From: an uncultured Ignavibacteriaceae bacterium
GTDB lineage: Bacteria; Bacteroidota; Ignavibacteria; Ignavibacteriales; Ignavibacteriaceae
Assembly (NCBI GenBank): GCA_964515875.1
Contig: CAZEWJ010000001.1
Location: forward strand, 88,740 to 152,739
Reading direction: 5' to 3'
Length of the DNA: 64,000 bases
Positions 1 to 64,000 of the stretch are shown piece by piece. The translations under genes and the position numbers were made by a program. A model generated the notes under the pieces. The model worked only from the letters and a program-made list of their open reading frames with translations, was not told where the DNA came from and did no database searches. Positions within the stretch are counted from its first letter, which is position 1. Each line of letters opens with the position of its first letter.

Positions 1-297
1 GGGCTGCAGGATATAAAAGAAGTAAATTATCAAATGGGATGGATAGTAATGAGCATCAGCGCTATTGGCATTGTAATTCCAACACCCGGCGGAACTGGTT
101 CATATCATACCCTGGCAAAATCAACACTTGTTTTGCTTTTTGGTTTTGGAGATGCAGTGAGCCTTGCATATGCTTTTGTCACACATATAATTTCATATTT
201 TTTTGCAATTTTCTTTTCCATAATAATTTTCTTTATACTGAACAAGCAGCACGATAATCTTTTAAAAGTAGTTGAAACAGAAATAGAAGAATTATGA
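1..297 (+). CDS. C-terminal fragment of a flippase-like / lysyl-phosphatidylglycerol-synthase-TM-region family membrane protein (5' end outside window)
   Basis: Frame is open from base 1. Hydrophobic TM segments and the IPTPGGTGSYH motif resemble the UPF0104/LPG_synthase_TM family. Motif memory only. Confidence 0.55.
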   Translation, partial: GLQDIKEVNYQMGWIVMSISAIGIVIPTPGGTGSYHTLAKSTLVLLFGFGDAVSLAYAFVTHIISYFFAIFFSIIIFFILNKQHDNLLKVVETEIEEL

Positions 298-938
298 AAT
301 TGATTTATTACTTATATATAGTTTTCATCCTAAGCAATTTTTCTTTTGCCCAAGTGGAATTAAGTGCTTCAATGGGGATTAACTTTATTAACTCACCTTC
401 TCTTTTTGATTATATAAATCAAAATTATATTCAGTCCGGAGGTGAAATTATTGAAGGGTTTAATGCTTCAGTTGTTTTTTCAGGAGAAGCTGGATACAAT
501 GTTAGTGAATCTTATCAGCCGGCAATAGAAATTGGTTACCTTATTAATTCTTATACATCACCAGGTTTAAATGGACAGTATGAGATGTCTTATGGTAACC
601 TGATGTTTTCAATACTAAATTATTATGTAATTAATGGGGAAGGATATAATTTTAAACTAGGCGGAGGAGGAGGTTTGAGATTTCTTAGCGCCGATGAAAA
701 ACGTCCTGCTACCGGAATAACACAAACTTTTTCTTCTGTAGGATATGGGTTTTTATTAAGAGCAGAGGGCAATACTCTGCTTGGTGGAAACATATATGCA
801 AAGATTGGTGCACAGGCAAGCTATGATTTAAATGGTGAGCCTGAAAATAATGGAACCCATCTTACCAATGCAAATGAAAATGTTAATTTCAATTCTCTCT
901 CAATAGGATTAAGCCTTGGCGTGTCTTACATATTTTAA
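294..938 (+). CDS. Putative outer-membrane beta-barrel protein
   Basis: Signal-peptide-like N-terminus (FILSNFSFAQ). Gly/Tyr-rich alternating strand pattern. Aromatic C-terminus GVSYIF. ATGA overlap with the upstream stop. Confidence 0.5.
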   Translation: MKLIYYLYIVFILSNFSFAQVELSASMGINFINSPSLFDYINQNYIQSGGEIIEGFNASVVFSGEAGYNVSESYQPAIEIGYLINSYTSPGLNGQYEMSYGNLMFSILNYYVINGEGYNFKLGGGGGLRFLSADEKRPATGITQTFSSVGYGFLLRAEGNTLLGGNIYAKIGAQASYDLNGEPENNGTHLTNANENVNFNSLSIGLSLGVSYIF

Positions 939-964
939 AAACTTTTATGCAAATGTTAGCGTAG

Positions 965-983
965 CACAGATTAGTAATCTGTG
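965..983 (+). terminator. Hairpin after the OMP gene (cacagatt-agt-aatctgtg), weak T tract
   Basis: 8-bp stem read directly. Sequence is related to the hairpin at 24030-24049 (both tagcacaga..tctgtg). Confidence 0.35.
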
Positions 984-994
984 TTACGGTTTAT

Positions 995-1855
995 TTGGAG
1001 TGTTTATTGAATCTTTTTGAAGCCATACTTCTCGGAATTCTCCAGGGATTTACTGAATTCTTACCTATAAGCAGCACCGGACATTTAACTGTTGCGGGAA
1101 AATTAATGAACCTTATTTCCCCGGAAGCTCCTGAGCAATGGACTGCATTCATAGCCGTAATTCAACTGGGGACATTGGTCTCTATACTAATTTACTTCCG
1201 GAACGATTTATGGAATATCAGTAAAGATTTTTTTACTGAGAATCTTAAAGAGAAAAAACCTTTTTCAAAGCAAAGTTTTAATTCAAGATCTGGCTGGCTG
1301 ATAATTATCGGGACAATTCCGGTTGTAGTTATTGGCATTGCATTCAAAGATATAATTGAAGGCTCACTAACAAAAAATTTATATGTTATCTCAGCAAGTC
1401 TTATCGGGTTAGCAATAATTCTTGCTGTTGCAGAAAAAACTGCCCGGTTCAGAAAAGAGATTAAAGACATTACAATTTTAGATTCATTAATTATTGGTTT
1501 TGCGCAAGCATTTGCATTAATTCCCGGCTCATCACGTTCAGGTACAACAATTACCGGGGGATTATTTGTAGGTTTGAACAGGGAATCTGCTGCACGGTTT
1601 TCTTTTCTGTTAAGTGTTCCTGCAATTCTTGCAAGCGGACTGCTTCAGCTTTATGAAGCGCTAAAGTTTATTGATTCTTCAATGGCTTTTAATCTCATTG
1701 TCTCAACAATCTTTTCTGCTGTAAGTGGGTATGCGGCAATAGATTTTCTTCTTAAATATCTAAGAAAGAATACAACCTTTATTTTTATTTATTATAGAAT
1801 AGCTTTAGGACTTACAATAATAATTATGTTACTTTTAAATATTATTCAACCTTAG
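995..1855 (+). CDS. uppP: Undecaprenyl-diphosphate phosphatase
   Basis: [14 protein letters not shown] and [10 protein letters not shown] motifs. Multi-TM protein of 286 aa. Start is TTG at 995; TTG at 1007 (giving [10 protein letters not shown]) is equally plausible. Confidence 0.9.
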
Positions 1856-1863
1856 GAGGATGT

Positions 1864-2505
1864 ATGAAATATCTTTTTTTGTCATTGTTTTTTATCGCAG
1901 CTATTTTTGGATGTAAAGATTCAAATACCAATAAAGAGCTAAATACAAACGGCAATACAGATCAATCCAAACAGGAGAATTTAACAATGGATATAAAACT
2001 AACAGGAGACTCTATTCTCGTTGCAGTTATAGAAACGAACATGGGAACAATTGAAGTAGAACTCTTTGCTGCAGCAACACCTAAAACTGTACAAAATTTT
2101 GCAGGCCTTGCAGAGAAGGGTTATTACAATGGCATAATATTCCATAGGGTAATTGATAACTTTATGATACAAGGTGGTGATCCGACAGGAACCGGAAGAG
2201 GAGGTGAAAGTCTATGGGGAGATGCTTTCGAAGATGAAATAGTTGACACACTGAAATTTGATAAGCCGGGGCTATTCGCTATGGCAAACGCCGGACCTAA
2301 TACAAACGGAAGCCAATTCTTTATTACTACTGCAAAAACTCCGCATCTTAACGGGAATCATACAATCTTTGGAAAAGTGATAAATGGAATGGATGTGGTA
2401 AATGCAATAGAAAAGGTAAAGAAAGGTCCTGGTGATAAACCTGTTAAAGATGTTGTGATGGAAAAAGTAACAATAGAAAAAAGAGCTTCTTCTAAGGGAG
2501 AGTAA
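1864..2505 (+). CDS. Cyclophilin-type peptidyl-prolyl cis-trans isomerase, probable lipoprotein
   Basis: [24 protein letters not shown] and [12 protein letters not shown] motifs. Lipobox-like AIFGC. AGGAGG Shine-Dalgarno upstream. Confidence 0.9.
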
Positions 2506-2514
2506 AATATTTTT

Positions 2515-2640
2515 AAGAGGCTGTCTTGAAACTGTCATTCCGAACTCGTTTCGGAATCTTTTTCTCTCAATATATATTAAAAACAGAAGTTGAAACAAGT
2601 TCAACTTGACAAAATTGAGCTCTTGAGACAGCCTCCTTTG
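2515..2640. repeat. Composite hairpin repeat (MITE-like) between the PPIase gene and holA
   Basis: Outer inverted arms gaggctgtct (2517-2526) and agacagcctc (2626-2635). Inner hairpin attccgaa/ttcggaat (2537-2557) is followed by cttttt, so it is terminator-like. Second inner hairpin aagttgaa/ttcaactt at 2587-2607. Confidence 0.6.
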
Positions 2641-2676
2641 AATAATAAACAGCTTTTGCGAAAAGGAAAGGTAAGT

Positions 2677-3690
2677 TTGGCGAATAATAAAACAAATATT
2701 CCATCTATACTTGAAGCTGTAAAAGAAATTAAAAAAGGAAAATTAAAACCTCTCTATTATTTTTCCGGTGATGATTCTTTTGGTATTGATACGGCATTCA
2801 AATTACTTGAGCAGAAAGTAACTCCATTATTAACATCCGATTTCGACAGAGAAACTTTTTATAGTGAAGGAAAAACTCTGCCGGATATTTTAAATTCTGC
2901 TTCAGCCTTTCCGTTTGGTTCATCAAAAAAATTAGTGATTGTAAAAGAGAGTGAGAAGATAAGAGATAAAAAAAGCCTTTTACATTATGCAGCTTCTCCA
3001 CCGGATTTTACAGTTTTAGTTTTTCTTCATTATGGGAAAATATCTAACCCTGATTCTGAAGTTTATAAAAGCCTGATTGATTCCGGTTTTCTTTTTGAGG
3101 CAAAAGAATTAAGAGGGAAAAATCTTGTTGACTGGCTTATTGATTACGCTGAATCGAAAGGCAAAATCCTTACAGAAGATAACGCACAGCTTTTAATTGA
3201 TATTGCAGGCGAAAACAGAAGTTTGCTTGAAACACAGGTGGAAAAGATCATTACTTTTCTCGGTGAAGAAAAGGAGATAAATCATAAAGTTATAAATGAA
3301 GTTACATCTGCATTAAAAGAGTTTTCGATTTTCGATCTCCAGAATGCTTTGGCAAAAAAGGATAAACAGAATTCTCTTAAAATTGCTTTAAAATTAATTG
3401 ATGCCGGAACAGAATCAACTCATATCATTTATATGCTTACAAGATTTTTTACAGGGCTTTCAAGGGTTAATGAAATTAAAGAGCAAAAGCTGAATGTTTA
3501 TGCTGCTTCAAGAATTGTAGGAACACATTATGCTTTTTATGATGGATACTTAAGGGCAAGATCTCTTTATTCAGATGTACAGGTTTTTAAAGCTGCACAA
3601 GCTTTATTTAAAGCAGAACTCTTAACCAAAACCACCTCTTCCGATTCTAAAAATGTAATCGCAATTCTTATAGCTGAAATTTTGGAATAA
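2677..3690 (+). CDS. holA: DNA polymerase III delta subunit
   Basis: N-terminal pattern KPLYYFSGDDSFGID and overall delta-subunit layout. I prefer TTG at 2677 (aaaggaaagg upstream), because the 2590 start lies inside the hairpin repeat. Confidence 0.7.
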   Translation: MANNKTNIPSILEAVKEIKKGKLKPLYYFSGDDSFGIDTAFKLLEQKVTPLLTSDFDRETFYSEGKTLPDILNSASAFPFGSSKKLVIVKESEKIRDKKSLLHYAASPPDFTVLVFLHYGKISNPDSEVYKSLIDSGFLFEAKELRGKNLVDWLIDYAESKGKILTEDNAQLLIDIAGENRSLLETQVEKIITFLGEEKEINHKVINEVTSALKEFSIFDLQNALAKKDKQNSLKIALKLIDAGTESTHIIYMLTRFFTGLSRVNEIKEQKLNVYAASRIVGTHYAFYDGYLRARSLYSDVQVFKAAQALFKAELLTKTTSSDSKNVIAILIAEILE

Positions 3691-3828
3691 ATCTGCACCG
3701 ACCATTTTAATATACAGTCGCAGCAGTTGTAAATTCAAAAATTCGAATTCTTTCCAATTAGCAAAGTTTTTAATTAATTTATTGTCTAATTCTGGAAACA
3801 ATTAACAAACCCGAAAGTATAAACCGAG

Positions 3829-4419
3829 TTGACGGATAAAAACCTTAATGATCTTTCTGATGAAGAATTAATCATTGAATATCAGAAAAACAATACTATA
3901 AAAGCTTTTGAAATTCTGGTACAGAGATATAAAAATTCTTTAACGAACTATGTGTTCAGATTTATTGGTGATTATGAAGCTTGTGTGGATATAGTTCAGG
4001 AGACTATGATTAAAGTTTACAGATATAAAGATTCTTATAGCTCGATTGCAAAATTCTCAACCTGGATTTATACCATTGCAGGAAATTTGGCACGCACAGA
4101 ATACCAAAGAAGAAAAAGGAAAAGAACATTTTCAATAAATGCTTACGGTGAAGAAAAGAATGAAATTTACGATATACCGGATGAGAGTTATCGCCCTGAT
4201 ATTATTACCGACAGCGGTATTAAAGATAAAATAATTCAGGATGCACTACAGAAAGTTTCAAAAGCGTACAGGGAAGTAGTAATACTTCGTGATATACAGG
4301 ATCTCTCTTATGAAGAAATTTCTGAAATAACAGGTTTAAATATTGGGACAGTAAAATCAAGAATTAACAGAGGCAGGGTTCAATTGCAGAAGATGTTAAA
4401 AGATATTTATAAGGAATAG
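3829..4419 (+). CDS. ECF-type RNA polymerase sigma-70 family factor
   Basis: Region 2 (VDIVQETMIKVYRY, FSTWIYTIAGN) and region 4 (LSYEEISEITGLNIGTVKSRINRGR). TTG start. Confidence 0.85.
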   Translation: MTDKNLNDLSDEELIIEYQKNNTIKAFEILVQRYKNSLTNYVFRFIGDYEACVDIVQETMIKVYRYKDSYSSIAKFSTWIYTIAGNLARTEYQRRKRKRTFSINAYGEEKNEIYDIPDESYRPDIITDSGIKDKIIQDALQKVSKAYREVVILRDIQDLSYEEISEITGLNIGTVKSRINRGRVQLQKMLKDIYKE

Positions 4420-4424
4420 TTGTT

Positions 4425-5003
4425 ATGATACTAAATGATGATGAACTAAAATATAAAAATGTAATCAATACACTAAAAGGACTTCCAAAAGTAAACGCCC
4501 CAGGGAACTTTGAGGCTGACTTAATGAGAAGAATTAATTCAGACCGCCTTGGGCGGGTTAAAGATAAGCAGAGTTTCTGGGAAAGATTATTTTTGCCATC
4601 AAAATTAATTCCTTCTGTAGCACTTGCTGTTAGCGCAGTCGTTTTATTTTTTATTATAAATACAAATAATGATCCTGAAGATCCATTGTTAATGGAACCA
4701 AGAATACGCGAAGATGTTATTAGTCCGGATAATATGCTGGTAATTTATCTCCCAGGGAATTATAATAAGAGTAAACAAAGAAATGTTGAAGGAGGATACA
4801 CAAATATTGGTGAGCGCAGAAATGAAAAAACTAATGCCACGCTGCAAAGCGATGATAATTTATATGTCCCAAATGATTATTATTTGATCAACAAAGAAGG
4901 ACTGAACTTCAGGCAGATTAATCTAACAAAAGAAGAACAGCAAAGATTAAGTGAACTGAAAGAGCGCTTCAAAATTCTATTAAAAAGTAAGGGCAATAAT
5001 TGA
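4425..5003 (+). CDS. Putative anti-sigma factor / single-pass membrane protein
   Basis: Starts 6 nt after the ECF sigma gene. One TM segment (SVALAVSAVVLFFII). No recognisable catalytic motif, so the call is by context only. Confidence 0.4.
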   Translation: MILNDDELKYKNVINTLKGLPKVNAPGNFEADLMRRINSDRLGRVKDKQSFWERLFLPSKLIPSVALAVSAVVLFFIINTNNDPEDPLLMEPRIREDVISPDNMLVIYLPGNYNKSKQRNVEGGYTNIGERRNEKTNATLQSDDNLYVPNDYYLINKEGLNFRQINLTKEEQQRLSELKERFKILLKSKGNN

Positions 5004-5101
5004 TTTTCTGAGTTTTTTCCCCTCTTTTAGCATTGGAATTCATTTCTAACATCTATATATTTAACCCTACATTTTTGAATATTAAACAAGGTTAGAATTA
5101 A

Positions 5102-5347
5102 ATGAAAAAAGGAATTCATCCCGAATACAGACCTGTAGTTTTTCAGGATGCCTCAGCTGAGTTTGCAATATTAACCCGTTCAACAATCAAAACTACCGAC
5201 ACAATTGCATGGGAAGATGGAAAAACTTACCCTGTTGTAAAATTGGAAATCTCAAGTGCTTCGCATCCGTTCTTTACAGGAAAACAAAAACTTGTTGATA
5301 CTGCAGGAAGAGTTGAGAAATTCAAAAAGAAATATGCCCCAAAGTAA
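5102..5347 (+). CDS. rpmE2: 50S ribosomal protein L31, type B (no CxxC zinc motif)
   Basis: MKKGIHPEY ... [13 protein letters not shown] ... [10 protein letters not shown]. Lacks the cysteine pairs of type A. Confidence 0.88.
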
Positions 5348-5373
5348 TTTTTAATTTTATCTTAATATTTAAC

Positions 5374-5399
5374 AAGCCAGGTTTATTCTGGCTTTTTTA
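5374..5399 (+). terminator. Rho-independent terminator after rpmE2
   Basis: aagccag / ctggctt stem followed by a T tract. Confidence 0.7.
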
Positions 5400-5480
5400 T
5401 TTTAAAGTATATCTTGTTTTATGTTTAGGATTGTTTAATAAAAATTATTTACAGAACTTAATCCAAATTCTTTCTTAATT

Positions 5481-5714
5481 TTGAATATGAAAAAGAGAAT
5501 TAAATTTATCTTAATAATCTCGATTGTTATCCGGGTAGCTGTCTTAATTGCTTTGCCTAAGCTTAGCTCATCAGGTGATCAGGAAGCAGGATATTATTCA
5601 GTTGAATGGAATAGTAAAAATAATTTTGGCAATCCAGTTTCAAGCGGAATGTATCTTTACCAGATTAAAGCGGGTGATTTTGTTAAAGTACATAAAATGA
5701 TCTTATTAAGGTGA
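5481..5714 (+). CDS. Mini-ORF: signal/TM segment fused to the distal half of a T9SS C-terminal sorting domain (possible gene remnant)
   Basis: The C-terminus GYYSVEWNSKNNFGNPVSSGMYLYQIKAGDFVKVHKMILLR aligns with the tail of the 468-aa T9SS protein at 56588-57994 (AGNYSLTFNASGLPSGVYFYRLTSGSFNQTRKMILLR). ATG at 5487 is the likelier start. Confidence 0.45.
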   Translation: MNMKKRIKFILIISIVIRVAVLIALPKLSSSGDQEAGYYSVEWNSKNNFGNPVSSGMYLYQIKAGDFVKVHKMILLR

Positions 5715-5733
5715 TAGATTCGTTTTACAGTTT

Positions 5734-5767
5734 AAGGCTGTTGTAATTATTTTACAACAGCCTTTTT
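5734..5767 (+). terminator. Rho-independent terminator
   Basis: 13-bp stem aaggctgttgtaa / ttacaacagcctt followed by ttt. Confidence 0.75.
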
Positions 5768-5915
5768 AAATTCTTAATTACTGAAATTAACGCAATGAAA
5801 ACAGACCAAATTGTTAATATTAATAGCTTGCTCGTAGTTGATCTCTAAAATCCTCTCAGGATTCTTACTTCAAAAAATGCTAAATTTATAAATAAAATTT
5901 ATATTTAAGGGCAAT

Positions 5916-7184
5916 ATGCAACTCTGTATCTTCGAGGATAAAAAAGCTTCCAACTTTTTACCTTTAACTTATTCGAGACCAGTATATGATCTTATTTGCG
6001 GGTATTCTTCCTTAAAAAATAAGATATTCAGAGTATTCCCATCTTTAAAGCATTCAACTCATTGCAGAGGTTACTTGAGTAATGTTACTGCACAAAATAA
6101 TCCGGGGATTTTAATTAATTCTTTTGAAGATGAGGAATGTTTATTTATTAATGGAAGAATAATAGCCGACAGCAATCTTGCTAAAGTCTTTTCTAAAAAG
6201 GGAAAAGAAAATGTTGTTTATGTTTCTGGTGATACTGTTATAGCTGCCTTCTTATCAGGTACAAAGTTAGAATCATTTAAAAACAATCTTAAAGATAGTA
6301 TTGACATAGAAGATTTTGATGGAATTCCTGTTGAAGAAATTGAAATTAAAACCATCAATTATATATGGGATATTATAAATCTTAATGGAAAAGAATTAAC
6401 TAAAGAGTTTGAAACACAGTTCAATAAAAGAAAGAAAAAAAATCAGAAGAAAATTTCAGGAAAAGTTTTTAACGGAGTTCATTTAGTAAATAAAAAAGAA
6501 ATTATAATAGAAAAAGGTGCAATTGTTAAACCCGGTGTTGTAATTGATGCTTCAAAGGGTCCTGTTTTTATTGATAAGAATGCAGAAATATTTCCCAATG
6601 CTGTAATTGAGGGACCAGCTTATATTGGTGAAGCATCAAAAATTAAAAGTGCTGCAACTATATATGAGAATACCAGTATCGGTAAAGTTTGTAAAGTAGG
6701 TGGAGAAGTTGAAGGCACTATAATAATGCCTTATAGTAATAAACAGCATGCCGGATTTATAGGACATGCCTATCTCGGAAGCTGGGTAAATCTTGGAGCC
6801 GATACAAACAACAGCGATTTAAAAAATAATTACAGCAACGTAAAAGCTTATGTAAATGGCCAAATGATTGACAGTGGTTCTCAGTTTTTAGGACTAACTA
6901 TGGGCGATCATTCAAAGGCAGCTATAAATACAATGTTTAATACAGGAACTGTTGTAGGCTTCTCTTGTAATATTTTCGGATCGGGTTTCCCAAATAAATT
7001 TGTACCATCATACACCTGGGGAGGTGCTGAGAATTCAAAAGTTTATGATGTTGAAAAATGTATTACAACTGCAAAAATAGTTATGGGAAGAAGAAATAAA
7101 ATTATGAGTGAGGATGAAGAAAATCTTTTCAGGAAGATATTTGAATTAACAGAGATAGAACGAAATAGTGTAATAACAGCTTGA
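5916..7184 (+). CDS. Putative sugar nucleotidyltransferase with a left-handed beta-helix (GlmU-related, TIGR03991-like)
   Basis: Hexapeptide-repeat region (IIEKGAIVKPGVVIDASKGPVFIDKNAEIFPNAVIEGPAYIGEASKIKS...). The family name is from memory. Confidence 0.55.
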   Translation: MQLCIFEDKKASNFLPLTYSRPVYDLICGYSSLKNKIFRVFPSLKHSTHCRGYLSNVTAQNNPGILINSFEDEECLFINGRIIADSNLAKVFSKKGKENVVYVSGDTVIAAFLSGTKLESFKNNLKDSIDIEDFDGIPVEEIEIKTINYIWDIINLNGKELTKEFETQFNKRKKKNQKKISGKVFNGVHLVNKKEIIIEKGAIVKPGVVIDASKGPVFIDKNAEIFPNAVIEGPAYIGEASKIKSAATIYENTSIGKVCKVGGEVEGTIIMPYSNKQHAGFIGHAYLGSWVNLGADTNNSDLKNNYSNVKAYVNGQMIDSGSQFLGLTMGDHSKAAINTMFNTGTVVGFSCNIFGSGFPNKFVPSYTWGGAENSKVYDVEKCITTAKIVMGRRNKIMSEDEENLFRKIFELTEIERNSVITA

Positions 7185-7188
7185 TTAT

Positions 7189-8580
7189 ATGACTCAGCTT
7201 GAAGTACATAAAATAAAAGATCTATACGACGGTGTAAGAGGATTAGCAGTAAAAATTTTAAACCGGGTTGAAAGAACAGACAGCTATCTTGATAAGCTAC
7301 TCGATTATGAAATGAAAAATTCGGAACTCATTGGTCCTGATAAAGCCTTACTATTTGAAATCGTGCATGGAGTAATCAGGTGGATGGGAAGATTGGATTG
7401 GGTGCTGAATGGATTTTATAAAGGGCAATTTTCTAAAGCAATTCCAAATCTTAAGAACGGGCTTCGTGTTGCTCTCTACCAGATTTTATTTTTAGACAGG
7501 GTTCCAGATTATGCTGCTGTAAATGAAGCTGTTGAGTTTGTAAAAAAGCTCCAGGGACAGAAACCTGCCGATCTTACAAATGCTATTTTAAGAAATATTG
7601 TAAGAAGTAAGAACGGTATCCGTTATCCTGATCCAAATGAAGATTTAATTGGCTATCTCAGCGCTTATTATTCTCATCCATCGTGGATGGTTAAAAGATA
7701 TCTTACAAGGTTTGGAAGAGAAGAGACGGAAAAGCTTCTCACAGCAAATAATGAAAAACCTTTTCTTACTTTAAAAATTAATTCTGTTAAAACAAACCCT
7801 GTTGAATTTAAATCCCTGCTCGATTCTGTTAATCTCAGATTTTTACCAGGAAAGTATCTCCCGGAATTTTTTAAACTTCAGAATCTCACAAACATTACTG
7901 CATGGGAATATTATGGGAAAGGATATTTTAATATTCAGGATGAGAGCGCAGGACTTGCATGCAGGCTGCTTGATGTAAGACAAGGAATGAAAGTTCTTGA
8001 TATGTTTGCAGCTCCGGGAGGTAAAACAGCTTACATTGCCAGCCTAATGAATGATGAAGGTGAAATTACGGCTATGGACAGGTTTGAAAGCAGGCTCAGT
8101 ATTCTTGACAAGAATATGGAAAGATTAGGATTTAAATCAATAAAAACATTTGCTGCCGATGCAATGGAATTTTCGCCGGGATCCCGGCTTCAGTCGGGAA
8201 ATGATGGTTTGTTTGACAGAGTTCTTGCAGATGTTCCTTGTTCAGGTACAGGAACTCTCTCCAAAAAACCTGATATTAAATGGAAGAGAGATTTGATCGA
8301 TATAAGCAGGATGAATGAAAATCAGCTGAAATATATTACAAAAGCAGCTTCGCTTGTTAAACCGGAAGGATATTTTGTTTACTCCACTTGTTCAATCGAA
8401 CCCGAAGAGAATTTCAGCATCGTTGAAAAGTTTTTGAATAATAATACAAACTATCAGCTCATTAGTGCAAAAGGGATTTTTCCTGATGAGTTAGTTGATG
8501 AACATGGATGCATTCAAACTTTGCCTCACGTTCACCAGATGGATGGAGCATTTGCAGCCAAAATCTGGAGAGTTGGATAG
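7189..8580 (+). CDS. rsmB: 16S rRNA (cytosine-C5)-methyltransferase RsmB/Sun
   Basis: NusB-like N-terminus. DMFAAPGGKT SAM motif. DVPCSGTGT and YSTCS catalytic-Cys motifs. Confidence 0.85.
   Translation: MTQLEVHKIKDLYDGVRGLAVKILNRVERTDSYLDKLLDYEMKNSELIGPDKALLFEIVHGVIRWMGRLDWVLNGFYKGQFSKAIPNLKNGLRVALYQILFLDRVPDYAAVNEAVEFVKKLQGQKPADLTNAILRNIVRSKNGIRYPDPNEDLIGYLSAYYSHPSWMVKRYLTRFGREETEKLLTANNEKPFLTLKINSVKTNPVEFKSLLDSVNLRFLPGKYLPEFFKLQNLTNITAWEYYGKGYFNIQDESAGLACRLLDVRQGMKVLDMFAAPGGKTAYIASLMNDEGEITAMDRFESRLSILDKNMERLGFKSIKTFAADAMEFSPGSRLQSGNDGLFDRVLADVPCSGTGTLSKKPDIKWKRDLIDISRMNENQLKYITKAASLVKPEGYFVYSTCSIEPEENFSIVEKFLNNNTNYQLISAKGIFPDELVDEHGCIQTLPHVHQMDGAFAAKIWRVG
8174..8198. repeat. GC-rich hairpin element in frame inside rsmB
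   Basis: Perfect palindrome ccgggatcccgg (8176-8187). Hairpin cccggc-ttca-gtcggg (8183-8198). Encodes SPGSRLQSG. Near-identical core occurs in recG at 63461-63480. Confidence 0.6.
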
Positions 8581-8614
8581 GAAACATCAGCACATTAATA
8601 TAGAGTTTTGTTTT

Positions 8615-8705
8615 GTCATTGCGAATCCCACGTTAGTGGGATGAAGCAATCCATAGAATAATTTGGAGATTGCTTCGTTTCCCGCAAGGCGGGACTCGCA
8701 ATGAC
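8615..8705. repeat. Two inverted copies of a GTCATTGCGA...GAAGCAATC hairpin unit
   Basis: gtcattgcgaatcccacgttagtgggatgaagcaatcc ... ggagattgcttcgtttcccgcaaggcgggactcgcaatgac. Each unit carries its own GC hairpin. Confidence 0.75.
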
Positions 8706-8762
8706 GATAAAAATAACAGTGTTTAATCTCAATAAATTTCTAAGAAATAAATTTGGATAGAT

Positions 8763-11619
<2,857 letters not shown>

Positions 11620-11651
11620 TATTAATTAGTCTATTTGTACAAAATAAAAGG

Positions 11652-11792
11652 AACTCACTCTAATCTCTCTCTTAAAAAAGAGAGAGACTTATTGGTTAGG
11701 AAACAATAAAAAATATTTCTTGACAGAATATAAACATTAAGTCATAAGCTTTTATAAGCCCTTCTCTTTAGAAGAGAAGGGTTGGGATGAGC
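11652..11792. repeat. Two hairpin mini-elements in the ligA 3' intergenic region
   Basis: tctctctct-taaaaa-agagagaga (11664-11687). cccttctctt-tag-aagagaaggg (11759-11781) followed by ttgggatgagc. Confidence 0.5.
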
Positions 11793-11863
11793 TCCAAAGT
11801 TTTAAAAAAATATTTTCTAAACTAAACCCAACAGGTTTTGTTTAAAGATTAAAATAAAAACGA

Positions 11864-12409
11864 ATGCTCGATTTTCTTAAACATAAGATTGCCGAAATAG
11901 TAGTTGATAAGCAGCTAAAAGCACAGCACTTTGAGCCGCATACATTTACTGATTTCTTTGATAAAGCTTTTACTTTTTTTATAGCAATGCCTGAAGATGA
12001 CAGGGATTTTACTTATTCTCTTATTGTTCTGAACTTCCTTGCAGATTATAAAAAAAGTGCTATGGTTATGACAAAAGACTTTAAAGTAAGCCTCCTTCCA
12101 CAAAAGTATAGGGGACGTGCAATTGAGTATTCCCTAAAAGATATTAATAAATTGAAGCTGCCTACTAAAAAGCTTGCTGATAAACTTAGTGATATGCAAT
12201 TCAATGTTTCTATTGATTTAAACAGAAAAGAAAATCTTTTCTACAGCTATTCCTCAAACTTAGTTCAGGCTCCGTTGAAGATTGGTTTTGCCAAACCGGA
12301 TTCCGATAAATTTTATAACCTCCAGATAATAAATGAGCAGGATAATCCTGAGATTTCATACGAAAATTTCTTAAATTGTCTTAAAATGTTTTCAGGAATA
12401 ACCCAATGA
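11864..12409 (+). CDS. Hypothetical protein (181 aa), translationally coupled to the STAS gene
   Basis: Long ORF with a 4-nt ATGA overlap with the downstream gene. No motif recognised. Confidence 0.45.
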   Translation: MLDFLKHKIAEIVVDKQLKAQHFEPHTFTDFFDKAFTFFIAMPEDDRDFTYSLIVLNFLADYKKSAMVMTKDFKVSLLPQKYRGRAIEYSLKDINKLKLPTKKLADKLSDMQFNVSIDLNRKENLFYSYSSNLVQAPLKIGFAKPDSDKFYNLQIINEQDNPEISYENFLNCLKMFSGITQ

Positions 12410-12759
12410 ATTATGAAATCAAAAAAGTAGATGATATAACAATTTTTAAGCTGAATGAAAAAAGACTCGATACTAATATATCAGGGTTGGTTAAAGGCGA
12501 ATTTACTCTGCTTCTTAAAGTTGAAGGAGCGAGCAAGCTTATTATTGATTTAAGTGATGTTGAAACCTGCGATTCATCCGGCCTGAGTGCAATTCTTGTA
12601 GCAAACAGAATTCTGAATTCTACAGGCGGAAGCATGAGAATTGCTGCACCGAGTGAAAAGGTTTCCTCACTTATAAGAATTACACAACTTGACCGTGTAC
12701 TTACTGTATGCGATACAGTTGATGAAGCTTTTGAAGAACTAAAAAATGAAAAAGACTAA
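12406..12759 (+). CDS. STAS-domain protein (anti-sigma-factor antagonist family)
   Basis: CDSSGLSAILVANR... and the overall SpoIIAA-like pattern, 117 aa. Confidence 0.75.
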   Translation: MNYEIKKVDDITIFKLNEKRLDTNISGLVKGEFTLLLKVEGASKLIIDLSDVETCDSSGLSAILVANRILNSTGGSMRIAAPSEKVSSLIRITQLDRVLTVCDTVDEAFEELKNEKD

Positions 12760-12943
12760 TCCCTTTTGAAAGGCAATCTTGCCGATTATATGATAATCAT
12801 TCCCTTCCTTCTTGCAATTTCAAACATTTGAATACAGTGTAGAATGTGCCCTGCTGATTGAAACTTTCTGTAAAGAAAGCTATGTTAAGAGTAATTATAT
12901 TGTGTATGCATAATGATAACTCAATAATAAAATTTGAAATAAT

Positions 12944-15124
12944 TTGGAAGAAAAATTCAATTTCAGTAAAAGTTTCAGAATAAAAATCCTTCTTGGATTC
13001 ATTACAATCCTTGCAATTGCTTTTATGTTTCCAAAAGGCGAATCAATTGAATCCGAAGTTGCAGTAGGCTCAATATGGATTCATGATGATCTTATTGCAC
13101 CATTTACTTTCCCGGTAATAAAAGATAAGATTGTTTACCATGGACAATTGCGATCTGCTGAGCAAAGTGTTTATCCTGTTTATCTTAATTATAGACGAAG
13201 CTCAGGTTTAATTATTGATTCACTGAATTCTTACAATCTATTTCTAATCAGGATAATTGATGAGACAATTAAATCCGCTGCTTCGACAGTAATTAATCCT
13301 ACCTTCCTAAGCACAGAATCTTTTAATGAATTTTTAGAATTGAGAAGACGTGAGATTAATCTTTTACAGGGAAAAGAGTTCAATCTTAAAACTTTATTCG
13401 GCAGAGTTGAGATGATTTTAAACAAGATTGCTGTTAAAGGTATTTTAAGTGAAGTCCCTGAAAAAGACAGTATAGCTGTAAGAGAAGGCAATGTAGATAA
13501 AATAGAAGCAAAAGAAAATTTTCTTTCTGTTAATGAAGCACGTGAAGAATTAATCAGAGAAATAAATAAAACCGGTTATTCATCCGGTATAAAAGATGCA
13601 CTTACTGAGTATGCTGCACATTTTATTTTCCCAAATCTTGTTTATAGCCCCCAACAAACTGCTGAGGAAACCGAACAGATCAAAAATAATGTTTCAAGGT
13701 ATACAGGAATTGTTAATGAGAATGAAAGAATTATTGCAAAGCACGACAGGGTTACTAAAGAAGCAAAATTAAAGATTGATTCATATAAGATTGCGAAAGG
13801 AGAGAAAATAGGTGAGGAAGGATTTTTAATCCAGATTTTAGGAAATTTTCTCCATATAGCATCTCTGGTTACTCTTATTATAATTTATTTTTTTCTTTTC
13901 AGAAAGAAGATCTTTTATGATAATCAAAAAATACTGCTGATTGCTCTTCATTTTCTTTTTATTTCTTTCATCACTTTTCTCATAAACCAGATTACAATAA
14001 AAACACCGATCCAATATTTAATTTTTATCCCTTCTGCATCAATGCTTCTCACAATTATTTTTGATTCGCGTGTGGGATTTTATTCTACAGTAATTATGGT
14101 TCTTATTGCCGGAGCTTTAAGAGGAAACGATTATACTTTTGCTGTTATGAATCTTTTTGCAGGCGCCCTTGCTGTTTATTCCGTACGTGATATTAAAAAC
14201 CGCTCACAAATATTCAGATCGTTTCTTTTTATATTAATTGGCTATACCGTAACTGTTTTAGGATTTAGCTTTGAGAGGTTTGCACCATGGGAAAATATAC
14301 TGGTTGAGCTTGCATTCGCGGGCAGTAATGCTTTAATAAGCCCTGTGCTTACTTATGGTTTACTTATTTTCTTTGAAAGGCTATTTAAAATAACGACGGA
14401 TCTGACTCTCCTGGAATTATCTAATTTTGATAAACCTTTGTTAAAAGATCTTTCAAGGAAAGCTCCCGGTACATTTAATCATTCAATGACATTGGGAACG
14501 TTAGGTGAAACTGCTGCTGAAAAAATCGGAGCAAATCCCTTGCTGGCAAGAGTTGGTGCCTATTACCATGATATTGGGAAAACACTTACGCCGCAGAACT
14601 TTGTAGAGAATCAGTTGAATAACCGGAATATTCATGAAGACCTTTCACCGGAACAGAGTGTTAAATTAATTCTTCAGCATGTTAATGAAGGGATAAAATT
14701 AGCTGAAGAACATGACATACCCAAAGAGATAATTGATTTCATTCCAATGCATCATGGAACAATGACAATGTCATTCTTTTACGAGAAAGCAAAAAAACTA
14801 TATGGAGATGAAAAAGTAGATGTAAATGATTACAGGTATCCTGGTCCCAAACCAAATACAAAAGAAACAGTTATTATTATGCTTGCAGATGGATGTGAAT
14901 CTGCTGTAAGATCTATTGAGGAACCGGATACAGCTAAGGTAGAAAATGTTATTGATAATATTTTTAAAGCAAGAATAGCAGATGAGCAGCTTGATGAGTC
15001 TCCGATTACATTCAATGATATAAATAAAATAAAAGAAGCTTTTATAATTATTTTACTCGGACAGCATCATAAAAGAATAAAATATCCAAAGCAGGAAGAG
15101 ATTGAGAAAGGAGAGCAAGAATGA
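12944..15124 (+). CDS. 7TM-receptor HD-domain phosphohydrolase (PgpH/YqfF-like)
   Basis: Extracellular N-domain, about 7 TM helices, then an HD domain (NHSMTLG...YYHDIGK...MHHGT...ADGCES). TTG start. Confidence 0.8.
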   Translation: MEEKFNFSKSFRIKILLGFITILAIAFMFPKGESIESEVAVGSIWIHDDLIAPFTFPVIKDKIVYHGQLRSAEQSVYPVYLNYRRSSGLIIDSLNSYNLFLIRIIDETIKSAASTVINPTFLSTESFNEFLELRRREINLLQGKEFNLKTLFGRVEMILNKIAVKGILSEVPEKDSIAVREGNVDKIEAKENFLSVNEAREELIREINKTGYSSGIKDALTEYAAHFIFPNLVYSPQQTAEETEQIKNNVSRYTGIVNENERIIAKHDRVTKEAKLKIDSYKIAKGEKIGEEGFLIQILGNFLHIASLVTLIIIYFFLFRKKIFYDNQKILLIALHFLFISFITFLINQITIKTPIQYLIFIPSASMLLTIIFDSRVGFYSTVIMVLIAGALRGNDYTFAVMNLFAGALAVYSVRDIKNRSQIFRSFLFILIGYTVTVLGFSFERFAPWENILVELAFAGSNALISPVLTYGLLIFFERLFKITTDLTLLELSNFDKPLLKDLSRKAPGTFNHSMTLGTLGETAAEKIGANPLLARVGAYYHDIGKTLTPQNFVENQLNNRNIHEDLSPEQSVKLILQHVNEGIKLAEEHDIPKEIIDFIPMHHGTMTMSFFYEKAKKLYGDEKVDVNDYRYPGPKPNTKETVIIMLADGCESAVRSIEEPDTAKVENVIDNIFKARIADEQLDESPITFNDINKIKEAFIIILLGQHHKRIKYPKQEEIEKGEQE

Positions 15125-15125
15125 A

Positions 15126-15160
15126 AAAATGTAAGATGGTAAATGGAAAATGTAAGATGG
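15126..15160. repeat. Direct repeat aaaatgtaagatgg x2 (period 21) after the stop codon
   Basis: Copies at 15126-15139 and 15147-15160, followed by a second reiterated word (aaatgacaaatgatcaatgacaa). Confidence 0.5.
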
Positions 15161-15190
15161 CAAAAACAGTTGAATGCGAACAAATGACAA

Positions 15191-16102
15191 ATGATCAATG
15201 ACAACCATGGTATGAACATCTTCCTTAAAGAATACCTTAATATCCTCAGGCTTGAAAAGAACTTATCTGAAAATACAATTTCATCCTACCGGAATGATTT
15301 AGTTTCCCTTATTGGCTTTCTTGAATCTGAAAAGACAAATGATTTTTCGCAGGTTGATCATAAACTCCTTAATTCATTCTTTAAGAAACTTCAGGAGTTA
15401 GGTCTAAGCAGAACATCTGCAGCAAGATATTATTCATCAATAAAAGGATTTTTTAATTATCTTTTTTCAAATAAATATATCGAAGCAAATCCTGTAGAAA
15501 AAGTTTCTCCGCCTAAATTATCAAAAACTCTTCCTTCAGTTCTGACAGTTGAAGAAGCGGACAAAATTTTATCTATGCCTGCTGTAGATGATAAACTTGG
15601 TCTGCGTGATAAAAGTGTGCTTGAAGTATTGTATGCTTGCGGCCTGAGAGTATCAGAATTAATTGAATTAAAAATATCAAATCTTTTTTTTGATGAAGAA
15701 ATTATCAGGGTTTTTGGCAAGGGCTCAAAGGAAAGATTAGTGCCGATTGGAAACAGCGCAATAAAATGGACGAAAGAATACCTTATAAAGAGCCGTCCTT
15801 TACTTGAAAAAAGATCAAAGAGTGAAGGAATAGTTTTTCTTAATAATAGGGGAACAAAGCTTTCAAGAATGGGTGTGTGGAAAATTGTTGAACGCTATAC
15901 AAAAGAAGCGGGAATTGAAAGAAATGTACATCCTCATACTTTCAGGCATTCATTTGCAACGCATCTTCTTGAAGGTGGTGCTGATTTGAGGGCAGTCCAG
16001 GAAATGCTTGGACATGCAGACATTTCAACAACTCAAATTTATACTCACATTGACAGAGACTATATTAAACAGGTTCACAGGGATTTTCATCCAAGAGGCT
16101 GA
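15191..16102 (+). CDS. xerD: Tyrosine recombinase XerD-like
   Basis: RHSFATHLLEGGADLRAVQEMLGHADISTTQIYTH and ACGLRVSEL motifs. ATG at 15209 is a possible alternative start. Confidence 0.85.
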   Translation: MINDNHGMNIFLKEYLNILRLEKNLSENTISSYRNDLVSLIGFLESEKTNDFSQVDHKLLNSFFKKLQELGLSRTSAARYYSSIKGFFNYLFSNKYIEANPVEKVSPPKLSKTLPSVLTVEEADKILSMPAVDDKLGLRDKSVLEVLYACGLRVSELIELKISNLFFDEEIIRVFGKGSKERLVPIGNSAIKWTKEYLIKSRPLLEKRSKSEGIVFLNNRGTKLSRMGVWKIVERYTKEAGIERNVHPHTFRHSFATHLLEGGADLRAVQEMLGHADISTTQIYTHIDRDYIKQVHRDFHPRG

Positions 16103-17113
16103 ATGATATTTTGCCGGTTGGCTATTATAGCCTTTTCAATTCTTCTTTTATCCTGCAATGATAAAAAGGAGGAACAAAAAACCATTTATGATTCTTCTAA
16201 ACCTATGCTTAAAGATTTTCTTTTTGTTGGAATGATTAAAGATAAAGCAGGTATTTACAAATATAATCTTGAACAAAAAACTTATGAACCTTTTTGGTCA
16301 GATAAGAGAGAAGAAGTTGTGGAGTTATCTTATTCTGAAAAAATGCAGAATTCTTTCTTTTTAACTGCTAAAAATTTTGGAAAAACCGGTTCATTCCCAT
16401 TTGTTAATAATATTAAATTGTACATGGTAAACTCAGAAACCGGAAAGGCAGATTTTATTGAAGAGTTTGGAAGCGGAATTCAGGTTTTTTCACAATGGGT
16501 AGATGAAAACAATTTCAGAATTACCATCAACTCTTTTGATAAAAAAATTTTGAATTATGTTAACCACAGGAAGATACTTTATAACACTTACGGCAAGAAG
16601 TTAGAGGATATTACTGAAATTTATGATATTACAAAACAAGGTTACCCGCGGCTTTCCGAAAAGAAAATTGATTATTTCTCTCCTCAGCGGAAATATTTAA
16701 TTGAAAGCAGAGGTGATGACTCAATCGGGATTTATCTTAAAGAAGATGAAGAAGAGGAATTGATAATCAAAAGCAATCAGCAAATTAAGCAGTTACAGTG
16801 GGATGATGATTTGTTATTCCTTTCAACAATTAATGTAAATCCAGAAAATGAGAGTCTGAAATCTCAAAATCCCGAAACATCAAAATTAATTATTTACTCC
16901 TTAGAGAAGGATGAAATTTTAAGATTGTGGGAAGGTGAGGGCATAAAATTTTTTTTTGTAACAGGTGATTTTCTAATCTTTGATAATGGTTTTGGTAAAG
17001 ATTCTCAAATTGTAATTTTTAGTTTAAGACCGAGCAAGATAGTTGATGAAATAAAAATTAAAAACGGATGCGGGTTAAAGAACATTCCTCAAATTCCAGC
17101 ATATAATTCTTAA
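16103..17113 (+). CDS. Hypothetical lipoprotein
   Basis: Lipobox LLLSC. Starts immediately after the xerD stop. No catalytic motif recognised. Confidence 0.45.
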   Translation: MIFCRLAIIAFSILLLSCNDKKEEQKTIYDSSKPMLKDFLFVGMIKDKAGIYKYNLEQKTYEPFWSDKREEVVELSYSEKMQNSFFLTAKNFGKTGSFPFVNNIKLYMVNSETGKADFIEEFGSGIQVFSQWVDENNFRITINSFDKKILNYVNHRKILYNTYGKKLEDITEIYDITKQGYPRLSEKKIDYFSPQRKYLIESRGDDSIGIYLKEDEEEELIIKSNQQIKQLQWDDDLLFLSTINVNPENESLKSQNPETSKLIIYSLEKDEILRLWEGEGIKFFFVTGDFLIFDNGFGKDSQIVIFSLRPSKIVDEIKIKNGCGLKNIPQIPAYNS

Positions 17114-17119
17114 CATCTT

Positions 17120-17881
17120 ATGGAAAAAATTTCTGCAATAGTAATAACGAAAAATGAAGAAAAGAATATTGGGCATTGCTTAGAAAGCATTAAGTGGGTT
17201 GATGAAATAATTGTTGTTGATTCAGAAAGTGAAGACAGGACAGTTGAACTGGCTAAGAAGTTTACTGACAAAGTCTTTATAAAAAAGTGGGAAGGTTACG
17301 CCCCTCAAAAAAAATACGCTCTTAGCTTTGCAAACTTTGAATGGATACTTCATATTGATGCAGATGAAAGAGTATCACCAGAATTAAAAGAAGAAATTAT
17401 TAAAAAAGAACCTGATAGGGATGGGTTTTTTATAAGAAGAAAAAATTATTTATTTGGTAAGGAGATAACAACCTGCGGATGGAATAGGGATTTTCAACTG
17501 CGTCTTTTCCGAAGATCAAAAACAGAGTTGATAGAAAGAAAGGTGAATGAAGGATTTAAAGTAAACGGGAAAATCGGACAACTTAAAAATGTTATTATCC
17601 ATAATACTTTCTCTTCATTTCATAATTACCTGAAGAAGGTAAATGAATATACTTCTTTAAGGGCCGAAGAAATTTACAAATCAAAAAGTAAAGTAACAGC
17701 TTTTACAATTTTATCTCATGCATTCTCTGCATTTCTCAGGTACTATATTTCTTTAAAAGGTTTTAAGGATGGAATACATGGATTAATAATTTCATTTGTT
17801 CATTCAGTAAGTAATATGCTTACTTATGTGAAGATATGGGAAAAGCAAAGAAGTAATTCGAAAATGAAAATTTACAGGTAG
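17120..17881 (+). CDS. Family-2 glycosyltransferase (LPS-core-type)
   Basis: ISAIVITKNEEKNIGHCLES...VVDSESEDRT...DADE motifs. Paralogue of 53774-54538. Confidence 0.8.
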   Translation: MEKISAIVITKNEEKNIGHCLESIKWVDEIIVVDSESEDRTVELAKKFTDKVFIKKWEGYAPQKKYALSFANFEWILHIDADERVSPELKEEIIKKEPDRDGFFIRRKNYLFGKEITTCGWNRDFQLRLFRRSKTELIERKVNEGFKVNGKIGQLKNVIIHNTFSSFHNYLKKVNEYTSLRAEEIYKSKSKVTAFTILSHAFSAFLRYYISLKGFKDGIHGLIISFVHSVSNMLTYVKIWEKQRSNSKMKIYR

Positions 17882-17966
17882 GAAAAACTTATATTACTAT
17901 AAATAGATAAATACAATTTTGTTTTTTATAGTAAATGAATAAAATCAAATAGAAGGAGAGAAGTTT

Positions 17967-18170
17967 ATGAATAAAGAACTATTTGCGAAAGTATTAAAGA
18001 TGCCTCCAAATGAAAGGCTAACATTTGCCGAATTAATTCTTGCAAGTTTAGAATATGAAGAGGATGAAGTTCGCATTACATGGATTAAAGAGGTTAATGA
18101 TCGGATGAAAGCAGTTAAAGAAGGTCAGGCCAAGTTGTTGGACTTTGAAGAATTGTATAATGCAGGTTAA
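17967..18170 (+). CDS. Addiction-module antitoxin (TIGR02574-like)
   Basis: LKMPPNERLTFAELILASLE...WIKEVNDRMKAVKEG pattern. GGAGAG Shine-Dalgarno. The stop overlaps the toxin start. Confidence 0.7.
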   Translation: MNKELFAKVLKMPPNERLTFAELILASLEYEEDEVRITWIKEVNDRMKAVKEGQAKLLDFEELYNAG

Positions 18171-18457
18171 AATTCATGAATTAGCTGCTAAAGAATTTGA
18201 TGAAGCTATTGAATGGTATGAACTTCAATCACAACAACTTGGTAAGCGATTTAAAAGGTCCGTTATTGAACAGATAACTAAAATAAAAAAGAAACCCGAA
18301 ATGGTATTTGATTGAAGATGATAATATTTACAAAGCGTATATTCCTAAATTTCCATTCAAAATACTTTTTACGATAGAAAATAAAAATAATATTATTATT
18401 TGGGCTATTGCTCACATGCATAGAAAACCTTGGTACTGGCAATCAAGAATAAACTAA
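18160..18457 (+). pseudogene. RelE/ParE-family toxin disrupted by a +1 frameshift in an A6 run
   Basis: The frame from ATG 18160 gives MQVKIHELAAKEFDEAIEWYELQSQQLGKRFKRSVIEQITKIKKKPEMVFD*, with the stop at 18313-18315. The next frame from about 18290 gives RNPKWYLIEDDNIYKAYIPKFPFKILFTIENKNNIIIWAIAHMHRKPWYWQSRIN*. The switch maps to A6 at 18285-18290. Confidence 0.65.
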
Positions 18458-18486
18458 CAATTTCATTTTTTAAATGAGTTCATAGC

Positions 18487-20307
18487 TCATAATTTAAACT
18501 GCATATTATAAAGCTTGCTGTAAAGACCATTAAGTTTTAACAACTCGTTATGAGCCCCTTGTTCAACGATTTCTCCCACATTTAGAACAATAATCTTATC
18601 TGCATTCTGAACAGTGCTTAACCTGTGTGCAATTACAATTGAGGTTCTTCCCTCCATCAGTCTTTCTATTGCCTGCTGAACAAGAATTTCAGATTCGGTA
18701 TCGAGTGAAGAAGTGGCTTCATCGAGAATTAATATGGGAGGATTTTTTAGCAGAGCACGGGCAATTGATAATCTCTGCCTTTCTCCTCCAGAAAGCTTAA
18801 CTCCTCTGTCACCAATCAAGGTATCATAGCCGATGTCAAGTTCGGAAATAAAATTGTGTGCATTGGCAGCTTTTGCAGCTTCAATTATTTTATCAATGGA
18901 AGGATTTATAATTCCATAAGCAATATTATTTCTTATTGTGTCATTAAAAAGAATTGTCTCCTGCGTAACGATTCCCATTAATTCTCTTAAAGATTTAATT
19001 TTGATCTTCCGAATATCAACACCATCGATGAAAATTGTTCCTGATTCAACATCATAAAAGCGTGGAATCAAATCTATCAGGCTTGATTTACCAGCTCCAC
19101 TAGGACCCACAATTGCAACAATCTCACCTTTTTTTATTTCAAGGCTGGTATTTTTAAGAATTCGGTCACTCTTTTCATATTTAAAATATACATCTCTGAA
19201 TTTAATACTTTCATTAAAAGATTTTAATTCAACTGCATCCGGTGCATCAAAAATTTTCGGTTCAGTATCCAGGATATTAAATACTCTTTCTGCAGCTGCT
19301 CTTCCTTCCTGAACCTGGTTAAAGGCTTGCCCAAGCAATTTCAATGTGGGCATCATTTGAAAAAATATCCCAAGGTATACTAGGAAAGCTCCCGGAGTCA
19401 TATCACTTTGACCGGTAATAATCTGTATTCCTATAAAATAAAGTATAATTGCAACCGCAAATACTCCTATTACCTCTGTAATTGGAGATGCAAGCCCTCT
19501 TCTTCTTACAAGACTTATTATGAGGTTAAAATAATTTCTTTCACTTTCCCGAAACCTGCTTACTTCATATTCCTCAGTACCAAAAGCTTTAACGATTCTC
19601 ATAGCACCGAAAGTCTCATCAAGTATTGAGGTTGTGTTTGCAATTCTTTCCTGTGAACGTGTGCTTTTTCGTCTTAATGATTTCCCAATTCTCGCAAGAA
19701 AAAAAGCAATGAGCGGGAGCATTGCAAAAATGAGGATAGTCAACTTCCAGTTGAAGATGAATAATACAATTGTAAATAAAATAATTGAAGGAGGATCTCT
19801 GAAAAAGCTGTTTATCACAGCAGTTATTGAATCACGTATTATTAATACATCATTCATAATTCTGGAAATTAAAATTCCTTTTCTCTCTTCAGTAAAGTAT
19901 CCCAGTGAGAGTTTGTGAAAGTGAGCATAAAGATCAAGACGAATATCTCTGATTACTCCCTGGTCAACTGTTGACATAAAATATGTTTGCAGATATTGGA
20001 AAAGATTTTTTAGCGTAAAGATTAAAACAATCAGTATGCAGAGGTATACAAGCAGATCATGCTTATCATACTGAACTAAAAATTCATTTAGCTTGTAAGT
20101 GAGATAATCTTTAATATCAAAGATGCTTATATCCTGTCCCGGCTGAAAATCAGGTTTTCCCGGGTTAAATAAGAGATCAATAAAAGGCATTATAAGACCA
20201 ATTGAAAGGAGATTAAATAATACAAAAAGTAGCATACTTACATTAGCAATTAGCATTGATCTGACATAAGGCTTCAGATATTTAAAGAACCGCAAGAAAA
20301 TCTTCAT
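18487..20307 (-). CDS. ABC transporter, fused permease/ATPase (MsbA-like lipid exporter)
   Basis: Six-TM N-domain. Walker A GPSGAGKSS, signature LSGGERQR, Walker B ILILDEATSSLD. Confidence 0.85.
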   Translation of the reverse strand: MKIFLRFFKYLKPYVRSMLIANVSMLLFVLFNLLSIGLIMPFIDLLFNPGKPDFQPGQDISIFDIKDYLTYKLNEFLVQYDKHDLLVYLCILIVLIFTLKNLFQYLQTYFMSTVDQGVIRDIRLDLYAHFHKLSLGYFTEERKGILISRIMNDVLIIRDSITAVINSFFRDPPSIILFTIVLFIFNWKLTILIFAMLPLIAFFLARIGKSLRRKSTRSQERIANTTSILDETFGAMRIVKAFGTEEYEVSRFRESERNYFNLIISLVRRRGLASPITEVIGVFAVAIILYFIGIQIITGQSDMTPGAFLVYLGIFFQMMPTLKLLGQAFNQVQEGRAAAERVFNILDTEPKIFDAPDAVELKSFNESIKFRDVYFKYEKSDRILKNTSLEIKKGEIVAIVGPSGAGKSSLIDLIPRFYDVESGTIFIDGVDIRKIKIKSLRELMGIVTQETILFNDTIRNNIAYGIINPSIDKIIEAAKAANAHNFISELDIGYDTLIGDRGVKLSGGERQRLSIARALLKNPPILILDEATSSLDTESEILVQQAIERLMEGRTSIVIAHRLSTVQNADKIIVLNVGEIVEQGAHNELLKLNGLYSKLYNMQFKL

Positions 20308-20430
20308 CTGTATTTATTAATTTTGAATAAACAAAAATAGTTACTTCTTACTTAAGATGTAGATGAAATAATTGGCAAAAGGAAAAGATTAGGGTTAAAT
20401 TTGGAATAAAAAAATAGGCTTAAAGGATAA

Positions 20431-22485
20431 TTGGAGAAGAACAGAGCAATAAATATTATAGATAAGCTGATAATTTTATTTATGATGCTCTTCCTTCTCA
20501 GCCTCACCAATTCTATTTTCATTAATCAATTGGGGTATTATGGCAGCCTGCTGCTCATTCTTTTAAGATATTTTATCTCCAAAGAAAAACCATTTGAAAG
20601 ATGCGGTCTTGAGCTTGTTTTTATTTGGTTTGTTCTTGCAGAGTTGATATCAGGAATACTTTCAAATAATCAACCTGTTGCATTAAATCAGGGGTTAAAG
20701 AGAGCACTGCTTATACCCATAGTTTATGTTACTTTGGCGAGTGTAAAAAATTTCAAAACTGGTATAAAATTTTTTTGGGTTTATATCGGGGCTTCTCTTA
20801 TCACTTCTTTAATCTACATTTATTTCGCTTATGATGCTTATACCCATGGTGTTTATGGACTTGATGAAGCAGCCACATCTTTTTTCCAATATCCTATAAC
20901 AGCCGGCGAGATAATTAGCTTTTCAGTAATTTTTCTTTTTGCTTTTTTGATAAATGAAAAAGTAAACTGGAAATACAAACTTTTTCTTTTAACTGCTGCA
21001 GGAGTTGCAGGTCTTTCTTTAATTGCCACATATAAAAGAACAGGGTGGATAGGAACATTCGCGGGGATATTTATCATACTCCTTTTAAAAAGAGAATGGA
21101 GAATTATTATTCCCGGTCTGATTCTTTTTATAGTTTTAATTTTGATCCAGGAAGATGTTAGCAAAGTTTTTATATATAAATACGAAGATTCAAAGCTACA
21201 AAGGCTGAATACAATTGAAACCACCGGAAGAGCAGCCAACATCTTCTCTACTGATTCGGGATTTATTCTTAGTGATTATGAGAATGGGCTTGTTGTCTAT
21301 AAAGATACTTCTGTTGTTAATAAACTTTCCCTCCCTGCACCGGTTATAAATTATTATGACTGGAAGGATAATTATTCTATAGCAAACCTGATTGATACCA
21401 GATTTATTCTGCTCAAAAAAAAATCTAAAGGATGGAACATTAAAAGTGAATTTGTTTCAACGGGTAATACAAAAAAATCACTTATAAGTAATGGGAAATT
21501 CTATGTATTAGATTCAGACAGCGGGTTTACTATTTTTAATAATCCAGGTAATCTTACCGACACTATAAGATACCCTGAAATAAAACACTATTACACGTTC
21601 TGTATTGATTCCAGCTTTGCAATGTTTTATTCTCCCAATAAGCGAGTAACCATATTTAGTTTGAATGAAGGCAAATTAATTAATCAGATTTATGACTCAA
21701 CCTTAACCGGAGATGTTAACTGGGTTTATTATGATAACTCGAAATTTCTTTTATCAACTGATAAAATGCTTAAGCTATTCAAAGTTGATTATAAAGGACT
21801 GACCTTGATTGATTCAACTGTTGAAACAAAGGGTATATATAAATTTCAGAAAGATGAGGAAAAATTATTCGCCCTCGGAACGCCTGCCAGTATATATGAA
21901 ATATCAATTGAAGATAACAGGATAAAAGTTCTTTCAAAAAATTCTCTTGATTTTTTCCCGCAATACTTAAGCTATTCTAAAGGGAAAATATATTTTACTT
22001 ATGTAAAAAGAAGCAAGCTGAATAGTATCTGGGATCCATTAAATCCATCCAATGCTGTCAGGGTATCCCTGTGGCGAATAGGATGGGAAATATTTAAAGA
22101 TCATCCGATCTTTGGTGTGGGAGATATTCATTTGCAGGAATATCATAAGCAGTACAGAAAATATTATGAAAAAGAAATTCATGGTCATCTGCATAATAAT
22201 TTTGTTCATGTACTTGCTGCACTTGGGCTGTTCGGCTTTCTTGCTGTATGTTTTATGTTAGTTAAAATGTATATTATTAACTTTAGCATATACAAAAAGA
22301 ATAAGGAAAAAGAATTTATTTCATCCTACTCATTAGGAGTAATAGGTGCTCTTACTGCTTTTATCATATCAGGTTTAACAGAGATGAACATTTGGGATCA
22401 TGAAATAATAACTCTTGTTTATTTTAGTTTAGCACTTAATATAGCCTTAGACCGCCGGAATAATGATGAATCAAAAAATAATTGA
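20431..22485 (+). CDS. O-antigen ligase / Wzy_C-family membrane protein with a ~300-aa periplasmic repeat insert
   Basis: ATYKRTGWIGTFAGIFI before the insert and RVSLWRIGWEIFKDHPIFGVG...HGHLHNNFVHVLAALGLFGF after it. The insert (about nt 21151-22050) has 6 or so repeats of a beta-strand motif. TTG start. Confidence 0.6.
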   Translation: MEKNRAINIIDKLIILFMMLFLLSLTNSIFINQLGYYGSLLLILLRYFISKEKPFERCGLELVFIWFVLAELISGILSNNQPVALNQGLKRALLIPIVYVTLASVKNFKTGIKFFWVYIGASLITSLIYIYFAYDAYTHGVYGLDEAATSFFQYPITAGEIISFSVIFLFAFLINEKVNWKYKLFLLTAAGVAGLSLIATYKRTGWIGTFAGIFIILLLKREWRIIIPGLILFIVLILIQEDVSKVFIYKYEDSKLQRLNTIETTGRAANIFSTDSGFILSDYENGLVVYKDTSVVNKLSLPAPVINYYDWKDNYSIANLIDTRFILLKKKSKGWNIKSEFVSTGNTKKSLISNGKFYVLDSDSGFTIFNNPGNLTDTIRYPEIKHYYTFCIDSSFAMFYSPNKRVTIFSLNEGKLINQIYDSTLTGDVNWVYYDNSKFLLSTDKMLKLFKVDYKGLTLIDSTVETKGIYKFQKDEEKLFALGTPASIYEISIEDNRIKVLSKNSLDFFPQYLSYSKGKIYFTYVKRSKLNSIWDPLNPSNAVRVSLWRIGWEIFKDHPIFGVGDIHLQEYHKQYRKYYEKEIHGHLHNNFVHVLAALGLFGFLAVCFMLVKMYIINFSIYKKNKEKEFISSYSLGVIGALTAFIISGLTEMNIWDHEIITLVYFSLALNIALDRRNNDESKNN

Positions 22486-24007
22486 AAATGGAGCTTTAAT
22501 GAAAAATTCTGAAAGTGGTGAGATCTATAAAAAAATCGATGAATTTTCTTCTCCAATAAATTCAAATGTAAATGAAACAGCAATCATTCTCGCTGCTGGT
22601 CATGGAAAAAGGATAAAATCCCAAAAATCTAAAATGCTCCATAAGATCTGGGATGTTCCAACGGTTGAGCGTGTTTATAATGCTTGTAAGCAGGCTATTG
22701 ATGGGGTAAATATAATTGTTGTTGTTGGAATAAAAGCCAAGGATGTAATTGAAGTTATTGGAAAAAGAGAATCAACTCTTTTCGCTTACCAGGAAAATCA
22801 GAATGGAACCGGGCATGCTGTACAGGTGGCTTTGCAAAAATTAAACAGCAGTTTTACTGATGGAATTGTTTATATACTGCCGGGTGACATGGGTTTGATT
22901 GATAAAGAAACCATGGAAATGCTGAGAAATGAATTTATAAAAACAAAATCCGGGATGCTTGTTTTAACCGGACTTTTTAATGGCAATCCTTTTGAAAATT
23001 TTTATGGGAGAATAATCAGAGTTAAAGATTTTGATGAAAAAGAAAATCCCTCAGGGGATGATAAAGGAAAAGTTATTGAGATTATGGAACATAAGGACAT
23101 TCTTGCACTTGATGATAACGAGCCATATAGAATAAAATTCAACGGGAAAACCTATTCATATATAAAGAAAGAGCTGCTGGAGAATAACGAGTTCAACTCA
23201 GGCGTTTATGCCTTTGATTTCAAAAAACTCACATCACTTATAAATTCACTTTCGAGTGATAACGTTCAGAATGAAATTTACATAACAGATATGATATCTC
23301 TTTTTAATAAGAAGGGATATTCGGTAAATGCAATTAGTCCTATTAAACCTCACGTTGTAATGGGTTTTAATAATAAATCCGTACTTAAAGAAATGGAGAA
23401 TTTAGCGCGCAGTAATGTTTATGAAAAATTAAAAGATATAATTGAAATAAATGATCCGGATGATTTCTTCATTCATGAAAATGTTGTTGAAGATATTATT
23501 AAAATGGATAAGCAAAACATTCCTCTTGATATTTATATTGGGAGAGGCGTTCACATAGGTAAAGATGTTAAGCTTAATTATAATCTTGTGCTGCATAAAA
23601 ATGTTTATGTAAATGGTAATGTCCATTTTGGGCAGAATGTTGAGATTGGGCAGAACGTTCATCTTTCATGTTTTCCAAACCAGACATTTAAAATCGGTAA
23701 CAATGTTCAGATACTTTCAGGAGATATCATAAAAGGGAATATTATTATTGGAGACAGAACCAGGATCGAATCAAGTGTTAATATGACAGGCAGCGATGAA
23801 CATCCTTTACGGATCGGGGATGGGGTTCTGATTAAAGGAACAAGCTATGTTTTTGGTTCCATCATTGAAGATGGAATTCAAATAGAACATAGTGTAATTA
23901 TCAGGAAGAAAGTAGAAAGATTGGAAAAGAAGACGGGTGTTGTTCAGCCAATAAAATTTTATCTCCCTATGCCTGAAGGTATTGATGCAATAGAAGATTT
24001 GGATTAA
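22463..24007 (+). CDS. GlmU-like bifunctional nucleotidyltransferase / hexapeptide acyltransferase
   Basis: AIILAAGHGKRIKSQKSKMLHKI nucleotidyltransferase motif. C-terminal hexapeptide repeats. Longer than canonical GlmU. Start uncertain (the ORF overlaps the upstream gene by 23 nt). Confidence 0.6.
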   Translation: MMNQKIIENGALMKNSESGEIYKKIDEFSSPINSNVNETAIILAAGHGKRIKSQKSKMLHKIWDVPTVERVYNACKQAIDGVNIIVVVGIKAKDVIEVIGKRESTLFAYQENQNGTGHAVQVALQKLNSSFTDGIVYILPGDMGLIDKETMEMLRNEFIKTKSGMLVLTGLFNGNPFENFYGRIIRVKDFDEKENPSGDDKGKVIEIMEHKDILALDDNEPYRIKFNGKTYSYIKKELLENNEFNSGVYAFDFKKLTSLINSLSSDNVQNEIYITDMISLFNKKGYSVNAISPIKPHVVMGFNNKSVLKEMENLARSNVYEKLKDIIEINDPDDFFIHENVVEDIIKMDKQNIPLDIYIGRGVHIGKDVKLNYNLVLHKNVYVNGNVHFGQNVEIGQNVHLSCFPNQTFKIGNNVQILSGDIIKGNIIIGDRTRIESSVNMTGSDEHPLRIGDGVLIKGTSYVFGSIIEDGIQIEHSVIIRKKVERLEKKTGVVQPIKFYLPMPEGIDAIEDLD

Positions 24008-24029
24008 TAGTTAAAGAAAATAAACCATA

Positions 24030-24049
24030 GCACAGAATTTATTCTGTGC
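24030..24049. terminator. Hairpin between convergent genes (gcacagaat / attctgtgc)
   Basis: 9-bp inverted repeat read directly. No strong T tract on either strand. Confidence 0.4.
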
Positions 24050-24073
24050 CAACATAAATTATTTTAAATAGTT

Positions 24074-24343
24074 TTATTTAGAAGTTTCTTTTTGCAGCTT
24101 ATTAAGATGGCGGGTTAAAGCAGCTTTTTTACGCGAAGCATTATTTCTATGAATTTTATTTTTTACAGTACTCTTGTCCAGAATGGAAACAGCTTCCTTA
24201 TATAATTTTTCAGCTTCGGCTTTATCAGTGGTATTTAGTGTTTTTTTGTAGAGAGATTTTATTCTTGACTCAACTCTTTTGTTGATTTCTCTTTTCCTTT
24301 CGCTTGAACGAATCCTTTTCTTAGCTGATTTATGCGATGCCAT
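24074..24343 (-). CDS. rpsT: 30S ribosomal protein S20
   Basis: MASHKSAKKRIRSSERKREINK..., basic, 89 aa. Confidence 0.9.
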   Translation of the reverse strand: MASHKSAKKRIRSSERKREINKRVESRIKSLYKKTLNTTDKAEAEKLYKEAVSILDKSTVKNKIHRNNASRKKAALTRHLNKLQKETSK

Positions 24344-24469
24344 TAATTAACCTTATAATATTGAAAAATTGAGTCCAAATATATCCATTCACGGGTTTGA
24401 TGTCAAATATTAGATTTCGTAATTTTATCAATAAAAACAATTACTAGTGGCAGTTTTGCATTGTAAGAT

Positions 24470-24539
24470 GTCAGTCTGAGCGGAGTCGAAGACTGACATT
24501 TTGAAATGCAGTAAACACTTCGACTTCGCTCAGTGTGAC
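24470..24539. repeat. Two inverted copies of a GTCA(g/c)(t/a)CTGAGCG(g/a)AGTCGAAG hairpin unit
   Basis: gtcagtctgagcggagtcgaagactgac (24470-24497) and cacttcgacttcgctcagtgtgac (24516-24539). Confidence 0.7.
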
Positions 24540-24576
24540 AATAATAATTGCTTTTAAGATAACTTTAAGGATTACT

Positions 24577-25215
24577 TTGCTTAAGGTAAATGAAATATAT
24601 TTTTCAATTCAGGGAGAAAGCTCAAAAGCCGGGCTGCCTTGTATTTTTATACGACTCACTTACTGCAACCTACGATGCACTTACTGCGATACTGAATATG
24701 CGTTTTATGAAGGAAAAGATTATACGATTGAAGAGATTCTTAATGAAACAAAAAAATATAATTGCAAACTTGTTGAAGTAACAGGTGGCGAGCCGCTTGT
24801 TCAGGAGGAATGTATTGACCTGATGAAGAGATTATGCGATGAAGGTTATGAAGTTCTGCTTGAAACCGGAGGAAGCTTACCTGTAAAAAATGTTGATACA
24901 AGGGTAATGATTATAATGGATCTTAAATGTCCTTCAAGCGGAATGCTGAAAAAAAACCTTTATGAGAACATTGATTATATAAAATCAACTGATGAGATAA
25001 AGTTTGTGATTGGAAACAGGGAAGATTACGACTGGTCTAAAGAGATAATTGAAAAATATAGCCTCATCGGTAAATGCAGCATTCTCTTTTCTGTTGTATT
25101 TGGTGAGTTGGAGCCAGTGACATTGGTTGAATGGATTTTGGAAGATAAATTAAATGTAAGATTTCAGCTTCAGATGCATAAATTTATCTGGGATCCGGCA
25201 GCTAAAGGTGTCTGA
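24577..25215 (+). CDS. queE: 7-carboxy-7-deazaguanine synthase (radical SAM)
   Basis: EIYFSIQGE and CNLRCTYCD motifs. I prefer TTG at 24577, because the GTG at 24535 lies inside the repeat at 24470-24539. Confidence 0.85.
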   Translation: MLKVNEIYFSIQGESSKAGLPCIFIRLTYCNLRCTYCDTEYAFYEGKDYTIEEILNETKKYNCKLVEVTGGEPLVQEECIDLMKRLCDEGYEVLLETGGSLPVKNVDTRVMIIMDLKCPSSGMLKKNLYENIDYIKSTDEIKFVIGNREDYDWSKEIIEKYSLIGKCSILFSVVFGELEPVTLVEWILEDKLNVRFQLQMHKFIWDPAAKGV

Positions 25216-25628
25216 TGAAGATTGCAAAAGAATTCAGATGGGAAATGGGGCACCGATTACCCGAACATTTTGATAAATGCAAAAGTATTCATGGTCATTC
25301 TTATAAAATGATAATTGAGCTTGAAGGTGAAGTAGATGAATCCGGAATGGTGATGGATTATTATGAAATAAAGAAAATAATTAATCCAATAATTGAAATG
25401 CTCGATCATGCTTTTATGGTTTATAAAGAAGATAAAGAGATAATCTCTTTCCTCAAAAAAATGAAATCAAAAATGGTGGTAGTTGAATTCCAGTCAACAG
25501 TTGAGAATATCTGCAAACATTTTCTTAATGAGATAAAGAAAATCAGCCTGCCGAAAAATATTAAGAAAGTTTCAGTCCGAATTTATGAAACTGTGGATGA
25601 TTATGCTGAGGAATCTATTCAATTATGA
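25215..25628 (+). CDS. queD: 6-carboxy-5,6,7,8-tetrahydropterin synthase
   Basis: FRWEMGHRL, HGHSYKM and LDH motifs. TGATG junction with queE. Confidence 0.85.
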   Translation: MKIAKEFRWEMGHRLPEHFDKCKSIHGHSYKMIIELEGEVDESGMVMDYYEIKKIINPIIEMLDHAFMVYKEDKEIISFLKKMKSKMVVVEFQSTVENICKHFLNEIKKISLPKNIKKVSVRIYETVDDYAEESIQL

Positions 25629-25867
25629 ATGATACAAGTCCCGAAGCAAAAAAAATCCAGGATGAACTATTTGCCAAACTTTCCGGTGAAGAAAGATTAT
25701 TGATGGGGTTGGAAATGTTTGAAACCGCCAGAAAGATTGTACTATCATCATTCCCTGAAAACCTTCCTGAAAATGAAATAAGAAAAAGATTATTCCTTCG
25801 CTTTTATGGAAATGATTTTTCTGATGAGGAAAAAGAAAAGATTATGAAGAGAATGGATGAGATTTAA
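25625..25867 (+). CDS. Conserved-looking hypothetical protein (80 aa)
   Basis: ATGA overlap with queD. Helical. No function recognised. Confidence 0.45.
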   Translation: MNDTSPEAKKIQDELFAKLSGEERLLMGLEMFETARKIVLSSFPENLPENEIRKRLFLRFYGNDFSDEEKEKIMKRMDEI

Positions 25868-26028
25868 TAAGTTTTAACCCAAAATCACGATCTCGATCTC
25901 ACCAGTTTAATATTTTTATAACATTTCCCAATAATCACACATTTATTAAAAATCTTACATATTAAATTTGACTTACATTTATAAATTTTCTAACTTTACA
26001 AACGTTCATAATACATAAGGAGAAAGTT

Positions 26029-26259
26029 ATGGAAGTAGGATATGTGACATCTAAGGGGCAGTTGGTTATACCATCTAAAATGAGAAGAAGATATGGGATA
26101 AAACCGGGCACACGAGTTAATTTTTTTGAAGAAGATGACGGAATTAAAATAATTCCGGTTACTTCAGAAATAATCGAGGCAAATAAAGGATTTATGAAAA
26201 CAGGAGGGAAATTGTTGAAAGCCTTAATGGATGAGAAAAAGAAAGAGCGAGAGCTATGA
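26029..26259 (+). CDS. AbrB/SpoVT-family antitoxin (VapB-like)
   Basis: KGQLVIPSKMRRRYGIKPGTRV swapped-hairpin motif. AAGGAGA Shine-Dalgarno. 4-nt overlap with the PIN gene. Confidence 0.75.
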   Translation: MEVGYVTSKGQLVIPSKMRRRYGIKPGTRVNFFEEDDGIKIIPVTSEIIEANKGFMKTGGKLLKALMDEKKKEREL

Positions 26260-26654
26260 AGAAATATGTATTAGATAGCTACGCACTCCTGGCTTATGCT
26301 GAAAATGAAAAGGGAGCTGACACCGTAGAAGATTTACTTAAAAAGACACTTAATGATCAGGCTGAACTATTTCTCTGTGTAATTAACTGGGGGGAAATGT
26401 ATTACATAGCATTGCGTGAGGGTGGAAAGGATAGAGCAGAGCTATATAAAAATACTTTTGCCCGCTATCCGATAACTATTGTTGAAGCAAATAAAGAACT
26501 TACTCTGCAAGCAGCCCAGTACAAAGCATTTCATAAAATTTCTTATGCAGATGCCTTTGCGGCTGCTCTGGCAAAAATGAAAAAGGCCTTGCTTGTTACC
26601 GGAGACAAAGAGTTTAAAGCTTTGGAATCTGAGGTTAAAATTAGTTGGATTTAA
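26256..26654 (+). CDS. PIN-domain ribonuclease toxin (VapC-like)
   Basis: N-terminal YVLDSYALLAY (Asp), central WGEMYY region and C-terminal YADAFAAALA...LVTGDKEF acidic residues, as is typical of PIN domains. Confidence 0.8.
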   Translation: MKKYVLDSYALLAYAENEKGADTVEDLLKKTLNDQAELFLCVINWGEMYYIALREGGKDRAELYKNTFARYPITIVEANKELTLQAAQYKAFHKISYADAFAAALAKMKKALLVTGDKEFKALESEVKISWI

Positions 26655-26660
26655 AGTTCT

Positions 26661-28892
26661 ATGATATCAACTGATCAGAAAACAGAAATTATTGAATTAA
26701 TTAGAAGCACATACTTTTTTATTGGCAAAGAATCTGGAACCCAACTCAATGAAAATTCTTTATTCGGTAAAATCCCAGTAAATAGGTGTAAATGGCCAGT
26801 AAGATTTGTTCACGCTTTAACAACTTGCAAACAAATTGTATTCCTAAAAGATTTATTGAATACAGATTATGAAGAATTTTTTAAACTGAGTAATTGTGGA
26901 AAGAAAACTATTCATGATGCAAGGCAAACGGTTATTTTTTTTGTGAATAACAATTTTAATGTACTTTTAGATGATAGAAGCGCTGGTGGGGTAGTTTTAG
27001 AGGTGCCGGAATCAAAGGAAAAAGAAATTGTAACAGAAGAGAAATTTCATGGGTCAATTCAGAATAGTGAAGTAAACTCAACATTTAATTTTGTAACAGC
27101 CATTGAGGATTTATTTTCAGAGATTAATAAAAGAGACTTAGAAATTGCATTACAAAGATGGAGTTATGGAAAATTAATTCATTATGCGGAGATTGGGAAA
27201 AAATATAATATAACAAGAGAAAGAGTCAGACAAATTTTATATCAGATAATAAAAAATCTTAAGACTAAATACAGATATTATCTTAATGAGTGGGGACAAT
27301 TGCTTTTGGATAGACTGGTTCAGCAACCAAAACCAATAAATAAAGATATTCTTACAGAGTATAATCTTAAATATTCACCATATCTTTATTTAGGTTTATT
27401 TTCAGAAGTATTTGAAGAGGTTCCGTTCGATAAGTTTATGCCTAAAAGTTTTGAGCAGTTAAATAAACGTAAAATTATTTCTAATCCAAAGTGGGCAAAA
27501 ATAGTAGAAACATTAAATAACATTCCTCCCATGCTTGGACAAATAACACCCTCAAATATAGTCTCTATACTCTCATCAAAAGGATTTAGTCTTTCAGATC
27601 AATTGTTATGTTTTAAAATTATTTTGGGATTAAAAAAGTATTTCTTCTTCGAAGAAGGGACCAATTATTTTTTATTGCGTAGAGGAGGTATTAGAGATAT
27701 TTCTTATACAATTCTTAATAGTAGTGAAATACCCTTGAGTATTGATGAAATTTTAAGTGAAATGCGTAAGTATTACTATGATGGACCAAAATATGACTCA
27801 TTAGGTTCAGTTATTGGCAATATAAAACAGGATGAAAAAATAATACAATTTGATCGGTACAAATTTGGGATTGAGAGACATTTTTCATATTCCAGAGACG
27901 AATGGTTATTAATTTGTTCAATTGCTAAGATATTTTTGTCGGAAATAAAACGACAAAGTTATATTACTGAAATATTAGAAAAAGTATGTACAGACTTTCC
28001 TCTAATAAAATCGAAATATGAGCTGGTATATATTTTAAGAACTGATCCAGAAATAAAGGACCTTGGATTTTTCAATTTCACTCTCACTTCTTTCAATCAA
28101 GAAGAAAGAATAAAAGTAACTGAACTAATAAAAGAAATATTTAATAAAGAACCCAGCATTAAACATTTTCACGAAATAAGCGAGAAATTAAAAGAAAACA
28201 GATATATAAGAGATGAAGGGATTGGAACTTTATTAAGTAATCAAGATTTTCTTGAAAAATATCCTGGTGGATTTTATGGGCTTAAGGAACTTGCTGCCTA
28301 CAACCGAATAGCACTCTCAAAGAGAGAGAAATTTATTTGTTACTTAGTAAGCCAATATTTTTTCCCTAATACGGAAGTAAATAGGGTTCTAAACTATTTT
28401 GATTCGGAAGAGTTAAAACAGAATGCTTCTGACGTAATATATTCTTCAAACACATTATATATATATTCTTCTGATATGAATATTGATATAATATTAAATA
28501 ATAATTGGAGTGTAATTAAAAAGGTTAAATGTTTATTGTTCAATATTGATGAACCAATTTTCGAAGAGCAGTTAAATTGGATGTTAAAGGACTTGGGAAT
28601 AACCGCAGAAAAAAATGACTTTTACAAGATTAGAAATGAAACAACAATTAATTATTCTAATCACAAATATTCTTTTATAAAAACAGAACTTCCTCCCATA
28701 GAGTTAATAACAGTGCTAGATGATTGTTACAATTTTATAAATGATTCAGCTAGCTCTTTTAACTTAAATGAAATGTATGAACTAGTAAAAAATTACGTTT
28801 ATGATGAAATTAATTTTTCTCAATTCATGGTGGCGGTTAAGGAAGACGAAAGGTTTATAGTTACTGATAATAATCTAGTGCTTATTAAATGA
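26661..28892 (+). CDS. Multi-HTH protein: RNAP alpha-CTD-like HhH + sigma-70 region-4 HTH + three or more winged-helix (HARE-HTH-like) repeats
   Basis: aa 46-91 PVRFVHALTTCKQIVFLKDLLNTDYEEFFKLSNCGKKTIHDARQTV compares with the E. coli alpha-CTD. aa 157-201 ...HYAEIGKKYNITRERVRQILYQIIKNLK compares with RpoD 4.2 ([26 protein letters not shown]). There are repeats of about 60 aa downstream. Starts 6 nt after the vapC stop. Confidence 0.7.
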   Translation: MISTDQKTEIIELIRSTYFFIGKESGTQLNENSLFGKIPVNRCKWPVRFVHALTTCKQIVFLKDLLNTDYEEFFKLSNCGKKTIHDARQTVIFFVNNNFNVLLDDRSAGGVVLEVPESKEKEIVTEEKFHGSIQNSEVNSTFNFVTAIEDLFSEINKRDLEIALQRWSYGKLIHYAEIGKKYNITRERVRQILYQIIKNLKTKYRYYLNEWGQLLLDRLVQQPKPINKDILTEYNLKYSPYLYLGLFSEVFEEVPFDKFMPKSFEQLNKRKIISNPKWAKIVETLNNIPPMLGQITPSNIVSILSSKGFSLSDQLLCFKIILGLKKYFFFEEGTNYFLLRRGGIRDISYTILNSSEIPLSIDEILSEMRKYYYDGPKYDSLGSVIGNIKQDEKIIQFDRYKFGIERHFSYSRDEWLLICSIAKIFLSEIKRQSYITEILEKVCTDFPLIKSKYELVYILRTDPEIKDLGFFNFTLTSFNQEERIKVTELIKEIFNKEPSIKHFHEISEKLKENRYIRDEGIGTLLSNQDFLEKYPGGFYGLKELAAYNRIALSKREKFICYLVSQYFFPNTEVNRVLNYFDSEELKQNASDVIYSSNTLYIYSSDMNIDIILNNNWSVIKKVKCLLFNIDEPIFEEQLNWMLKDLGITAEKNDFYKIRNETTINYSNHKYSFIKTELPPIELITVLDDCYNFINDSASSFNLNEMYELVKNYVYDEINFSQFMVAVKEDERFIVTDNNLVLIK

Positions 28893-29476
28893 ACAAAAAA
28901 TTATCAAAGAAAGAAAAAACATTACTTACACTTTATAAAATTTCAAGTGGTAGAAAAAAAACTGTTCATTATGAGGATTTGTTAGTTGAAACATTTCTTT
29001 CTTATAAAAATGATTTTCAATTAAAACTATATCCTAAATATCCCGATTCTGATGTATTTAGATATATTATCTATTTCCAATTAAAGCCTGCTGGCTTAAT
29101 AAGAATAGCAAACAAACAATGTATTCTAACTGATTTAGGAATCAAATTTTCAAAAGAGTTATTAGGTGAGGGAAGAGATAATTATAATGCAGATAGATTA
29201 TTAATTAATCAAGAAATAGAGAGATTAATTAATTTGCAAGGTTTTTTAATGTTCAAAGAAAAAAAACAAGAAAAAATTATAGATCAGGACTTTTTTGATT
29301 TTTTTAAATCAAGTGTGCGTACAAAACCATTAGAATTACTTGGAAATATCAGCCAAATAGAAAGCGAAATTGATGGGTATTCAAAAATGAATAAAAGACT
29401 TTCAAATTTGTTATACGAATATTCGATCTTTTTGAAGAAAAAATTTTTCCATTTATATGAAGGAATAAAAAAATGA
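28889..29476 (+). CDS. Small protein (195 aa) with a putative N-terminal winged helix; unknown function
   Basis: 4-nt overlaps with both neighbours. aa 8-92 look like a wHTH (KEKTLLTLYKIS...VHYEDLLVETF...KPAGLIRIANKQCILTDLG). The rest is helical. Confidence 0.5.
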   Translation: MNKKLSKKEKTLLTLYKISSGRKKTVHYEDLLVETFLSYKNDFQLKLYPKYPDSDVFRYIIYFQLKPAGLIRIANKQCILTDLGIKFSKELLGEGRDNYNADRLLINQEIERLINLQGFLMFKEKKQEKIIDQDFFDFFKSSVRTKPLELLGNISQIESEIDGYSKMNKRLSNLLYEYSIFLKKKFFHLYEGIKK

Positions 29477-31233
29477 GAGTAATAGCTGAGAAACCATACA
29501 TTCATGAAAATGTTTTGGATCTCTTTGGAAAGGAATTTAAGTTTGACCATGCTAAGGGTATTGCAGAATTATTAAAGAATTCAGTTGATGCATACACTTT
29601 AGAAGATATTTCGGACGAAGAACAACAAATTTTCGTCTTGTTTTCTTTACAAAAGGAAAATATTAAGTCAATTGCTGTATTAGATTTTGTAGGGATGACA
29701 AGAAAAAAGATAGATGAAGCATACAAAAGATGGTTTGATCCTTCTGCTTCAAAGATTGATGCTGAAGCAATTAAAAGAGAAAAACAAACATTGGGTGGAC
29801 ATGGAAATGGTGGCAAATTTTATTTACGTGAAATGTTTAAATACTCAAAGATTGTTACTTACAGGAATGGTAAACTTAATGTTTTTGGGTTTGATATAGA
29901 TAAGCAATATGGAATTTACCATGGTTATAATGATATTCAATCTAATATAGATGAAGCTGTAATATCATCAGGTTTAGAGAAATATCCCCATATTTTTAAT
30001 CATATTAAAGAAATTATCATTAAGAAGAAAAAATTTAGTATGGTAATTGGAGAAGAACCAAAATCTGTTCATGGAACAAATAATATTAAAATATTATTTG
30101 ATAAGTTGACTTCACATCCTCAAGCTCGAAGAATTATCCAAAGGAAAAAAGTTTACTATTCAACAAACTATCTTTCAAATCCAATTCAGCTTACAGTACC
30201 AAAATTAACTCCTAAAAAAAACTTTGAAAAACCTTTCTATTTTGTTTGCCCACAAAAGTTGGTTTATGGTGATGAAATTATAATGTATAAAGACCCTTCA
30301 GAACAAATAACATTGATTTTGCATACATCTGAAGAACCATTGAAGGGTTTCAAGTATAAAGGTCTCAACAGTATTGATTTTCTTGGGGAAGTTGGTGTTT
30401 TAGCCAACTATGAGATTCATGAGCTTGGGGATTATTTTAAATCTTTTTTATATAGTGATTTTGTATATGGGGAGTGTTTCTGCCCAATTATGCAAGAAGA
30501 AGATTATGTTCGGAATGATAGAAGCAAATTTTCAGATGGACCAAAGAAAGAAGTATTATTAGAATGGATTCGTAGCTGTATTGAGGATGTTTGTAATAAA
30601 ATGGAAGAACAAGTGAAAAAAGAACACAAACATCTTAACCTTAAGCAAACATCTGAACTTAATAAGTTACTTAATAAGTGGAAAAACAGATTTTTACAAA
30701 AACTCTTAAAAGAAAGATTGGGAGGTGTGGGCAATTTTGGTGTTGATGGTTCTAAAGAAGTAGGATGGAGTGCTTCTGGTAAAGGAACATCTAAAAATAG
30801 AAATGAGAAGAAGGTCGGAGATAGAGGTGGAACAGAAAAGAAAAGAGGGAGTACTTTCCCTGAAGTTTTAATCTCTGGAATAGACAGTGATCCGGAAACT
30901 GGTGAAATTGTTGAATGCGACCCAAGACATAACGCTACATATCAAAGACCCATAGATGTAAAAAGGGGAATTTATTGGATTAATACTTCAAAAAAATTTG
31001 CCCAACAAATATTAGAAAAATTTGGGCCTGACTCTGTTAGATGGCGTGAATATTTATTCCAAAGATATGTGGATATAATAGTAAAAGAATATCTGATAGA
31101 TATTGGGAAAGTTGAGGTCAATCTTACTAGTGATTTCGTTACTAATGAAATTGAAAAGAAGATATCTGAAATTCTGGATAGTGCTGTAGAAGATTTAGAG
31201 AGATTTTTATTTCAAGAGGAATATAATTTGTAA
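29473..31233 (+). CDS. GHKL (Bergerat-fold, MORC/Hsp90-like) ATPase with an unknown C-terminal region
   Basis: N-box AELLKNSVDA (E32, N36, D39). G1-like VLDFVGM. G2-like LGGHGNGGKFY. Gly/Lys-rich linker at aa 416-460. Confidence 0.65.
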   Translation: MRVIAEKPYIHENVLDLFGKEFKFDHAKGIAELLKNSVDAYTLEDISDEEQQIFVLFSLQKENIKSIAVLDFVGMTRKKIDEAYKRWFDPSASKIDAEAIKREKQTLGGHGNGGKFYLREMFKYSKIVTYRNGKLNVFGFDIDKQYGIYHGYNDIQSNIDEAVISSGLEKYPHIFNHIKEIIIKKKKFSMVIGEEPKSVHGTNNIKILFDKLTSHPQARRIIQRKKVYYSTNYLSNPIQLTVPKLTPKKNFEKPFYFVCPQKLVYGDEIIMYKDPSEQITLILHTSEEPLKGFKYKGLNSIDFLGEVGVLANYEIHELGDYFKSFLYSDFVYGECFCPIMQEEDYVRNDRSKFSDGPKKEVLLEWIRSCIEDVCNKMEEQVKKEHKHLNLKQTSELNKLLNKWKNRFLQKLLKERLGGVGNFGVDGSKEVGWSASGKGTSKNRNEKKVGDRGGTEKKRGSTFPEVLISGIDSDPETGEIVECDPRHNATYQRPIDVKRGIYWINTSKKFAQQILEKFGPDSVRWREYLFQRYVDIIVKEYLIDIGKVEVNLTSDFVTNEIEKKISEILDSAVEDLERFLFQEEYNL

Positions 31234-31254
31234 ATTTTCAAGGATTTATACAAA

Positions 31255-32058
31255 CTATTCTTGTTCCTTCACTTTTCCCGAAACAATCTTTTCAACCATT
31301 CCAGGTCTGATCAAATTCAACCATAATAATATTTTTAATTTTTTGGGGATAACAAGTTCTCTTTTTCTGTTTACCATTCCATTAAGAATTTTTCTGCTGC
31401 ATTCCTGAAGACTTATGGATTCTTTGCTATGTTCTTTTTTAGATTCACCGATCTTTTTCCCATTTTTATCGAAAGCATTTTTTCTTAAATCGGTTCCTCT
31501 AAGCCAATGAGGTTTAACCAGCAAAACATCTACGCCTTTATCTTTTATTTCAATTCTTAAAGTGTTCAAAAATCCGGTTAATCCATGTTTGGAAGCAACG
31601 TATCCTGAATGATAAGGAACTGCAATTTCTCCCTGGATAGATGAGATTGCGGTTATCAAACCTTTACTTTTTTTTAAATAAGGGAGAAAAAGGTGCGTTA
31701 GACGAACTGCACTCAGGTAATTTGTTTCAATTAATTTTTGAAACAAAGATAGATCAGTAACTTCTTCAAACTTTGCCCACATACTTATTCCGGCATTAAG
31801 AACTAAGTGATTAATTGAACTAAAATTATTTATTGTTGTTTCAACTAATCTTTTACAATCTTCCGGTTTAGTTACATCTCCCTGAACGGCAATTGCTTTA
31901 GCCCCTTTTTCATTGCAGGATACTACAACTTCATTCAGTTTATCAATGTTCCGGGAAAAGAGAATTAAATTCGGTTTAAAAGATGCAAGTTCATTTGCAA
32001 GAGCAGCACCAAGTCCTGAAGAAGCCCCTGTAATAACAATATTCTTATTTAAAAACAT
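31255..32058 (-). CDS. Short-chain dehydrogenase/reductase (candidate acyl/alkyl-DHAP reductase)
   Basis: ITGASSGLGAALA cofactor motif and catalytic YVASK. Last gene of a four-gene operon. Confidence 0.8.
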   Translation of the reverse strand: MFLNKNIVITGASSGLGAALANELASFKPNLILFSRNIDKLNEVVVSCNEKGAKAIAVQGDVTKPEDCKRLVETTINNFSSINHLVLNAGISMWAKFEEVTDLSLFQKLIETNYLSAVRLTHLFLPYLKKSKGLITAISSIQGEIAVPYHSGYVASKHGLTGFLNTLRIEIKDKGVDVLLVKPHWLRGTDLRKNAFDKNGKKIGESKKEHSKESISLQECSRKILNGMVNRKRELVIPKKLKILLWLNLIRPGMVEKIVSGKVKEQE

Positions 32059-33790
32059 TTTCTAAATCTTTTTTCTGTAAGCCCCAGTCAAATGGTTTAT
32101 CAATCGGCGGAATAATCTTATCAGGATTCATAATATTATTTGGATCCAGAGAATGCTTCAATCCTCTAACCGCTTTTATTCCGGTTTCAGAAATATCATC
32201 TTTAATCCAGGGCATATGTTCAAACCCAACTGCGTGATGGTGTGATAAAGTAGCTCCTCCTTTTATAAAAGCATCTTCAGCCGCTTTCTTGATTGAGAGA
32301 TATTGTTCAAGCTCGTATCCAGAAACTTGCTGGCAGCCAAAAGTAAAATAAAGACTCGCACCAGTATGATACGTATGGCTTATATGACATCCTAAAAATC
32401 CTGTTTTTACTGTTTTCTTAATTGACTTTTCAATCGCTTCCACAGTGGAATAATACAGTGGAAGAAGATTACTCCATACTGTTGAAGTTTCACTAACATC
32501 AGCCATTATATTTCTATCCATAACATAATCGCGAAGGTAAGGGAAATCATATTTCCCTTTTTCAAAAGCTTTGCCTGGTTCAGTGCCAAGATTAAAAGCA
32601 CCATGCTTTTTATAAATTTTATTCACTTTTCTTTTCATATCAGAAAAATTTTCTTTATCTCCTTCAAATACAGTAAGCAAAAGGCAAACTTTATCAAAAT
32701 CAAACTTCTTAATATTCCTTAAATAAGATTTAACAACTTTGCCAAGTAAAGATTTTAATGATGATGACGATTTTGATCTGTAAGCAAAAGATAAAGCTGT
32801 TTTACCAGGATCATTCAATCTTGTAACAACCGGGGCACAATATTTTTCAACACATTCATAAACAGCATTAACTCCGCTTTCAAAGTCGGGGAAAAGATAT
32901 CCATAAGGTACTCTGTATTGAGGAAGTTTATGCACGCGCATTACAGCTTCTGTAATTACTCCAAGCGTTCCTTCACTTCCGATACAAATATGGTTAACAT
33001 CAATTCCGTTAGAAGATTTAGGTACAGTGCGTGTAACTATTGTGCCGTTTGGTGTAACCATTCGGAGAGAGAGAACCATATCTTCAATCTTTCCATATTT
33101 ATCACTCTGCATTCCCGCTGATCTTGTAGCAATCCAACCACCAATAGTTGAATACTCAAATGAATCCGGAAAATGACCAAGTGTAACTCCATACGAATTA
33201 AGCTGCTTTTCCATTAAAGGGCCTAAAGCACCGGCTTGTATTCTTGCTGTATTTGATTGTTTATCAACGCTGATAACTTTATCCATCAGCTTCATATCAA
33301 GAGAAACTATCATTCTTCCGCTGCCGTTATTTGCTTCAAGGCATCCGGCAATATTTGAACCTGCACCGAAAGGGATAACAACTACATCAAAATCTAAAGC
33401 AGCTTTTATTATGTTTGAAATTTCATCTTCAGATAAAGGATAAATAACACAATCTATAGATGCATTAATAATACCGTTTCTTATTCTCCAAAGATCTCTG
33501 AAACTTTTTCCGTAAGAATGAATTACTCTCTCTTTCTTATCAAATTTAAATCTATCAGGATCAATAAAAGATTTTATATGATTAAGGAATTTATCATTTA
33601 ATGTTTGCTGAGGAAGTTCTATTTCTTCAAATTTGAATGGAGGAGTTAATTTAACTTCGCCTTCAATTCCCACAACATTTTTAATATAGGGCCAAAGCTC
33701 AGGTTTATCATCCATATTGAACCCGATATTTTCGCCTCCCCATCCCCACCATTTCATTTGCTCTACGCTAAGCATTCCTCTCACCATCAT
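32045..33790 (-). CDS. FAD-linked oxidase, alkyl-dihydroxyacetonephosphate synthase (AGPS)-like
   Basis: N-terminal MKWWGWGG motif, which I recall as typical of AGPS homologues. FAD-binding PCMH-type domain (VIPFGAGSNIAG). 581 aa. Confidence 0.7.
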   Translation of the reverse strand: MMVRGMLSVEQMKWWGWGGENIGFNMDDKPELWPYIKNVVGIEGEVKLTPPFKFEEIELPQQTLNDKFLNHIKSFIDPDRFKFDKKERVIHSYGKSFRDLWRIRNGIINASIDCVIYPLSEDEISNIIKAALDFDVVVIPFGAGSNIAGCLEANNGSGRMIVSLDMKLMDKVISVDKQSNTARIQAGALGPLMEKQLNSYGVTLGHFPDSFEYSTIGGWIATRSAGMQSDKYGKIEDMVLSLRMVTPNGTIVTRTVPKSSNGIDVNHICIGSEGTLGVITEAVMRVHKLPQYRVPYGYLFPDFESGVNAVYECVEKYCAPVVTRLNDPGKTALSFAYRSKSSSSLKSLLGKVVKSYLRNIKKFDFDKVCLLLTVFEGDKENFSDMKRKVNKIYKKHGAFNLGTEPGKAFEKGKYDFPYLRDYVMDRNIMADVSETSTVWSNLLPLYYSTVEAIEKSIKKTVKTGFLGCHISHTYHTGASLYFTFGCQQVSGYELEQYLSIKKAAEDAFIKGGATLSHHHAVGFEHMPWIKDDISETGIKAVRGLKHSLDPNNIMNPDKIIPPIDKPFDWGLQKKDLENVFK

Positions 33791-34517
33791 TCTTTAATTC
33801 ATGAACTCTTTTCTCAAGCTCTTCAGTTATTTTTTTGTAAGCCTGAAAGTTATTCCCTTCAGAGTCATCATTACAAACATATTCGCTTGGTAAAATAGGC
33901 TTGCCAATCCTTATTGTAATTCTTGAAGGCCTCATAAAAATTTTTTCTTTTGGCCAGGCGTTAAATGATCCTGTAATACAAGCAGGGACTATTTGCAAAC
34001 CAAGTTCAGCGGAAATCATTGCCAGTCCTTTTTTGAAAGGATAAATCTTTCCGGTTAATGACCGGGTTCCTTCAGGATAAATTATGAGGCTGCGGTTTCC
34101 TGCTCTTGTAAATTCTCTGCAGGCTGCAAGATAATTGATCATGGATTTCCTGTCAGCTTCCCTGTCAATAGGTATTAAGTTCATCAGCAGGTTAAGGTAA
34201 TATTTTCTTTTATCGTTATCAAAAAAATAATCTTTAGCTGCCATCATTGCAAAGTTTTTAAAAGGCAATCCTGATGCAACCATTAAAATCCCGCTGTCCA
34301 TATGGCTGTTATGATTGCTGCAAAAAATAAACGAAGAAGATTTTGGAATATTTTCTCTGCCAATTATTTTTAATGGACAATAAACTGTAAAAAGGATTTT
34401 ACAATAGATTTCAAAAATTTTTTTTATTGATTTACCAAGAAGATCGGGTTTTTTCAAAACATGAGAATACTCAGGAGGAACTATTGCACTCTCCAGTTCA
34501 GAACGAATTGAAATCAC
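33768..34517 (-). CDS. PlsC-type (lyso)phospholipid/DHAP acyltransferase
   Basis: HX4D motif NHNSHMDSG and IYPEGTRS motif. Confidence 0.8.
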   Translation of the reverse strand: MISIRSELESAIVPPEYSHVLKKPDLLGKSIKKIFEIYCKILFTVYCPLKIIGRENIPKSSSFIFCSNHNSHMDSGILMVASGLPFKNFAMMAAKDYFFDNDKRKYYLNLLMNLIPIDREADRKSMINYLAACREFTRAGNRSLIIYPEGTRSLTGKIYPFKKGLAMISAELGLQIVPACITGSFNAWPKEKIFMRPSRITIRIGKPILPSEYVCNDDSEGNNFQAYKKITEELEKRVHELKNDGERNA

Positions 34518-35687
34518 TCATTTTCTCCCATACTTGGCATGTGAAAAAGCAAATTCATCAGAAACAATAGCACCACCAAGAGATAATTCAAGTGCGAGAG
34601 CACAGGCGCATACAATCTCGGCAAGCTTCTTTGAAGAATCTTTGCCGGTACATCCTAAAAGCTCAAGATTTTTTCTTGCCTGTTTTAATCTTGTACCACC
34701 GCCAACCGTACCAACTGTTATTGAAGGCATTGTAATAGTTGCATAGAGATCATCAGAATTTCTTATTTCGTACGAGATACTTCCTCCTGCATTCTCAACA
34801 ACACTTGCAACATCCTGACCTGTTGCCATATAAATTGCGGTAAGAGCATTTGCTACATGCATATTCATTCCGAATATACCTGCTTCCTGCGAACCTCTGG
34901 TACATTGTATCCAGCCGTCAACATATTCTTTTGCAGTAACTCTTAGCAGTCGCCTTAGAAACCTTCCTTCAATAAGAGCACTTCCTACAACATAATGACT
35001 GCGCCCAAGAAGCAACGATTTATAAGCAGGATTTTTATCTCCATTAAAGTTGCTCTCAATATAATATCTGAAACCAGAATCGCATTTATAGTTCTCATTA
35101 ATAAACCTGCAGGCTTTGTGTGTAGCTATTGTAACCATATTTTGTCCGGAAGCTTCGCAAGTGTTATAAACAAAATCCAGAATAACACTGTTCTGAGAGG
35201 GGTATTTATCAATTCTTAAAAGTTTGCCGTAATTTGTAGTGGATTCTGCTTCTCTTTTAATCACTTCAAAATGTTCATCAATCCAGGAAGTAAACGGTTT
35301 GCTCTTATCAATATCTTTAAAAATAAATATTGGAGATCTTGATAATTCCTGTTTTATATGATTTGTTTTAATGCCTCCGGAAAGATGTGTAAGAAATAAA
35401 CCTCTCGTCATAGACATTGTTAAAGTCCCTTCGAGAGTGCAAAGAGGAATGTAGTATTCTCCTTTAGCATATGTACCACTGATTAATAATGGTCCGGCTA
35501 TAGCCAAAGGAAGATGCATAAAACCAACATGATTTTCGATTATTCCCCTGAAATCTTCCGGGTTATCAGGACCAGCTTCATTAAGGTGAAAACCGGTTTT
35601 CTTTTCCAGCCACTCCTTTCTTTTTTCAGTATCTTCTTTTTTATATCCGCGTGGCGGCAGAATTTCGCTCATTAGTGTCTTCTCCAA
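34518..35687 (-). CDS. HMG-CoA reductase family protein (soluble, 389 aa)
   Basis: IENHVGFMHLPLAIAGPL, CTLEGTLTMS, GDKNPA, TVGTVGGGT and C-terminal SHAKYGR, corresponding to HMGR catalytic-region motifs. Confidence 0.75.
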   Translation of the reverse strand: MEKTLMSEILPPRGYKKEDTEKRKEWLEKKTGFHLNEAGPDNPEDFRGIIENHVGFMHLPLAIAGPLLISGTYAKGEYYIPLCTLEGTLTMSMTRGLFLTHLSGGIKTNHIKQELSRSPIFIFKDIDKSKPFTSWIDEHFEVIKREAESTTNYGKLLRIDKYPSQNSVILDFVYNTCEASGQNMVTIATHKACRFINENYKCDSGFRYYIESNFNGDKNPAYKSLLLGRSHYVVGSALIEGRFLRRLLRVTAKEYVDGWIQCTRGSQEAGIFGMNMHVANALTAIYMATGQDVASVVENAGGSISYEIRNSDDLYATITMPSITVGTVGGGTRLKQARKNLELLGCTGKDSSKKLAEIVCACALALELSLGGAIVSDEFAFSHAKYGRK

Positions 35688-36107
35688 ACCTTTATTTCAA
35701 GTACTAAGCAATATTATTGAACCACTTTTAATTTAATAAGAAAATAGAATAAGTAATACCCTTTTGCTTCTTTAAAATAAAGCCTCTCCTAATAAAGTGC
35801 ATTAAAATTTTTTTAAAGTTTTTGAACCTCCTTTAAGAAATTTTTATCCTTTAAAAACTCCGGATAAAGAAACTATTCTTTGATCAGAGATTGTTTAAGT
35901 TGAAGTAAATAGCAGGGTAAATTTTACGCCCTTCTATAGAAAAATATTTCGTAAATGATTAACAGCAAACCCCTCTCTATCAATTATTCATTGACCCAAA
36001 TGTATAAATCATAACAATATGATACAGATATAATTGTAATAAAATTAAGCTTTTACGTAAATAGAAAATAAGAGCAGTGGCATAATTCATGTCTTTCACC
36101 TAACAGA

Positions 36108-36353
36108 ATGAAAAAAGAATTAAAAGAGTTAAACAAAAAAGAGACTTATATGTACGTCGGACAAAAAATGGAAGAAGTTCGTCAGTTGATAAAAAAAGTT
36201 ATTGAACTTGAATATAAGAATGCCCTTAACAAAGGATTATTAGATTCACGTTCCGTATCCAATAAAATCTGGAACCTTCTGATTGATAAGGATGCCTTGC
36301 ATATACCGGCACCAGAAGGAGCTTCAGGATGTTATGAGAATACTGAAGACTAA
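36108..36353 (+). CDS. Hypothetical protein (81 aa)
   Basis: ORF only. No motif recognised. Confidence 0.3.
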   Translation: MKKELKELNKKETYMYVGQKMEEVRQLIKKVIELEYKNALNKGLLDSRSVSNKIWNLLIDKDALHIPAPEGASGCYENTED

Positions 36354-36450
36354 ATTTGATCAACTTATACCTTGCTAACCTCTTACTTCCGCAAGAATGT
36401 CAAAACACTCTGAGGGGAATTATCTCACCTTGTAAAAAGGAATACTCAGA

Positions 36451-36828
36451 ATGAAAATAAAATCTAAAGCTAATAAGCTGTATCAGAAAGCTCTCGAATA
36501 TTACAGTAAAGGCAACTGCAAAAAATTGCTTAACAATTATAAAGGAGCAATTGCTGATTTTACCATGGCAATAAAATATAATCCAAAATTTGCAGAAGCA
36601 TATTTCAAACGGGCAAATACCAGATTAATTTTGAATGATACAAACGGAGCTCAAAGAGATTATGATAAAGCTATTGAATTGAAACCATACTTTGCTGAAG
36701 CTTTAATCAACAGGGGTATTACAAAAATGAATGAAGGTAATGTTGAAGGTAGTCAAAAAGATTTTCTTAAAGCTGGAAAACTTGGTTTTATGAATGCTTT
36801 TTCTGTAAGAAAGGATATATACAGATAG
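36451..36828 (+). CDS. TPR-repeat protein
   Basis: Three TPR-like units (A..DF..AI..NP.FAEAYF.RA / A..DYDKAIELKPYFAEALINRG). Confidence 0.7.
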   Translation: MKIKSKANKLYQKALEYYSKGNCKKLLNNYKGAIADFTMAIKYNPKFAEAYFKRANTRLILNDTNGAQRDYDKAIELKPYFAEALINRGITKMNEGNVEGSQKDFLKAGKLGFMNAFSVRKDIYR

Positions 36829-36859
36829 AAATCAAATCTCAGATTTAACCACACTCTCA

Positions 36860-36886
36860 TCCCGCCCAAAAGCGGGACACACTTTT
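36860..36886 (+). terminator. GC hairpin tcccgc-ccaaaa-gcggga followed by cacactttt
   Basis: Read directly. A 5-nt spacer precedes the T tract. Same tcccgc/gcggga stem type as in 8671-8686. Confidence 0.5.
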
Positions 36887-37153
36887 AAAAATTGATACAT
36901 CCTCAAATATTCAATGGTATCAATTTTGCCTTTCTATATATAAACACTCTTATATCTCTGCTTAAAATCTTGGTTAAGCGTTAATTTTAAAGTTAACTAA
37001 GTCAGAGAGACAACATCTTAAAAATTTTGAACAGCAAAAAGGATATTCAGGGGTAAAAATTTCCTGTACAATCTTCTTAATCTCATTTTAGGCTGAGAGA
37101 AAAAACGCCGTTTAATAAGTAAAGTTTTTGTTTGATACAATCCCGGAGTCACT

Positions 37154-38068
37154 ATGAAAAAGGTATATTACTTTTCAAAAGAAAAGCTGCAATATTTAGA
37201 AATAAAAAATTTTAAGTTTAAGCTTGCTGTAACAATAGGTTCAGCAGTTGTAATAATTAGCTTAATTTTATGTGGGGGCTATTCATACATCTTTTCCTTA
37301 ATTAATTCAAATCGTGATGTTAATCTATTAAGAAATGAAAACGAGATATTAAAAGAAAGGCTTGCGGATATTGTATCACTTTATGGTGATTTAAATAAAG
37401 AACTTGATAGCCTTGTTACTCAAAATGAAGAATTAAGAATAGCCGCAAATCTTCCTCCTGTATCGGAAGAAGAAAGATTGCTCGGCTTTGGCGGCGGCTC
37501 TTTTGATAATTCACTTGAATTTTTAAACTCACCTAATTCTATTGAAATTAAAAAAGCTGCGGAACTTACCGAGGAGTTAACACGGAAAATCTATTTTGAA
37601 AAATCCAACTATAATGAAATAGCAAATAAGTTAAATGAGAATAAAGAGTTTTATTCTTCCATGCCTGCTCTAAAACCTTGCAACGGCTCATTTGCCTACC
37701 ACGGCTTTGGAATGAGAATGCATCCTATACTAAATAAAGTAAGAATGCATGAAGGAATTGATATTATAACCGAAGTTGGAACCAAGGTTATTTCTTCAGG
37801 AAAAGGTAAGGTTGCATTTGCGGGATACAGAGGATCGTACGGTTTAACAGTTGAAATTGATCATGGTTTTGGATACAGAACATTGTATGCTCACCTTTCA
37901 AGGTCGCTTGTTAAAAAAGGGGAAACAGTAAACCGCGGAGATCTTATTGCAACAACAGGAAATACGGGTTTATCTACAGGACCTCATCTTCATTATGAAG
38001 TTGAGCATGATGGAGTTAAACAAGATCCGGTGAAATTTATTTTTGATGATATAGACCTTTTTGATTAA
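37154..38068 (+). CDS. M23-family metallopeptidase with an N-terminal TM segment and coiled coil
   Basis: HEGIDI and GNTGLSTGPHLHYEV motifs. Confidence 0.85.
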   Translation: MKKVYYFSKEKLQYLEIKNFKFKLAVTIGSAVVIISLILCGGYSYIFSLINSNRDVNLLRNENEILKERLADIVSLYGDLNKELDSLVTQNEELRIAANLPPVSEEERLLGFGGGSFDNSLEFLNSPNSIEIKKAAELTEELTRKIYFEKSNYNEIANKLNENKEFYSSMPALKPCNGSFAYHGFGMRMHPILNKVRMHEGIDIITEVGTKVISSGKGKVAFAGYRGSYGLTVEIDHGFGYRTLYAHLSRSLVKKGETVNRGDLIATTGNTGLSTGPHLHYEVEHDGVKQDPVKFIFDDIDLFD

Positions 38069-38139
38069 AACATAAAACTATTTCTTTAATTCTTTCTCTA
38101 TCCCGTTTCAGACACTGAAAAAAATAATACGGAGGTGTT

Positions 38140-38337
38140 ATGGGTATAATAAATGAGAAAGTTCTGGCAGTCGCGGTTATCGGTGTTCTTTATGCACTTA
38201 CCTGGATGATGAAGCCGCAAACAATGCTGATAATGATTATAAATACTATACTTGGAATTGTTACAATAATCTGGGCTTTGGATTTTTTCGGTTTGTACCC
38301 TCTTTCTAAGATAATCCCGATTAATTTTTATAGTTAA
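38140..38337 (+). CDS. Small two-TM membrane protein
   Basis: GGAGG Shine-Dalgarno. Two hydrophobic helices. No family recognised. Confidence 0.4.
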   Translation: MGIINEKVLAVAVIGVLYALTWMMKPQTMLIMIINTILGIVTIIWALDFFGLYPLSKIIPINFYS

Positions 38338-38351
38338 ATCTAAATCTGAGT

Positions 38352-40439
38352 TTATTCAGAAACAGGTATAAAGCTTATTGCAGTTCCCCCGCCAGGCTCT
38401 AATTGTAAATTTAAATTTGTTGTTTTGTTAACAATCCTGCTTTCTATTTTATAAACAGTTGGGTTTTTATCCCAATGGGAATCCTCTTTATCCGAATAGA
38501 TAGTAGCGGTATATTTTTTCCCTTCATCTAAAAAGTTTAATGAAATACTTAATGATCTTTCATTTTCATCCGTAATGCTTCCTAAAAACCACTTCCCTGT
38601 GTTTCTTTCTTTTCGGACTGTGGTGATATATTCTTCAATCTCACCATTAATCACAATTGAAGTATCCCAGTCAACACCAACATCTCTTATAAATTGAAAT
38701 GCAGGATTTCCTTTATAATTTTCAGGAAGATCTGCAGCCATTTGTAAGGGGCTATAAATAACAACGTACAAAGCAAGCTGATGTGCTAATGTTGTATTAA
38801 CCTGGTTTTTATCTTTGTATTTATCAAATTTTATATCAAAAATTCCCGGGGTATAATCTATTGGTCCTGCAAGCATTCTTGTGAAAGGAACAATTGTAAG
38901 ATGTTTCGGCGGATTCATATCAATACTCCAGGCATTAAACTCCTGTCCTCTTAGTCCTTCTCCACTCATTAAGTTCGGATAAGTTCTTCTTAATCCTGTT
39001 GGAGTGACCGGTTCATGAATATCAACCATAATTTGATATTGAGCAGCTTTCTCAATCACTTTTCTGTTATGGTTAACCATATACTGCCCATGATGATATT
39101 CACCTTTGGGAATTATAGGACCAACATATCCTGTTTTTATGGCATGAATGCCAAGACTTTTACACAGAGCAAAAGCTGTATCCATTTGCTGTTCATAAGT
39201 TCTTACCGCTGAAGAAGTCTCGTGGTGCATAATTAAATTAACACCTTTTTCTTTTCCGTAACGAACAACCTCTTTAAGATCATAGTCTGCATAGGGAGTA
39301 ACGAAATCGAAAACGCCTTCACGATCTTCAAAACCGATCCACCTTTCCCAGCCTGTATTCCATCCTTCAATAAGCAAAGCCTTAATTCCATTTTCGGATG
39401 CAAAGTCAATATATCGTTTAGCATTTTCAGTTGTTGCACCATGTTTTCCGCTTGCCATATCCCAGGTACTTTTACCAAGATGCATTTCCCACCAGATGCC
39501 CATATACTTTGTTGGTTTTATCCATTCTAACTTGTTAGGATCAAGTTTGTTCGGTTCATTCAGATTAAGAATTGTTCTTGATTCTACTAAATCTTTGGCT
39601 TCGTCGCAAATTAAAATCAATCTCCAGGGTGTAACAAAGGGAGTTTTTGTTTTTACTTTTATACCCACCTCATTACCAACGAGCTCACTTTGAAATAGAA
39701 GTTTTTCTTTATCAACTTTTAAGGTTATGCTGGAATAATCGGTCAGGTTAGCTTCAAGGATGCTTATATAAATTCCATCATCCGTTTTCAATGTAACTGG
39801 AGCGTTAACTGCATTTTCTGGAATGTAAGTTTGTATAAGATTAGGATGTCCACGTTTAGATAAAGCATCAATTTCAGAAATACGGGATGTATTATAAAGA
39901 TGTTCAGTAATATCCCAGTCTCCGGGAGTCCACCAGCAGGTATGATCCCCGGTTAAATTGAACTGAGTGCTTTCATCAGTAATTACAACATCTTTAAGAT
40001 TTTTTTGTTCGGGAAATTCAAATCTAAAACCAACACCATCATTAAAAACTCTGAATACGAGAAAGCATTTTCTTTGAGGCTCTTCTTTTTCTTCAAGCTC
40101 AACCTTCAATTCATTATAATTATTGCGGATAAATCTTTGTTCTCCCCAAACTGTTTCCCAATTTTCATCAAAAGAAGAAGTGAATGAGTTTATAACTTTA
40201 AGATTCTTCCCAAAAGATTTCGCACCTTTAAAATCAAAGCTGAAGGAAGAAGTATCAATAATTCTTTTACCGTTGAAGTTTATAAGATAGAATGGGTCCC
40301 CTTTTTCTGTTAAAGAAAAAACTAATTCCATTTCGTCATTTGGAGAGTTTACTTTTGAGGTTGTTTTCTGATTAAAAATTTGGCAGCCAGCTAATTGAAT
40401 TAGTAGAATGCAGAATATAAAGATTTTAAATTGTTTCAT
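38352..40439 (-). CDS. Glycoside hydrolase family 97 (alpha-glucosidase, SusB-like), secreted
   Basis: Signal peptide/lipobox (LAGC). IEGWNTGWE, MHHETS, KTGYVG, HEPVTPTGLRRTYPN and RGQEFNAW motifs. Confidence 0.85.
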   Translation of the reverse strand: MKQFKIFIFCILLIQLAGCQIFNQKTTSKVNSPNDEMELVFSLTEKGDPFYLINFNGKRIIDTSSFSFDFKGAKSFGKNLKVINSFTSSFDENWETVWGEQRFIRNNYNELKVELEEKEEPQRKCFLVFRVFNDGVGFRFEFPEQKNLKDVVITDESTQFNLTGDHTCWWTPGDWDITEHLYNTSRISEIDALSKRGHPNLIQTYIPENAVNAPVTLKTDDGIYISILEANLTDYSSITLKVDKEKLLFQSELVGNEVGIKVKTKTPFVTPWRLILICDEAKDLVESRTILNLNEPNKLDPNKLEWIKPTKYMGIWWEMHLGKSTWDMASGKHGATTENAKRYIDFASENGIKALLIEGWNTGWERWIGFEDREGVFDFVTPYADYDLKEVVRYGKEKGVNLIMHHETSSAVRTYEQQMDTAFALCKSLGIHAIKTGYVGPIIPKGEYHHGQYMVNHNRKVIEKAAQYQIMVDIHEPVTPTGLRRTYPNLMSGEGLRGQEFNAWSIDMNPPKHLTIVPFTRMLAGPIDYTPGIFDIKFDKYKDKNQVNTTLAHQLALYVVIYSPLQMAADLPENYKGNPAFQFIRDVGVDWDTSIVINGEIEEYITTVRKERNTGKWFLGSITDENERSLSISLNFLDEGKKYTATIYSDKEDSHWDKNPTVYKIESRIVNKTTNLNLQLEPGGGTAISFIPVSE

Positions 40440-40591
40440 GTTAATAATTGAGTTAATAATAAACGTATTTAATTATTGTTTGTTTAGTAAGATATTCAAT
40501 CTATTGAAGAATCAGAAGCGTTGCTTCTGTAAAAAACCTATCCTAATTTGACATCCTATTTTAGATTAGCTATATTTAACCACTTAAATAT

Positions 40592-40664
<73 letters not shown>

Positions 40665-40672
40665 CAAATCAG

Positions 40673-40700
40673 AAAAAGCCGAGTTATATCGGCTTTTTTA
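40673..40700 (+). terminator. Rho-independent terminator after the tRNA
   Basis: aaaaagccg / cggcttttt 9-bp stem plus a T tract. Confidence 0.75.
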
Positions 40701-40710
40701 TTTTACGACT

Positions 40711-40884
40711 ATGAAATACTACGTTTATGTTATTCAAAGCGAAGAAGGGTTTAAATACAAAGGATTGACGGACAATCTTGAGAAAAGATTGCTTGAGCCC
40801 AAAAGGCTGGGTTTTTTATTTCAATTCATTGCTTTAAATGAAAGTGAACCTTTTCCGTCAATGCTTATGAAGTTTTTTATGTGA
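40711..40884 (+). pseudogene. Remnant of a GIY-YIG-domain gene (only about 27 N-terminal codons are recognisable)
   Basis: MKYYVYVIQSEEGFKYKGLTDNLEKRLLE matches the GIY...YIG...R..EH pattern. The sequence then diverges at a hairpin/T tract (agcc-caaaa-ggct gggtttttt). Confidence 0.4.
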
Positions 40885-41104
40885 AATAAGTCATAAAAAT
40901 TTTTTATGTGATTTTTAATTTATCCGCACTTTTTTATTTGAATCAAATTCAGGCTAAAATTAAACTTTATCCCCGACTTTAATACTAATAAAGTCGGATG
41001 TTTGTTAAACTTCTCATAGCCCCATTTGGGTAAATCCATACTGAATGTAGCCAGATTATGAGTTATCTTTGTAATGAATCAATTAACAAAAAACGAGGTA
41101 ATAT

Positions 41105-41596
41105 TTGAAATCATTAACCAAAGCGTTTATAATGTTGGTTATGATATCGCTGGTTGGATTCACTTATATAGCAAATGAGAAAGTAATAATGGAACCAGTG
41201 AGTAATTCTGAAATAGAAAATCTAAATGAAAACGAATCTTTAACCAAGACATCTTTGGTTGAGTTTATTGATAAAGGCACAATGAAAGCCTCCTGGTACG
41301 GGCCTAGATTCCACGGCAGATTAACAGCTAATGGGGAAATTTTTGACCAAATGGCTTTTACAGCAGCTCATAAAAAGATGAAATTCGGAACTATACTTAG
41401 GGTAACAAATCCTAAGAATAATAAATCGGTTGTTGTAAGGATAAATGACCGTGGTCCTTACACATCAGGCAGACAGCTTGATATCTCTAAAGCTGCAGCA
41501 TTGGAACTGGAAATAATAGAAAAAGGCGTTGCCAGGCTAAAAGTTGAGGAGATTACACTTAAAGGTATAAATCTGCCGGTTATTACGCTTAACTAA
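41105..41596 (+). CDS. rlpA: RlpA-family septal lytic transglycosylase (DPBB domain)
   Basis: ASWYGPRFHGRLTANGEIFD...TAAHKKMKFGTILRVTN...VVVRINDRGPY. TTG start. Confidence 0.85.
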   Translation: MKSLTKAFIMLVMISLVGFTYIANEKVIMEPVSNSEIENLNENESLTKTSLVEFIDKGTMKASWYGPRFHGRLTANGEIFDQMAFTAAHKKMKFGTILRVTNPKNNKSVVVRINDRGPYTSGRQLDISKAAALELEIIEKGVARLKVEEITLKGINLPVITLN

Positions 41597-41616
41597 ATGA
41601 AAATATTCAACTTTTT

Positions 41617-41642
41617 TAAGCCTCCTTACTGGAGGCTTTTTT
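41617..41642 (+). terminator. Rho-independent terminator after rlpA
   Basis: aagcctcc-ttact-ggaggctt followed by a T tract. Confidence 0.75.
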
Positions 41643-41721
41643 GTTTTAAATGTAAAAAGAAACACCAGAATTATTAAATTTACAGCCAACTTATAATTTT
41701 AAGGGATTTCGGTTATTCTAA

Positions 41722-42273
41722 ATGAAACTTAATCTTGGCTGCGGAAATGATATTAAACAGGGTTATATAAATCTCGATATTGTTGATTATGGAGGGAACC
41801 AGGTTCACGACCTGAATTCATTTCCTTATCCATTCGAGGAAAATACTTTTGATGAAGTTTATGCTTCCCACGTTCTTGAACACCTGAATAGCTTCCACAA
41901 AACTGTTACTGAGCTATACAAGATTTGCAAACCTGATGCAATAATTGAGGTTTATGTGCCTTTTTTTCTCAATACAAAATATTTTGGGGAACCCGACCAT
42001 AAAATCCCTTTCTCCATAAGATCTTTTGATAATTATGAATATATAGGAAACCGCAAGCTGAAGTTTTATGAAAAGTGGAAACTTAACCACAGAACAAACT
42101 ATAAAGGCAAAGCTCAATATGAGGTTTTGGAAAAAAGATTTATAACCTCTCACTTTGCTGCTTTAAAATGGTTGGATTTAATTGTGAATATTGAACCCGT
42201 TATTTATGAAAGATTTTTTGCAGGGATATTTTCGCCTGAGGAGGTTTATTTTAAGTTAAGAGTTGTTAAATAA
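41722..42273 (+). CDS. Class I SAM-dependent methyltransferase
   Basis: LNLGCG motif I and ...VYASHVLEHL post-I region. Confidence 0.65.
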   Translation: MKLNLGCGNDIKQGYINLDIVDYGGNQVHDLNSFPYPFEENTFDEVYASHVLEHLNSFHKTVTELYKICKPDAIIEVYVPFFLNTKYFGEPDHKIPFSIRSFDNYEYIGNRKLKFYEKWKLNHRTNYKGKAQYEVLEKRFITSHFAALKWLDLIVNIEPVIYERFFAGIFSPEEVYFKLRVVK

Positions 42274-42343
42274 TAAAATCATTTTTTTAAGAGATTTCCA
42301 CATAAATAAAATCCAGTAAATTCAGGGACTCCAGCTTAAAAAT

Positions 42344-42775
42344 TTGGAAACCATTCATAGCAATTTATGTTTAATAGTTAGAAAGAAAATTGCTACATTT
42401 GAAAAATTTATTAAAAAAATTATAAGAATAAATGTGAAAAATGTTCAAAAATTAATACTGCCACTTCTGATATTAACATTAATTGGATTGGTTTACTTCC
42501 TTTATTTCTCTCCAAAAGAAGGGCTTGGCTCATTTGATGATTTTGATCCGAATAATAATGCTGTAAAAGACATTCGTGTAAAAATTGTTCAGAATCAGGG
42601 GATTAACAAAACACCGGAGGGAGGCGCAGTTTTTTTTGCAGAAGATAAAAATAATACCGTGGTACAGGTAAATGCTGATAAAGTACCACAAGGACTTGAA
42701 TCAGCGGGAACCATTATACTTAAAGGGCATCTGAGCCAGGGTGGTTTTCATGCTCACGATGTAGTAATTGATTAA
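42344..42775 (+). CDS. Membrane-anchored CcmE-like OB-fold protein (tentative)
   Basis: A TM anchor is followed by ...[49 protein letters not shown]. This resembles Bacteroidetes-type CcmE, but it ends before the heme-binding tail. The real start is probably internal (near 42434). Confidence 0.4.
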
Positions 42776-42780
42776 ATTTT

Positions 42781-44796
42781 ATGAATAAATTTGAACTTAT
42801 TTCAACATACAAGCCGGCAGGGGATCAGCCGAAAGCGATTAAAGAGCTTGTTGAGGGATTATACCACGGTGATAAATACCAGACTCTTCTTGGAGTTACC
42901 GGCAGTGGTAAAACCTTTACCATTTCAAATGTAATTAAAGAAGTAAATAAACCAACTCTTATTATCTCGCATAATAAAACTCTTGCCGCACAATTATATT
43001 CTGAGTTCAAAACATTCTTTCCAAATAATGCTGTTGAATTTTTTATAAGCTATTATGATTACTACCAGCCAGAAGCTTATGTTGTATCAAGCGATCTTTA
43101 TATTGAAAAGGATTTTTCAGTTAATGAAGAGATTGACAGGCTGAGATTAAAAGCAACAACTGCTTTAATTGAAGGACGAAGAGATGTCATTGTAGTTGCA
43201 AGTGTAAGCTGCATTTACGGAATTGGTGCACCGCAAGAGTTTGCACAGCAAATTATTTTTTTGAGAAAAGGGGAGAAGGTATCAAAGAAAAAACTTTTGC
43301 GTGATCTGATTGAAATTCATTTTGTAAGAAATGATACTGAATTCAGCAGGGGAACATTCAGGGCGAGAGGCGATGTTGTTGAGATAATTCCTGCTTATCA
43401 ATATGAAGAAGCAATAAGAGCAGAATTCTGGGATGATGATATAGAAAAGCTTTCGATTATTGATTCGATTACCGGCGATGTAATTAAAGAAATAGATTCG
43501 GCAGCAATTTATCCTGCAAAATATTTTGTAACGAATAGAGAGCAGGTTCAGAAAGCAATCTATAATATTGAACAGGAATTAAAAGAGAGACTAGAATATT
43601 TCTTTTCACAGGAAAAATATCTTGAAGCCCAGAGACTTGAACAGAGAACCAAGTTTGATATTGAGATGATGAAAGAGCTTGGGTACTGTTCAGGTATTGA
43701 AAATTATTCAAGGCATATGGATGGTCGTCTTCCGGGTACACGTCCTTTCAACCTTATGGATTATTTTCCAAAAGATTTCTTACTTGTTGTTGATGAATCC
43801 CACGTTGCAATTCCTCAAGTAAGAGGAATGTACAATGGCGACCGTGCAAGAAAAGAAAATCTTGTTGAATATGGTTTCAGACTTCCTTCCGCTCTTGATA
43901 ACCGGCCGATGAAGTTTGAAGAATTTGAAAGTATGCTTGACCAGGTAATCTTTGCAAGCGCTACTCCTGCAGATTTTGAATTGCAGAAAAGTGGTGGAGT
44001 TGTTGTTGAGCAGATTATCCGTCCAACAGGTTTACTTGATCCAGGAATTGAGGTAAGACCTGTTAAAGGGCAGATTGATGATCTTATCGGAGAAATTAGA
44101 GAGAGGGCTTTAAAAAAAGAGCGGGTTCTGGTAACAACATTAACAAAAAAAATGGCTGAGGATCTTTCCGATTATCTTGATAAGATTGGAATCTTAGTCA
44201 GGTATATTCATAGCGATATTGATGCTCTTGAGAGAGTTGAGATATTAAGAGACTTAAGACTTGGCGACTTCGATGTCTTGGTTGGAGTTAATTTATTAAG
44301 AGAAGGGCTTGATCTTCCGGAAGTTTCTCTTGTCGCTATTATTGATGCTGATAAAGAAGGTTTCCTTAGAAGTGAAAGATCTTTAATGCAGACAGCGGGG
44401 AGAACAGCACGTAATGTAAACGGCAAAGTAATTATGTACGCAGATATAATTACAAACTCTATGAGAAAAACCATTGATGAGACAAACAGAAGAAGAAAAC
44501 TGCAGACAGAATATAATATTGCAAATAATATTTCTCCTATGACAATTTATAAAAGTATGGAAGAGATTATGGCTTCAACTTCTATTGCTGATGTTAGAAA
44601 AAAAGAAGAAAGGGAAACATTCTCTTTTTCCAAAGTTGCTGAACCTGTTTTGAAATATATGAGTCGAGACCAAAAGGTAGATTTGATTGAACAATTGACA
44701 GAACAAATGCACCAGGCTGCAAAAGATCTTGAATTTGAAAGAGCAGCAGCTTTGAGAGATGAAGTGAACAGGCTTAAGAAGATGGTAGCTAAATAA
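42781..44796 (+). CDS. uvrB: Excinuclease ABC subunit B
   Basis: [22 protein letters not shown] beta-hairpin region, and C-terminal UVR motif ([12 protein letters not shown]). Confidence 0.95.
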
Positions 44797-44800
44797 AGGT

Positions 44801-44885
44801 ATATTGGAGTGATGGAATATTGGAGTCAGGGAATGATGGAATATAGTTTTTATAAATTCCGATACTCCATCATTCCATTATTCCA
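44801..44885. repeat. Word-like direct and inverted repeat after uvrB
   Basis: atattggagt occurs twice (44801, 44817). gatggaatat occurs twice (44811, 44835). Inverted arms ggaatgatggaatat (44830-44844) and atactccatcattcc (44862-44876) match at 14 of 15 positions. Confidence 0.6.
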
Positions 44886-44915
44886 AACCCCGGTTCAAAA
44901 TAAACTAAATCTATT

Positions 44916-45650
44916 ATGATACATTCTATTCCTAAAATCATTATCACTTCTTACTTGCTGCTTGGCTTCATAAGTTGTGATAAAATTAAAGATCAGCCGG
45001 AAAAATTAAAACCGATTGAAGCATATTCTCTTAAAATTTCTGAACCATCGGGGTTAGAATTAACAAATGGTAAACTTTGGATTATAAGTGATAGGAAAAG
45101 CACTGTTTATCAAACTGATCTAAAAGGTAAAGTAGAATTTAGTTTTAAAATTAAAGAAACTGATCTTGAAGGAATAACAGTTTTTGATGATTCATTGATT
45201 GCAATTGCTTTAGAGTTTTCAAGAGAAGTGTTGATATTAGATTTAGCCGGTAATGAAATTTCCCGTACTTCATTAAGTATTGATGGCAGCAGAAATTCAG
45301 GCCTTGAAGGAATTACTTATAATCCCGCTAATGAACATTTTTATCTTGTTAATGAAAAGGATCCGGTTCTTTTAATAGAAGCAGATAAAAATTTAAAAGA
45401 GATAAGCAGGAAAAAAGTAAAAGGTGTAAAAGATTTATCCGGGATTTCATATTCGGTTAAAGAAAATTGTCTCTGGCTGTTAAGCGATGAAGATAGAAAA
45501 ATCATTAAATCTTCTCTTGAAGGTGAGTTCATAAAAGAATATAGAATTACAGTAGAACAACCTGAAGGAATTGCTGTTGATGATGAGAATAATCTGATTT
45601 ACGTCGTTTCGGATAAGGAAGAGAAATTATATGTATATGAAGTTGAATAA
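44916..45650 (+). CDS. SdiA-regulated-domain (beta-propeller) lipoprotein
   Basis: Lipobox GFISC. ISEPSGLEL and LEGITY / PEGIAVD repeat motifs. Confidence 0.65.
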   Translation: MIHSIPKIIITSYLLLGFISCDKIKDQPEKLKPIEAYSLKISEPSGLELTNGKLWIISDRKSTVYQTDLKGKVEFSFKIKETDLEGITVFDDSLIAIALEFSREVLILDLAGNEISRTSLSIDGSRNSGLEGITYNPANEHFYLVNEKDPVLLIEADKNLKEISRKKVKGVKDLSGISYSVKENCLWLLSDEDRKIIKSSLEGEFIKEYRITVEQPEGIAVDDENNLIYVVSDKEEKLYVYEVE

Positions 45651-45653
45651 GTT

Positions 45654-45718
45654 AAAAGTCAAACGGGGAATCGTGAAGTGCAATCAATAGTCTATAAACT
45701 TTTTTGCGTTTGACTTTT
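45654..45718. terminator. 12-bp inverted repeat between convergent genes (aaaagtcaaacg / cgtttgactttt)
   Basis: Read directly. The 41-nt loop makes it an atypical terminator. Confidence 0.4.
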
Positions 45719-45730
45719 CACATTTTTCAC

Positions 45731-47128
45731 TTACACCGTTCTTGTCTTTCCTCTTAACATTTGCAGAATCGTTAAAAGAATTATCTGAATATCCAGCCAG
45801 AAGGTCCAGTTTTCAATATACCAGAGATCGTATTCAATTCTTTTTGTAATAAGCTTTTTATTCTCTTCATCATCAACAACATCACCTCTTAAACCGTGAA
45901 TCTGTGCCCATCCTGTAATGCCCGGCTTTACATTATGCCGAAGCTTTATCTCCTCAAAAATTTTTCCATACCTGTTATCATAAGGGATCGGGTAAGGACG
46001 GGGGCCAACTATTGACATTTCACCTTTAAGAACATTAATAAATTGAGGAAGCTCATCAATATTTGTTTTTCTTAAAAATCTTCCGAACGATGTAATGCGC
46101 GGATCATTTTCAGTTACAGGTTGGAAAAAACTTCCGGATGATTCATCTGCTTTCAGAGTTCTGAATTTATAACATCTGAATTTCTTGTTCCTTGCCCCAA
46201 TCCTTTCCTGGACAAAAAGAACTGGTCCGTAGGATGTAATTTTTGTTATTAAAACTACTATAGGGAAAAAGATTGACAGAATAAAAACCACAACTAACAA
46301 AGAAAAAATAAAATCAAAAATTCTTTTAATTGCACGCCATTGTACTTCTTCAAGAGGTTCATTCCTTGAAGTGATAATAGGAAAATTGCCTATCATACTT
46401 ATTCTGAAACGCTGAGAAACAAACCTGAAATAATCAGGTATGATATGAGTTCTGACTGCATTCCTGTTACAGGTTTTAACTATTTCATCCATCAAAAAAT
46501 TATCTTGTTGAGGTAATGCAAGAACTACTTCATCAATTTTATTTGAAAGGAGAGTTTTTTCAAGCTGATCATAATCACCAAGAATTTCATTGTTAACTTC
46601 ACTATCTCTTCCTAAAAACCCGGCAAACCTGTAACCAAAATCGGGATTTTCTTTAATCAGCTTTCTAAAATTTCCTGCAACTTCACCAGTTCCGATGATA
46701 AGAAGTTTACGAATATTGATTCCTCTTTGTCTCAGCTTCTTCATAATTTTTCTGAATAAAATTGAACGGAGACTTACAAGGACAAAAAGAAAAACAGAAT
46801 AATAGATAATAAAATTTCTTGTGAAAAGATCTTCCTTAACAGTGAAGATGAAGATAATAGAAATGAGTATCTGAACAATTACACTTTTACCAATGTTTAC
46901 TAACTGAAAAACAAAAAGCCTTGAAGCAAAGTCATCATAAAAATTGGTTGTGCTTGCATAAAAGTACCAGGCAAAGTTCAACCCCGCTTCAAGAATAACC
47001 ATCCGGTTCCTGTCCATCAGTATATCATAAGATTGAGCAAGTATCGCTGCAGCAATAAAAACAATATTCAACAGAACTAAATCAGTGAATAAGCGTAAAT
47101 AATAAATTGATCTTCTGTTTACAATCAT
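45731..47128 (-). CDS. Polyprenyl-phosphate glycosyl-1-phosphate transferase (WbaP/exopolysaccharide initiating enzyme)
   Basis: N-terminal TM bundle and C-terminal DELPQFINVLKGEMSIVGPRP motif. Confidence 0.85.
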   Translation of the reverse strand: MIVNRRSIYYLRLFTDLVLLNIVFIAAAILAQSYDILMDRNRMVILEAGLNFAWYFYASTTNFYDDFASRLFVFQLVNIGKSVIVQILISIIFIFTVKEDLFTRNFIIYYSVFLFVLVSLRSILFRKIMKKLRQRGINIRKLLIIGTGEVAGNFRKLIKENPDFGYRFAGFLGRDSEVNNEILGDYDQLEKTLLSNKIDEVVLALPQQDNFLMDEIVKTCNRNAVRTHIIPDYFRFVSQRFRISMIGNFPIITSRNEPLEEVQWRAIKRIFDFIFSLLVVVFILSIFFPIVVLITKITSYGPVLFVQERIGARNKKFRCYKFRTLKADESSGSFFQPVTENDPRITSFGRFLRKTNIDELPQFINVLKGEMSIVGPRPYPIPYDNRYGKIFEEIKLRHNVKPGITGWAQIHGLRGDVVDDEENKKLITKRIEYDLWYIENWTFWLDIQIILLTILQMLRGKTRTV

Positions 47129-47147
47129 ATAAATAAATTCATCCCCG

Positions 47148-48227
47148 TTAATCTATAAAATGATCAATTGCGTTTATAACTTCGGTAACCGTTATAGCCT
47201 TCATACATTCTCCTGATCTATCTTTACAATTATACTCAAAACCAAGGTTTAAACACGGGGCGGAAAAATAGCTGCTTTTAATTGAGACAGAATTTTTATT
47301 TAGTGGTCCCCACCTCAATGGATTTGTTGGCCCATGTAAAACAATTAAATTAGTTCCTGCCGCAGAAGTTATATGCATTATCCCTGTGTTTACGCTCAAG
47401 ACAAGTTTACAGCTTTTTACGTGATCTGCTGTTTCCTTCAAAGTGAACTTCCCTGCAAGATTATAAAGATTTTCCTGTGTTGTAAAATTATTCAAAAGAT
47501 TTTCTATTGAGTAGTAATCATTTTGTGAACCTGTAAAAAAGATCCTAAACTTTTTAGATCTTAAATACTCTATAACGCTTATCCAGTTTTCAACAGGCCA
47601 TTCTTTTAAATAAGAGAGATAACCTCCCGCGTTGATGTGAATTGAAATTTTATCATCATATTTGCTGTTTCCGGATTCTATTTCGGGTAGTCTGTTTGAA
47701 TTAATTCCTGTTGGAGAGATCAGGTTCCTGTAATTAGTAATTTCATGAACTTTATCTGAATGAACTATGCTTAGATCATACACGTTTTTTCTATATTGAT
47801 TTTTCGTATCGAATCCTATTTTTAATTCTGATCTGGAAAAAAAAGTAAGAAGTGAACTTATCCTTGCCCATTGAGAAGAATCAATAAAAATATTAAAAGA
47901 GCGACTTCTAATTATTCTTATAGCTTTTAGAATTTTAGTTAAATCTATTGAGATAATTTCATCGGCAATATTTATTAATTCGGCTGCTTCACGATTTTCT
48001 TCTGGTACAAAAAGGATAATTTTGGGAGAGCTAAGCTTTTCCTTTAAATCTTTAAGAGGTGCGCTTATTAAAATTGTATCCCCGATCGCCGGTGTTAAAA
48101 GTATGCCGATGCTTTTTATTGTTTGTGGAAACTCCTTTTTTCTTTTTAAAAAGCCAAATAAGAAAACAAGTGGAACACCAAGATAACGGTCAAGCAGCTT
48201 TAATTTTTTTTGTCCTCTTATTTTCAA
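47148..48227 (-). CDS. Family-9 glycosyltransferase (heptosyltransferase-like)
   Basis: PAIGDTILISAPLKDLK and NTGIMHITSAAGTNLIVLHGPTNP motifs. Confidence 0.7.
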   Translation of the reverse strand: MKIRGQKKLKLLDRYLGVPLVFLFGFLKRKKEFPQTIKSIGILLTPAIGDTILISAPLKDLKEKLSSPKIILFVPEENREAAELINIADEIISIDLTKILKAIRIIRSRSFNIFIDSSQWARISSLLTFFSRSELKIGFDTKNQYRKNVYDLSIVHSDKVHEITNYRNLISPTGINSNRLPEIESGNSKYDDKISIHINAGGYLSYLKEWPVENWISVIEYLRSKKFRIFFTGSQNDYYSIENLLNNFTTQENLYNLAGKFTLKETADHVKSCKLVLSVNTGIMHITSAAGTNLIVLHGPTNPLRWGPLNKNSVSIKSSYFSAPCLNLGFEYNCKDRSGECMKAITVTEVINAIDHFID

Positions 48228-48229
48228 TT

Positions 48230-49348
48230 TTATGTTCCCAAATGTTTGTAAATCTCTTTCATCTTATTAATCATAGTGTCCAATTGAAATTTCTCATTAA
48301 ATATTTTTAATGAATTATCGCTTAAAAGTTTTTGTTCGGAAATAGAATTTTTAATTCTCAATATTTTATCAACAGCATCGTCCGGATTATTTACAGAAAA
48401 CAAATAACCGTTTTTGCCATTGGTTACTACTTCATTATTCCCGGTTACATTGCTGGCGACAGTAGGTATACCATTTGCGGAAGCCTCAATTAATGAATAA
48501 GGCATGCCTTCCCATAAAGAAGTGGAAAGATAGATGTCGCTCGCTGAAAGATACTCATCAATATTACTCTTGTAACCTAACAGTAAAATATTTTTAAGAT
48601 TATTCTTGGTGACTAATCTTTCAATCTCAGGTTTTTCTTCTCCATCTCCTATTATTAAAAAAAGAATATCCGGATTCCCGAATAGTTTTTCAGCAATAGT
48701 AACAGTTGCTTTTATATTCTTTTGCTGATTGAATCTTACAACTGAAATAATTAAAAATGCTTCTATAGGTAAGTTAAGTTTATTCCTCAGTTGGTTTTTA
48801 TCCCAACCACTCCTCTCAGCGTTCTTAATAGCATTGTACACGACTAAAGATTTTGAATTCTTAAAAATTCTGTGCTGTAAACAAATTTCTTTTTCACCTT
48901 GAGAAACATTGATAAAAAGATCAGTAAATTGGCTTAGAAATCTTTCCACTAAAATGTAAAACTTTCTCGCCAATAAATTATAATTTAGAATGTGAAATCC
49001 GTGGAAGGTGTATATAACAAAAAGTTTCGGCAAAAATATTTTGATTAGTCTTCCATATATACCGGCACCTTTGCCATGAGTGTGCAGAATTTCTATTCGA
49101 TTTTTTTTTATAAACTGTATAAGCTTTAAAAAGCTCATTAGTTTGAATGAACGAAAAGGCAATTCAAAAAATTTGTTATCTCCCAGGCTTTCCTGCCATT
49201 TAAGTCCATACGGTTTATTCAGAGGCGCTGCCGCGTAAATATCGAATGCTTGGCTGAGATTATTAATTAACAAATCAATATGATAAGGTCCCCCGCCAAA
49301 ATCCGATCTTACTGTTATATAAATTATCTTTTTCTTTTCGGGGTTCAA
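48230..49348 (-). CDS. Family-4 (GT-B) glycosyltransferase
   Basis: C-terminal SLWEGMPYSLIEASANGIPTVASNVTGNNEVV (EX7E-type motif). Confidence 0.8.
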   Translation of the reverse strand: MNPEKKKIIYITVRSDFGGGPYHIDLLINNLSQAFDIYAAAPLNKPYGLKWQESLGDNKFFELPFRSFKLMSFLKLIQFIKKNRIEILHTHGKGAGIYGRLIKIFLPKLFVIYTFHGFHILNYNLLARKFYILVERFLSQFTDLFINVSQGEKEICLQHRIFKNSKSLVVYNAIKNAERSGWDKNQLRNKLNLPIEAFLIISVVRFNQQKNIKATVTIAEKLFGNPDILFLIIGDGEEKPEIERLVTKNNLKNILLLGYKSNIDEYLSASDIYLSTSLWEGMPYSLIEASANGIPTVASNVTGNNEVVTNGKNGYLFSVNNPDDAVDKILRIKNSISEQKLLSDNSLKIFNEKFQLDTMINKMKEIYKHLGT

Positions 49349-49421
49349 CTGATGATCATTTCGTTTAAGCTATTGATTATATTAGTTATTATAGATTTAG
49401 AATTATTCTTCATATATCAAA

Positions 49422-50318
49422 TTGAGCATTAAACCCAATAAAATAAAAATACTACTACATGGTGAGGAATACCATGCCAAAGTGTTTTGCGAACAACTCG
49501 AAAATTATGAAAAAGGAATTTTTGAACCTAAATATTTTGATGAGCTGACATCGAAACTGAATTACAATGAGTTTGACTTGTTTCATCTGGTATCACCGCC
49601 GATTAGGGTAATAAAGAAGTTAAAAAAGTATAATAAACCAATTTTATTCCATTGGATCGGAACAGATGTATACAGATTTATAAAAGATCCGCCGGTTAAA
49701 AGAGCACTTAAGAAATTTCTCATTCAATCTGCAAATGTAAATAGCCTTGTTGTTTCTGAAAATCTGAAAAGGGAATTAAATCAATTTAACATCTCTTCGA
49801 TATTGCTGCCTTTAACGAAATTAAATTTTATAGATAAGATACCGCCATTACCAGGAAAATTTTCAGTCTTAACTTATGTGCCGGAAAAGAGATGGGATTT
49901 TTATAATGGAGATTTAATTTTGGAATTAGCTCAAAAAATACCGGAAGTTGAATTCCATCTTTTAGCGGCAGGGAAAAAAATAACTAAGCTGCATAACGTT
50001 TTCATTTATGATTTTATTGAGGATGTAATTCCATTTTATAATGATTGTTCTGCCTTGCTGAGAATTACAGTTCACGATGGTCTGCCTAAAATGGTTTTGG
50101 AAGCACTCTCTTACGGCAGATATGTTTTATGGAGCGAATCTTTTCCTTATTGTTTTAAGGTCAATAACCTGACCGAATGTATTACTGTTTTGAATAAATT
50201 AAAATTAAATACTTTCCCAAATTCAGAAGGTAAAGAATTTGTTGAAAAAATTTTCGATACAAATAATATCTTAGAAGATTACCTAAGTATATGTCAGAAA
50301 TTAATTGGGGATAAATGA
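49422..50318 (+). CDS. Putative GT-B-like glycosyltransferase / hypothetical
   Basis: Weak GT-B C-terminal pattern (DGLPKMVLEALSYGRYVL). TTG start. Divergent from 48230-49348. Confidence 0.4.
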   Translation: MSIKPNKIKILLHGEEYHAKVFCEQLENYEKGIFEPKYFDELTSKLNYNEFDLFHLVSPPIRVIKKLKKYNKPILFHWIGTDVYRFIKDPPVKRALKKFLIQSANVNSLVVSENLKRELNQFNISSILLPLTKLNFIDKIPPLPGKFSVLTYVPEKRWDFYNGDLILELAQKIPEVEFHLLAAGKKITKLHNVFIYDFIEDVIPFYNDCSALLRITVHDGLPKMVLEALSYGRYVLWSESFPYCFKVNNLTECITVLNKLKLNTFPNSEGKEFVEKIFDTNNILEDYLSICQKLIGDK

Positions 50319-51598
50319 ACAGAGCATTAGCACCCGTAATTGGGATAACATTTCTCGTTCAGCTTATTGCTTTTTTTATAGGAGTCGGAAATAATGTAAT
50401 TCTTTCCCGCTGGCTCGGTCCCGGAACACTTGGAATATTTGCATCAATTATAGTAATTATAGAGTTAGTTTATAAAATAGTTAATCCCGGGTTAGACACC
50501 TCCGCAATATATTTTATTAGTAATAAGAGATTTAATTTTAAAAATTATGTTAGCACATATTTTATTAATGGATTTGTAGTATTTCTGTTGGGATTATTAC
50601 TTCTGTTCATTCTTCCGAATATTAAAATCTTAGCTTCTGTTTCCAATACCGTGAACCTGCATTTGATCTCTGAAAATTTTATTGGTATTGCTTTTTACTT
50701 TTTTGCTTTTCTTCAATATGAATTTGGAATTAAAATCCCTTTGGGTCTTCTGCAATTTAAATCGTACAATAAAATTCAGTTAGTTAGACCAATAATGCTT
50801 TTCATTCTTTTAATTTGTTGTTCAATTATTTTTAAAGTCAACCTTAATCTTGTATTAATTTTAGTTGGTGTTTCATTTCTGGTTCCTGCTCTTTTCTACT
50901 GGCGGTTGGCTTTACCTGTTGAAACTAAATGGAACAAAGAGATTACTAAGGAATCTCTTAATTATGGAACCAAGGTGATGTTTGGTGGAATTCTGCAATA
51001 TTTAAATTACAGGGCAGATATTCTTCTTATTGGTTTCTTCTTTACACAAACCGAAATTGGCTGGTATTATGTTTCAGTTTTAATCGCAGAACGGTTATTG
51101 TTTTTAACCCAGGCAACTTCAACAATTTTATTACCTGCAGCAAGCAGCTCTGAAGAACAAAGGGGAAAAACTCCATTACTATCCAGGTTAAATTTTACAG
51201 TTGTGCTTATTGGTTCTTTAGTTATTGGTTTAAGTGCTTATTGGGTTGTGCCCTTATTTTTTTCTATGGAATATTCCAACTCAGTTTTACCTTTGGTAAT
51301 TATTCTTCCGGGAATTATTAGTTTGTCTGTATCTAAATTGCTTTCGGCGGATCTTGGCGCAAGGGGATTACCGCAATATAGCACCTATGTTAGTATATTA
51401 AATTTTTGTCTTAATATTGGCTTAAACCTAATCCTGATTCCAAGAATCGGGATTGCTGGTGCTGCACTTAGTTCAACAATTTCTTATAGCGCTGCTCTGA
51501 TTTTTCAAACATATTTTTATAAACGGATAACTAAGGTTTCTGCAAGAGAATTGCTATTATTAAAAAAAGGAGATTTAAAAAAATTGAAGATGGTTTAG
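50315..51598 (+). CDS. Wzx-like oligosaccharide flippase (MOP superfamily)
   Basis: About 12 predicted TM helices, 427 aa, located in a glycan locus. Confidence 0.65.
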   Translation: MNRALAPVIGITFLVQLIAFFIGVGNNVILSRWLGPGTLGIFASIIVIIELVYKIVNPGLDTSAIYFISNKRFNFKNYVSTYFINGFVVFLLGLLLLFILPNIKILASVSNTVNLHLISENFIGIAFYFFAFLQYEFGIKIPLGLLQFKSYNKIQLVRPIMLFILLICCSIIFKVNLNLVLILVGVSFLVPALFYWRLALPVETKWNKEITKESLNYGTKVMFGGILQYLNYRADILLIGFFFTQTEIGWYYVSVLIAERLLFLTQATSTILLPAASSSEEQRGKTPLLSRLNFTVVLIGSLVIGLSAYWVVPLFFSMEYSNSVLPLVIILPGIISLSVSKLLSADLGARGLPQYSTYVSILNFCLNIGLNLILIPRIGIAGAALSSTISYSAALIFQTYFYKRITKVSARELLLLKKGDLKKLKMV

Positions 51599-51622
51599 CT
51601 TAATAATAGTTAAAAACCACTT

Positions 51623-52981
51623 TTGTTTTATGGATTTTTAATGAATAATAATCACAACAAAAAAATTTTATTTATCTCTTACCTGTTTCCTCCTGTAGCA
51701 GGCGGCGGCGTACAACGATCATCCAAATTTGTTAAGTACTTACCTTATTTTGGCTGGATGCCGCTCGTTCTTACTGTAAAAGAGCCTTATGATTTTTATA
51801 GTGATGAAAGCTTGCTGCAGGATGTTAAGGAGAATTGCAAAATTTATAGAACCTTATCCATCGAACCGATGAAGTGGGTGAGAAAGTTTCTTAAAAAAAG
51901 ATGGCAAAAGAAAATCAGTGTAGAAAAAGAAAGTAAATTATCTCCAAAAACCTTAAAGCCCGGATTCCTTGTAAAACTTAAAACTTATTTATTAATACCT
52001 GACAATGAAATTTTATGGCTGCCTTTTGCAGTTTGGAGAGGCTGGAAAGTAATCAGGAAAGAACATCCAATAATTATTTATTCTACCGCTTCTCCATATA
52101 CAGATCATTTGATAGCATTAATATTAACAAAACTATGTAAACTTCCCTGGGTTGCAGATTTTAGGGATCTTTGGGTTGATCGCCCAAACTTTCCTAAAAA
52201 TAAATGGCGATTATTTATAGATAGAAAACTTGAAAAAATGGTAGTTGAAAAGGCAAATCATGTTGTAACCGCTACCTCGTTAATGGCTGATCGTTTCAAT
52301 GAACTTTATCCGGGTAAAAAATATACTACGATTACAAACGGATATGATGAAGATGATTTTGCTGGTATGCCAGAATTAAACCCACAGGAAGGTGAATTCA
52401 GAATAACTTATACAGGTGTCTTTAATAAAGAACGGAATCCCCAAAAGGTATTTCTTGCATTAAAAAAATTAATTGATCAAAGATCTGATCTTAGAAACAA
52501 AATTAAGCTTAAATTTATCGGTCAATTAGACAATCCCGGAGATTTTGAAAATATTAATTTCTTTAAAAAGCTTGGGCTTGAAGAATATTCAGATTTAGTT
52601 TCATATCAGCCGCATCACTATGTAATTAATGAGATGTGCAGGGCGACGGTTCTGCTTTTATTTATAGGCGAATATCCTTTAGGCGAAGGAATACTAACAG
52701 GCAAAATATTCGAATATCTTCGTTCGGGAAGACCAATACTCGCTGTAGTTCCACCAAATGGGTTGGCAGCAGAAGTTATACACAATACTAATTCTGGGGT
52801 AGTTGTATCAAGAGATAGTGAAGACGAAATAGCGGGTGGCATTTCAAAATTATTTGATCTTTTTGCCAGCAATGAATTAGACAAATCATTTAAAAGATCA
52901 AACATTGAAAAGTACAGCCGGAAAAATTTAACAGGGAAACTATCCGAAACTTTTAATAAAGTGTTGGAAGAAAAGAATTAA
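51623..52981 (+). CDS. GT-B glycosyltransferase
   Basis: N-terminal ILFISYLFPPVAGGGVQR motif. ATG at 51641 is the likelier start. Confidence 0.65.
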   Translation: MFYGFLMNNNHNKKILFISYLFPPVAGGGVQRSSKFVKYLPYFGWMPLVLTVKEPYDFYSDESLLQDVKENCKIYRTLSIEPMKWVRKFLKKRWQKKISVEKESKLSPKTLKPGFLVKLKTYLLIPDNEILWLPFAVWRGWKVIRKEHPIIIYSTASPYTDHLIALILTKLCKLPWVADFRDLWVDRPNFPKNKWRLFIDRKLEKMVVEKANHVVTATSLMADRFNELYPGKKYTTITNGYDEDDFAGMPELNPQEGEFRITYTGVFNKERNPQKVFLALKKLIDQRSDLRNKIKLKFIGQLDNPGDFENINFFKKLGLEEYSDLVSYQPHHYVINEMCRATVLLLFIGEYPLGEGILTGKIFEYLRSGRPILAVVPPNGLAAEVIHNTNSGVVVSRDSEDEIAGGISKLFDLFASNELDKSFKRSNIEKYSRKNLTGKLSETFNKVLEEKN

Positions 52982-52985
52982 TAAA

Positions 52986-53774
52986 TTGATTCAAGAAGAA
53001 CTAACCAGCGAGCAGTTTTGGGATGATTACTGGGAAGATTATCCTTTACCAGCAGAGATTAAAAAAACTGAAGGGGAACTGTTTCTAAATATATTATTAG
53101 ATAATTTTGATAAATATCTTCCAAAAACAAAAGACAAAACAATTTTGGAAATTGGCGGATCCCCGGGACGTTACTTGGCTTATATGTATAAAAATTTTGG
53201 ATATAAAATTCATAGCCTGGATTATTCGGAAACAGGATACAAGAAAACAATTGAGAATTTTAATTTGCTGCAAATCCCTGCAGGAGTATATAACAAAGAT
53301 TTATTTTCAGATGAGCTTAATTTACCGCAGTTTGATATTGTGTACTCACTTGGTTTTATAGAACATTTTTATGATTTGAATCTGGTTATCGGAAAACATT
53401 TGAAATTACTTAAACCAGATGGGATACTTTTAATTGGTGTTCCAAACTATCTGGGAATTAATCATTGGTTCTTAAAGAGACTTGCCCCGAAACTTTTATC
53501 TATACATAATTTAGCAGCGATGGATAGTAACAATTGGAAAAGCTTTGAAGAGAAATTTAATCTTCAAATAATTTTTAAGGATTATATCGGAGGATTTGAA
53601 CCTCAAAATTTAAATCGCTGGGAAAAAAAGAATATAAAAAGCTTTACGCTTAAGGTCGTTACTAAAATTCTTTCTCTGCTTTTACATAGTAATTTCAAAT
53701 TTCTGAGAAAGTTTAATTCAAAAATTTTTAGCGCTTATTTAATCGGTGTTTATATAAAACCTGAAGGGAAATAG
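52986..53774 (+). CDS. Class I SAM-dependent methyltransferase
   Basis: ILEIGGSPG motif I and LKPDGILLIGVPN. TTG start. Confidence 0.65.
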   Translation: MIQEELTSEQFWDDYWEDYPLPAEIKKTEGELFLNILLDNFDKYLPKTKDKTILEIGGSPGRYLAYMYKNFGYKIHSLDYSETGYKKTIENFNLLQIPAGVYNKDLFSDELNLPQFDIVYSLGFIEHFYDLNLVIGKHLKLLKPDGILLIGVPNYLGINHWFLKRLAPKLLSIHNLAAMDSNNWKSFEEKFNLQIIFKDYIGGFEPQNLNRWEKKNIKSFTLKVVTKILSLLLHSNFKFLRKFNSKIFSAYLIGVYIKPEGK

Positions 53775-54538
53775 TGAATCTCTCCTCAATAATAATTGCT
53801 AAAGATGAAGAGAAGAATATCGGCAGATGTATTCAGAGCCAAGTTGATTGCATTGATGAAATTATAGTTCTTATTGATGATAGAACGAAAGATTCTACTC
53901 TTGAAATAGTTAAATCTTTTGCAAAAGTAAAATTTGAAATTGTTAAATGGCAGGGATTTTCTGCAACAAAAAAATATGCCGTTACTTTTGCTTCAAACGA
54001 TTGGATATTATGGATAGATGCTGATGAAGCTTTAACTCCTGAACTGTCTAAAGAATTAATTGAATTCAAGAAATCGGGACCAAAATACGATGCATATTCA
54101 TTCCCAAGGAAAGCAAATTTTCTTGGAAGATGGATTCTGCACAGCGGCTGGTATCCTGCAAGAGTAACAAGACTCTTTACCAAAAACAAAATTACCTTCA
54201 GTGATAGCGATGTACATGAACATCTTGTTATAACTGGAAAAACCGGCCATTTTAAAAATGATATTGAGCATTATACTGATCCGGATATCAAACATTATTT
54301 TGAAAAGTTTAATAATTATACAACACTTGCTGCAGACGAACTTGTTAAAAAAGGAAAACCTTTTAAAGTATTTGATTTGATTATTAGACCACCGGCAATT
54401 TTTATAAAAATGTTTATTATAAGAAAGGGGTTTCTTGATGGAATACAAGGATTTATTTTAGCAATGTTTTCATCTGCATATGTTTTTACAAAATATTGTA
54501 AGTTATGGGAAAGAAAACTAAATAGGTATAAGGTATAA
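53774..54538 (+). CDS. Family-2 glycosyltransferase (paralogue of 17120-17881)
   Basis: LSSIIIAKDEEKNIGRCIQS...DDRTKDST...DADE. GTG start. The stop codon lies inside the heptamer repeat. Confidence 0.8.
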   Translation: MNLSSIIIAKDEEKNIGRCIQSQVDCIDEIIVLIDDRTKDSTLEIVKSFAKVKFEIVKWQGFSATKKYAVTFASNDWILWIDADEALTPELSKELIEFKKSGPKYDAYSFPRKANFLGRWILHSGWYPARVTRLFTKNKITFSDSDVHEHLVITGKTGHFKNDIEHYTDPDIKHYFEKFNNYTTLAADELVKKGKPFKVFDLIIRPPAIFIKMFIIRKGFLDGIQGFILAMFSSAYVFTKYCKLWERKLNRYKV

Positions 54539-54634
54539 GGTATAAGGTATAAGGTATAAAGGTATAAGGTATAGAGGTAGTAGTTATATAAATAGAATAT
54601 TTTCCGTATACCTTTATACCCTATACCCTATATC
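54525..54634. repeat. Tandem heptamer GGTATAA (5 perfect copies plus 2 variants) with an inverted partner
   Basis: Perfect copies span 54525-54559. ggtataaaggtata (54553-54566) pairs with tatacctttatacc (54607-54620), and the pairing extends imperfectly to 54539/54634. Confidence 0.8.
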
Positions 54635-54655
54635 ACAAAATATCGTGGAGTAAAG

Positions 54656-54979
54656 ATGGATCTAACAAATGTTAACGAATTACTTTTCATGCAGCTTGTA
54701 ATGCAGAACCAGCAGATTGCAATGATGTCAATGGGCAAACTGAAACATCCGGTGAGCGATAAAATTGAGAGAAACCTTGAGCTTGCAAAAATATCAATTG
54801 ATACTCTTGATATGCTTAGGATAAAAACAAAAGGAAACCTCTCTTCTTATGAGGAGAAATATCTTGATGAAGTAATCAGGGAGCTTAAGCTTAATTATGT
54901 TGATGAAGTGAATAAAGATCAGAAGGAGAATAAAGAACAGGGAGAGGAGAAAAAAGAAGAGAAGAAGGAAGAAAAATAA
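54656..54979 (+). CDS. DUF1844-like small protein with a Glu/Lys-rich tail
   Basis: LFMQLVMQNQQIAMMSMGKLKHPVSDKIERNLELAKISIDTLDML pattern, from memory. Confidence 0.55.
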   Translation: MDLTNVNELLFMQLVMQNQQIAMMSMGKLKHPVSDKIERNLELAKISIDTLDMLRIKTKGNLSSYEEKYLDEVIRELKLNYVDEVNKDQKENKEQGEEKKEEKKEEK

Positions 54980-55030
54980 TAAAAGTATTGTTTTTAATTG
55001 AGCGGAAATTCTTTTTACTGAAATAAGAGC

Positions 55031-55951
55031 ATGGCTAAATTTAAAAAACGAAAAATGATAATCGGCATTATTGCCAATACAACTAAGCAGAAAGTTTTTT
55101 CAGTTATTTCAGAATTGATTAAGATGCTTAAGGCAAACGGATTTGATTATTTATTAAGCGATGATATTCTTAGATATGAAAAACTTTTAACAGAAAGAGT
55201 TAAAGAAAACAAATTTCTTGATGAAGATAAGCTTAGTAAAAAAAGTGATTTGATCATTTCTATTGGCGGTGATGGAACTATGCTTGCGAGCGCTTTCCAC
55301 GCCCAGTTCTATAACAAGCCTGTCTTTGGTGTTAATCTTGGCAAGCTTGGGTTTTTAGTTGATGCAAATGTTGATCAGCTTGAAATATTTATTGAAGAAC
55401 TGAAAAACGGTAAGTATTCTATTGATGAACGAATGGTTATTGAGGGAGAATGTATAGGTCATAAAGTTGAAAAGCTATATGCGATAAATGATATTGTAAT
55501 TGATAAAGGCGGCTGGCCTAAAATGATTGAGCTGACTGTTACAGTTGATGGTGAGTATGTTACAACCTTTGCTGCCGATGGTTTGATAATCGCTACACCA
55601 ACCGGCTCAACCGGGTATTCAATTTCTGTAGGAGGACCGATTGTAAGTCCCAAGACAGATGTAATAACGCTTTCTCCGGTTTCACCTCACAGTTTATCTG
55701 TAAGGCCTATTGTTCTTCCAGGCGATCAGGAAATTGTAATCAAAGCCGAATCGTTTCATAAGGAAGTGCAGGTTAACTGCGATGGACAAAGAGTTTTTGC
55801 TTTCGCTCCTCCGCTTGAAATAAAAGTTAAAAAAAGTAAAAGACCGTTAAAGCTTGTTCACACATCTTTCTCAAGCTACTTTGAAACGCTTAGGAATAAG
55901 CTTCTATGGGGGATTGATTTAAGAAAAAATTTTGAAAAGGAGAATATGTGA
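55031..55951 (+). CDS. nadK: NAD kinase
   Basis: GGDGTML, NDIVI and TPTGSTGYS motifs. Confidence 0.9.
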   Translation: MAKFKKRKMIIGIIANTTKQKVFSVISELIKMLKANGFDYLLSDDILRYEKLLTERVKENKFLDEDKLSKKSDLIISIGGDGTMLASAFHAQFYNKPVFGVNLGKLGFLVDANVDQLEIFIEELKNGKYSIDERMVIEGECIGHKVEKLYAINDIVIDKGGWPKMIELTVTVDGEYVTTFAADGLIIATPTGSTGYSISVGGPIVSPKTDVITLSPVSPHSLSVRPIVLPGDQEIVIKAESFHKEVQVNCDGQRVFAFAPPLEIKVKKSKRPLKLVHTSFSSYFETLRNKLLWGIDLRKNFEKENM

Positions 55952-56454
55952 AATATTCTCTGCTGATGATATTACTGCTTTCAATCAATATTCTTTCACA
56001 GGATAAAAATAAAATTATAAAAGATAAAACCTCAGAGCCAATGGTTATTGGTTATTGTACGAGAGAAGTCTTCTCTGATTCCGCTTTTGCATGGTGGTTT
56101 AATACTGAATATGAAAACTATAAACCTGATTCTTCTGCCGCTGAAATGTTAAAAGAAAAAATGCAGGATGTTGATATTACCTTAGTAATGGGAACCTGGT
56201 GTGATGACAGCAGAATTTATGTTCCGCGTTTTTACAAAATATTAGATGAAATAAATTATCCAACTGAAGAGATTATTCTCATTGCTGTTAATGAAGATAA
56301 AAAAACAGAAGGCGATGAGATTGAAGGACTTGCAGTAGATTTAGTCCCAACAATTATTTTCTATAGAAATAATTCTGAGCTGGAAAGAATTGTTGAAGCA
56401 CCAAAACAAAGTGTTGAAGAAGATATATTGAGTATCATTACTGAGTCTGATTGA
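55948..56454 (+). CDS. Thioredoxin-fold family protein (single Cys in the active-site position)
   Basis: GTWCDDS in place of WCxxC. VPTIIFY cis-Pro region. Signal peptide present. Confidence 0.55.
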   Translation: MKYSLLMILLLSINILSQDKNKIIKDKTSEPMVIGYCTREVFSDSAFAWWFNTEYENYKPDSSAAEMLKEKMQDVDITLVMGTWCDDSRIYVPRFYKILDEINYPTEEIILIAVNEDKKTEGDEIEGLAVDLVPTIIFYRNNSELERIVEAPKQSVEEDILSIITESD

Positions 56455-56587
56455 AGTATTACTTGTAAATCTTACTTTTTAAAGATAAAAGTCTCCTAAA
56501 TCCAACCTGGAAAATCATTTCTTGCCTTATAAAGCTGGTATCTAGTTTGTCTTTCGTAGTAATACCATTATTTACCGGGGTTACAAA

Positions 56588-57994
56588 ATGAGAAAAATTA
56601 AATATTCCCTTTTCCTGATTCTGTTATCTTTAACTTGTCTAGTAAAAGCCCAGCAGGATCCTGTTCCGGATTTCTATCCTTTGGAAGTTGGGGACTTTAT
56701 TGAATATAAAACTTATTCTTACGAAGTCGGTTCACAGACAATATATAGGGAAGTAATGTCTGATACTATTTTACCAAATGGATTAACATATAAAATTGTT
56801 AAACTTTGCAGTTGTAATGGTACTCTGAATTTAGAACCCACATACACCATTGAAAGAAAGGGTGAAAACGGGAAAATCTATATTTACTATGACAATGAAG
56901 ATGTACTTTTATATGATTTTAATTTGGAGTCAGGGACAATTTATCCTTCTCCCTATGGAAATTTAAGTTGGCAGATTGTTCAAGTTGATATGGAAACAAT
57001 CAGTATGATTTTAATGGATGAGAAAGAAAATTGGGTTCAGTATATAAACTTTAAAAAAGAAATCGGACCGATATATTATAGTAATATAGTAATAGATGAA
57101 CTTGTCTTTGAATATGGAGTTGATTATTGGGCCTCAATAATAAATGGGGTTAGGAAAGGGAAATTGTTTTCCATTAAGGATACATTTTTATCACATCAAT
57201 ATTATCCTTTAAACACTGGGGATATTTTTGTTTATAAAGATGGTACATTTTTTATAACGCCTCCGGAGTGGGGTTATATTATAAAAAGAGTTTTAGAAGA
57301 TACAACCCTGATTGATGGACTTAAATACAAAAAGGTTAAATATGAATTGATTAACGTCCCTAATTTATATCCTGATTTTTCTTATGAAAGAATAGATGAA
57401 TCTGGTGTATACGTTAGTAATGGTTATAAATCTGAATTTTTATTACAGTCCAATTTTTGTATAGGTGATACATTCTATAGCAATATTTTTTATGAAACTT
57501 ATAATGAACCTTGGACTGTGATGCAGAAAAATGAAAGTTATGTGGATTATCAAATGCTAACCTCTGCAAATCAGAGCGGAGAAGTTTGGTTTTTTAACAA
57601 CTTGGGTGTGTTGGGATATGGTTCAAATTCCCTTGCTAGGGGTGGAAGTTTAGTTGGTGCAGTAATTAATGGAGAACTTTGGGGTGATACATCAACAGTT
57701 ATAACAAGTGTGGATGATGATAATCCATTAAGCAGTTATAATTTATCCCAAAACTACCCCAACCCTTTCAATCCAACTACACAAATAAACTATTCTCTGC
57801 AAGAAAGCAATTTTGTTACCTTAAAAGTTTATAACTCAATCGGGGAGTTAGTATCAACTTTAGTTAATGAAGAAAAACCTGCAGGGAATTATTCCCTTAC
57901 ATTTAATGCTTCCGGATTACCAAGCGGGGTTTATTTTTACAGGCTTACATCCGGTAGTTTTAATCAAACAAGAAAGATGATCCTCCTACGCTGA
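56588..57994 (+). CDS. Secreted protein with a T9SS C-terminal sorting domain
   Basis: Signal peptide. The C-terminus is NYPNPFNPTTQINYSL...GVYFYRLTSGSFNQTRKMILLR. Confidence 0.75.
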   Translation: MRKIKYSLFLILLSLTCLVKAQQDPVPDFYPLEVGDFIEYKTYSYEVGSQTIYREVMSDTILPNGLTYKIVKLCSCNGTLNLEPTYTIERKGENGKIYIYYDNEDVLLYDFNLESGTIYPSPYGNLSWQIVQVDMETISMILMDEKENWVQYINFKKEIGPIYYSNIVIDELVFEYGVDYWASIINGVRKGKLFSIKDTFLSHQYYPLNTGDIFVYKDGTFFITPPEWGYIIKRVLEDTTLIDGLKYKKVKYELINVPNLYPDFSYERIDESGVYVSNGYKSEFLLQSNFCIGDTFYSNIFYETYNEPWTVMQKNESYVDYQMLTSANQSGEVWFFNNLGVLGYGSNSLARGGSLVGAVINGELWGDTSTVITSVDDDNPLSSYNLSQNYPNPFNPTTQINYSLQESNFVTLKVYNSIGELVSTLVNEEKPAGNYSLTFNASGLPSGVYFYRLTSGSFNQTRKMILLR

Positions 57995-58025
57995 AAGCTA
58001 CGGAGGACAGGTCCTTCTTCGCTAA

Positions 58026-58039
58026 TCCGCCACGGCGGA
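58026..58039. repeat. GC hairpin tccgcc-ac-ggcgga
   Basis: Same stem as the in-CDS hairpin at 61920-61936. Confidence 0.5.
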
Positions 58040-58053
58040 TGAGATAATGTAGA

Positions 58054-58075
58054 GACGCCCCGCTGGGCGTCTTTT
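58054..58075 (+). terminator. Rho-independent terminator for the T9SS-protein gene
   Basis: gacgccc-cgct-gggcgtc followed by tttt. Confidence 0.7.
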
Positions 58076-58127
58076 ATGCATAAAGTCAGATATTTAAAAT
58101 TATCGTTATAGATGAATTATTGTTGAA

Positions 58128-58155
58128 ATAAAAAAGACGCTCCAACAGAGCGTCT
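58128..58155 (-). terminator. Second (distal) minus-strand terminator
   Basis: agacgctc-caaca-gagcgtct, with an A run on the + strand (a T run on the minus strand). It is an inverted relative of the 58048-58071 element (tgtagagacgc / gcgtctctaca). Confidence 0.6.
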
Positions 58156-58159
58156 CTAC

Positions 58160-58189
58160 AAAAAAAGAGATGCCGGATCAAGTCCGGCA
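58160..58189 (-). terminator. Rho-independent terminator of the KamA operon
   Basis: On the minus strand: tgccgga-cttga-tccggca followed by tctcttttttt, 14 nt after the stop. Confidence 0.75.
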
Positions 58190-58202
58190 TGACAGAAAGG
58201 GG

Positions 58203-59447
58203 CTAATTCTCCACTTCTTCCAACTGTAAAACAGGCAATTCAATCTTTGTAAAATCAATAACTTTTAGTTTTGATTTACCATTGCCATTCTTCCCGTTCG
58301 TACCATTCTCTTTAACAGCGGCAATTTTCTTTTCGGTCTCTGGTTTGGGAGGATTAAGCTTATCCTTATAGTTTTTATAAGCATAATGCTTATGTTTATA
58401 ATTCCTCAGAACAATCCTGTCTTCATCATAATGAAGAACATAATTAGGAAGTAGTGGAATCTTTCCGCCGCCGCCTGGTGCATCAATAACAAAATGAGGA
58501 ATTGCAAGACCGCTCGTATGTCCGCGTAGGTTTTCAATTATGTTTAATCCCGTTTCAATTGAAGTGCGGAAATGGTTTGCACCTTTGGTTTCATCTGCCA
58601 TATACATGTAATAAGGACGAACTCTCATCCTCAATAATTTCTGCATCAGTTCTTTTACAACTGCAGGATCATCATTCACTCCCTTCATCAGAACCATTTG
58701 GTTACCAACAGGGCATCCTGCATTTGCAAGCATCTCACAGGCCTTGGTGCTTTCAGGAGTTATTTCCCATGGATGATTGAAGTGTGTGTTCACATAAATA
58801 GGGTGATATTTCTTAATCATCTCACAAAGGTTTTCTGTAACCCTTTGGGGAAGTACGCAAGGCATTTTTGTCCCGAGCCTAATTATTTCAATGTGAGGAA
58901 TTTCTCTTAATCTTTTCAGAATCTTTTCAAGCATTACATCTGTAAGCATAAGAGGGTCACCGCCTGAAAGAATAACGTCTCTTATCTCTGAGTGCTGCTC
59001 TAAATATTCAAAAGCACTTTCGAGACCTTTCATAGAGATCTTTTCATAATTGCCGACTTTTCTTTTCCTTGTACAGAAGCGGCAGTAAAGTCCGCACTGG
59101 CTTGTAACAAGAAATAGAGCTCTGTCAGGATAACGGTGAGTAATATTTGGAACGGGACTCATTGCATCTTCCATTAAAGGATCTTCTTCTGCATCAAAGT
59201 CTTCCAGTTCAGCCTTATCGGGTACACATTGCAGCCAAATCGGATCACCCGGGTAGCGAATCAAGCTAAAGTAATAAGGGTTGATCCTTGCCTGGAAAAA
59301 TTCATCCAGATCCTCTGCAATCTTCCGGTCTATATTGAATTTTTCCACAAGCTGATCGACAGTATGTATACTGTCTCTTATCATCTGCTGCCACAGTTCC
59401 ATGACTAACCTTTTGTTTGTTTTACTTAAAATATTTCCCAAAAACAA
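58203..59447 (-). CDS. KamA-family radical-SAM aminomutase (lysine 2,3-aminomutase-like)
   Basis: CGLYCRFCTRK cluster motif, SGGDPL and DAPGGGGK. 414 aa with a Gly/Asn/Lys-rich C-tail. Confidence 0.85.
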   Translation of the reverse strand: MFLGNILSKTNKRLVMELWQQMIRDSIHTVDQLVEKFNIDRKIAEDLDEFFQARINPYYFSLIRYPGDPIWLQCVPDKAELEDFDAEEDPLMEDAMSPVPNITHRYPDRALFLVTSQCGLYCRFCTRKRKVGNYEKISMKGLESAFEYLEQHSEIRDVILSGGDPLMLTDVMLEKILKRLREIPHIEIIRLGTKMPCVLPQRVTENLCEMIKKYHPIYVNTHFNHPWEITPESTKACEMLANAGCPVGNQMVLMKGVNDDPAVVKELMQKLLRMRVRPYYMYMADETKGANHFRTSIETGLNIIENLRGHTSGLAIPHFVIDAPGGGGKIPLLPNYVLHYDEDRIVLRNYKHKHYAYKNYKDKLNPPKPETEKKIAAVKENGTNGKNGNGKSKLKVIDFTKIELPVLQLEEVEN

Positions 59448-59892
59448 TCAGGTTGTCGTCAGCCGAGTAAAAGTCATTTATCCCGGCAACGATTGAGAAG
59501 CTATTTCTCAAATAAAAATTTCTTGTTCTGCTGTAGCTTTCTTTAGATGAAGTTTCTGCAAGAAGCCACCTTGCACCTTTTTCTTTAACAAAATTTTCAG
59601 CATGTTTAACCAATTCTGTGCCAATTCCCTTAATTTCTGATTCCGGGTCAGCTATTATCCAGTATAAATCAAACACAGCGTCAGTAAGTGGTCGCTTACC
59701 TGTGCAATGATAACCGAGAACTTTTCCATTCTCCTCAAACACAAATGTGTTATAATCTGTTTGCGTTTGATTATTCACAGAAATATTTACGAGTTCCATT
59801 GCAACACCAATTTCTTTTTCAGTAAACTGAGGAATTTTTTTTAAAATCCTTTCAATCTTTTCTGCATCAGCTTGCTTTACTCTTCGAATCAT
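59422..59892 (-). CDS. GNAT-family N-acetyltransferase
   Basis: IKGIGTELVKHAENFVKEKGA (acetyl-CoA-binding motif A-like). 156 aa. Confidence 0.75.
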   Translation of the reverse strand: MIRRVKQADAEKIERILKKIPQFTEKEIGVAMELVNISVNNQTQTDYNTFVFEENGKVLGYHCTGKRPLTDAVFDLYWIIADPESEIKGIGTELVKHAENFVKEKGARWLLAETSSKESYSRTRNFYLRNSFSIVAGINDFYSADDNLIVFGKYFK

Positions 59893-60949
59893 TCTTCTTT
59901 CTGTTTATTGCAAAGTTTGCTATTGTAAAAAGCAATTCCGGGTAATTAATTCCTTTCGCAGCAGCGGCTCTTGCAAATCCGGAATCTTCCGAGATATCAG
60001 GGTTTGGATTTACTTCAATCACATAAGGCTTACCGGATCTATCAACTCTGATATCAACCCTTACATAATCCCTGCAGCTTAATACATTAAAAGCTTCAAG
60101 AGCAAGTGCCGTAACTTTCTTTTTTAATTTCTTATCAAGTTCAGCGGGGCACTTTGGTTTTGTATTTGCATAATAAGTGCTCCCGGCTATCCACTTACCA
60201 TCATAAGTAACAATCTTTGGAAAATTTTCCGGTAAACCGGTAAAATCTATTTCAGATATAGGTAGAACTGTATTTCCAAGAATAGCAACATTAAGCTCTC
60301 TTCCATCTATATATTCTTCTGCGATAATATCCTGCTTATAAGTTTCAGCAAGGAATTCAAATTGCTTTTTTAATTCATCCTGATTATTAACTACTGAGAA
60401 TTCAGATATTCCAATGCTTGCATCTTCATTAAGCAGCTTTAAAATTACAGGAAATTTCAGACCAAATTTATTAAACCTGATTCCCGGGTTTTTACTAAAT
60501 GTTAAAGACTTTGGTGTTCTGATTTTAAACGAACGGAGAATATTCTTTGTTCTTTCTTTGTTAAGACAATTACCAAGACAGAACGGAGAGTTACCTGTGT
60601 ATTCAAAACCTAAAAGTTCAAAAAGACCTGTTGTGCAATATTCAAATGAAGATATACCTTCAACGGACTCAACAAAATTAAAGATTGCGTCAGGTGAGAA
60701 TTTATTTATCTTATTAACAATCCTTTGAACATCGCTGTTAATGGAAAGAGTTTCTACTGTTGAGAAATATTTATGAAGGTATTTTTTTATTTTACTGATG
60801 TTTTGTAAAAATCCCGTTTCGGAAAGATCGTTTAAGGGGAGATTGCTTCCTGCCTGCCGGCAGGCAAGGTCGGAAGGTTTACCATTGTAAACCTGGAAAA
60901 TACTTGCAGGCGAGTTATAGCAAATCAGAATTTTCTTATCAGTCTTCAT
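59867..60949 (-). CDS. ATP-grasp ligase, D-Ala-D-Ala-ligase-like
   Basis: ATP-grasp pattern (FPVILKLLNEDASIGIS...EEYIDGRELNVAILGN...VRVDIRVDRSGKPYVIEVNPNPD). Confidence 0.75.
   Translation of the reverse strand: MKTDKKILICYNSPASIFQVYNGKPSDLACRQAGSNLPLNDLSETGFLQNISKIKKYLHKYFSTVETLSINSDVQRIVNKINKFSPDAIFNFVESVEGISSFEYCTTGLFELLGFEYTGNSPFCLGNCLNKERTKNILRSFKIRTPKSLTFSKNPGIRFNKFGLKFPVILKLLNEDASIGISEFSVVNNQDELKKQFEFLAETYKQDIIAEEYIDGRELNVAILGNTVLPISEIDFTGLPENFPKIVTYDGKWIAGSTYYANTKPKCPAELDKKLKKKVTALALEAFNVLSCRDYVRVDIRVDRSGKPYVIEVNPNPDISEDSGFARAAAAKGINYPELLFTIANFAINRKKNDSKSKAS
60846..60876. repeat. Perfect 16-nt GC-rich palindrome in frame inside the ATP-grasp gene
   Basis: tgcctgccggcaggca (60851-60866), flanked by cttcc / ggaag. 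Encodes LACRQAG. Confidence 0.6.
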
Positions 60950-62088
60950 ATTAATTTATATCTCTTCGCAGCAGCAAAAAGAACTTTGTTAATCATCGCG
61001 TTGTAATCCAATCCGGCTGCTCTTGCAGCTTTCGGGAAACATGAATTTTCTTCAGGATCAGGAAGAATTCCGGGCAGAGGATTAATTTCGATGATGTTTG
61101 GTTCTCCGTTTTTATCAAGCCGTATATCAATCCGGCTCCAATCTCTGCAGCGAAGGATATTGTATGTTCGTAAAGCTATGGTTTTTATTTTTTTCTCAAG
61201 CCCCTTATCAATTTTTGCCGGGCAGCTAAAAACTTCAAGAGGATTTTCTTTTGTGTCTAATATCCATTTAGCTTCATAAGAATAAATAGGAATAAAGTCT
61301 TCCGGGAAATCATTGTATTTTATTTCCACTATCGGAAGAACTTCAGCTTCATTTCCATTCCCGATTATTGCTACCGTAAATTCTCTTCCTGGTAAAAATT
61401 CTTCAATCAAAGCCGGCTGATTGTATTCTCCAAAGATTCTTTTTACTTCATTCATCAGATCAGTTGAATTTTTTGCGAACGAAGAAGTGAAAATACCTTT
61501 GCTTGAACCTTCAGAAACAGGTTTAACCATTAAAGGATAACTGAAATCAAGAACATTAACCTGTTCAGGATGGTCAACAAGTAAAAATTTTGCATTGGGA
61601 ATTTTATGATAGGATAAAATTTCTTTTGTTCTTGCTTTATCAAGACAGGTTGCAAGTGTTAATGGATCAGAGCCTGTATAAGGAAGCTGAAGCATATCAA
61701 GTATTGCAGGAATTTGAGCTTCACGGCTTAACCCGTTAAAACCTTCTGCAATGTTAAATACGATTTCCGGTTTTATTTCTCTTAACTGTTCAAAAGCATT
61801 TTCGTCTGCTTCAATTAAAGTTACATTGTGCTCTGTTTCTATTGCTGCTTTAACTGCATTGATAGTTTCCCATGTATCCCACTCAGCATAAGTATCCATT
61901 GCTTTTTGAGATTGAACCTGTCCGCCTGTGGCGGACTGACTTGCTTCATTGGATAAATTCGAAATTGGGAATAAGTCTTCGGGGAAAGTTTTTTCACTTT
62001 CAGGTTTGACATTGAATGTTAATATCACATTCAGTTTGATATCAGAAAAGTCTGCTAAAATAAATTTTCCTTTAATATTTTTTTGCAA
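60946..62088 (-). CDS. ATP-grasp ligase, D-Ala-D-Ala-ligase-like (paralogue)
   Basis: YPLMVKPVSEGSSKGI...EEFLPGREFTVAIIGN...SRIDIRLDKNGEPNIIEINPLPG. Confidence 0.75.
   Translation of the reverse strand: MQKNIKGKFILADFSDIKLNVILTFNVKPESEKTFPEDLFPISNLSNEASQSATGGQVQSQKAMDTYAEWDTWETINAVKAAIETEHNVTLIEADENAFEQLREIKPEIVFNIAEGFNGLSREAQIPAILDMLQLPYTGSDPLTLATCLDKARTKEILSYHKIPNAKFLLVDHPEQVNVLDFSYPLMVKPVSEGSSKGIFTSSFAKNSTDLMNEVKRIFGEYNQPALIEEFLPGREFTVAIIGNGNEAEVLPIVEIKYNDFPEDFIPIYSYEAKWILDTKENPLEVFSCPAKIDKGLEKKIKTIALRTYNILRCRDWSRIDIRLDKNGEPNIIEINPLPGILPDPEENSCFPKAARAAGLDYNAMINKVLFAAAKRYKLI
61920..61936. repeat. GC hairpin gtccgcc-tgt-ggcggac in frame inside the ATP-grasp gene
   Basis: 7-bp stem. Encodes SATGGQV on the coding strand. 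Confidence 0.55.
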
Positions 62089-62320
62089 ATATAATTATTA
62101 ATAAATATAAGTCAACAAGTTTTTAAACTGTGCACAAAATTTTTTTTCTCTTCTTCTCATGAAAAAATTTCTAAGAACAATTTTTAAAATATTTTTCACA
62201 ACAAACTTCAGTAAAAATTTTTTCTAAGTCAATATTTTTTTTGCCTGAGCAAAATATTTTAGTGAAGCATGTCTTCAGGAAAATTTCATGAAGTAAAAAA
62301 GGTAAGCTGAAGAAAATATT

Positions 62321-64000
62321 TTATGCGATGTCTGCGTATTTAAGATTTTCGGAGTAGTAGCTGGTGAGATTTTTTTTTATTGATTGGCTTGAAGGGAGTT
62401 TAAGCTCAGGGTCTTCATCAATTAATTTAAAAGCTTCTTCCTTTGCCTGGAGAATTAATTTTGAATCTGTTATGATGTCTGCATGTCTGAATTCAGGGAA
62501 ACCGCTTTGCTTTAATCCAAAAATATCTCCGGGGCCTCTTAACTTTAAATCAATCTCGGCAATTTTAAATCCATCATTATACTTTACCATAGATTGTAAT
62601 CTTATTGCAGCTTTGTATTTTTCAATTTCGGATGAAGACATAAAATCAAGCTCTTTGCTGGCTTTATCGCTTATTTTCACAATATTTTCCTTTGTTACAA
62701 GGATGCAATAAGCCTGCTTGTCTCCTCTTCCAACTCTTCCCCTAAGCTGATGAAGCTGAGAAAGTCCGAATCTATGAGCATCATTAATAAGAATAATATT
62801 TGCACCGGGAATATCTATTCCTACTTCAATAACAGTTGTCGCTATAAGAACATCAAATTCTTTTTTCCTGAACAAGAGCATAGCTTCTTCTTTTTCCTGC
62901 CAGCTCATTCTTCCATGAACAAGACCGACTTTCAGATCTTTCAGGTAAGTTGCTTTTAACATTTCATAATAAGTTAATGCGGCTTTCAACTCCAGCTTTT
63001 CAGAATCTTCAACAAGCGGATAAACAATAAAGCTCTGGTAACCATCTTTTATTTTATCTTTAATGAATTTAAAAATATCGGGAAGTTTTTCTTCATTTCT
63101 CAAAATTGTCTTAACAGGTTTTCTGTTCAAAGGCATTTCATCAATTATGGAAAGATCAAGATCTCCGTAAACAGTCATTGTTAAAGTTCGCGGGATTGGA
63201 GTTGCACTCATCACAATTACATGTGGAGATAAACTTTTCTCATGCAATCTTCCGCGTTGAGCAACTCCGAAGCGATGCTGTTCATCTATAACTATTAACC
63301 CAAGATTACTGAACTTTACTTTTTCTTCAAACAGAGCATGAGTGCCAATTATTATATCAGCTTCTTTAAATTCAATATCAGTCAGATTTTTTTCGCGCAA
63401 AGATTTTTTTTGTCCGCCAATTAGCAGACTAACTTTGATATCTCTTTGAGCATGTTCCTTCCCCGCCTGAAGTCGGGATCGCCCCGATAAATTTTTCATA
63501 TACTCAGAAATATTTTTTGCATGCTGATCAGCGAGAATTTCAGTCGGTGCCATTAAAGCAGTTTGAAAACCATTATCAATTGCGATCAACATTGCGATAA
63601 GCGCAACAATTGTTTTTCCGCTTCCAACATCTCCCTGCAATAATCTGTTCATCGGAAGAGCGGACATCATATCATTTTTAATTTCTGAAAGAACTTTTAA
63701 CTGGGCTTTTGTTAATTCAAAGGGGAGTGTTTTCAGAAAATCTTTAACTAAGCTTGTTTTAATGCTTAAAGAATTTCCGGTAAGCTTTGATTTATAGTTC
63801 TTCTTTCTTAACGCAACTAAAATCTCAAGATAAAAGAGTTCCTCAAATTTAAATCTCTTTTTTGCTTCTGCAAGATTTTCTTTGCTTGAAGGGAAATGAT
63901 AATTTGTGGTAGCTTCTTTTATATCAAGAAGATTGTGATTGTTTATAATTTGTGAAGGAAGGTTTTCCTCAAGGTATTCATAATAATTTTCAACAGCGTT
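62321..64000 (-). CDS. recG: ATP-dependent DNA helicase RecG (N-terminus beyond the window edge)
   Basis: LPFELTKAQ...PMNRLLQGDVGSGKT, DEQHRFG, SATPIPRT and GRVGRG motifs. I checked that the frame stays open from 63671 to 64000. Confidence 0.9.
   Translation of the reverse strand, partial: NAVENYYEYLEENLPSQIINNHNLLDIKEATTNYHFPSSKENLAEAKKRFKFEELFYLEILVALRKKNYKSKLTGNSLSIKTSLVKDFLKTLPFELTKAQLKVLSEIKNDMMSALPMNRLLQGDVGSGKTIVALIAMLIAIDNGFQTALMAPTEILADQHAKNISEYMKNLSGRSRLQAGKEHAQRDIKVSLLIGGQKKSLREKNLTDIEFKEADIIIGTHALFEEKVKFSNLGLIVIDEQHRFGVAQRGRLHEKSLSPHVIVMSATPIPRTLTMTVYGDLDLSIIDEMPLNRKPVKTILRNEEKLPDIFKFIKDKIKDGYQSFIVYPLVEDSEKLELKAALTYYEMLKATYLKDLKVGLVHGRMSWQEKEEAMLLFRKKEFDVLIATTVIEVGIDIPGANIILINDAHRFGLSQLHQLRGRVGRGDKQAYCILVTKENIVKISDKASKELDFMSSSEIEKYKAAIRLQSMVKYNDGFKIAEIDLKLRGPGDIFGLKQSGFPEFRHADIITDSKLILQAKEEAFKLIDEDPELKLPSSQSIKKNLTSYYSENLKYADIA
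63461..63486. repeat. GC-rich element in frame inside recG
   Basis: The coding strand reads cggggcgatcccgacttcaggcgggg and encodes GRSRLQAG. The core matches 8180-8198 in rsmB at 17 of 19 positions. Confidence 0.6.

Follow-up and report, generated by a model that had tools for sequence, protein, structure and literature searches.

The five genes at positions 26029-31233 of the window, the 64,000-nucleotide stretch of DNA analysed here, are best explained, in a reading that we favour on balance, as a single horizontally mobile operon led by a VapBC pair, whose three downstream genes (A, B and C) form an R-M-like conflict module with a MORC-like ATPase. We propose that the VapBC pair, with its own conserved putative promoter, leads the three-gene module, and that the products of genes A and B would bind DNA and bring C, as an ATP-gated dimeric clamp, to invading DNA. 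In methylase-linked relatives cytosine methylation would serve as the self mark. In the window clade the methylase and Vsr would have been lost and the module joined to VapBC instead, which would give autoregulated transcription and addiction and, by analogy with PrrC/RloC and HEPN-paraMORC fusions, could plausibly be the source of a toxic RNase output. The features of the locus are as follows.

25953-25998, + strand: conserved promoter/operator-like block, with TCTTAC at 25953-25958, TTGACTTAC at 25968-25976 and TAACTTTA at 25991-25998
26017-26023, + strand: ribosome-binding site AAGGAGA, read directly from the sequence, five nt 5' of the first ATG
26029-26259, + strand: vapB-like antitoxin, AbrB/MazE SpoVT-type fold, 76 aa (Pfam MazE_antitoxin, 7.4e-13; NCBIfam AbrB domain, 7.2e-12)
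26256-26654, + strand: vapC-like PIN-domain toxin, 132 aa (Pfam PIN, 2.1e-17)
26661-28892, + strand: gene A, multi-domain DNA-binding protein, 743 aa (Sigma70_r4, 4.6e-6, above the gathering score)
26766-26924, + strand: gene A aa 36-88, RNA polymerase alpha-CTD-like helix-hairpin-helix (weak match in the window protein, 0.037)
27108-27275, + strand: gene A aa ~150-205, sigma-70 region 4 HTH with recognition helix ITRERVRQI (Pfam)
27696-27875, + strand: gene A aa 346-405, HARE-HTH-like winged helix 1, aligned to the HARE-HTH match of L022
28122-28280, + strand: gene A aa 488-540, HARE-HTH-like winged helix, aligned to the HARE-HTH match of L041 (E 2.7e-9)
28719-28889, + strand: gene A aa 687-743, C-terminal HARE-HTH-like winged helix, aligned to the HARE-HTH match of L013 (E 2.9e-7)
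28889-29476, + strand: gene B, 195 aa, N-terminal winged helix (aa 7-92) and C-terminal helical bundle (AF2 pLDDT 90.6)
29473-31233, + strand: gene C, 586 aa, MORC/paraMORC-like GHKL ATPase (AF2 pLDDT 80.5; Foldseek)
29536-29907, + strand: gene C aa 22-145, Bergerat ATP-binding fold (Pfam HATPase_c_3, 1.8e-4, sub-threshold)
30028-30507, + strand: gene C aa ~186-345, S5-like transducer domain (mixed alpha/beta in the AF2 model)
30541-30849, + strand: gene C aa 357-418, long helix, then aa 419-459, disordered Gly/Lys-rich linker (AF2 secondary structure; linker pLDDT <50)
30850-31230, + strand: gene C aa 460-586, family-specific C-terminal domain (invariant or near-invariant columns)

The order of the five ORFs (antitoxin, PIN toxin, A, B, C), their common strand and their coordinates exactly reproduce those of the first-pass annotation, and direct reading of the sequence recovers the junctions that it described: ATGA overlaps of 4 nt at 26256-26259, 28889-28892 and 29473-29476, and TAA, 6 nt and ATG between the PIN toxin and gene A. 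The 161-nt AT-rich gap (25868-26028) 5' of the antitoxin ORF, with its ribosome-binding site, is likewise present. Upstream of the cassette lie radical-SAM QueE-like and PTPS/QueD genes; downstream are a convergent SDR gene, ending 21 nt beyond gene C as had been reported, and genes for an FAD-linked oxidase, an acyltransferase and HMG-CoA reductase. The flanks in the window are thus housekeeping genes and not a defence island, which counts against a defence reading. A search of the window found no meaningful direct or inverted repeats flanking the cassette, in agreement with the earlier report of no direct repeats.

Comparison across loci indicates that genes B and C travel together. Gene C has 683 homologues, and gene B lies directly 5' of it in 73 of the 77 loci with room upstream, in at least eight phyla and with intergenic gaps mostly of -4 to +5 nt; the B-C pair is the part that stays constant throughout this so far unnamed family. 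Partners were counted in 51 complete loci, among which a sigma-r4 partner (gene A or a DnaA_C+sigma-r4 protein) is found in 38, a C5-cytosine methylase (Dcm) in 35 and Vsr in 23. The triad that had been proposed as a functional unit is therefore co-conserved; gene A is not universal: in 22 CPR loci the DnaA_C+sigma-r4 protein takes its place, and in 13 of the 51 complete loci it is missing or was not detected. The proposed lack of a methylase partner holds for the window and its clade, where no linked methylase or Vsr was found and VapBC is always present, but not for most other lineages. Mantel correlations with gene C, which are inflated by common host phylogeny, are 0.92 for A, 0.85 for B, 0.72 for Dcm and 0.65 for Vsr. 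Because B-C is embedded with the C5-cytosine methyltransferase and Vsr in most lineages, it would appear to take the place of the restriction (non-self-acting) arm; since the window clade has no linked methylase, R-M logic would not apply there unchanged.

The surroundings of the family are those of a mobile element. The five-gene order of the window, with its overlapping junctions, is repeated in 10 other loci with unrelated flanks, the same cassette stands between cbb3-oxidase genes and pabAB in L087, and the flanks of family loci show no clustering between loci; in line with mobility, genes A and B are low in GC. The distribution is patchy and associated with TA modules, serine recombinases and other restriction genes, and defence genes (type III Res, GmrSD_N, SLFN-type helicase, KAP NTPase) adjoin 4 of 10 sampled loci. 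All 80 genome loci of the family are MAGs, and plasmid and phage collections gave no match to it. The assignment of gene B as a small winged-helix protein is upheld by its AF2 model and by weak wHTH/MukF/PadR-type Foldseek matches, the strongest obtained; no family match was found in Pfam, NCBIfam or PADLOC models. The protein P0145 joins the wHTH of gene B to a domain of DUF4928/REase_II-like type (hhalign 99.5%; PADLOC REase_II 3.7e-6), and DUF4928 has been reported within a Dcm-Vsr-ATPase cassette (PMC9035990).

In all Ignavibacteriota-type loci the cassette invariably begins, at its 5' end, with VapBC, with vapB-like antitoxin orthologues at its head in 13 loci. The acidic residues D7, E47, D98 and D116 of the window PIN toxin are all intact; the first three are invariant in 12 of 12 cassette-linked PINs, and D116 is kept in every one of these but the truncated L009. 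On these residues the toxin looks catalytically intact. When the 200 nt 5' of AbrB were aligned for 10 VapBC-led loci, (G/T)CTTAC..TTGACTTAC..TAACTTTG proved conserved between unalignable flanks; TTGACTTAC has a single occurrence in the window and is found 5' of AbrB in 9 loci, Verrucomicrobia L021 among them. We read the block at 25953-25998 as a putative -33/-7 promoter of the FCB type that would carry a VapB operator. The pair resembles other type II TA VapBC modules in its AbrB-fold antitoxin, PIN toxin, 4-nt overlap, intact acidic residues and repeat-bearing putative promoter, and differs from them in having three downstream genes with which it keeps a fixed synteny and, as the gene arrangement suggests, shares a transcript.

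VapBC could instead be an independent, hitch-hiking addiction module that stabilises the island and gives it a promoter, with A-B-C acting alone and no signalling link between them, a tentative alternative that we nevertheless regard as a serious one. AbrB/PIN pairs are common type II TA modules that are sufficient by themselves, and 40 of the 51 complete loci have no VapBC. The GC content of vapBC is 36-38% as against 24-31% for A, B and C (gene A 28.3%, gene B 24.0%, window 33.1%), and its identity pattern across loci is sharply unlike theirs: at some loci VapBC shares 80-92% identity with the window pair while A, B and C reach no more than 32-55%. VapBC may therefore have its own history. 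Yet in L087 and in all loci of the Ignavibacteriota type it occupies the same position and strand, joined to gene A by a 6-nt or overlapping junction, and in a second phylum, at the Verrucomicrobiota loci L021, L022 and L026, the cassette again comes with an orthologous VapBC. It is also inversely related to Dcm, which is missing in 8 of 11 VapBC loci versus 8 of the 40 without VapBC, a contrast that reflects few independent events. The first-pass annotation had offered both an addiction module and an effector arm; the fixed position and the recurrence in Verrucomicrobiota argue that the pair is not an incidental neighbour. There is moreover precedent for GHKL-RNase couplings in the HEPN RNases fused to paraMORCs, proposed as PrrC/RloC analogues (Anantharaman et al., 2013, PMC3710099). 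In an R-M setting those systems likewise link an ABC or GHKL ATPase with a toxic RNase, as a proposed second-line suicide defence, whereas here the PIN RNase belongs to a separate VapBC pair rather than a fused HEPN and the coupling is putative.

The assignment of gene C as a GHKL ATPase holds: its Bergerat motifs (E32, N36, D39; D71-x-x-G74; the G108-GHGNGGK115 lid) do not vary when 16 or 55 sequences are aligned. Foldseek returned MORC3 as the best match (2.8e-10), then MORC2, SMCHD1 and Hsp90, and the S5-like domain falls within the 400-456-column alignments to MORC ATPase modules. A subfamily of ~750 aa carries a Big_2 Ig-like domain in place of the linker. The C-terminal domain, with conserved D471, D473, D483, R485, R492, D495, YWINTS 501-506, R531 and E539, had 124 matches among 1.84 billion representatives, all at the C-terminus of this same GHKL family, and no Pfam or PDB relative of it was found. 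No Pfam, NCBIfam or PADLOC model covers gene B or this domain, PADLOC models of any kind gave no match to genes B and C, and searches of Pfam, NCBIfam, PADLOC, Foldseek and PDB detected neither a nuclease nor a helicase nor any further recognised effector in the three proteins.

The closest described relatives are the paraMORC GHKL families, which Iyer, Abhiman & Aravind (2008, PMC2292703) predicted to be parts of Dcm/Vsr R-M operons. In the passages of that paper considered here, they share with the gene C family an N-terminal GHKL and S5 followed by a family-specific C-terminal extension, a patchy, laterally mobile distribution and a tendency to lie with cytosine methylases and Vsr, HNH being an occasional neighbour; the cassette differs in having no linked SFII helicase or RE-fold nuclease and, in the window variant, no methylase. 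Gene C has none of the signatures of the four families compared from those passages, paraMORC2 (ExxxH), paraMORC3 (PD-(D/E)xK), paraMORC4 (TIR) and paraMORC5 (HxH), and neither a wHTH partner like B nor a sigma-r4/alpha-CTD/HARE-HTH partner like A was found in them. The experimentally validated anti-phage protein VcSduA (paraMORC3, Shedu type I-D) is also a GHKL ATPase, modelled as a dimeric clamp (PMC12137116), but consists of one protein that ends in a DUF4263 PD-(D/E)xK nuclease, a domain that gene C lacks, while gene C would need partner genes. HEF_HK/Response_reg_2 pairs similarly join a small partner to a tightly linked HATPase_c_3 (paraMORC-derived) protein beside C5-cytosine methylases (Bellieny-Rabelo et al., 2021, PMC8011034); gene B, however, is a winged helix and not receiver-like, gene C has no second HATPase_c or DHp-like region, and PF19191 and PF19192 do not match genes B and C.

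These same features could, though we consider it unlikely, describe a module that does not kill. A nuclease-free MORC-like clamp might silence or compact DNA, with gene A aimed at promoter-like DNA, or might act as a MutL-like helper of Vsr in very-short-patch repair where Dcm and Vsr occur. The nearest structures, MORC2, MORC3 and SMCHD1, are ATP-gated dimerising GHKL+S5 modules of eukaryotic silencing ATPases that bind or entrap DNA in methylation-linked silencing, although sequence identity is only ~11-14%, gene C has no CW, chromo or SMC-hinge domain, and its context is a prokaryotic operon. The absence of a detectable nuclease, the invariant TRERxRQI residues of the gene A recognition helix and the linkage to Dcm and Vsr all suit this idea, and E. 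coli MutL stimulates Vsr (cited within the passages of PMC2292703 considered here). Since the window clade has neither Dcm nor Vsr, however, a repair-helper role cannot explain it, and the patchy spread, changing flanks and company of TA, serine recombinase and restriction genes better suit a mobile conflict element than a housekeeping factor of chromatin or repair.

The alpha-CTD/sigma-r4/multi-wHTH architecture first read in gene A is confirmed for the family as a whole, with Sigma70_r4 in 40 of 40 members, RNA_pol_A_CTD in 34 and HARE-HTH in 23, and its domains can be mapped onto the window protein. Residues 36-88 align column for column with above-threshold RNA_pol_A_CTD matches in L017, L005 and L041, and Pfam did not detect HARE-HTH at aa 346-405 in the window protein itself. 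NCBIfam sigma70-ECF (1.7e-7) and MzaA (4.1e-7) matches are confined to aa ~150-205, and the alpha-CTD+sigma4 module of a gene A homologue matches PADLOC PglW (1.4e-12) and MzaA (2e-10). The likeness to the anti-phage system MZA, represented by MzaA-E in PADLOC/NCBIfam, lies in the sigma-70 region 4 of MzaA, although the match is limited to a ~80-aa sigma-r4 stretch of gene A. MZA also includes a GHKL/MutL-like ATPase.

Gene A might accordingly be a decoy or guard that mimics peripheral parts of RNAP hijacked by phages, attack on which turns on the GHKL ATPase and frees VapC to cause abortive infection, but we find this doubtful. Alpha-CTD, sigma region 4 and HARE-HTH (RNAP delta-like) are all homologous to RNAP accessory modules, the same module recurs in PglW and MzaA of other defence systems, and a seemingly intact PIN toxin is at hand; the idea is nonetheless purely architectural, and most family members have no toxin gene. 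The invariant residues of gene A (R166, R186, E187, R188, R190, Q191) presumably correspond to DNA-contacting residues of sigma-70, which favours DNA binding over mimicry. Chance adjacency or mis-called ORFs, for which only the general frequency of TA pairs beside unrelated genes speaks, is refuted by the comparative data, namely the identical five-gene order at unrelated flanks, the tight B-C adjacency, the confident AF2 models and the strong conservation of residues across phyla.

The mobile VapBC-led conflict module thus remains our preferred reading, and the sensor-adaptor-clamp mechanism put forward in the first-pass annotation stays a hypothesis. The earlier suggestion that it might be undescribed stands in that a PADLOC check, with NCBIfam and Pfam, found no named system covering the module, but its kind, GHKL paraMORC modules, had been predicted: as far as gene neighbourhoods and the passages of PMC2292703 considered here allow, the C5-cytosine methylase/Vsr linkage places the family among the paraMORC-type R-M-like systems predicted in 2008. 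In many uncultured bacteria the module's relatives adjoin a cytosine methylase, at the site expected of a restriction enzyme, and the cassette is therefore probably an uncatalogued variant of this predicted, barely tested class of anti-invader systems.

The five genes of the cassette form one operon. The same-strand open reading frames proposed in the first-pass annotation were all reproduced exactly, and direct reading of the sequence confirmed that they are joined by three ATGA overlaps and by one junction in which TAA is followed by six nucleotides and then ATG.

Genes of the cassette (open reading frames read in the window)
26029-26259, + strand, AbrB/MazE-type antitoxin (vapB)
26256-26654, + strand, PIN toxin (vapC)
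26661-28892, + strand, gene A, 743 aa
28889-29476, + strand, gene B, 195 aa
29473-31233, + strand, gene C, 586 aa

The AAGGAGA site noted earlier lies five nucleotides ahead of the first ATG, the 161-nt AT-rich leader is as described, and the convergent downstream gene does end 21 nt past gene C. A search of the flanks of the cassette likewise gave no convincing repeats or att sites. Housekeeping genes stand on both sides, with radical-SAM QueE-like and PTPS/QueD genes upstream and an SDR, an FAD-linked oxidase, an acyltransferase and HMG-CoA reductase downstream. The latter four make up a convergent operon (31255-35687, - strand), possibly an ether-lipid/isoprenoid cluster unrelated to the cassette; its oxidase, at 581 aa, is of a size with alkyl-DHAP-synthase. 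An 80-aa ORF at 25625-25867 overlaps the queD stop by 4 nt, gives weak, sub-threshold Pfam matches (ChaN-like, 9e-4) and has no counterpart beside the cassette in other loci, and it is more probably part of the que operon than of the cassette. The GC content of genes A (28.3%) and B (24.0%) is below the window mean of 33.1%, and that of vapBC (36-38%) is above it. A scan for sigma-70 promoters and terminators was uninformative, with results at or below the shuffle expectation in this AT-rich DNA.

Relatives of gene C were found at 188 loci in a scan of one genome per species. The 80 that we examined, all in metagenome-assembled genomes, come from Ignavibacteriota, Verrucomicrobiota, Acidobacteriota, Planctomycetota, Solirubrobacterales, Nitrospirota, bins labelled Gammaproteobacteria and many CPR/Patescibacteria. 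Of the 77 loci that leave space for it, 73 have gene B immediately before gene C, mostly with gaps of -4 to +5 nt. Forty loci carry a member of the gene A family, which precedes B in the window's relatives and follows C in CPR and Nitrospirota. In a further 22 CPR loci gene A is replaced by a shorter protein combining a DnaA_C HTH with Sigma70_r4; a sigma-r4 partner of one kind or the other occurs in 38 of the 51 loci with complete flanks. When pairwise-identity matrices were compared with that of gene C, the Mantel r was 0.72 for the C5-cytosine methylase Dcm and 0.65 for the endonuclease Vsr, and it reached 0.85 for B and 0.92 for A, values partly due to shared host phylogeny. The suggestion that A, B and C are a co-conserved unit is upheld by the B-C and sigma-r4 partner counts, and chance adjacency is excluded. 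The slot upstream of B varies: it holds VapBC in the window's clade, an RHH+Mrr_N protein in Solirubrobacterales and, in 34 loci of CPR, Nitrospirota and related groups, a conserved 75-aa protein directly upstream of B that has no family match (for example 1906-2133 in L032 and 9113-9340 in L061, two of the family loci).

The closer relatives of the window's cassette are at loci L001-L009 and L017, with gene C products 52-56% identical to that of the window, and L087 (70% identical); each of these cassettes begins with an orthologous VapBC. In L087 the same five overlapping genes lie between cbb3-oxidase/FixGH genes and pabAB, a context unrelated to that of the window, so the five genes move together. 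They are no plasmid or phage gene set: searches with gene C drew a blank in 72,556 plasmid records and in 50,697 phage records, and 2.9 million viral contigs (IMG/VR) yielded only six matches. This scarcity is probably the reason why the system escaped catalogues built on cultured genomes. The only contig of the viral collection with a strong gene C homologue (L081, IMGVR_UViG_3300015360_003303, 10001-11794; 37% identity over the full length) is high-GC. Large serine recombinases occur within a few kb of B-C in 17 loci, mostly CPR (L032 13074-14594, L045, L063, L067, L068 and L073 among them), which hints that the B-C module is carried on integrative elements.

The VapBC pair at the head of the operon has the features of a type II toxin-antitoxin module, as judged from its sequence. 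VapB matches MazE_antitoxin/AbrB (7e-13; Pfam, NCBIfam) and VapC matches PIN (2e-17; Pfam), the small, predicted DNA-binding antitoxin lies directly upstream of the toxin with a 4-nt overlap, and the PIN acidic residues D7, E47, D98 and D116 are kept in 12 cassette-linked orthologues, with D116 absent only in the truncated L009 copy. Compared with the pairs at L002, L008 and L009, VapB and VapC show 80-92% identity, whereas A, B and C there are only 32-55% identical. Given this higher identity between some loci and the difference in GC, VapBC may have a history partly separate from that of A, B and C; the contrast implies either very different evolutionary rates or recombination inside the cassette. 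The 200 nt upstream of AbrB cannot be aligned between loci, with the exception of one block:

25953-25998, upstream of AbrB, conserved block (inter-locus alignment): (G/T)CTTAC, then TTGACTTAC, about 15 nt, then TAACTTTG

The same block lies about 50-65 nt upstream of AbrB in L001-L003, L006-L009 and L087; L017 has a degenerate copy, CTTGATAAA, and L021 has a copy at 6222-6230. We consider the block a candidate promoter carried by the cassette, presumably of the FCB-group -33 TTG / -7 TAnnTTTG type, and the direct repeat within it, CTTAC-N13-CTTAC at 25954-25976, a candidate VapB operator. TTGAC is, in addition, the -35-like sequence expected as the target of a sigma region 4 such as that of gene A.

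Gene A itself gives a Sigma70_r4 match above threshold and a weak RNA_pol_A_CTD match (Pfam). All of 40 family members surveyed match Sigma70_r4, while 34 match RNA_pol_A_CTD, with 7e-40 as the best value, and 23 match HARE-HTH; alignment of these family domains onto the window protein agrees with the alpha-CTD/sigma-r4/multi-wHTH composition first read from it.

Domains of gene A (family domains aligned onto the window protein)
aa 36-88, alpha-CTD-like
aa ~150-205, sigma r4
aa 346-405, HARE-HTH-like
aa 488-540, HARE-HTH-like
aa 687-743, HARE-HTH-like

The only residues invariant across the whole gene A family are R166 and R186-E-R-x-R-Q191, of the sigma-r4 recognition helix. Gene A is not a sigma factor, for which regions 2 and 4 are both required; the window protein and 39 of the 40 homologues have region 4 alone. 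In the homologue at L033 (11802-13232) the alpha-CTD + sigma4 module matches the PADLOC models PglW (1.4e-12, over internal profile positions 800-980 of 1403) and MzaA (2e-10), which suggests that such a module is common to several methylation-linked defence systems.

Gene B has no family match in Pfam, PADLOC, NCBIfam or sequence searches. Its AlphaFold2 model (pLDDT 90.6) shows an N-terminal winged helix and, after it, a helical bundle, and the weak structural neighbours found by Foldseek (MukF, PadR and MarR, E >= 0.05) are of the wHTH type that the first reading had assigned. The N-terminal winged helix also occurs in fusion with a DUF4928 domain (hhalign probability 99.5%) that matches the PADLOC type II REase model (3.7e-6), and DUF4928 has been reported within an ATPase-Vsr-DUF4928-Dcm cassette (PMC9035990). 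We rejected a PD-(D/E)xK or Toprim site in gene B itself (PD53, E109-x2-R112, D132-x-D134), as the modelled structure there is helical or loop and not the required beta-sheet.

Gene C carries motif I, motif II and the Gly-rich ATP lid of the GHKL (Bergerat-fold) superfamily; E32-x3-N36-x2-D39, D71-x2-G74 and G108-GHGNGGK115 do not vary among 55 homologues drawn from several phyla, and the match to Pfam HATPase_c_3 (1.8e-4, 22 bits) falls under the gathering score of 25. The AlphaFold2 model (pLDDT 80.5) resembles the GHKL+S5 modules of MORC3, MORC2, SMCHD1 and Hsp90, with Foldseek E values of ~1e-10 to MORC-type modules over 400-456 columns and of 1e-10 to 1e-8 to many GHKL structures, and it places a mixed alpha/beta domain of the S5 transducer type at aa 186-345. 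The domain assignments for all three proteins, the GHKL call for gene C included, therefore stand, on Pfam and family alignments for A and on AlphaFold2 models and Foldseek for B and C. Beyond the S5-like domain the gene C model continues with a 62-residue helix, a disordered Gly/Lys-rich linker and a 127-residue C-terminal domain rich in invariant polar residues. In a subfamily of ~750 aa (the homologues P0198, P0201, P0214, P0223 and P0239) a Big_2 Ig-like domain replaces the linker that otherwise joins the long helix to the C-terminal domain. This last domain had 124 matches among 1.84 billion representative proteins, all C-terminal in its own family, and no relative outside that family in the same set or in the PDB; being exclusive to its family, it offers no functional clue. 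Single-sequence and profile searches with genes B and C against PDB chains gave no match, and gene C had no nuclease or TIR match in Pfam. The motif 'VLISGxDxDP' of gene C was dismissed as a PD-(D/E)xK or Toprim site for its helical/loop context in the model and the absence of the Toprim glutamate, and 'GIYWINTS' as GIY-YIG for want of a YIG strand or a matching fold; among the histidines, H26 and H110 alone are invariant.

Of the 51 loci with complete flanks, 35 have a C5-cytosine DNA methylase (Pfam 1.8e-71) and 23 a Vsr endonuclease (2.5e-26), and many loci leave no room for further genes, as in L022, which reads VapBC-A-B-C-Dcm-Vsr. Of ten large flanking ORFs sampled, four encode restriction or conflict proteins, namely type III Res, GmrSD_N, an SLFN-type helicase and a KAP NTPase. 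The linkage to Dcm and Vsr, the sharing of the gene B winged helix with DUF4928 proteins, the likeness of gene A to PglW and MzaA and these flanks together place B-C, with or without A, in the position of the restriction arm of an R-M-like system. Dcm and Vsr are absent from the window and its closer relatives within the available sequence. Three Verrucomicrobiota loci are also led by an orthologous VapBC, and two of them retain Dcm-Vsr. The view that the triad lacks a hallmark partner is thus correct for the window, where there is no methylase in 64 kb (a lone weak methylase-like match lies inside a WbaP-like sugar transferase and was discarded), but not for the family, where Dcm-Vsr is that partner. 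The family loci have no conserved helicase neighbour, and some have an HNH neighbour. In five methylase-less Ignavibacteriota loci (L005-L009) a 244-aa HNH protein (neighbour group c12) directly follows gene C:

L005 5011-5745 (equivalents in L006-L009), HNH endonuclease, 244 aa (Pfam HNH, 1.1e-6, with a 180-aa N-terminal domain)

The N-terminal domain is, from its sequence, faintly SRA/YDG-like, and if it is such a domain, the protein would be a modification-dependent nuclease in place of Dcm-Vsr.

Among known systems, the cassette comes closest to the paraMORC GHKL modules found in R-M-like operons, whose GHKL+S5 architecture, as set out in PMC2292703, gene C shares. Of the neighbourhood of methylase, Vsr or endonuclease/helicase given there for MORC/paraMORC genes, Dcm and Vsr occur in the stated share of family loci and HNH in some, but none in the window or Dcm and Vsr in its clade. 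Gene C has none of the marks of paraMORC2-5, that is, ExxxH in S5 (paraMORC2), a C-terminal E-D-ExK nuclease (paraMORC3), TIR (paraMORC4) and a C-terminal HxH (paraMORC5). ParaMORC1 is described there with a distinct C-terminal extension and HNH neighbours, with which the occasional c12 HNH protein is compatible but non-diagnostic. The cassette is not MZA, BREX type 2/Pgl, Shedu type I-D, a HEF_HK/Response_reg_2 pair or a canonical type II R-M system. Likeness to MZA is limited to a partial MzaA match over the ~80-aa sigma-r4 of gene A (PADLOC 0.011; NCBIfam 29 bits, where the cut-off is 800), and no other Mza model of PADLOC or NCBIfam matched the window proteins or distant family members. 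BREX type 2/Pgl is resembled only in the stretch of PglW shared with the alpha-CTD+sigma4 of a gene A homologue, with no match to other Pgl proteins. The DUF4263 PD-(D/E)xK nuclease of Shedu type I-D was not found in the cassette (Pfam, PADLOC), and neither PF19191 nor PF19192 of the HEF_HK/Response_reg_2 pair was matched (Pfam, E<=1). In contrast to a type II R-M system, the operon has no recognisable endonuclease and the window no methylase; even in relatives with Dcm and Vsr, and in the family as a whole, no REase can be recognised. Neither gene B nor the C-terminal domain of gene C is covered by a model in PADLOC v2, Pfam or NCBIfam, and PADLOC and NCBIfam runs on the window proteins and on distant family members gave matches only at the level of sigma-r4. 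The cassette can still be called undescribed at the level of named systems, but the Dcm-Vsr linkage puts its family in a predicted class. New here are the partner set (the wHTH protein B and the alpha-CTD/sigma4/HARE-HTH protein A), a make-up in which no nuclease can be recognised, and the configuration of the window, which starts with VapBC and lacks a methylase.

We favour, by a modest degree over doubt, an overall explanation in which the cassette is a mobile VapBC-led operon encoding an R-M-like conflict system, with A and B as DNA-binding proteins and C as a GHKL clamp. DNA binding by A and B is suggested by the HARE-HTH precedent, by the invariant sigma-r4 recognition helix and by the winged helix that B shares with an REase-like family; for HARE-HTH domains, a role in reading modified bases has been proposed in R-M systems (PMC4738411). 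A and B would then load the ATP-gated GHKL dimer of gene C onto non-self DNA, along the lines of the general paraMORC proposal in PMC2292703. That this kind of defence is real is indicated by VcSduA, a paraMORC3 protein validated as anti-phage (PMC12137116). As none of the three proteins contains a recognisable nuclease, several outputs can be envisaged: nuclease-free clamping, toxin release, or cleavage, either by the private C-terminal domain of gene C or, in loci that have them, by Vsr-type or HNH partners. For a functional link of VapBC to A-B-C, beyond synteny, we see the chances as about even. In the methylase-less clade of the window VapBC would, in the view we favour, supply autoregulated expression and addiction, and it may also provide an RNase output, by analogy with PrrC/RloC and with the HEPN RNases described as fusions to paraMORCs (PMC3710099).

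We also considered that B-C, with or without A, might be a MORC-like immune or epigenetic machine, acting in silencing or as a guard, that uses no nuclease at all, which we regard as improbable. Here the alpha-CTD, sigma region 4 and delta-like HARE-HTH domains of A would direct the GHKL clamp to promoter-like, unmodified foreign DNA, or A might instead sense phage attack on the transcription apparatus; the outcome would be silencing or, in the VapBC-linked clade, release of the PIN RNase. Such a machine would be a prokaryotic counterpart, and possibly an ancestor, of methylation-linked MORC silencing that operates in the absence of DNA cleavage.

In 2008 paraMORC GHKL modules were predicted to be parts of R-M-like systems and ancestors of the eukaryotic MORC silencing ATPases (PMC2292703). 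Experiments on paraMORCs in the literature surveyed concern a single nuclease-fused member, VcSduA (PMC12137116). The present family is spread over uncultured phyla, with many CPR among its loci, and if active it would add an uncatalogued system to defence-annotation tools, which now miss it. Its missing effector, its RNA-polymerase-like partner and its two natural configurations, one linked to methylase and Vsr and the other to VapBC, make it a worthwhile experimental target. The contrast of these configurations could reveal how a GHKL clamp discriminates self from non-self and which of cleavage, silencing and toxin release is the output, and it thereby bears on the origin of MORC-type silencing.

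Follow-up and report, generated by a model that had tools for sequence, protein, structure and literature searches.

A 743-aa protein encoded within a 64-kb stretch of DNA (the window) combines two promoter-recognition modules of RNA polymerase (RNAP) in a single chain, and its locus raises the question of what such a protein might do. Its gene (gene A; 26661..28892, on the + strand as are all features described here) yielded exactly the protein quoted in the original prediction, and is predicted to encode a multi-domain DNA-binding protein without a catalytic domain. Gene A is followed by gene B (28889..29476; 195 aa) and gene C (29473..31233; 586 aa), with gene B overlapping A and C by 4 nt each. 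We put at roughly one in two the probability that A serves as the non-catalytic DNA-recognition or adaptor subunit of an A-B-C module, belonging to a conflict family that resembles restriction-modification (R-M) systems. In most lineages a C5 cytosine methylase forms part of the family as well, in some cases along with Vsr.

The sigma-70 region 4 announced for gene A (27087..27269; aa 143–203) was borne out by Pfam, by PDB profile comparison and by structural modelling, and comprises both region 4.1 and region 4.2 with the recognition helix TRERVRQI. Specifically, Pfam Sigma70_r4 (PF04545) matched aa 171–201 with 26.5 bits, exceeding its gathering score of 24.1; a PDB search with a profile built from 20 homologues retrieved SigA/RpoD region 4 (E 7e-12), and Foldseek aligned the AF2 model with domain 4 of S. 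aureus sigmaA (4g6d_A) at a TM of 0.77 and an rmsd of 1.7 Å. BLASTP against region 4 of E. coli sigma70 gave an E of 1e-9. Nearly all relatives carry the TRERVRQI motif, and residues R186, E187, R188, R190 and Q191 of the 4.2 helix are invariant.

The second module, an alpha-CTD-like helix-hairpin-helix (26772..26945; aa 38–95), occurs in one copy here and in two copies in most homologues. Its original assignment held at the family level, where PF03118 matched 20 of 20 homologues (best 2.8e-15) and the family profile retrieved the B. subtilis alpha-CTD from the PDB (3gfk_B; E 4.9e-9), whereas the window protein by itself scored 14.2 bits, under the cut-off of 23.8. Pairwise BLASTP with the E. 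coli alpha-CTD gave an E of 3e-5, and R48, G80, K82 and T83 of gene A align with E. coli R265, G296, K298 and S299. The homologues of ~810 aa bear a second alpha-CTD, which the original prediction had overlooked. At this position the window protein shows an alignment gap (HMM positions 99–202 remain without match) and carries a disordered linker instead (26973..27083; aa 105–141), with a pLDDT below 50 in an AF2 model that reaches 84.7 overall. Across the family the number of alpha-CTD copies ranges from 0 to 3, and the close relatives at loci L015, L017 and L018 have none and retain B and C.

Consistent with the prediction that A lacks sigma region 2 and the alpha N-terminal domain, neither Sigma70_r2 (PF04542) nor RNA_pol_L or RNA_pol_A_bac was found in window gene A, its 20 homologues or 59 diverse relatives. 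Pfam revealed no enzymatic domain in those 59 relatives either, and the only recurring domains among them were Sigma70_r4 (56), RNA_pol_A_CTD (55) and, at E<0.001, HARE-HTH (16).

The remainder of the protein (27528..28889; aa 290–743) was resolved by AF2 secondary structure and Foldseek into about seven tandem winged helices, each a unit of three helices and a beta-hairpin, for which the Foldseek matches were the tandem winged-helix proteins UFL1/DDRGK1, the SelB C-terminal region, TFIIIC tauB and RPC62. Three units of ~60 aa had originally been proposed to be of HARE-HTH type, and these indeed coincide with AF2 winged helices (aa 345–407, 415–477 and 484–543), namely winged helix 2 (27690..27881; aa 344–407), winged helix 3 (27894..28094; aa 412–478) and winged helix 4 (28110..28295; aa 484–545). 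Pfam HARE-HTH matches were seen in orthologues only, the window protein alone giving none at E<10. With a gathering score of 25.9 bits, PF05066 reached 37.7 bits on the winged helix 4 equivalent of L050, and 42.4 and 31.2 bits on the equivalents of the C-terminal winged helix 7 (28692..28889; aa 678–743) in L032 and L007, respectively; it also matched the winged helix 2 equivalent in L048 and L054. Units 2, 4 and 7 can be described as HARE-HTH-like, and hhalign aligned unit 7 with unit 2 at an E of 6.5e-6. Profiles of these same three units retrieved no HARE-HTH chain from the PDB, yielding chance matches such as calmodulin. Winged helix 3 forms the most conserved block (SKYELV...DLGFFNF), with columns S451–V456 invariant in the alignment. 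When gene A was compared with viral structures, the Foldseek matches were limited to sigma factors of phages and to winged-helix proteins of small size, leaving the architecture without a viral counterpart.

Gene B belongs to no known family, and probably carries an N-terminal winged helix followed by a helical C-terminal half; the sole hint in a profile search of the PDB was the winged-helix protein eS19 (E 0.54). Kinship of gene B with unit 2 of A was rejected, as hhalign found no relation. Gene C is a predicted GHKL ATPase of the MORC/SMCHD1/Hsp90-like type, in which the GHKL domain (aa ~22–185) is followed by an S5-like transducer (~187–340), a 60-aa helix (357–416), a disordered Gly/Lys-rich linker (417–460) and a conserved C-terminal domain (461–586). 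Pfam HATPase_c_3 scored 22 bits on this protein, under the cut-off of 25, and its sequence profile found no match in the PDB. The motifs ExxxNxxD (E32, N36, D39), DxxGM (D71, G74) and GGHGNGGK (G108–K115) are nevertheless invariant, and Foldseek matched the AF2 model (pLDDT 74.4) to MORC3 (1e-9) and also to MORC2, SMCHD1 and TRAP1, aligning ~420–450 columns with the ATPase modules of MORC3, MORC2 and SMCHD1 at a probability of 1.0. The C-terminal domain displays a set of conserved residues (D473, D483, R485, Q491-R492, D495 and YWINT), and a nuclease role was considered for it, but it showed no PD-(D/E)xK-like pattern and no family match. Family and profile scans recognised no nuclease or other evident effector in A, B or C, and assigned neither gene B as a whole nor the C-terminal domain of C to a family. 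PADLOC, NCBIfam and PHROGs hold no models for B or C, and matched A through its sigma region 4 only.

A conserved link of A to B and C was supported by a phyletic survey of 80 loci, each representing a species; they come from many phyla and exclusively from MAGs. Gene B abuts gene C in 75 of these loci, and a protein with sigma region 4 lies adjacent in 56, upstream of B and C in 26 and downstream in 30. The other 24 loci show no such protein, indicating that A is not universal. A C5 DNA methylase is encoded within 4.5 kb in 52/80 loci, and A-like proteins persist at loci without one. Overall, relatives occur in 184 of 185,579 species representatives, patchily distributed over Ignavibacteriota, Verrucomicrobiota, Planctomycetota, Acidobacteriota, Actinomycetota, Nitrospirota and many CPR bacteria, the carriers being uncultured MAGs throughout. 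Since A consists of DNA-binding parts without an enzyme domain and keeps company with B, a MORC-like ATPase and, usually, a methylase, its most probable role is to recognise DNA as a subunit of an R-M-like defence system.

The slot of A is not always filled by the same modules. In CPR bacteria it combines DnaA domain IV with sigma region 4, and in Solirubrobacterales it contains SeqA_N and Mrr_N without sigma region 4, with Vsr following the methylase. These substitutions bear on the idea that A acts on RNAP itself, placing its sigma region 4 on the beta-flap tip and using its HARE-HTH units in a delta-like manner, so that it would sit on core RNAP, displacing sigma or competing with it, and either recruit B and C to transcription complexes or stop transcription. 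The presence of a complete region 4 and of three RNAP-associated module types in one chain would suit such docking, and the delta subunit of Gram-positive RNAP has the HARE-HTH fold. However, the CPR and Solirubrobacterales versions are better explained by generic DNA binding, and we regard docking on RNAP as rather unlikely.

The same data speak to the original suggestion that A is a decoy or a sensor of phage factors. Worked out as a guard, the alpha-CTD and sigma region 4 (and DnaA domain IV in CPR bacteria) would mimic targets of phage take-over, and an attack on this bait would activate the GHKL ATPase. The modules do copy surfaces known to be attacked by phage factors (the complex of phage G1 ORF67 with sigmaA domain 4 was among the structural matches), no domain for polymerase assembly is joined to them, and they vary in number and identity as baits should. 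Nevertheless, the residues that are conserved are those that contact DNA, the readers of modified DNA Mrr_N and HARE-HTH, which are not known phage targets, occur in the same slot or protein, and L015, L017 and L018 keep B and C without any alpha-CTD. The linkage to methylase and Vsr would moreover be left unexplained. As stated, the suggestion was not borne out, since the 0–3 alpha-CTDs, the slot substitutions and the methylase/Vsr linkage rather indicate that A binds DNA and reads its modification, and we consider a decoy quite improbable. The recurrent trio, the census, the conserved DNA-contact residues and the slot substitutions together favour a DNA-targeting, modification-reading adaptor for an ATPase clamp.

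The adaptor reading itself has to accommodate the lack of an evident effector, the absence of a methylase from the window, the lack of a HARE-HTH match in window A, and the loci without A. A more modest role, in which A would merely regulate transcription of the cassette or of the methylase and take no direct part in the action of the ATPase, might be suggested by the frequent occurrence of HTH-rich controllers beside R-M genes and by the fact that A may lie on either side of B and C. Yet A-like proteins, which comprise 740–1000 aa with seven winged helices and as many as three copies of the alpha-CTD, go far beyond known controller proteins, A is translationally coupled to B through the 4-nt overlap, and such proteins remain where there is no methylase. 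A mere controller thus appears very unlikely to us.

Returning to the window, the cassette is preceded by a MazE/AbrB-type antitoxin-like gene (26029..26259; 76 aa), the 3′ end of which overlaps by 4 nt the start of a PIN-domain (VapC-like) gene (26256..26654; 132 aa; Pfam PIN 2.1e-17) that ends 7 nt ahead of gene A. A PIN gene directly after an overlapping small AbrB/MazE-fold gene corresponds to the VapBC-type arrangement, and PF04014 is annotated on a gene of L096 identical to the 76-aa gene of the window. In 12 of 80 loci the cassette is likewise preceded by the MazE-like gene, and a PIN gene occupies the matching position in L001, L005, L010–L013, L015–L018, L026, L030, L031 and L035. A scan for promoters and terminators between 25600 and 31500 gave nothing beyond shuffled expectation. 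No DNA methylase is encoded within the 64 kb, nor in the clade of the window, such that marking of self and non-self cannot work here as in ordinary R-M. The window copy is atypical in being without a methylase, in having lost the second alpha-CTD and in having a MazE-PIN pair upstream.

The genomic setting likewise bears on whether the cassette serves defence at all. It could instead be a housekeeping module for epigenetic control or chromosome organisation, in which 5mC readers would guide a MORC-like clamp on the nucleoid or in gene expression. Eukaryotic MORCs act in methylation-linked silencing (PMC2292703), no nuclease is present, and 2.9 million viral contigs contained no more than 6 relatives of C, a number that also led us to reject a phage origin. 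On the other hand, the trio recurs amid differing genomic flanks, local GC is low (0.272), the neighbours include toxin-antitoxin and R-M genes (e.g. a type III R-M system and HepT/MNT at L007), and pseudogenised copies occur. Together with the patchy distribution, these traits are typical of mobile defence islands and argue against housekeeping, which we hold to be distinctly unlikely.

Under the adaptor reading, A would bind duplex DNA through a number of modules that are weak or semi-specific: the alpha-CTD helix-hairpin-helix would contact A/T-rich DNA in its minor groove, sigma region 4 would contact a –35-like hexamer, and the HARE-HTH-type winged helices would read the modification state of the DNA. 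Upon encountering DNA judged foreign, A may recruit or license C, a dimeric ATPase, with B as the probable link between them, and ATP binding would then let C close around the DNA in order to trap, compact or block it, or to switch on an effector. The window lineage (Ignavibacteria/Melioribacter-like) would represent a derived form from which the methylase and one of the two alpha-CTDs have disappeared. Its cassette is presumably co-transcribed with the MazE-PIN pair, and this pair may either provide an effector with RNase activity or merely stabilise the island. A bolder and still unlikely version holds that the system silences without any nuclease and is gated by methylation, with A finding an UP element and –35 on DNA lacking 5mC and loading the MORC-like clamp there, as a forerunner of eukaryotic MORC/5mC/HARE-HTH (ASXL-type) heterochromatin silencing.

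If the cassette is indeed a defence or epigenetic system, it would constitute a type that PADLOC does not yet cover although it is widespread, with at least 184 species representatives, and its recognition subunit would be built from core promoter- and origin-recognition modules. MORC ATPases, C5 methylases and HARE-HTH readers cooperate in methylation-linked silencing in eukaryotes. Their counterparts, the ATPase being MORC-like, would here be joined in one bacterial operon, so that experiments could address whether the partnership originated in bacteria, as has been proposed. In the window, the cassette would account for five genes of an island that otherwise lacks annotation.

The closest precedent for A itself reportedly stands in the 2012 abstract of Aravind and Iyer, which is said to mention bacterial proteins joining features of the RNAP alpha subunit and sigma factors with HARE-HTH. 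As these are the same three module types as in A (alpha-CTD, sigma region 4 and HARE-HTH), the gene A family is very probably the one meant, with window A as a reduced member that has one alpha-CTD and HARE-HTH units under the detection threshold. The B-C(-Dcm) cassette, the variation from 0 to 3 alpha-CTDs and the DnaA-IV/Mrr_N substitutions are documented in the present analysis. With RNAP alpha (RpoA), sigma-70 and delta (RpoE), A shares homologous DNA-binding modules with conserved contact residues, but it is without the alpha N-terminal domain and sigma regions 1–3 and thus cannot assemble as either subunit, as had been predicted. Compared with classical R-M systems, the window differs in its missing methylase and in the lack of a nuclease domain in A, B and C.

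The original prediction knew of no reported link to a GHKL ATPase, which proved too strong, as two described groups of systems precede the present one, neither of them describing an A-B-C cassette. Already in 2008, ATPases of the GHKL+S5 type (MORC/paraMORC) were described in operons containing methylases and Vsr (PMC2292703). Our cassette shares with these the GHKL domain and transducer with intact motifs and a patchy, apparently mobile distribution, as well as, at related loci and not in the window or its clade, an operon with a C5 methylase and in some cases Vsr, but it has neither a superfamily II helicase nor a restriction-fold nuclease (only Vsr or PIN at some loci), its partners are B and the sigma/alpha/HARE-HTH protein, and the C-terminal domain of C is without match. 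In the mzaABCDE defence system, in turn, MzaA is sigma-like and some of its partners resemble ATPases of the MORC family (PMC9523054). There, a protein bearing sigma region 4 is likewise encoded together with MORC-like defence components, and the further components include an AIPR-family protein. MzaA models match gene A across region 4, but NF041931 scored 29.2 bits against a cut-off of 800 and was confined to aa 126–206, and the architecture of A differs; moreover, no PADLOC model, including those for MzaB-E, matched B or C in the window and four other clades. Finally, a GHKL protein of the paraMORC3 type (Shedu type I-D, VcSduA) is a validated anti-phage defence (PMC12137116), but VcSduA acts as one protein that ends in a DUF4263 PD-(D/E)xK nuclease, whereas C has no detectable nuclease and would need partner genes. 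We regard the cassette, in which neither B nor C matches a PADLOC model, as a variant of the known paraMORC-methylase theme.

The gene for the 743-aa predicted DNA-binding protein A lies in an island of five plus-strand genes at 26029–31233 of the window. Specifically, a 76-aa MazE/AbrB-like antitoxin gene (26029–26259) and a PIN-domain toxin gene (26256–26654; Pfam 2.1e-17) are followed by gene A (26661–28892), gene B (28889–29476; 195 aa) and gene C (29473–31233), which encodes a 586-aa MORC-like GHKL ATPase. A 4-nt overlap was found at three of the four gene junctions, and the PIN–A junction is a small gap, with A starting 7 nt past the end of the PIN gene. GC content dropped to 0.272 at 28001–30000 (versus ca. 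0.33 in the surroundings and ca. 0.32–0.35 in the rest of the window), consistent with a horizontally acquired island. The same five-gene block was recovered, identical, on an independent assembly, so an assembly error does not account for its gene structure. The island is flanked downstream by a convergent short-chain dehydrogenase gene and upstream by QueE/QueD-like genes; the latter stretch (24535–25867) comprises QueE-like radical-SAM and QueD-like (PTPS) genes and an 80-aa ORF. As the QueE/QueD-like genes are unlinked to the cassette in other genomes, they probably serve ordinary queuosine biosynthesis.

The original prediction that A combines an alpha-CTD with sigma region 4 was borne out by profile and sequence searches. 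The sigma region 4 call is unambiguous: PF04545 scored 26.5 bits (gathering score 24.1), a 20-sequence family profile of A matched SigA/RpoD region 4 chains in the PDB (E 7e-12), and pairwise BLASTP against E. coli sigma70 region 4 gave E 1e-9. The fold was also recovered structurally, with the AF2 model of A (pLDDT 84.7) superposing on sigmaA domain 4 (4g6d_A; TM 0.77, rmsd 1.7 Å), and the TRERVRQI recognition helix is invariant within the family and present in almost all relatives across phyla. A might use this region to dock on RNA polymerase via the sigma region 4/beta-flap contact, but we regard this as unlikely. The alpha-CTD call is weak for the window protein by itself (14.2 bits versus a cut-off of 23.8) but robust at family level, with PF03118 matched by all 20 homologues (best 2.8e-15) and the family profile matching the B. 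subtilis alpha-CTD (3gfk_B; E 4.9e-9). BLASTP to the E. coli alpha-CTD gave E 3e-5, and equivalents of its DNA-contact residues R265, G296, K298 and S299 are kept. As also predicted, neither sigma region 2 nor the alpha N-terminal domain was matched in any domain scan of A, its homologues or diverse relatives. What had been overlooked is a second alpha-CTD, carried by most homologues (ca. 810 aa); A has lost this copy and has a disordered acidic 37-aa linker in its place (aa 105–141; 26973–27083).

The C-terminal part of A (aa 290–743) was modelled as about seven winged-helix units, three of which coincide with the ca. 60-aa units noted originally, and the best whole-chain structural matches were to the tandem winged-helix proteins UFL1/DDRGK1, the SelB C-terminal region, TFIIIC tauB and RPC62. 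HARE-HTH, the type proposed for these units, was not detectable in A itself, either by domain scans or by unit profile searches against the PDB. Orthologue units aligned with units 2, 4 and 7 exceeded the Pfam HARE-HTH threshold (42.4 bits in the related locus L032, 37.7 in L050 and 31.2 in L007), HARE-HTH was matched by 16 of 59 diverse relatives (E<0.001), and hhalign related unit 7 of A to unit 2 (E 6.5e-6).

Gene B had no family match in any library searched; the N-terminal half of its product is conserved and resembles a winged helix. In C, the GHKL motifs ExxxNxxD, DxxGM and GGHGNGGK are all invariant, and its AF2 model (pLDDT 74.4) matched the ATPase modules of MORC3, MORC2–DNA, SMCHD1 and Hsp90/TRAP1 over ca. 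420–450 columns (E down to 1e-9). The ATPase module is followed by a helix of 60 residues, then by a disordered linker rich in Gly/Lys and finally by a strongly conserved C-terminal domain (aa 461–586; 30853–31230) with invariant D483, R485, Q491, R492, D495, YWINT (501–505), Y527 and F529, for which searches yielded no sequence or family match. C is far more conserved than A (a relative with a 55% identical C has an A of about 45% identity), and still reaches 43% identity in Verrucomicrobia. C was split into two or three ORFs in L032, L080, L084 and L088, and A was broken into 599 and 378 aa in L008/L009, suggesting decay or frameshifts in these loci.

Scanning a single genome for each species revealed 184 carriers, every one a MAG, among Ignavibacteria/Melioribacter, Verrucomicrobia, Planctomycetes, Acidobacteria, Solirubrobacterales, Nitrospirae, Myxococcota, Elusimicrobia, Clostridia and many CPR; relatives of C numbered only 6 among 2.9 million viral contigs. 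The A-B-C order recurred amid unrelated flanks, and distant C homologues lie in A-B-C-Dcm operons, in which a C5 cytosine methylase abuts or overlaps C (one such operon adjoins a type III R-M system and a HepT/MNT pair). In an HMM census over the 80 best loci, B abutted C in 75 and a sigma region 4 protein was adjacent in 56 (26 upstream, 30 downstream). A C5 methylase lay within 4.5 kb in 52 of the 80. The MazE–PIN pair was directly upstream in 12 of the 80; these loci mostly lack the methylase (7 of 10 when counting fully flanked loci only), and in the window's clade, as within the 64-kb window, no methylase was found and MazE–PIN stands in its stead. With a threshold of E<=1e-30, an exhaustive profile search of 1.84 billion representatives yielded 147 A-like protein clusters (50% identity), and a domain scan of 59 diverse relatives showed no recurrent enzymatic domain.

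The slot occupied by A is modular. Alpha-CTD copies number zero in L015, L017 and L018, one in the window, two in most loci and three in L029 and L057. In CPR/Patescibacteria, the gene directly downstream of C combines DnaA domain IV (Bac_DnaA_C, ca. 70–77 bits), a further DNA-binding module borrowed from core machinery, with sigma region 4 (L070, L077, L083 and L082, the last with an additional alpha-CTD). In Solirubrobacterales, a small SeqA_N + Mrr_N protein fills the slot upstream of B (8796–9350 in L038; 8727–9329 in L045), and a Vsr mismatch endonuclease gene follows the methylase (12959–13435 and 12935–13411, respectively). While the domain content originally described for A stands, its interpretation does so only partly: that the RNA polymerase-like modules would serve as a decoy is improbable, because the slot interchanges with Mrr_N and DnaA domain IV, the DNA-contact residues are conserved, and some relatives lack the alpha-CTD.

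B and C form the stable core of the cassette, its third partner always consists of DNA-binding modules only, including the known or predicted modified-DNA readers HARE-HTH and Mrr_N, and a C5 methylase commonly joins as the fourth. This pattern points, with a probability of roughly one half, to a modification-linked, restriction-modification-like conflict system with A as DNA recognition subunit and C as ATP-driven clamp. A housekeeping epigenetic role of the cassette is improbable, and a purely regulatory role of A very unlikely. DNA reading by A would lead to loading of C, upon which an outcome for the target DNA would follow. A comparative study has noted PIN and HEPN RNases bordering other systems based on modification (PMC10853773). 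Domain searches of A, B and C revealed no evident nuclease, and in the window's clade the PIN RNase might act as effector; alternatively, MazE–PIN might be a mere addiction module.

The 2012 abstract of Aravind and Iyer reportedly mentions bacterial proteins with combined alpha-subunit and sigma features, which we take to match the architecture of A. In 2008, methylase and Vsr operons were reported to encode GHKL+S5 ATPases, under the name of MORC/paraMORC systems (PMC2292703), and later work validated a paraMORC3-type protein as an anti-phage defence (PMC12137116); unlike those systems, the cassette lacks their typical helicase and nuclease partners. In the MZA system, a sigma-like MzaA occurs together with components that resemble ATPases of the MORC family (PMC9523054), but A scored 29 bits against the MzaA cut-off of 800 and B and C had no PADLOC match, which places the cassette outside MZA. 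The cassette has partial computational precedent; widespread and uncharacterised, it stands as a candidate system whose recognition subunit is unusual.

Follow-up and report, generated by a model that had tools for sequence, protein, structure and literature searches.

A compact operon uniting an HMG-CoA reductase-like protein with alkyl-DHAP synthase, predicted to direct ether-lipid synthesis in an Ignavibacteria-like bacterium

Exactly four minus-strand ORFs are listed between positions 31255 and 35687 of the window, the whole 64,000-nt stretch of DNA analysed here, which belongs to a permafrost Ignavibacteria-like genome scored 100% complete. In the direction of transcription, the features are:

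35688-36107, minus strand: AT-rich upstream intergenic region, presumed site of the operon promoter and leader
34518-35687, minus strand: fcrA-like gene, 389 aa from a TTG start; predicted NADPH-dependent fatty acyl-CoA reductase yielding fatty alcohol
33768-34517, minus strand: PlsC-type (LPLAT superfamily) acyltransferase, 249 aa, GTG start; putative DHAP acyltransferase yielding 1-acyl-DHAP
32045-33790, minus strand: alkyl-DHAP synthase (AGPS, EC 2.5.1.26), 581 aa, ATG start
31255-32058, minus strand: classical SDR, 267 aa, ATG start; putative acyl/alkyl-DHAP reductase yielding 1-O-alkyl-sn-glycerol-3-phosphate

The first two genes abut at 34517/34518, the acyltransferase and AGPS genes overlap by 23 nt (33768-33790), and the AGPS and SDR genes by 14 nt (32045-32058). 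The initial annotation had described four abutting or overlapping minus-strand genes, and we recovered the same coordinates and all three junctions; each of the 11 motifs that it quoted occurs once in the protein it named, and its four family assignments agree with those of Pfam (HMG-CoA_red, Acyltransferase, FAD_binding_4 plus FAD-oxidase_C, and adh_short). The TTG is probably not the true start of the fcrA-like gene: an ATG at 35672 (384 aa) is more likely, since a GGAG lies 9 nt 5' of it (35685-35682, partly inside the upstream intergenic region) and 384 aa is the length of nearly all close homologues. The neighbouring genes are unrelated, with a convergent plus-strand gene ending at 31233 on one side and, on the other, a 420-nt intergenic region followed by a divergent plus-strand gene at 36108. 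Because sigma-70-like matches in 35688-36107 are generic and occur only at chance frequency, we claim no promoter there.

The FAD oxidase encoded by the third gene is, judged by its sequence, a true AGPS. The initial annotation had called it AGPS-like, and solved AGPS structures are indeed by far its best matches (Dictyostelium 2uuu, 467 bits, E=9.6e-139; guinea-pig 4bby, 314 bits, E=3e-92), the next best being D-lactate dehydrogenases at E=1e-25. This gap, from 1e-138 to 1e-25, rules out a glycolate/lactate oxidase identity. Aligned to 4bby, the protein keeps R419, Y578 and H615-H617 (guinea-pig numbering) and carries Ser in place of Thr568; Arg419, Tyr578 and the His615-617 loop are the elements that we take, from the guinea-pig structure papers, to be catalytic. 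The N-terminal MKWWGWG is invariant among the AGPSs of related cassettes.

The product of the first gene has an HMG-CoA_red domain (PF00368, 338 bits) and retains the class-I HMGR catalytic residues E559, K691, D767 and H866 (human numbering). However, it scores 277.1 bits against TIGR00533, the NCBIfam HMGR equivalog, under the cut-off of 441.8, and an alignment with 150 representatives and HMGR 6hr7 reveals that the HMG-binding sites are altered (S684→E, K692→N, K735→Q, L862→F). At these four sites P0245 and P0269, true HMGRs included in that alignment, have S, K, K and L, and their TIGR00533 scores of 468 and 510 bits clear the cut-off. FcrA proteins, which are class-I HMGR homologues, have been shown experimentally to be fatty acyl-CoA reductases (Grossi et al., ISME J 2025, PMC11948995), with a signature of Ser684→Glu, Lys735→non-Lys and Leu862→bulky (PMC11948995); the Glu, Gln and Phe found here agree with it. 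A maximum-likelihood tree, built without the assayed Pb-FcrA, the N. pharaonis sequences and bacterial true class-I HMGRs, recovers each of three groups (HMGR outgroup, cassette clade, main FcrA clade) as a single branch with at least 99% support. In this tree the protein is split from six bona fide archaeal HMGRs (100/100) and falls inside its own 19-row cassette clade (100/100), apart from the main FcrA clade (100/99), to whose members it is about 38-41% identical. About half of the main clade members carry a Lad extension, while the cassette subclade is without an N-terminal extension. The cassette subclade also reads DKN rather than DKK after the catalytic Lys and has Gln at the K735 site, so that its substrate could differ from that of FcrA. 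Elsewhere in the HMGR-like family there are fusions with acyl-CoA ligase or ACP domains, which lend family-level support to fatty acyl-CoA substrates. By extension from the assayed FcrA, a member of another subclade, we infer that the first gene product is an FcrA-type fatty acyl-CoA reductase. The earlier proposal that HMGR chemistry was recruited here for acyl-CoA reduction thus appears correct in kind, as a predicted activity, and the idea is not new (PMC11948995); its doubts about a mevalonate-pathway role fit the lack of clustering with bona fide HMGRs and the absence of the HMG-carboxylate-binding residues.

Searches of the whole genome, scored 100% complete, point the same way. Three mevalonate enzymes were not found: the best match was 34 bits for mevalonate kinase (cut-off 163) and 32 bits for HMG-CoA synthase (cut-off 360), and diphosphomevalonate decarboxylase gave zero matches. 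The MEP pathway is represented by Dxr (502 bits) and IspH (215 bits). A canonical FAR was not found in the genome either, the best PF07993 match (54 bits) lying in epimerase-sized ORFs, and five acyl-CoA-synthetase-family genes could supply the acyl-CoA substrate. WS/DGAT (PF03007) and the PEDS1/CarF desaturase (PF10520) had no match in the genome, absences that are weakly supported because neither profile matched any control genome.

The initial annotation had matched three steps of the ether-lipid route by family. The AGPS step stands as such; for the other two enzymes the families are right, and their putative roles are suggested by family and position. The acyltransferase is a single-domain protein (PF01553, 81 bits) whose HNSHMD (HX4D) and YPEGTRS motifs are both invariant in 55 homologues. 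Among solved structures, T. maritima PlsC (5kym, 74 bits) is the closest to it, and a separate PlsC paralogue in the genome, on contig C32, is 29% identical to the operon enzyme. Neither a GNPAT-type long architecture nor a FAR fusion (FARAT) is present in its 249 aa. It is not a GNPAT family member, yet it may work like DHAPAT, a putative role suggested by its family and by the fact that related loci keep it between fcrA and AGPS. The SDR (adh_short, 155 bits; NF004825, 280 bits in NCBIfam) has the TGASSGLG and YVASK motifs and the classical-SDR pattern (TGxxxGxG, Ser/Tyr/Lys), and it matches generic SDRs in the PDB at E=1e-25 or weaker. Its family and its linkage to AGPS make it the putative alkyl-DHAP reductase.

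This linkage recurs far beyond the present genome. Where enough flank is available, AGPS lies downstream of the fcrA-like gene in all 14 loci of relatives, which span at least seven phyla, and an SDR follows AGPS in 9 of 11, being missing from two cassettes (L015 and L017). The fcrA-like gene is followed by the acyltransferase gene in 14 of 15 related loci. The order fcrA-like gene, acyltransferase, AGPS (and SDR) is found in loci labelled Ignavibacteria, Marinimicrobia (Fidelibacterota), Planctomycetes and Gemmatimonadales, in Verrucomicrobiales, Porifericomitaceae and Halothiobacillaceae loci, and in several unlabelled metagenome contigs, with FcrA identity down to 44%. Verrucomicrobial cassettes have an additional acyltransferase after the SDR. 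Since the order recurs in relatives of so many phyla, the arrangement is not due to chance. By contrast, at 72 loci whose FcrA-like genes are at most 42% identical, neither AGPS nor the acyltransferase occurs within 7 kb. The cassette is patchily distributed: of 401 genomes from the phylum, 7 have AGPS, as does 1 of 8 others from the family. It is probably an accessory module that spread horizontally rather than a lineage trait.

The most appealing scenario, to which we assign a probability of roughly 80% from the sequence evidence, is that the four genes form one operon whose enzymes make 1-O-alkyl glycerolipids by an alkyl-DHAP (AGPS-type) route that is independent of oxygen. The FcrA-type reductase would use NADPH and Glu/Lys/Asp/His catalysis to convert long-chain acyl-CoA into fatty alcohol, a four-electron reduction, and the PlsC-type acyltransferase would, going by its position, turn DHAP into 1-acyl-DHAP. 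AGPS would then exchange the acyl group for the fatty alcohol, creating the ether bond of 1-O-alkyl-DHAP, the step best backed by orthology and conserved catalytic residues. The SDR, to judge from position and family, would reduce the C2 ketone to give 1-O-alkyl-sn-glycerol-3-phosphate, which a housekeeping PlsC and head-group enzymes would finish into ether phospholipids. The products should be saturated alkyl (plasmanyl) lipids and not plasmalogens, since PEDS1/CarF was not found.

It is conceivable, though clearly less probable, that the pathway is the same but that the PlsC-type enzyme has an AGPAT role, acylating 1-alkyl-glycerol-3-phosphate at sn-2, 1-acyl-DHAP being made by an unlinked acyltransferase. 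Indeed, the solved protein that it most resembles, T. maritima PlsC, is a 1-acyl-G3P acyltransferase, the top NCBIfam match of the operon enzyme is the AGP acyltransferase domain, and the second acyltransferase of verrucomicrobial cassettes implies that two acyltransferase roles can be separately encoded. However, its place between fcrA and AGPS in nearly all loci makes it the sole dedicated candidate to provide the acyl-DHAP for AGPS, the paralogue on C32 is already there for sn-2 acylation, and another DHAP acyltransferase candidate was not identified in the genome.

Two further readings concern the substrate of the first enzyme. We consider it improbable that it acts on another CoA thioester (e.g. 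hydroxy-, branched or dicarboxylic acyl-CoA), so that the cassette would yield an ether lipid with a specialised or signalling function and not one for the bulk membrane. Such a function would suit the patchy distribution of AGPS and the separate cassette subclade, with Asn at K692 and Gln or other residues at K735, and ether lipids do serve as developmental signals in Myxococcus (PMC13012113). However, AGPS enzymes accept fatty alcohols of the ordinary long-chain kind, and this AGPS has kept its active-site residues, while the Glu and Phe substitutions common with FcrA indicate a hydrophobic unbranched chain. More improbable still is that the first gene encodes a true HMG-CoA reductase serving isoprenoid synthesis and just happens to lie beside lipid genes. 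Its homologues are publicly annotated as 'hydroxymethylglutaryl-CoA reductase (NADPH)', and it has the Pfam domain and about 40% identity to an archaeal HMGR, but this identity is contradicted by the sub-threshold TIGR00533 score, the replacement of the HMG-carboxylate ligands S684, K692 and K735 and of L862 by Phe, the position in the tree, a genome in which MEP genes are present and the three mevalonate enzymes were not found, and the strict AGPS linkage among cassette loci.

The key idea of the preferred alkyl-DHAP scheme, an HMGR relative supplying the fatty alcohol, is already published (2025): Grossi et al. proposed that FcrA works alongside AGPS or PlsC-like genes to feed the synthesis of ether lipids (PMC11948995). 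What appears to be undescribed so far is the compact HMGR-like/AGPS operon, common to many uncultured phyla. The operon protein shares with FcrA the HMG-CoA_red fold, the retained Glu/Lys/Asp/His, Ser684→Glu, a bulky residue at Leu862, the loss of Lys735 and an occurrence in genomes without the mevalonate pathway. It differs in its strongly supported subclade, its lack of the Lad extension and its DKN. In Ca. Promineifilum breve, the source of the assayed FcrA, AGPS is nine genes away, and Coxiella FcrA has only a PlsC-like neighbour (PMC11948995), whereas the cassette gene shares an operon with AGPS; the FcrA system also differs from this genome in WS/DGAT, not found here (weakly supported, as noted). 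The Myxococcus xanthus AGPS operon (MXAN_1676-1675-1674) and the FAR/GNPAT/AGPS/PexRAP pathway of eukaryotic peroxisomes follow the same logic, from alcohol supply through acyl-DHAP and AGPS exchange to ketone reduction, and their AGPS is orthologous to that of the operon. However, they employ a Rossmann-type FAR (NAD_binding_4) where the operon has an HMGR-type reductase, and GNPAT or a myxobacterial FAR-GNPAT fusion where it has a stand-alone PlsC-like protein; conversely, a dedicated SDR lies inside the operon, and PEDS1/CarF was not found (likewise weakly supported, the controls being without a match). According to the account given in PMC11948995, the myxobacterial ElbD pathway (elbB-elbE; Lorenzen et al. 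2014) makes alkyl glycerol ethers and likewise combines an acyl-reducing module with a PlsC-like acyltransferase; as far as that account goes, ElbD is one large, AGPS-independent FadD-ACP-reductase-acyltransferase protein, as opposed to four discrete enzymes around AGPS.

The related cassettes carry two AGPS lineages, one nearest to amoebozoan and the other nearest to animal AGPS, and the presence of both in one cassette slot argues for functional coupling.

The initial annotation of the window placed four minus-strand genes in a putative ether-lipid operon, and an ORF listing returns exactly the same reading frames and coordinates. All 11 motifs on which the annotation was built are found, with one occurrence apiece, and Pfam agrees with the proposed family for every gene. 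Read in the direction of transcription, the operon consists of:

34518-35687, minus strand, HMG-CoA reductase (HMGR)-family, fcrA-like gene (ORF listing; Pfam HMG-CoA_red, 338 bits)
33768-34517, minus strand, PlsC-type acyltransferase gene (ORF listing; Pfam Acyltransferase, PF01553)
32045-33790, minus strand, alkyl-DHAP synthase (AGPS) gene (ORF listing; Pfam FAD_binding_4 and FAD-oxidase_C)
31255-32058, minus strand, short-chain dehydrogenase (SDR) gene (ORF listing; Pfam adh_short)

The first two genes abut, and the second and third junctions are overlaps of 23 and 14 nt. The true start of the fcrA-like gene is probably the ATG at 35672 and not the TTG at 35687, because a GGAG lies 9 nt upstream of this ATG and close homologues are nearly all 384 aa long. 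Upstream of the operon lie a 420-nt spacer and then divergent genes for a small protein, a TPR protein and an M23 peptidase, while downstream a convergent GHKL-ATPase gene that is part of another cassette ends at 31233. Since these flanking genes are unrelated to the operon, the four genes form a self-contained unit. A promoter and terminator scan of the operon gave matches at chance level, and we claim neither element. The sequencing runs containing this stretch are DNA only, from a permafrost metagenome that is probably the source, with no RNA run listed. The convergent gene lies in a distinct block of five genes (26029-31233), which encodes VapBC, a protein of sigma-r4/wHTH type, another small protein and the GHKL ATPase, with only weak Pfam matches to Sigma70_r4 and HATPase_c_3; this block has no relation to the lipid operon.

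What does the HMGR-like protein do? The initial annotation proposed that it may be a recruited acyl-CoA reductase, a reading supported by model score, pocket residues, genome pathways and phylogeny. On the NCBI HMGR equivalog model it scores 277 bits against a cut-off of 441.8, whereas two genuine archaeal HMGRs from the same search reach 468 and 510 bits. When aligned with 150 cluster representatives and the solved M. thermolithotrophicus HMGR, it retains the catalytic Glu559, Lys691, Asp767 and His866 (human numbering), but the residues holding the HMG carboxylate are altered (Ser684 to Glu, Lys692 to Asn and Lys735 to Gln) and the Leu862 position is Phe. In a careful maximum likelihood tree of 89 sequences (LG+C20 PMSF), six true HMGRs form one branch (support 100/100), and the window reductase falls within a 19-sequence clade of its own (100/100), hereafter the cassette clade, separate from the main FcrA clade. 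An N-terminal extension of ~130 aa, which is presumably the domain that Grossi et al. call Lad, is present in about half of the main clade and absent from cassette-clade proteins.

The source genome (4.39 Mb in 123 contigs, G+C about 33%, completeness score 100%) tells the same story. Whole-genome searches found no mevalonate kinase (best match 34 bits), HMG-CoA synthase (best match 32 bits) or diphosphomevalonate decarboxylase, while Dxr (502 bits) and IspH (215 bits) are present, and isoprenoids are therefore made via the MEP route. Judged by sequence, then, the HMGR-like protein is not a mevalonate-pathway enzyme. The central proposal of the initial annotation thus appears to be right and was reached independently, yet it was already known: as reported by Grossi et al. 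(ISME J 2025; PMC11948995), FcrA is an HMGR-family fatty acyl-CoA reductase with no activity on HMG-CoA and no sensitivity to simvastatin, and most bacterial 'class-I HMGRs' are FcrA. Its hallmarks, as given there, are the exchange of Ser684 for Glu, absence of the Lys that binds HMG, and a bulky side chain in place of Leu862, a pattern that the window reductase matches; the spacing to the catalytic Lys indicates that the HMG-binding residue printed there as Lys795 is Lys735. The public-database label 'HMG-CoA reductase (NADPH)' on these genes is a systematic annotation error that the present reading corrects.

The closest homologues of the window reductase are labelled Ignavibacteriaceae or Ignavibacteriales. 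A second, identical HMGR-family match in the source genome, on contig C12, was considered as a paralogue and rejected: C12 1458-98526 repeats 97 kb of the window's contig C1 (32469-129537) with 99.94% identity. The apparent second operon copy is an assembly artefact and not a gene duplication, and the same redundancy is probably also the source of the 7.4% contamination score.

The FAD oxidase is AGPS. Its best match is the solved Dictyostelium alkyl-DHAP synthase (E=1e-138, 467 bits), followed by guinea-pig AGPS (3e-92, about 313 bits), against about 1e-25 at best for D-lactate dehydrogenase or glycolate oxidase, a gap that removes the glycolate/lactate-oxidase alternative. Alignment to guinea-pig AGPS shows conservation of Arg419, Tyr578 and the His615-His617 loop, which we take to be the catalytic residues.

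The protein families, their active-site signatures, the pathway context and the conservation of the operon are observed directly. In the proposed route the HMGR-type reductase would supply fatty alcohol, the small acyltransferase would form 1-acyl-DHAP, and the SDR, which carries the classical motifs TGASSGLG and YVASK, would reduce 1-O-alkyl-DHAP. The sn-2 acylation could then fall to a PlsC paralogue on another contig (C32), separate from the operon and 29% identical to the cassette acyltransferase. The chief rival reading assigns the sn-2 acylation to the cassette acyltransferase itself; this enzyme is not a GNPAT (DHAP acyltransferase) homologue, and its nearest solved structure is PlsC (5kym). 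A fold-based complex prediction for AGPS and the PlsC-like acyltransferase scored 0.00 with controls not run and counts neither way, and a protein-cluster search with the SDR and acyltransferase returned only generic clusters of the same phyla and no functional lead. No canonical Rossmann-type fatty acyl reductase (FAR) was found in the genome (top NAD_binding_4 match 54 bits, epimerase-sized ORFs), which encodes five acyl-CoA-synthetase-family genes. WS/DGAT (PF03007) and the plasmalogen desaturase PEDS1/CarF (PF10520) gave no match there, absences that are weakly supported as the control search was silent in every control genome. Overall, the operon described by the initial annotation is confirmed and its interpretation as an ether-lipid pathway is supported.

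This pathway follows the same logic as the AGPS pathway of eukaryotic peroxisomes and of myxobacteria, but differs in three of the four components: an HMGR-type reductase replaces the FAR, a stand-alone PlsC-like acyltransferase replaces GNPAT or the FAR-GNPAT fusion FARAT, and a dedicated SDR resides within the operon. Non-isoprenoid alkyl glycerol ethers are common across sediments, soils, sponges and the ocean, and to our knowledge few bacterial producers or genes for them have been recognized. We also know of no assigned stand-alone gene for a bacterial DHAP acyltransferase or alkyl-DHAP reductase; the operon supplies candidates for both in a compact set that is directly testable by heterologous expression. 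One recent survey queried prokaryotic genomes with eukaryotic FAR, GNPAT, AGPS and PEDS1 (PMC13012113), another looked in sponge symbionts for agps by itself (bioRxiv 10.64898/2026.06.23.733905), and neither text mentions HMG or FcrA. Grossi et al. [quoted passage not shown] The enzyme idea is known, and the operon and its FcrA subclade appear to be new; this tightly linked, widely transferred cassette with a dedicated FcrA subclade is modestly novel and directly testable.

How widespread is the cassette? Scanning one genome per species, we found reductase relatives in at least 596 species and kept 80 loci, a set that does not include the assayed FcrA of Ca. Promineifilum breve and N. pharaonis. 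Among the matches listed, eight of the 80 are at least 54% identical to the window reductase and the next at most 42%. In the 15 cassette-clade loci examined (down to 44% identity), the acyltransferase gene follows the reductase gene in 14, AGPS lies downstream in all 14 with enough flank and the SDR in 9 of 11, whereas neither acyltransferase nor AGPS occurs within 7 kb of the more distant FcrA-like genes (0 of 72 loci among the matches listed). Labelled loci come from Ignavibacteria, Neomarinimicrobiota (Marinimicrobia), Planctomycetes UBA1146, Gemmatimonadales, Verrucomicrobiales, Ca. Porifericomitaceae and Halothiobacillaceae, with further ones on a 9.2-Mb genome and several metagenome contigs. 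The cassette is scarce and unevenly distributed in the window's phylum (7 of 401 sampled genomes have an AGPS match, as does one of eight others in the family), and this pattern, together with 55-73% identity across phyla, points to horizontal spread. An HMGR-like gene adjoining AGPS could serve as a simple genomic marker to predict ether-lipid producers among uncultured phyla.

Two AGPS lineages share the one cassette slot (window 32045-33790; L011:9143-10741; L122:8920-10686; L094:1379-3169). Most cassette AGPSs, the window's included, score higher with the Dictyostelium than with the animal enzyme, while those of the Marinimicrobia loci L011 and L122 and of L094 are only about 30-34% identical to the window AGPS. 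For the L011 protein (about 32% identical), the guinea-pig enzyme gives 473 bits and the Dictyostelium enzyme 307. In a third bacterial type the scores are 340 and 266 bits. In the phylum of genome G401, possibly Myxococcota, the sampling gave only AGPS-like genes with 31-40% identity to the window AGPS, in 29 of 201 genomes. Because bacterial lineages differ in these bit scores, eukaryotic AGPSs may not be monophyletic with respect to the bacterial ones; a 2026 PNAS paper reports that the phylogenetic signal of AGPS was insufficient. A rather unlikely scenario, to which we give roughly one chance in four, is that the cassette is a self-sufficient, horizontally mobile module behind much of the non-isoprenoid alkyl glycerol ether output of uncultured bacteria, with its two AGPS lineages the closest relatives seen here of the amoebozoan and animal enzymes, respectively. 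The producers may include Ignavibacteria, Marinimicrobia, Verrucomicrobia, Planctomycetes, Gemmatimonadota and sponge symbionts. If true, there was more than one exchange of AGPS between eukaryotes and cassette-type bacteria, as opposed to a single myxobacterial transfer.

The Verrucomicrobiales cassette has a second acyltransferase gene (218 aa) immediately 3' of the SDR gene (L007:11425-12081) and an MMPL-family transporter gene directly upstream (L007:4589-6898), possibly for sn-2 acylation and lipid export, respectively. FcrA-like domains are also often fused to other modules (representative proteins P0146, P0154, P0157, P0168, P0218, P0127, P0235, P0129 and P0130), including an acyl-CoA ligase at the N-terminus, either alone or together with a carrier domain, as well as a PilZ or a thioesterase-like domain. 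In proteins of about 800-1450 aa the partner is a C-terminal APH/EcKL/choline-kinase-like phosphotransferase domain, a fusion not mentioned in the available portions of PMC11948995, and this domain could be a fatty alcohol kinase.
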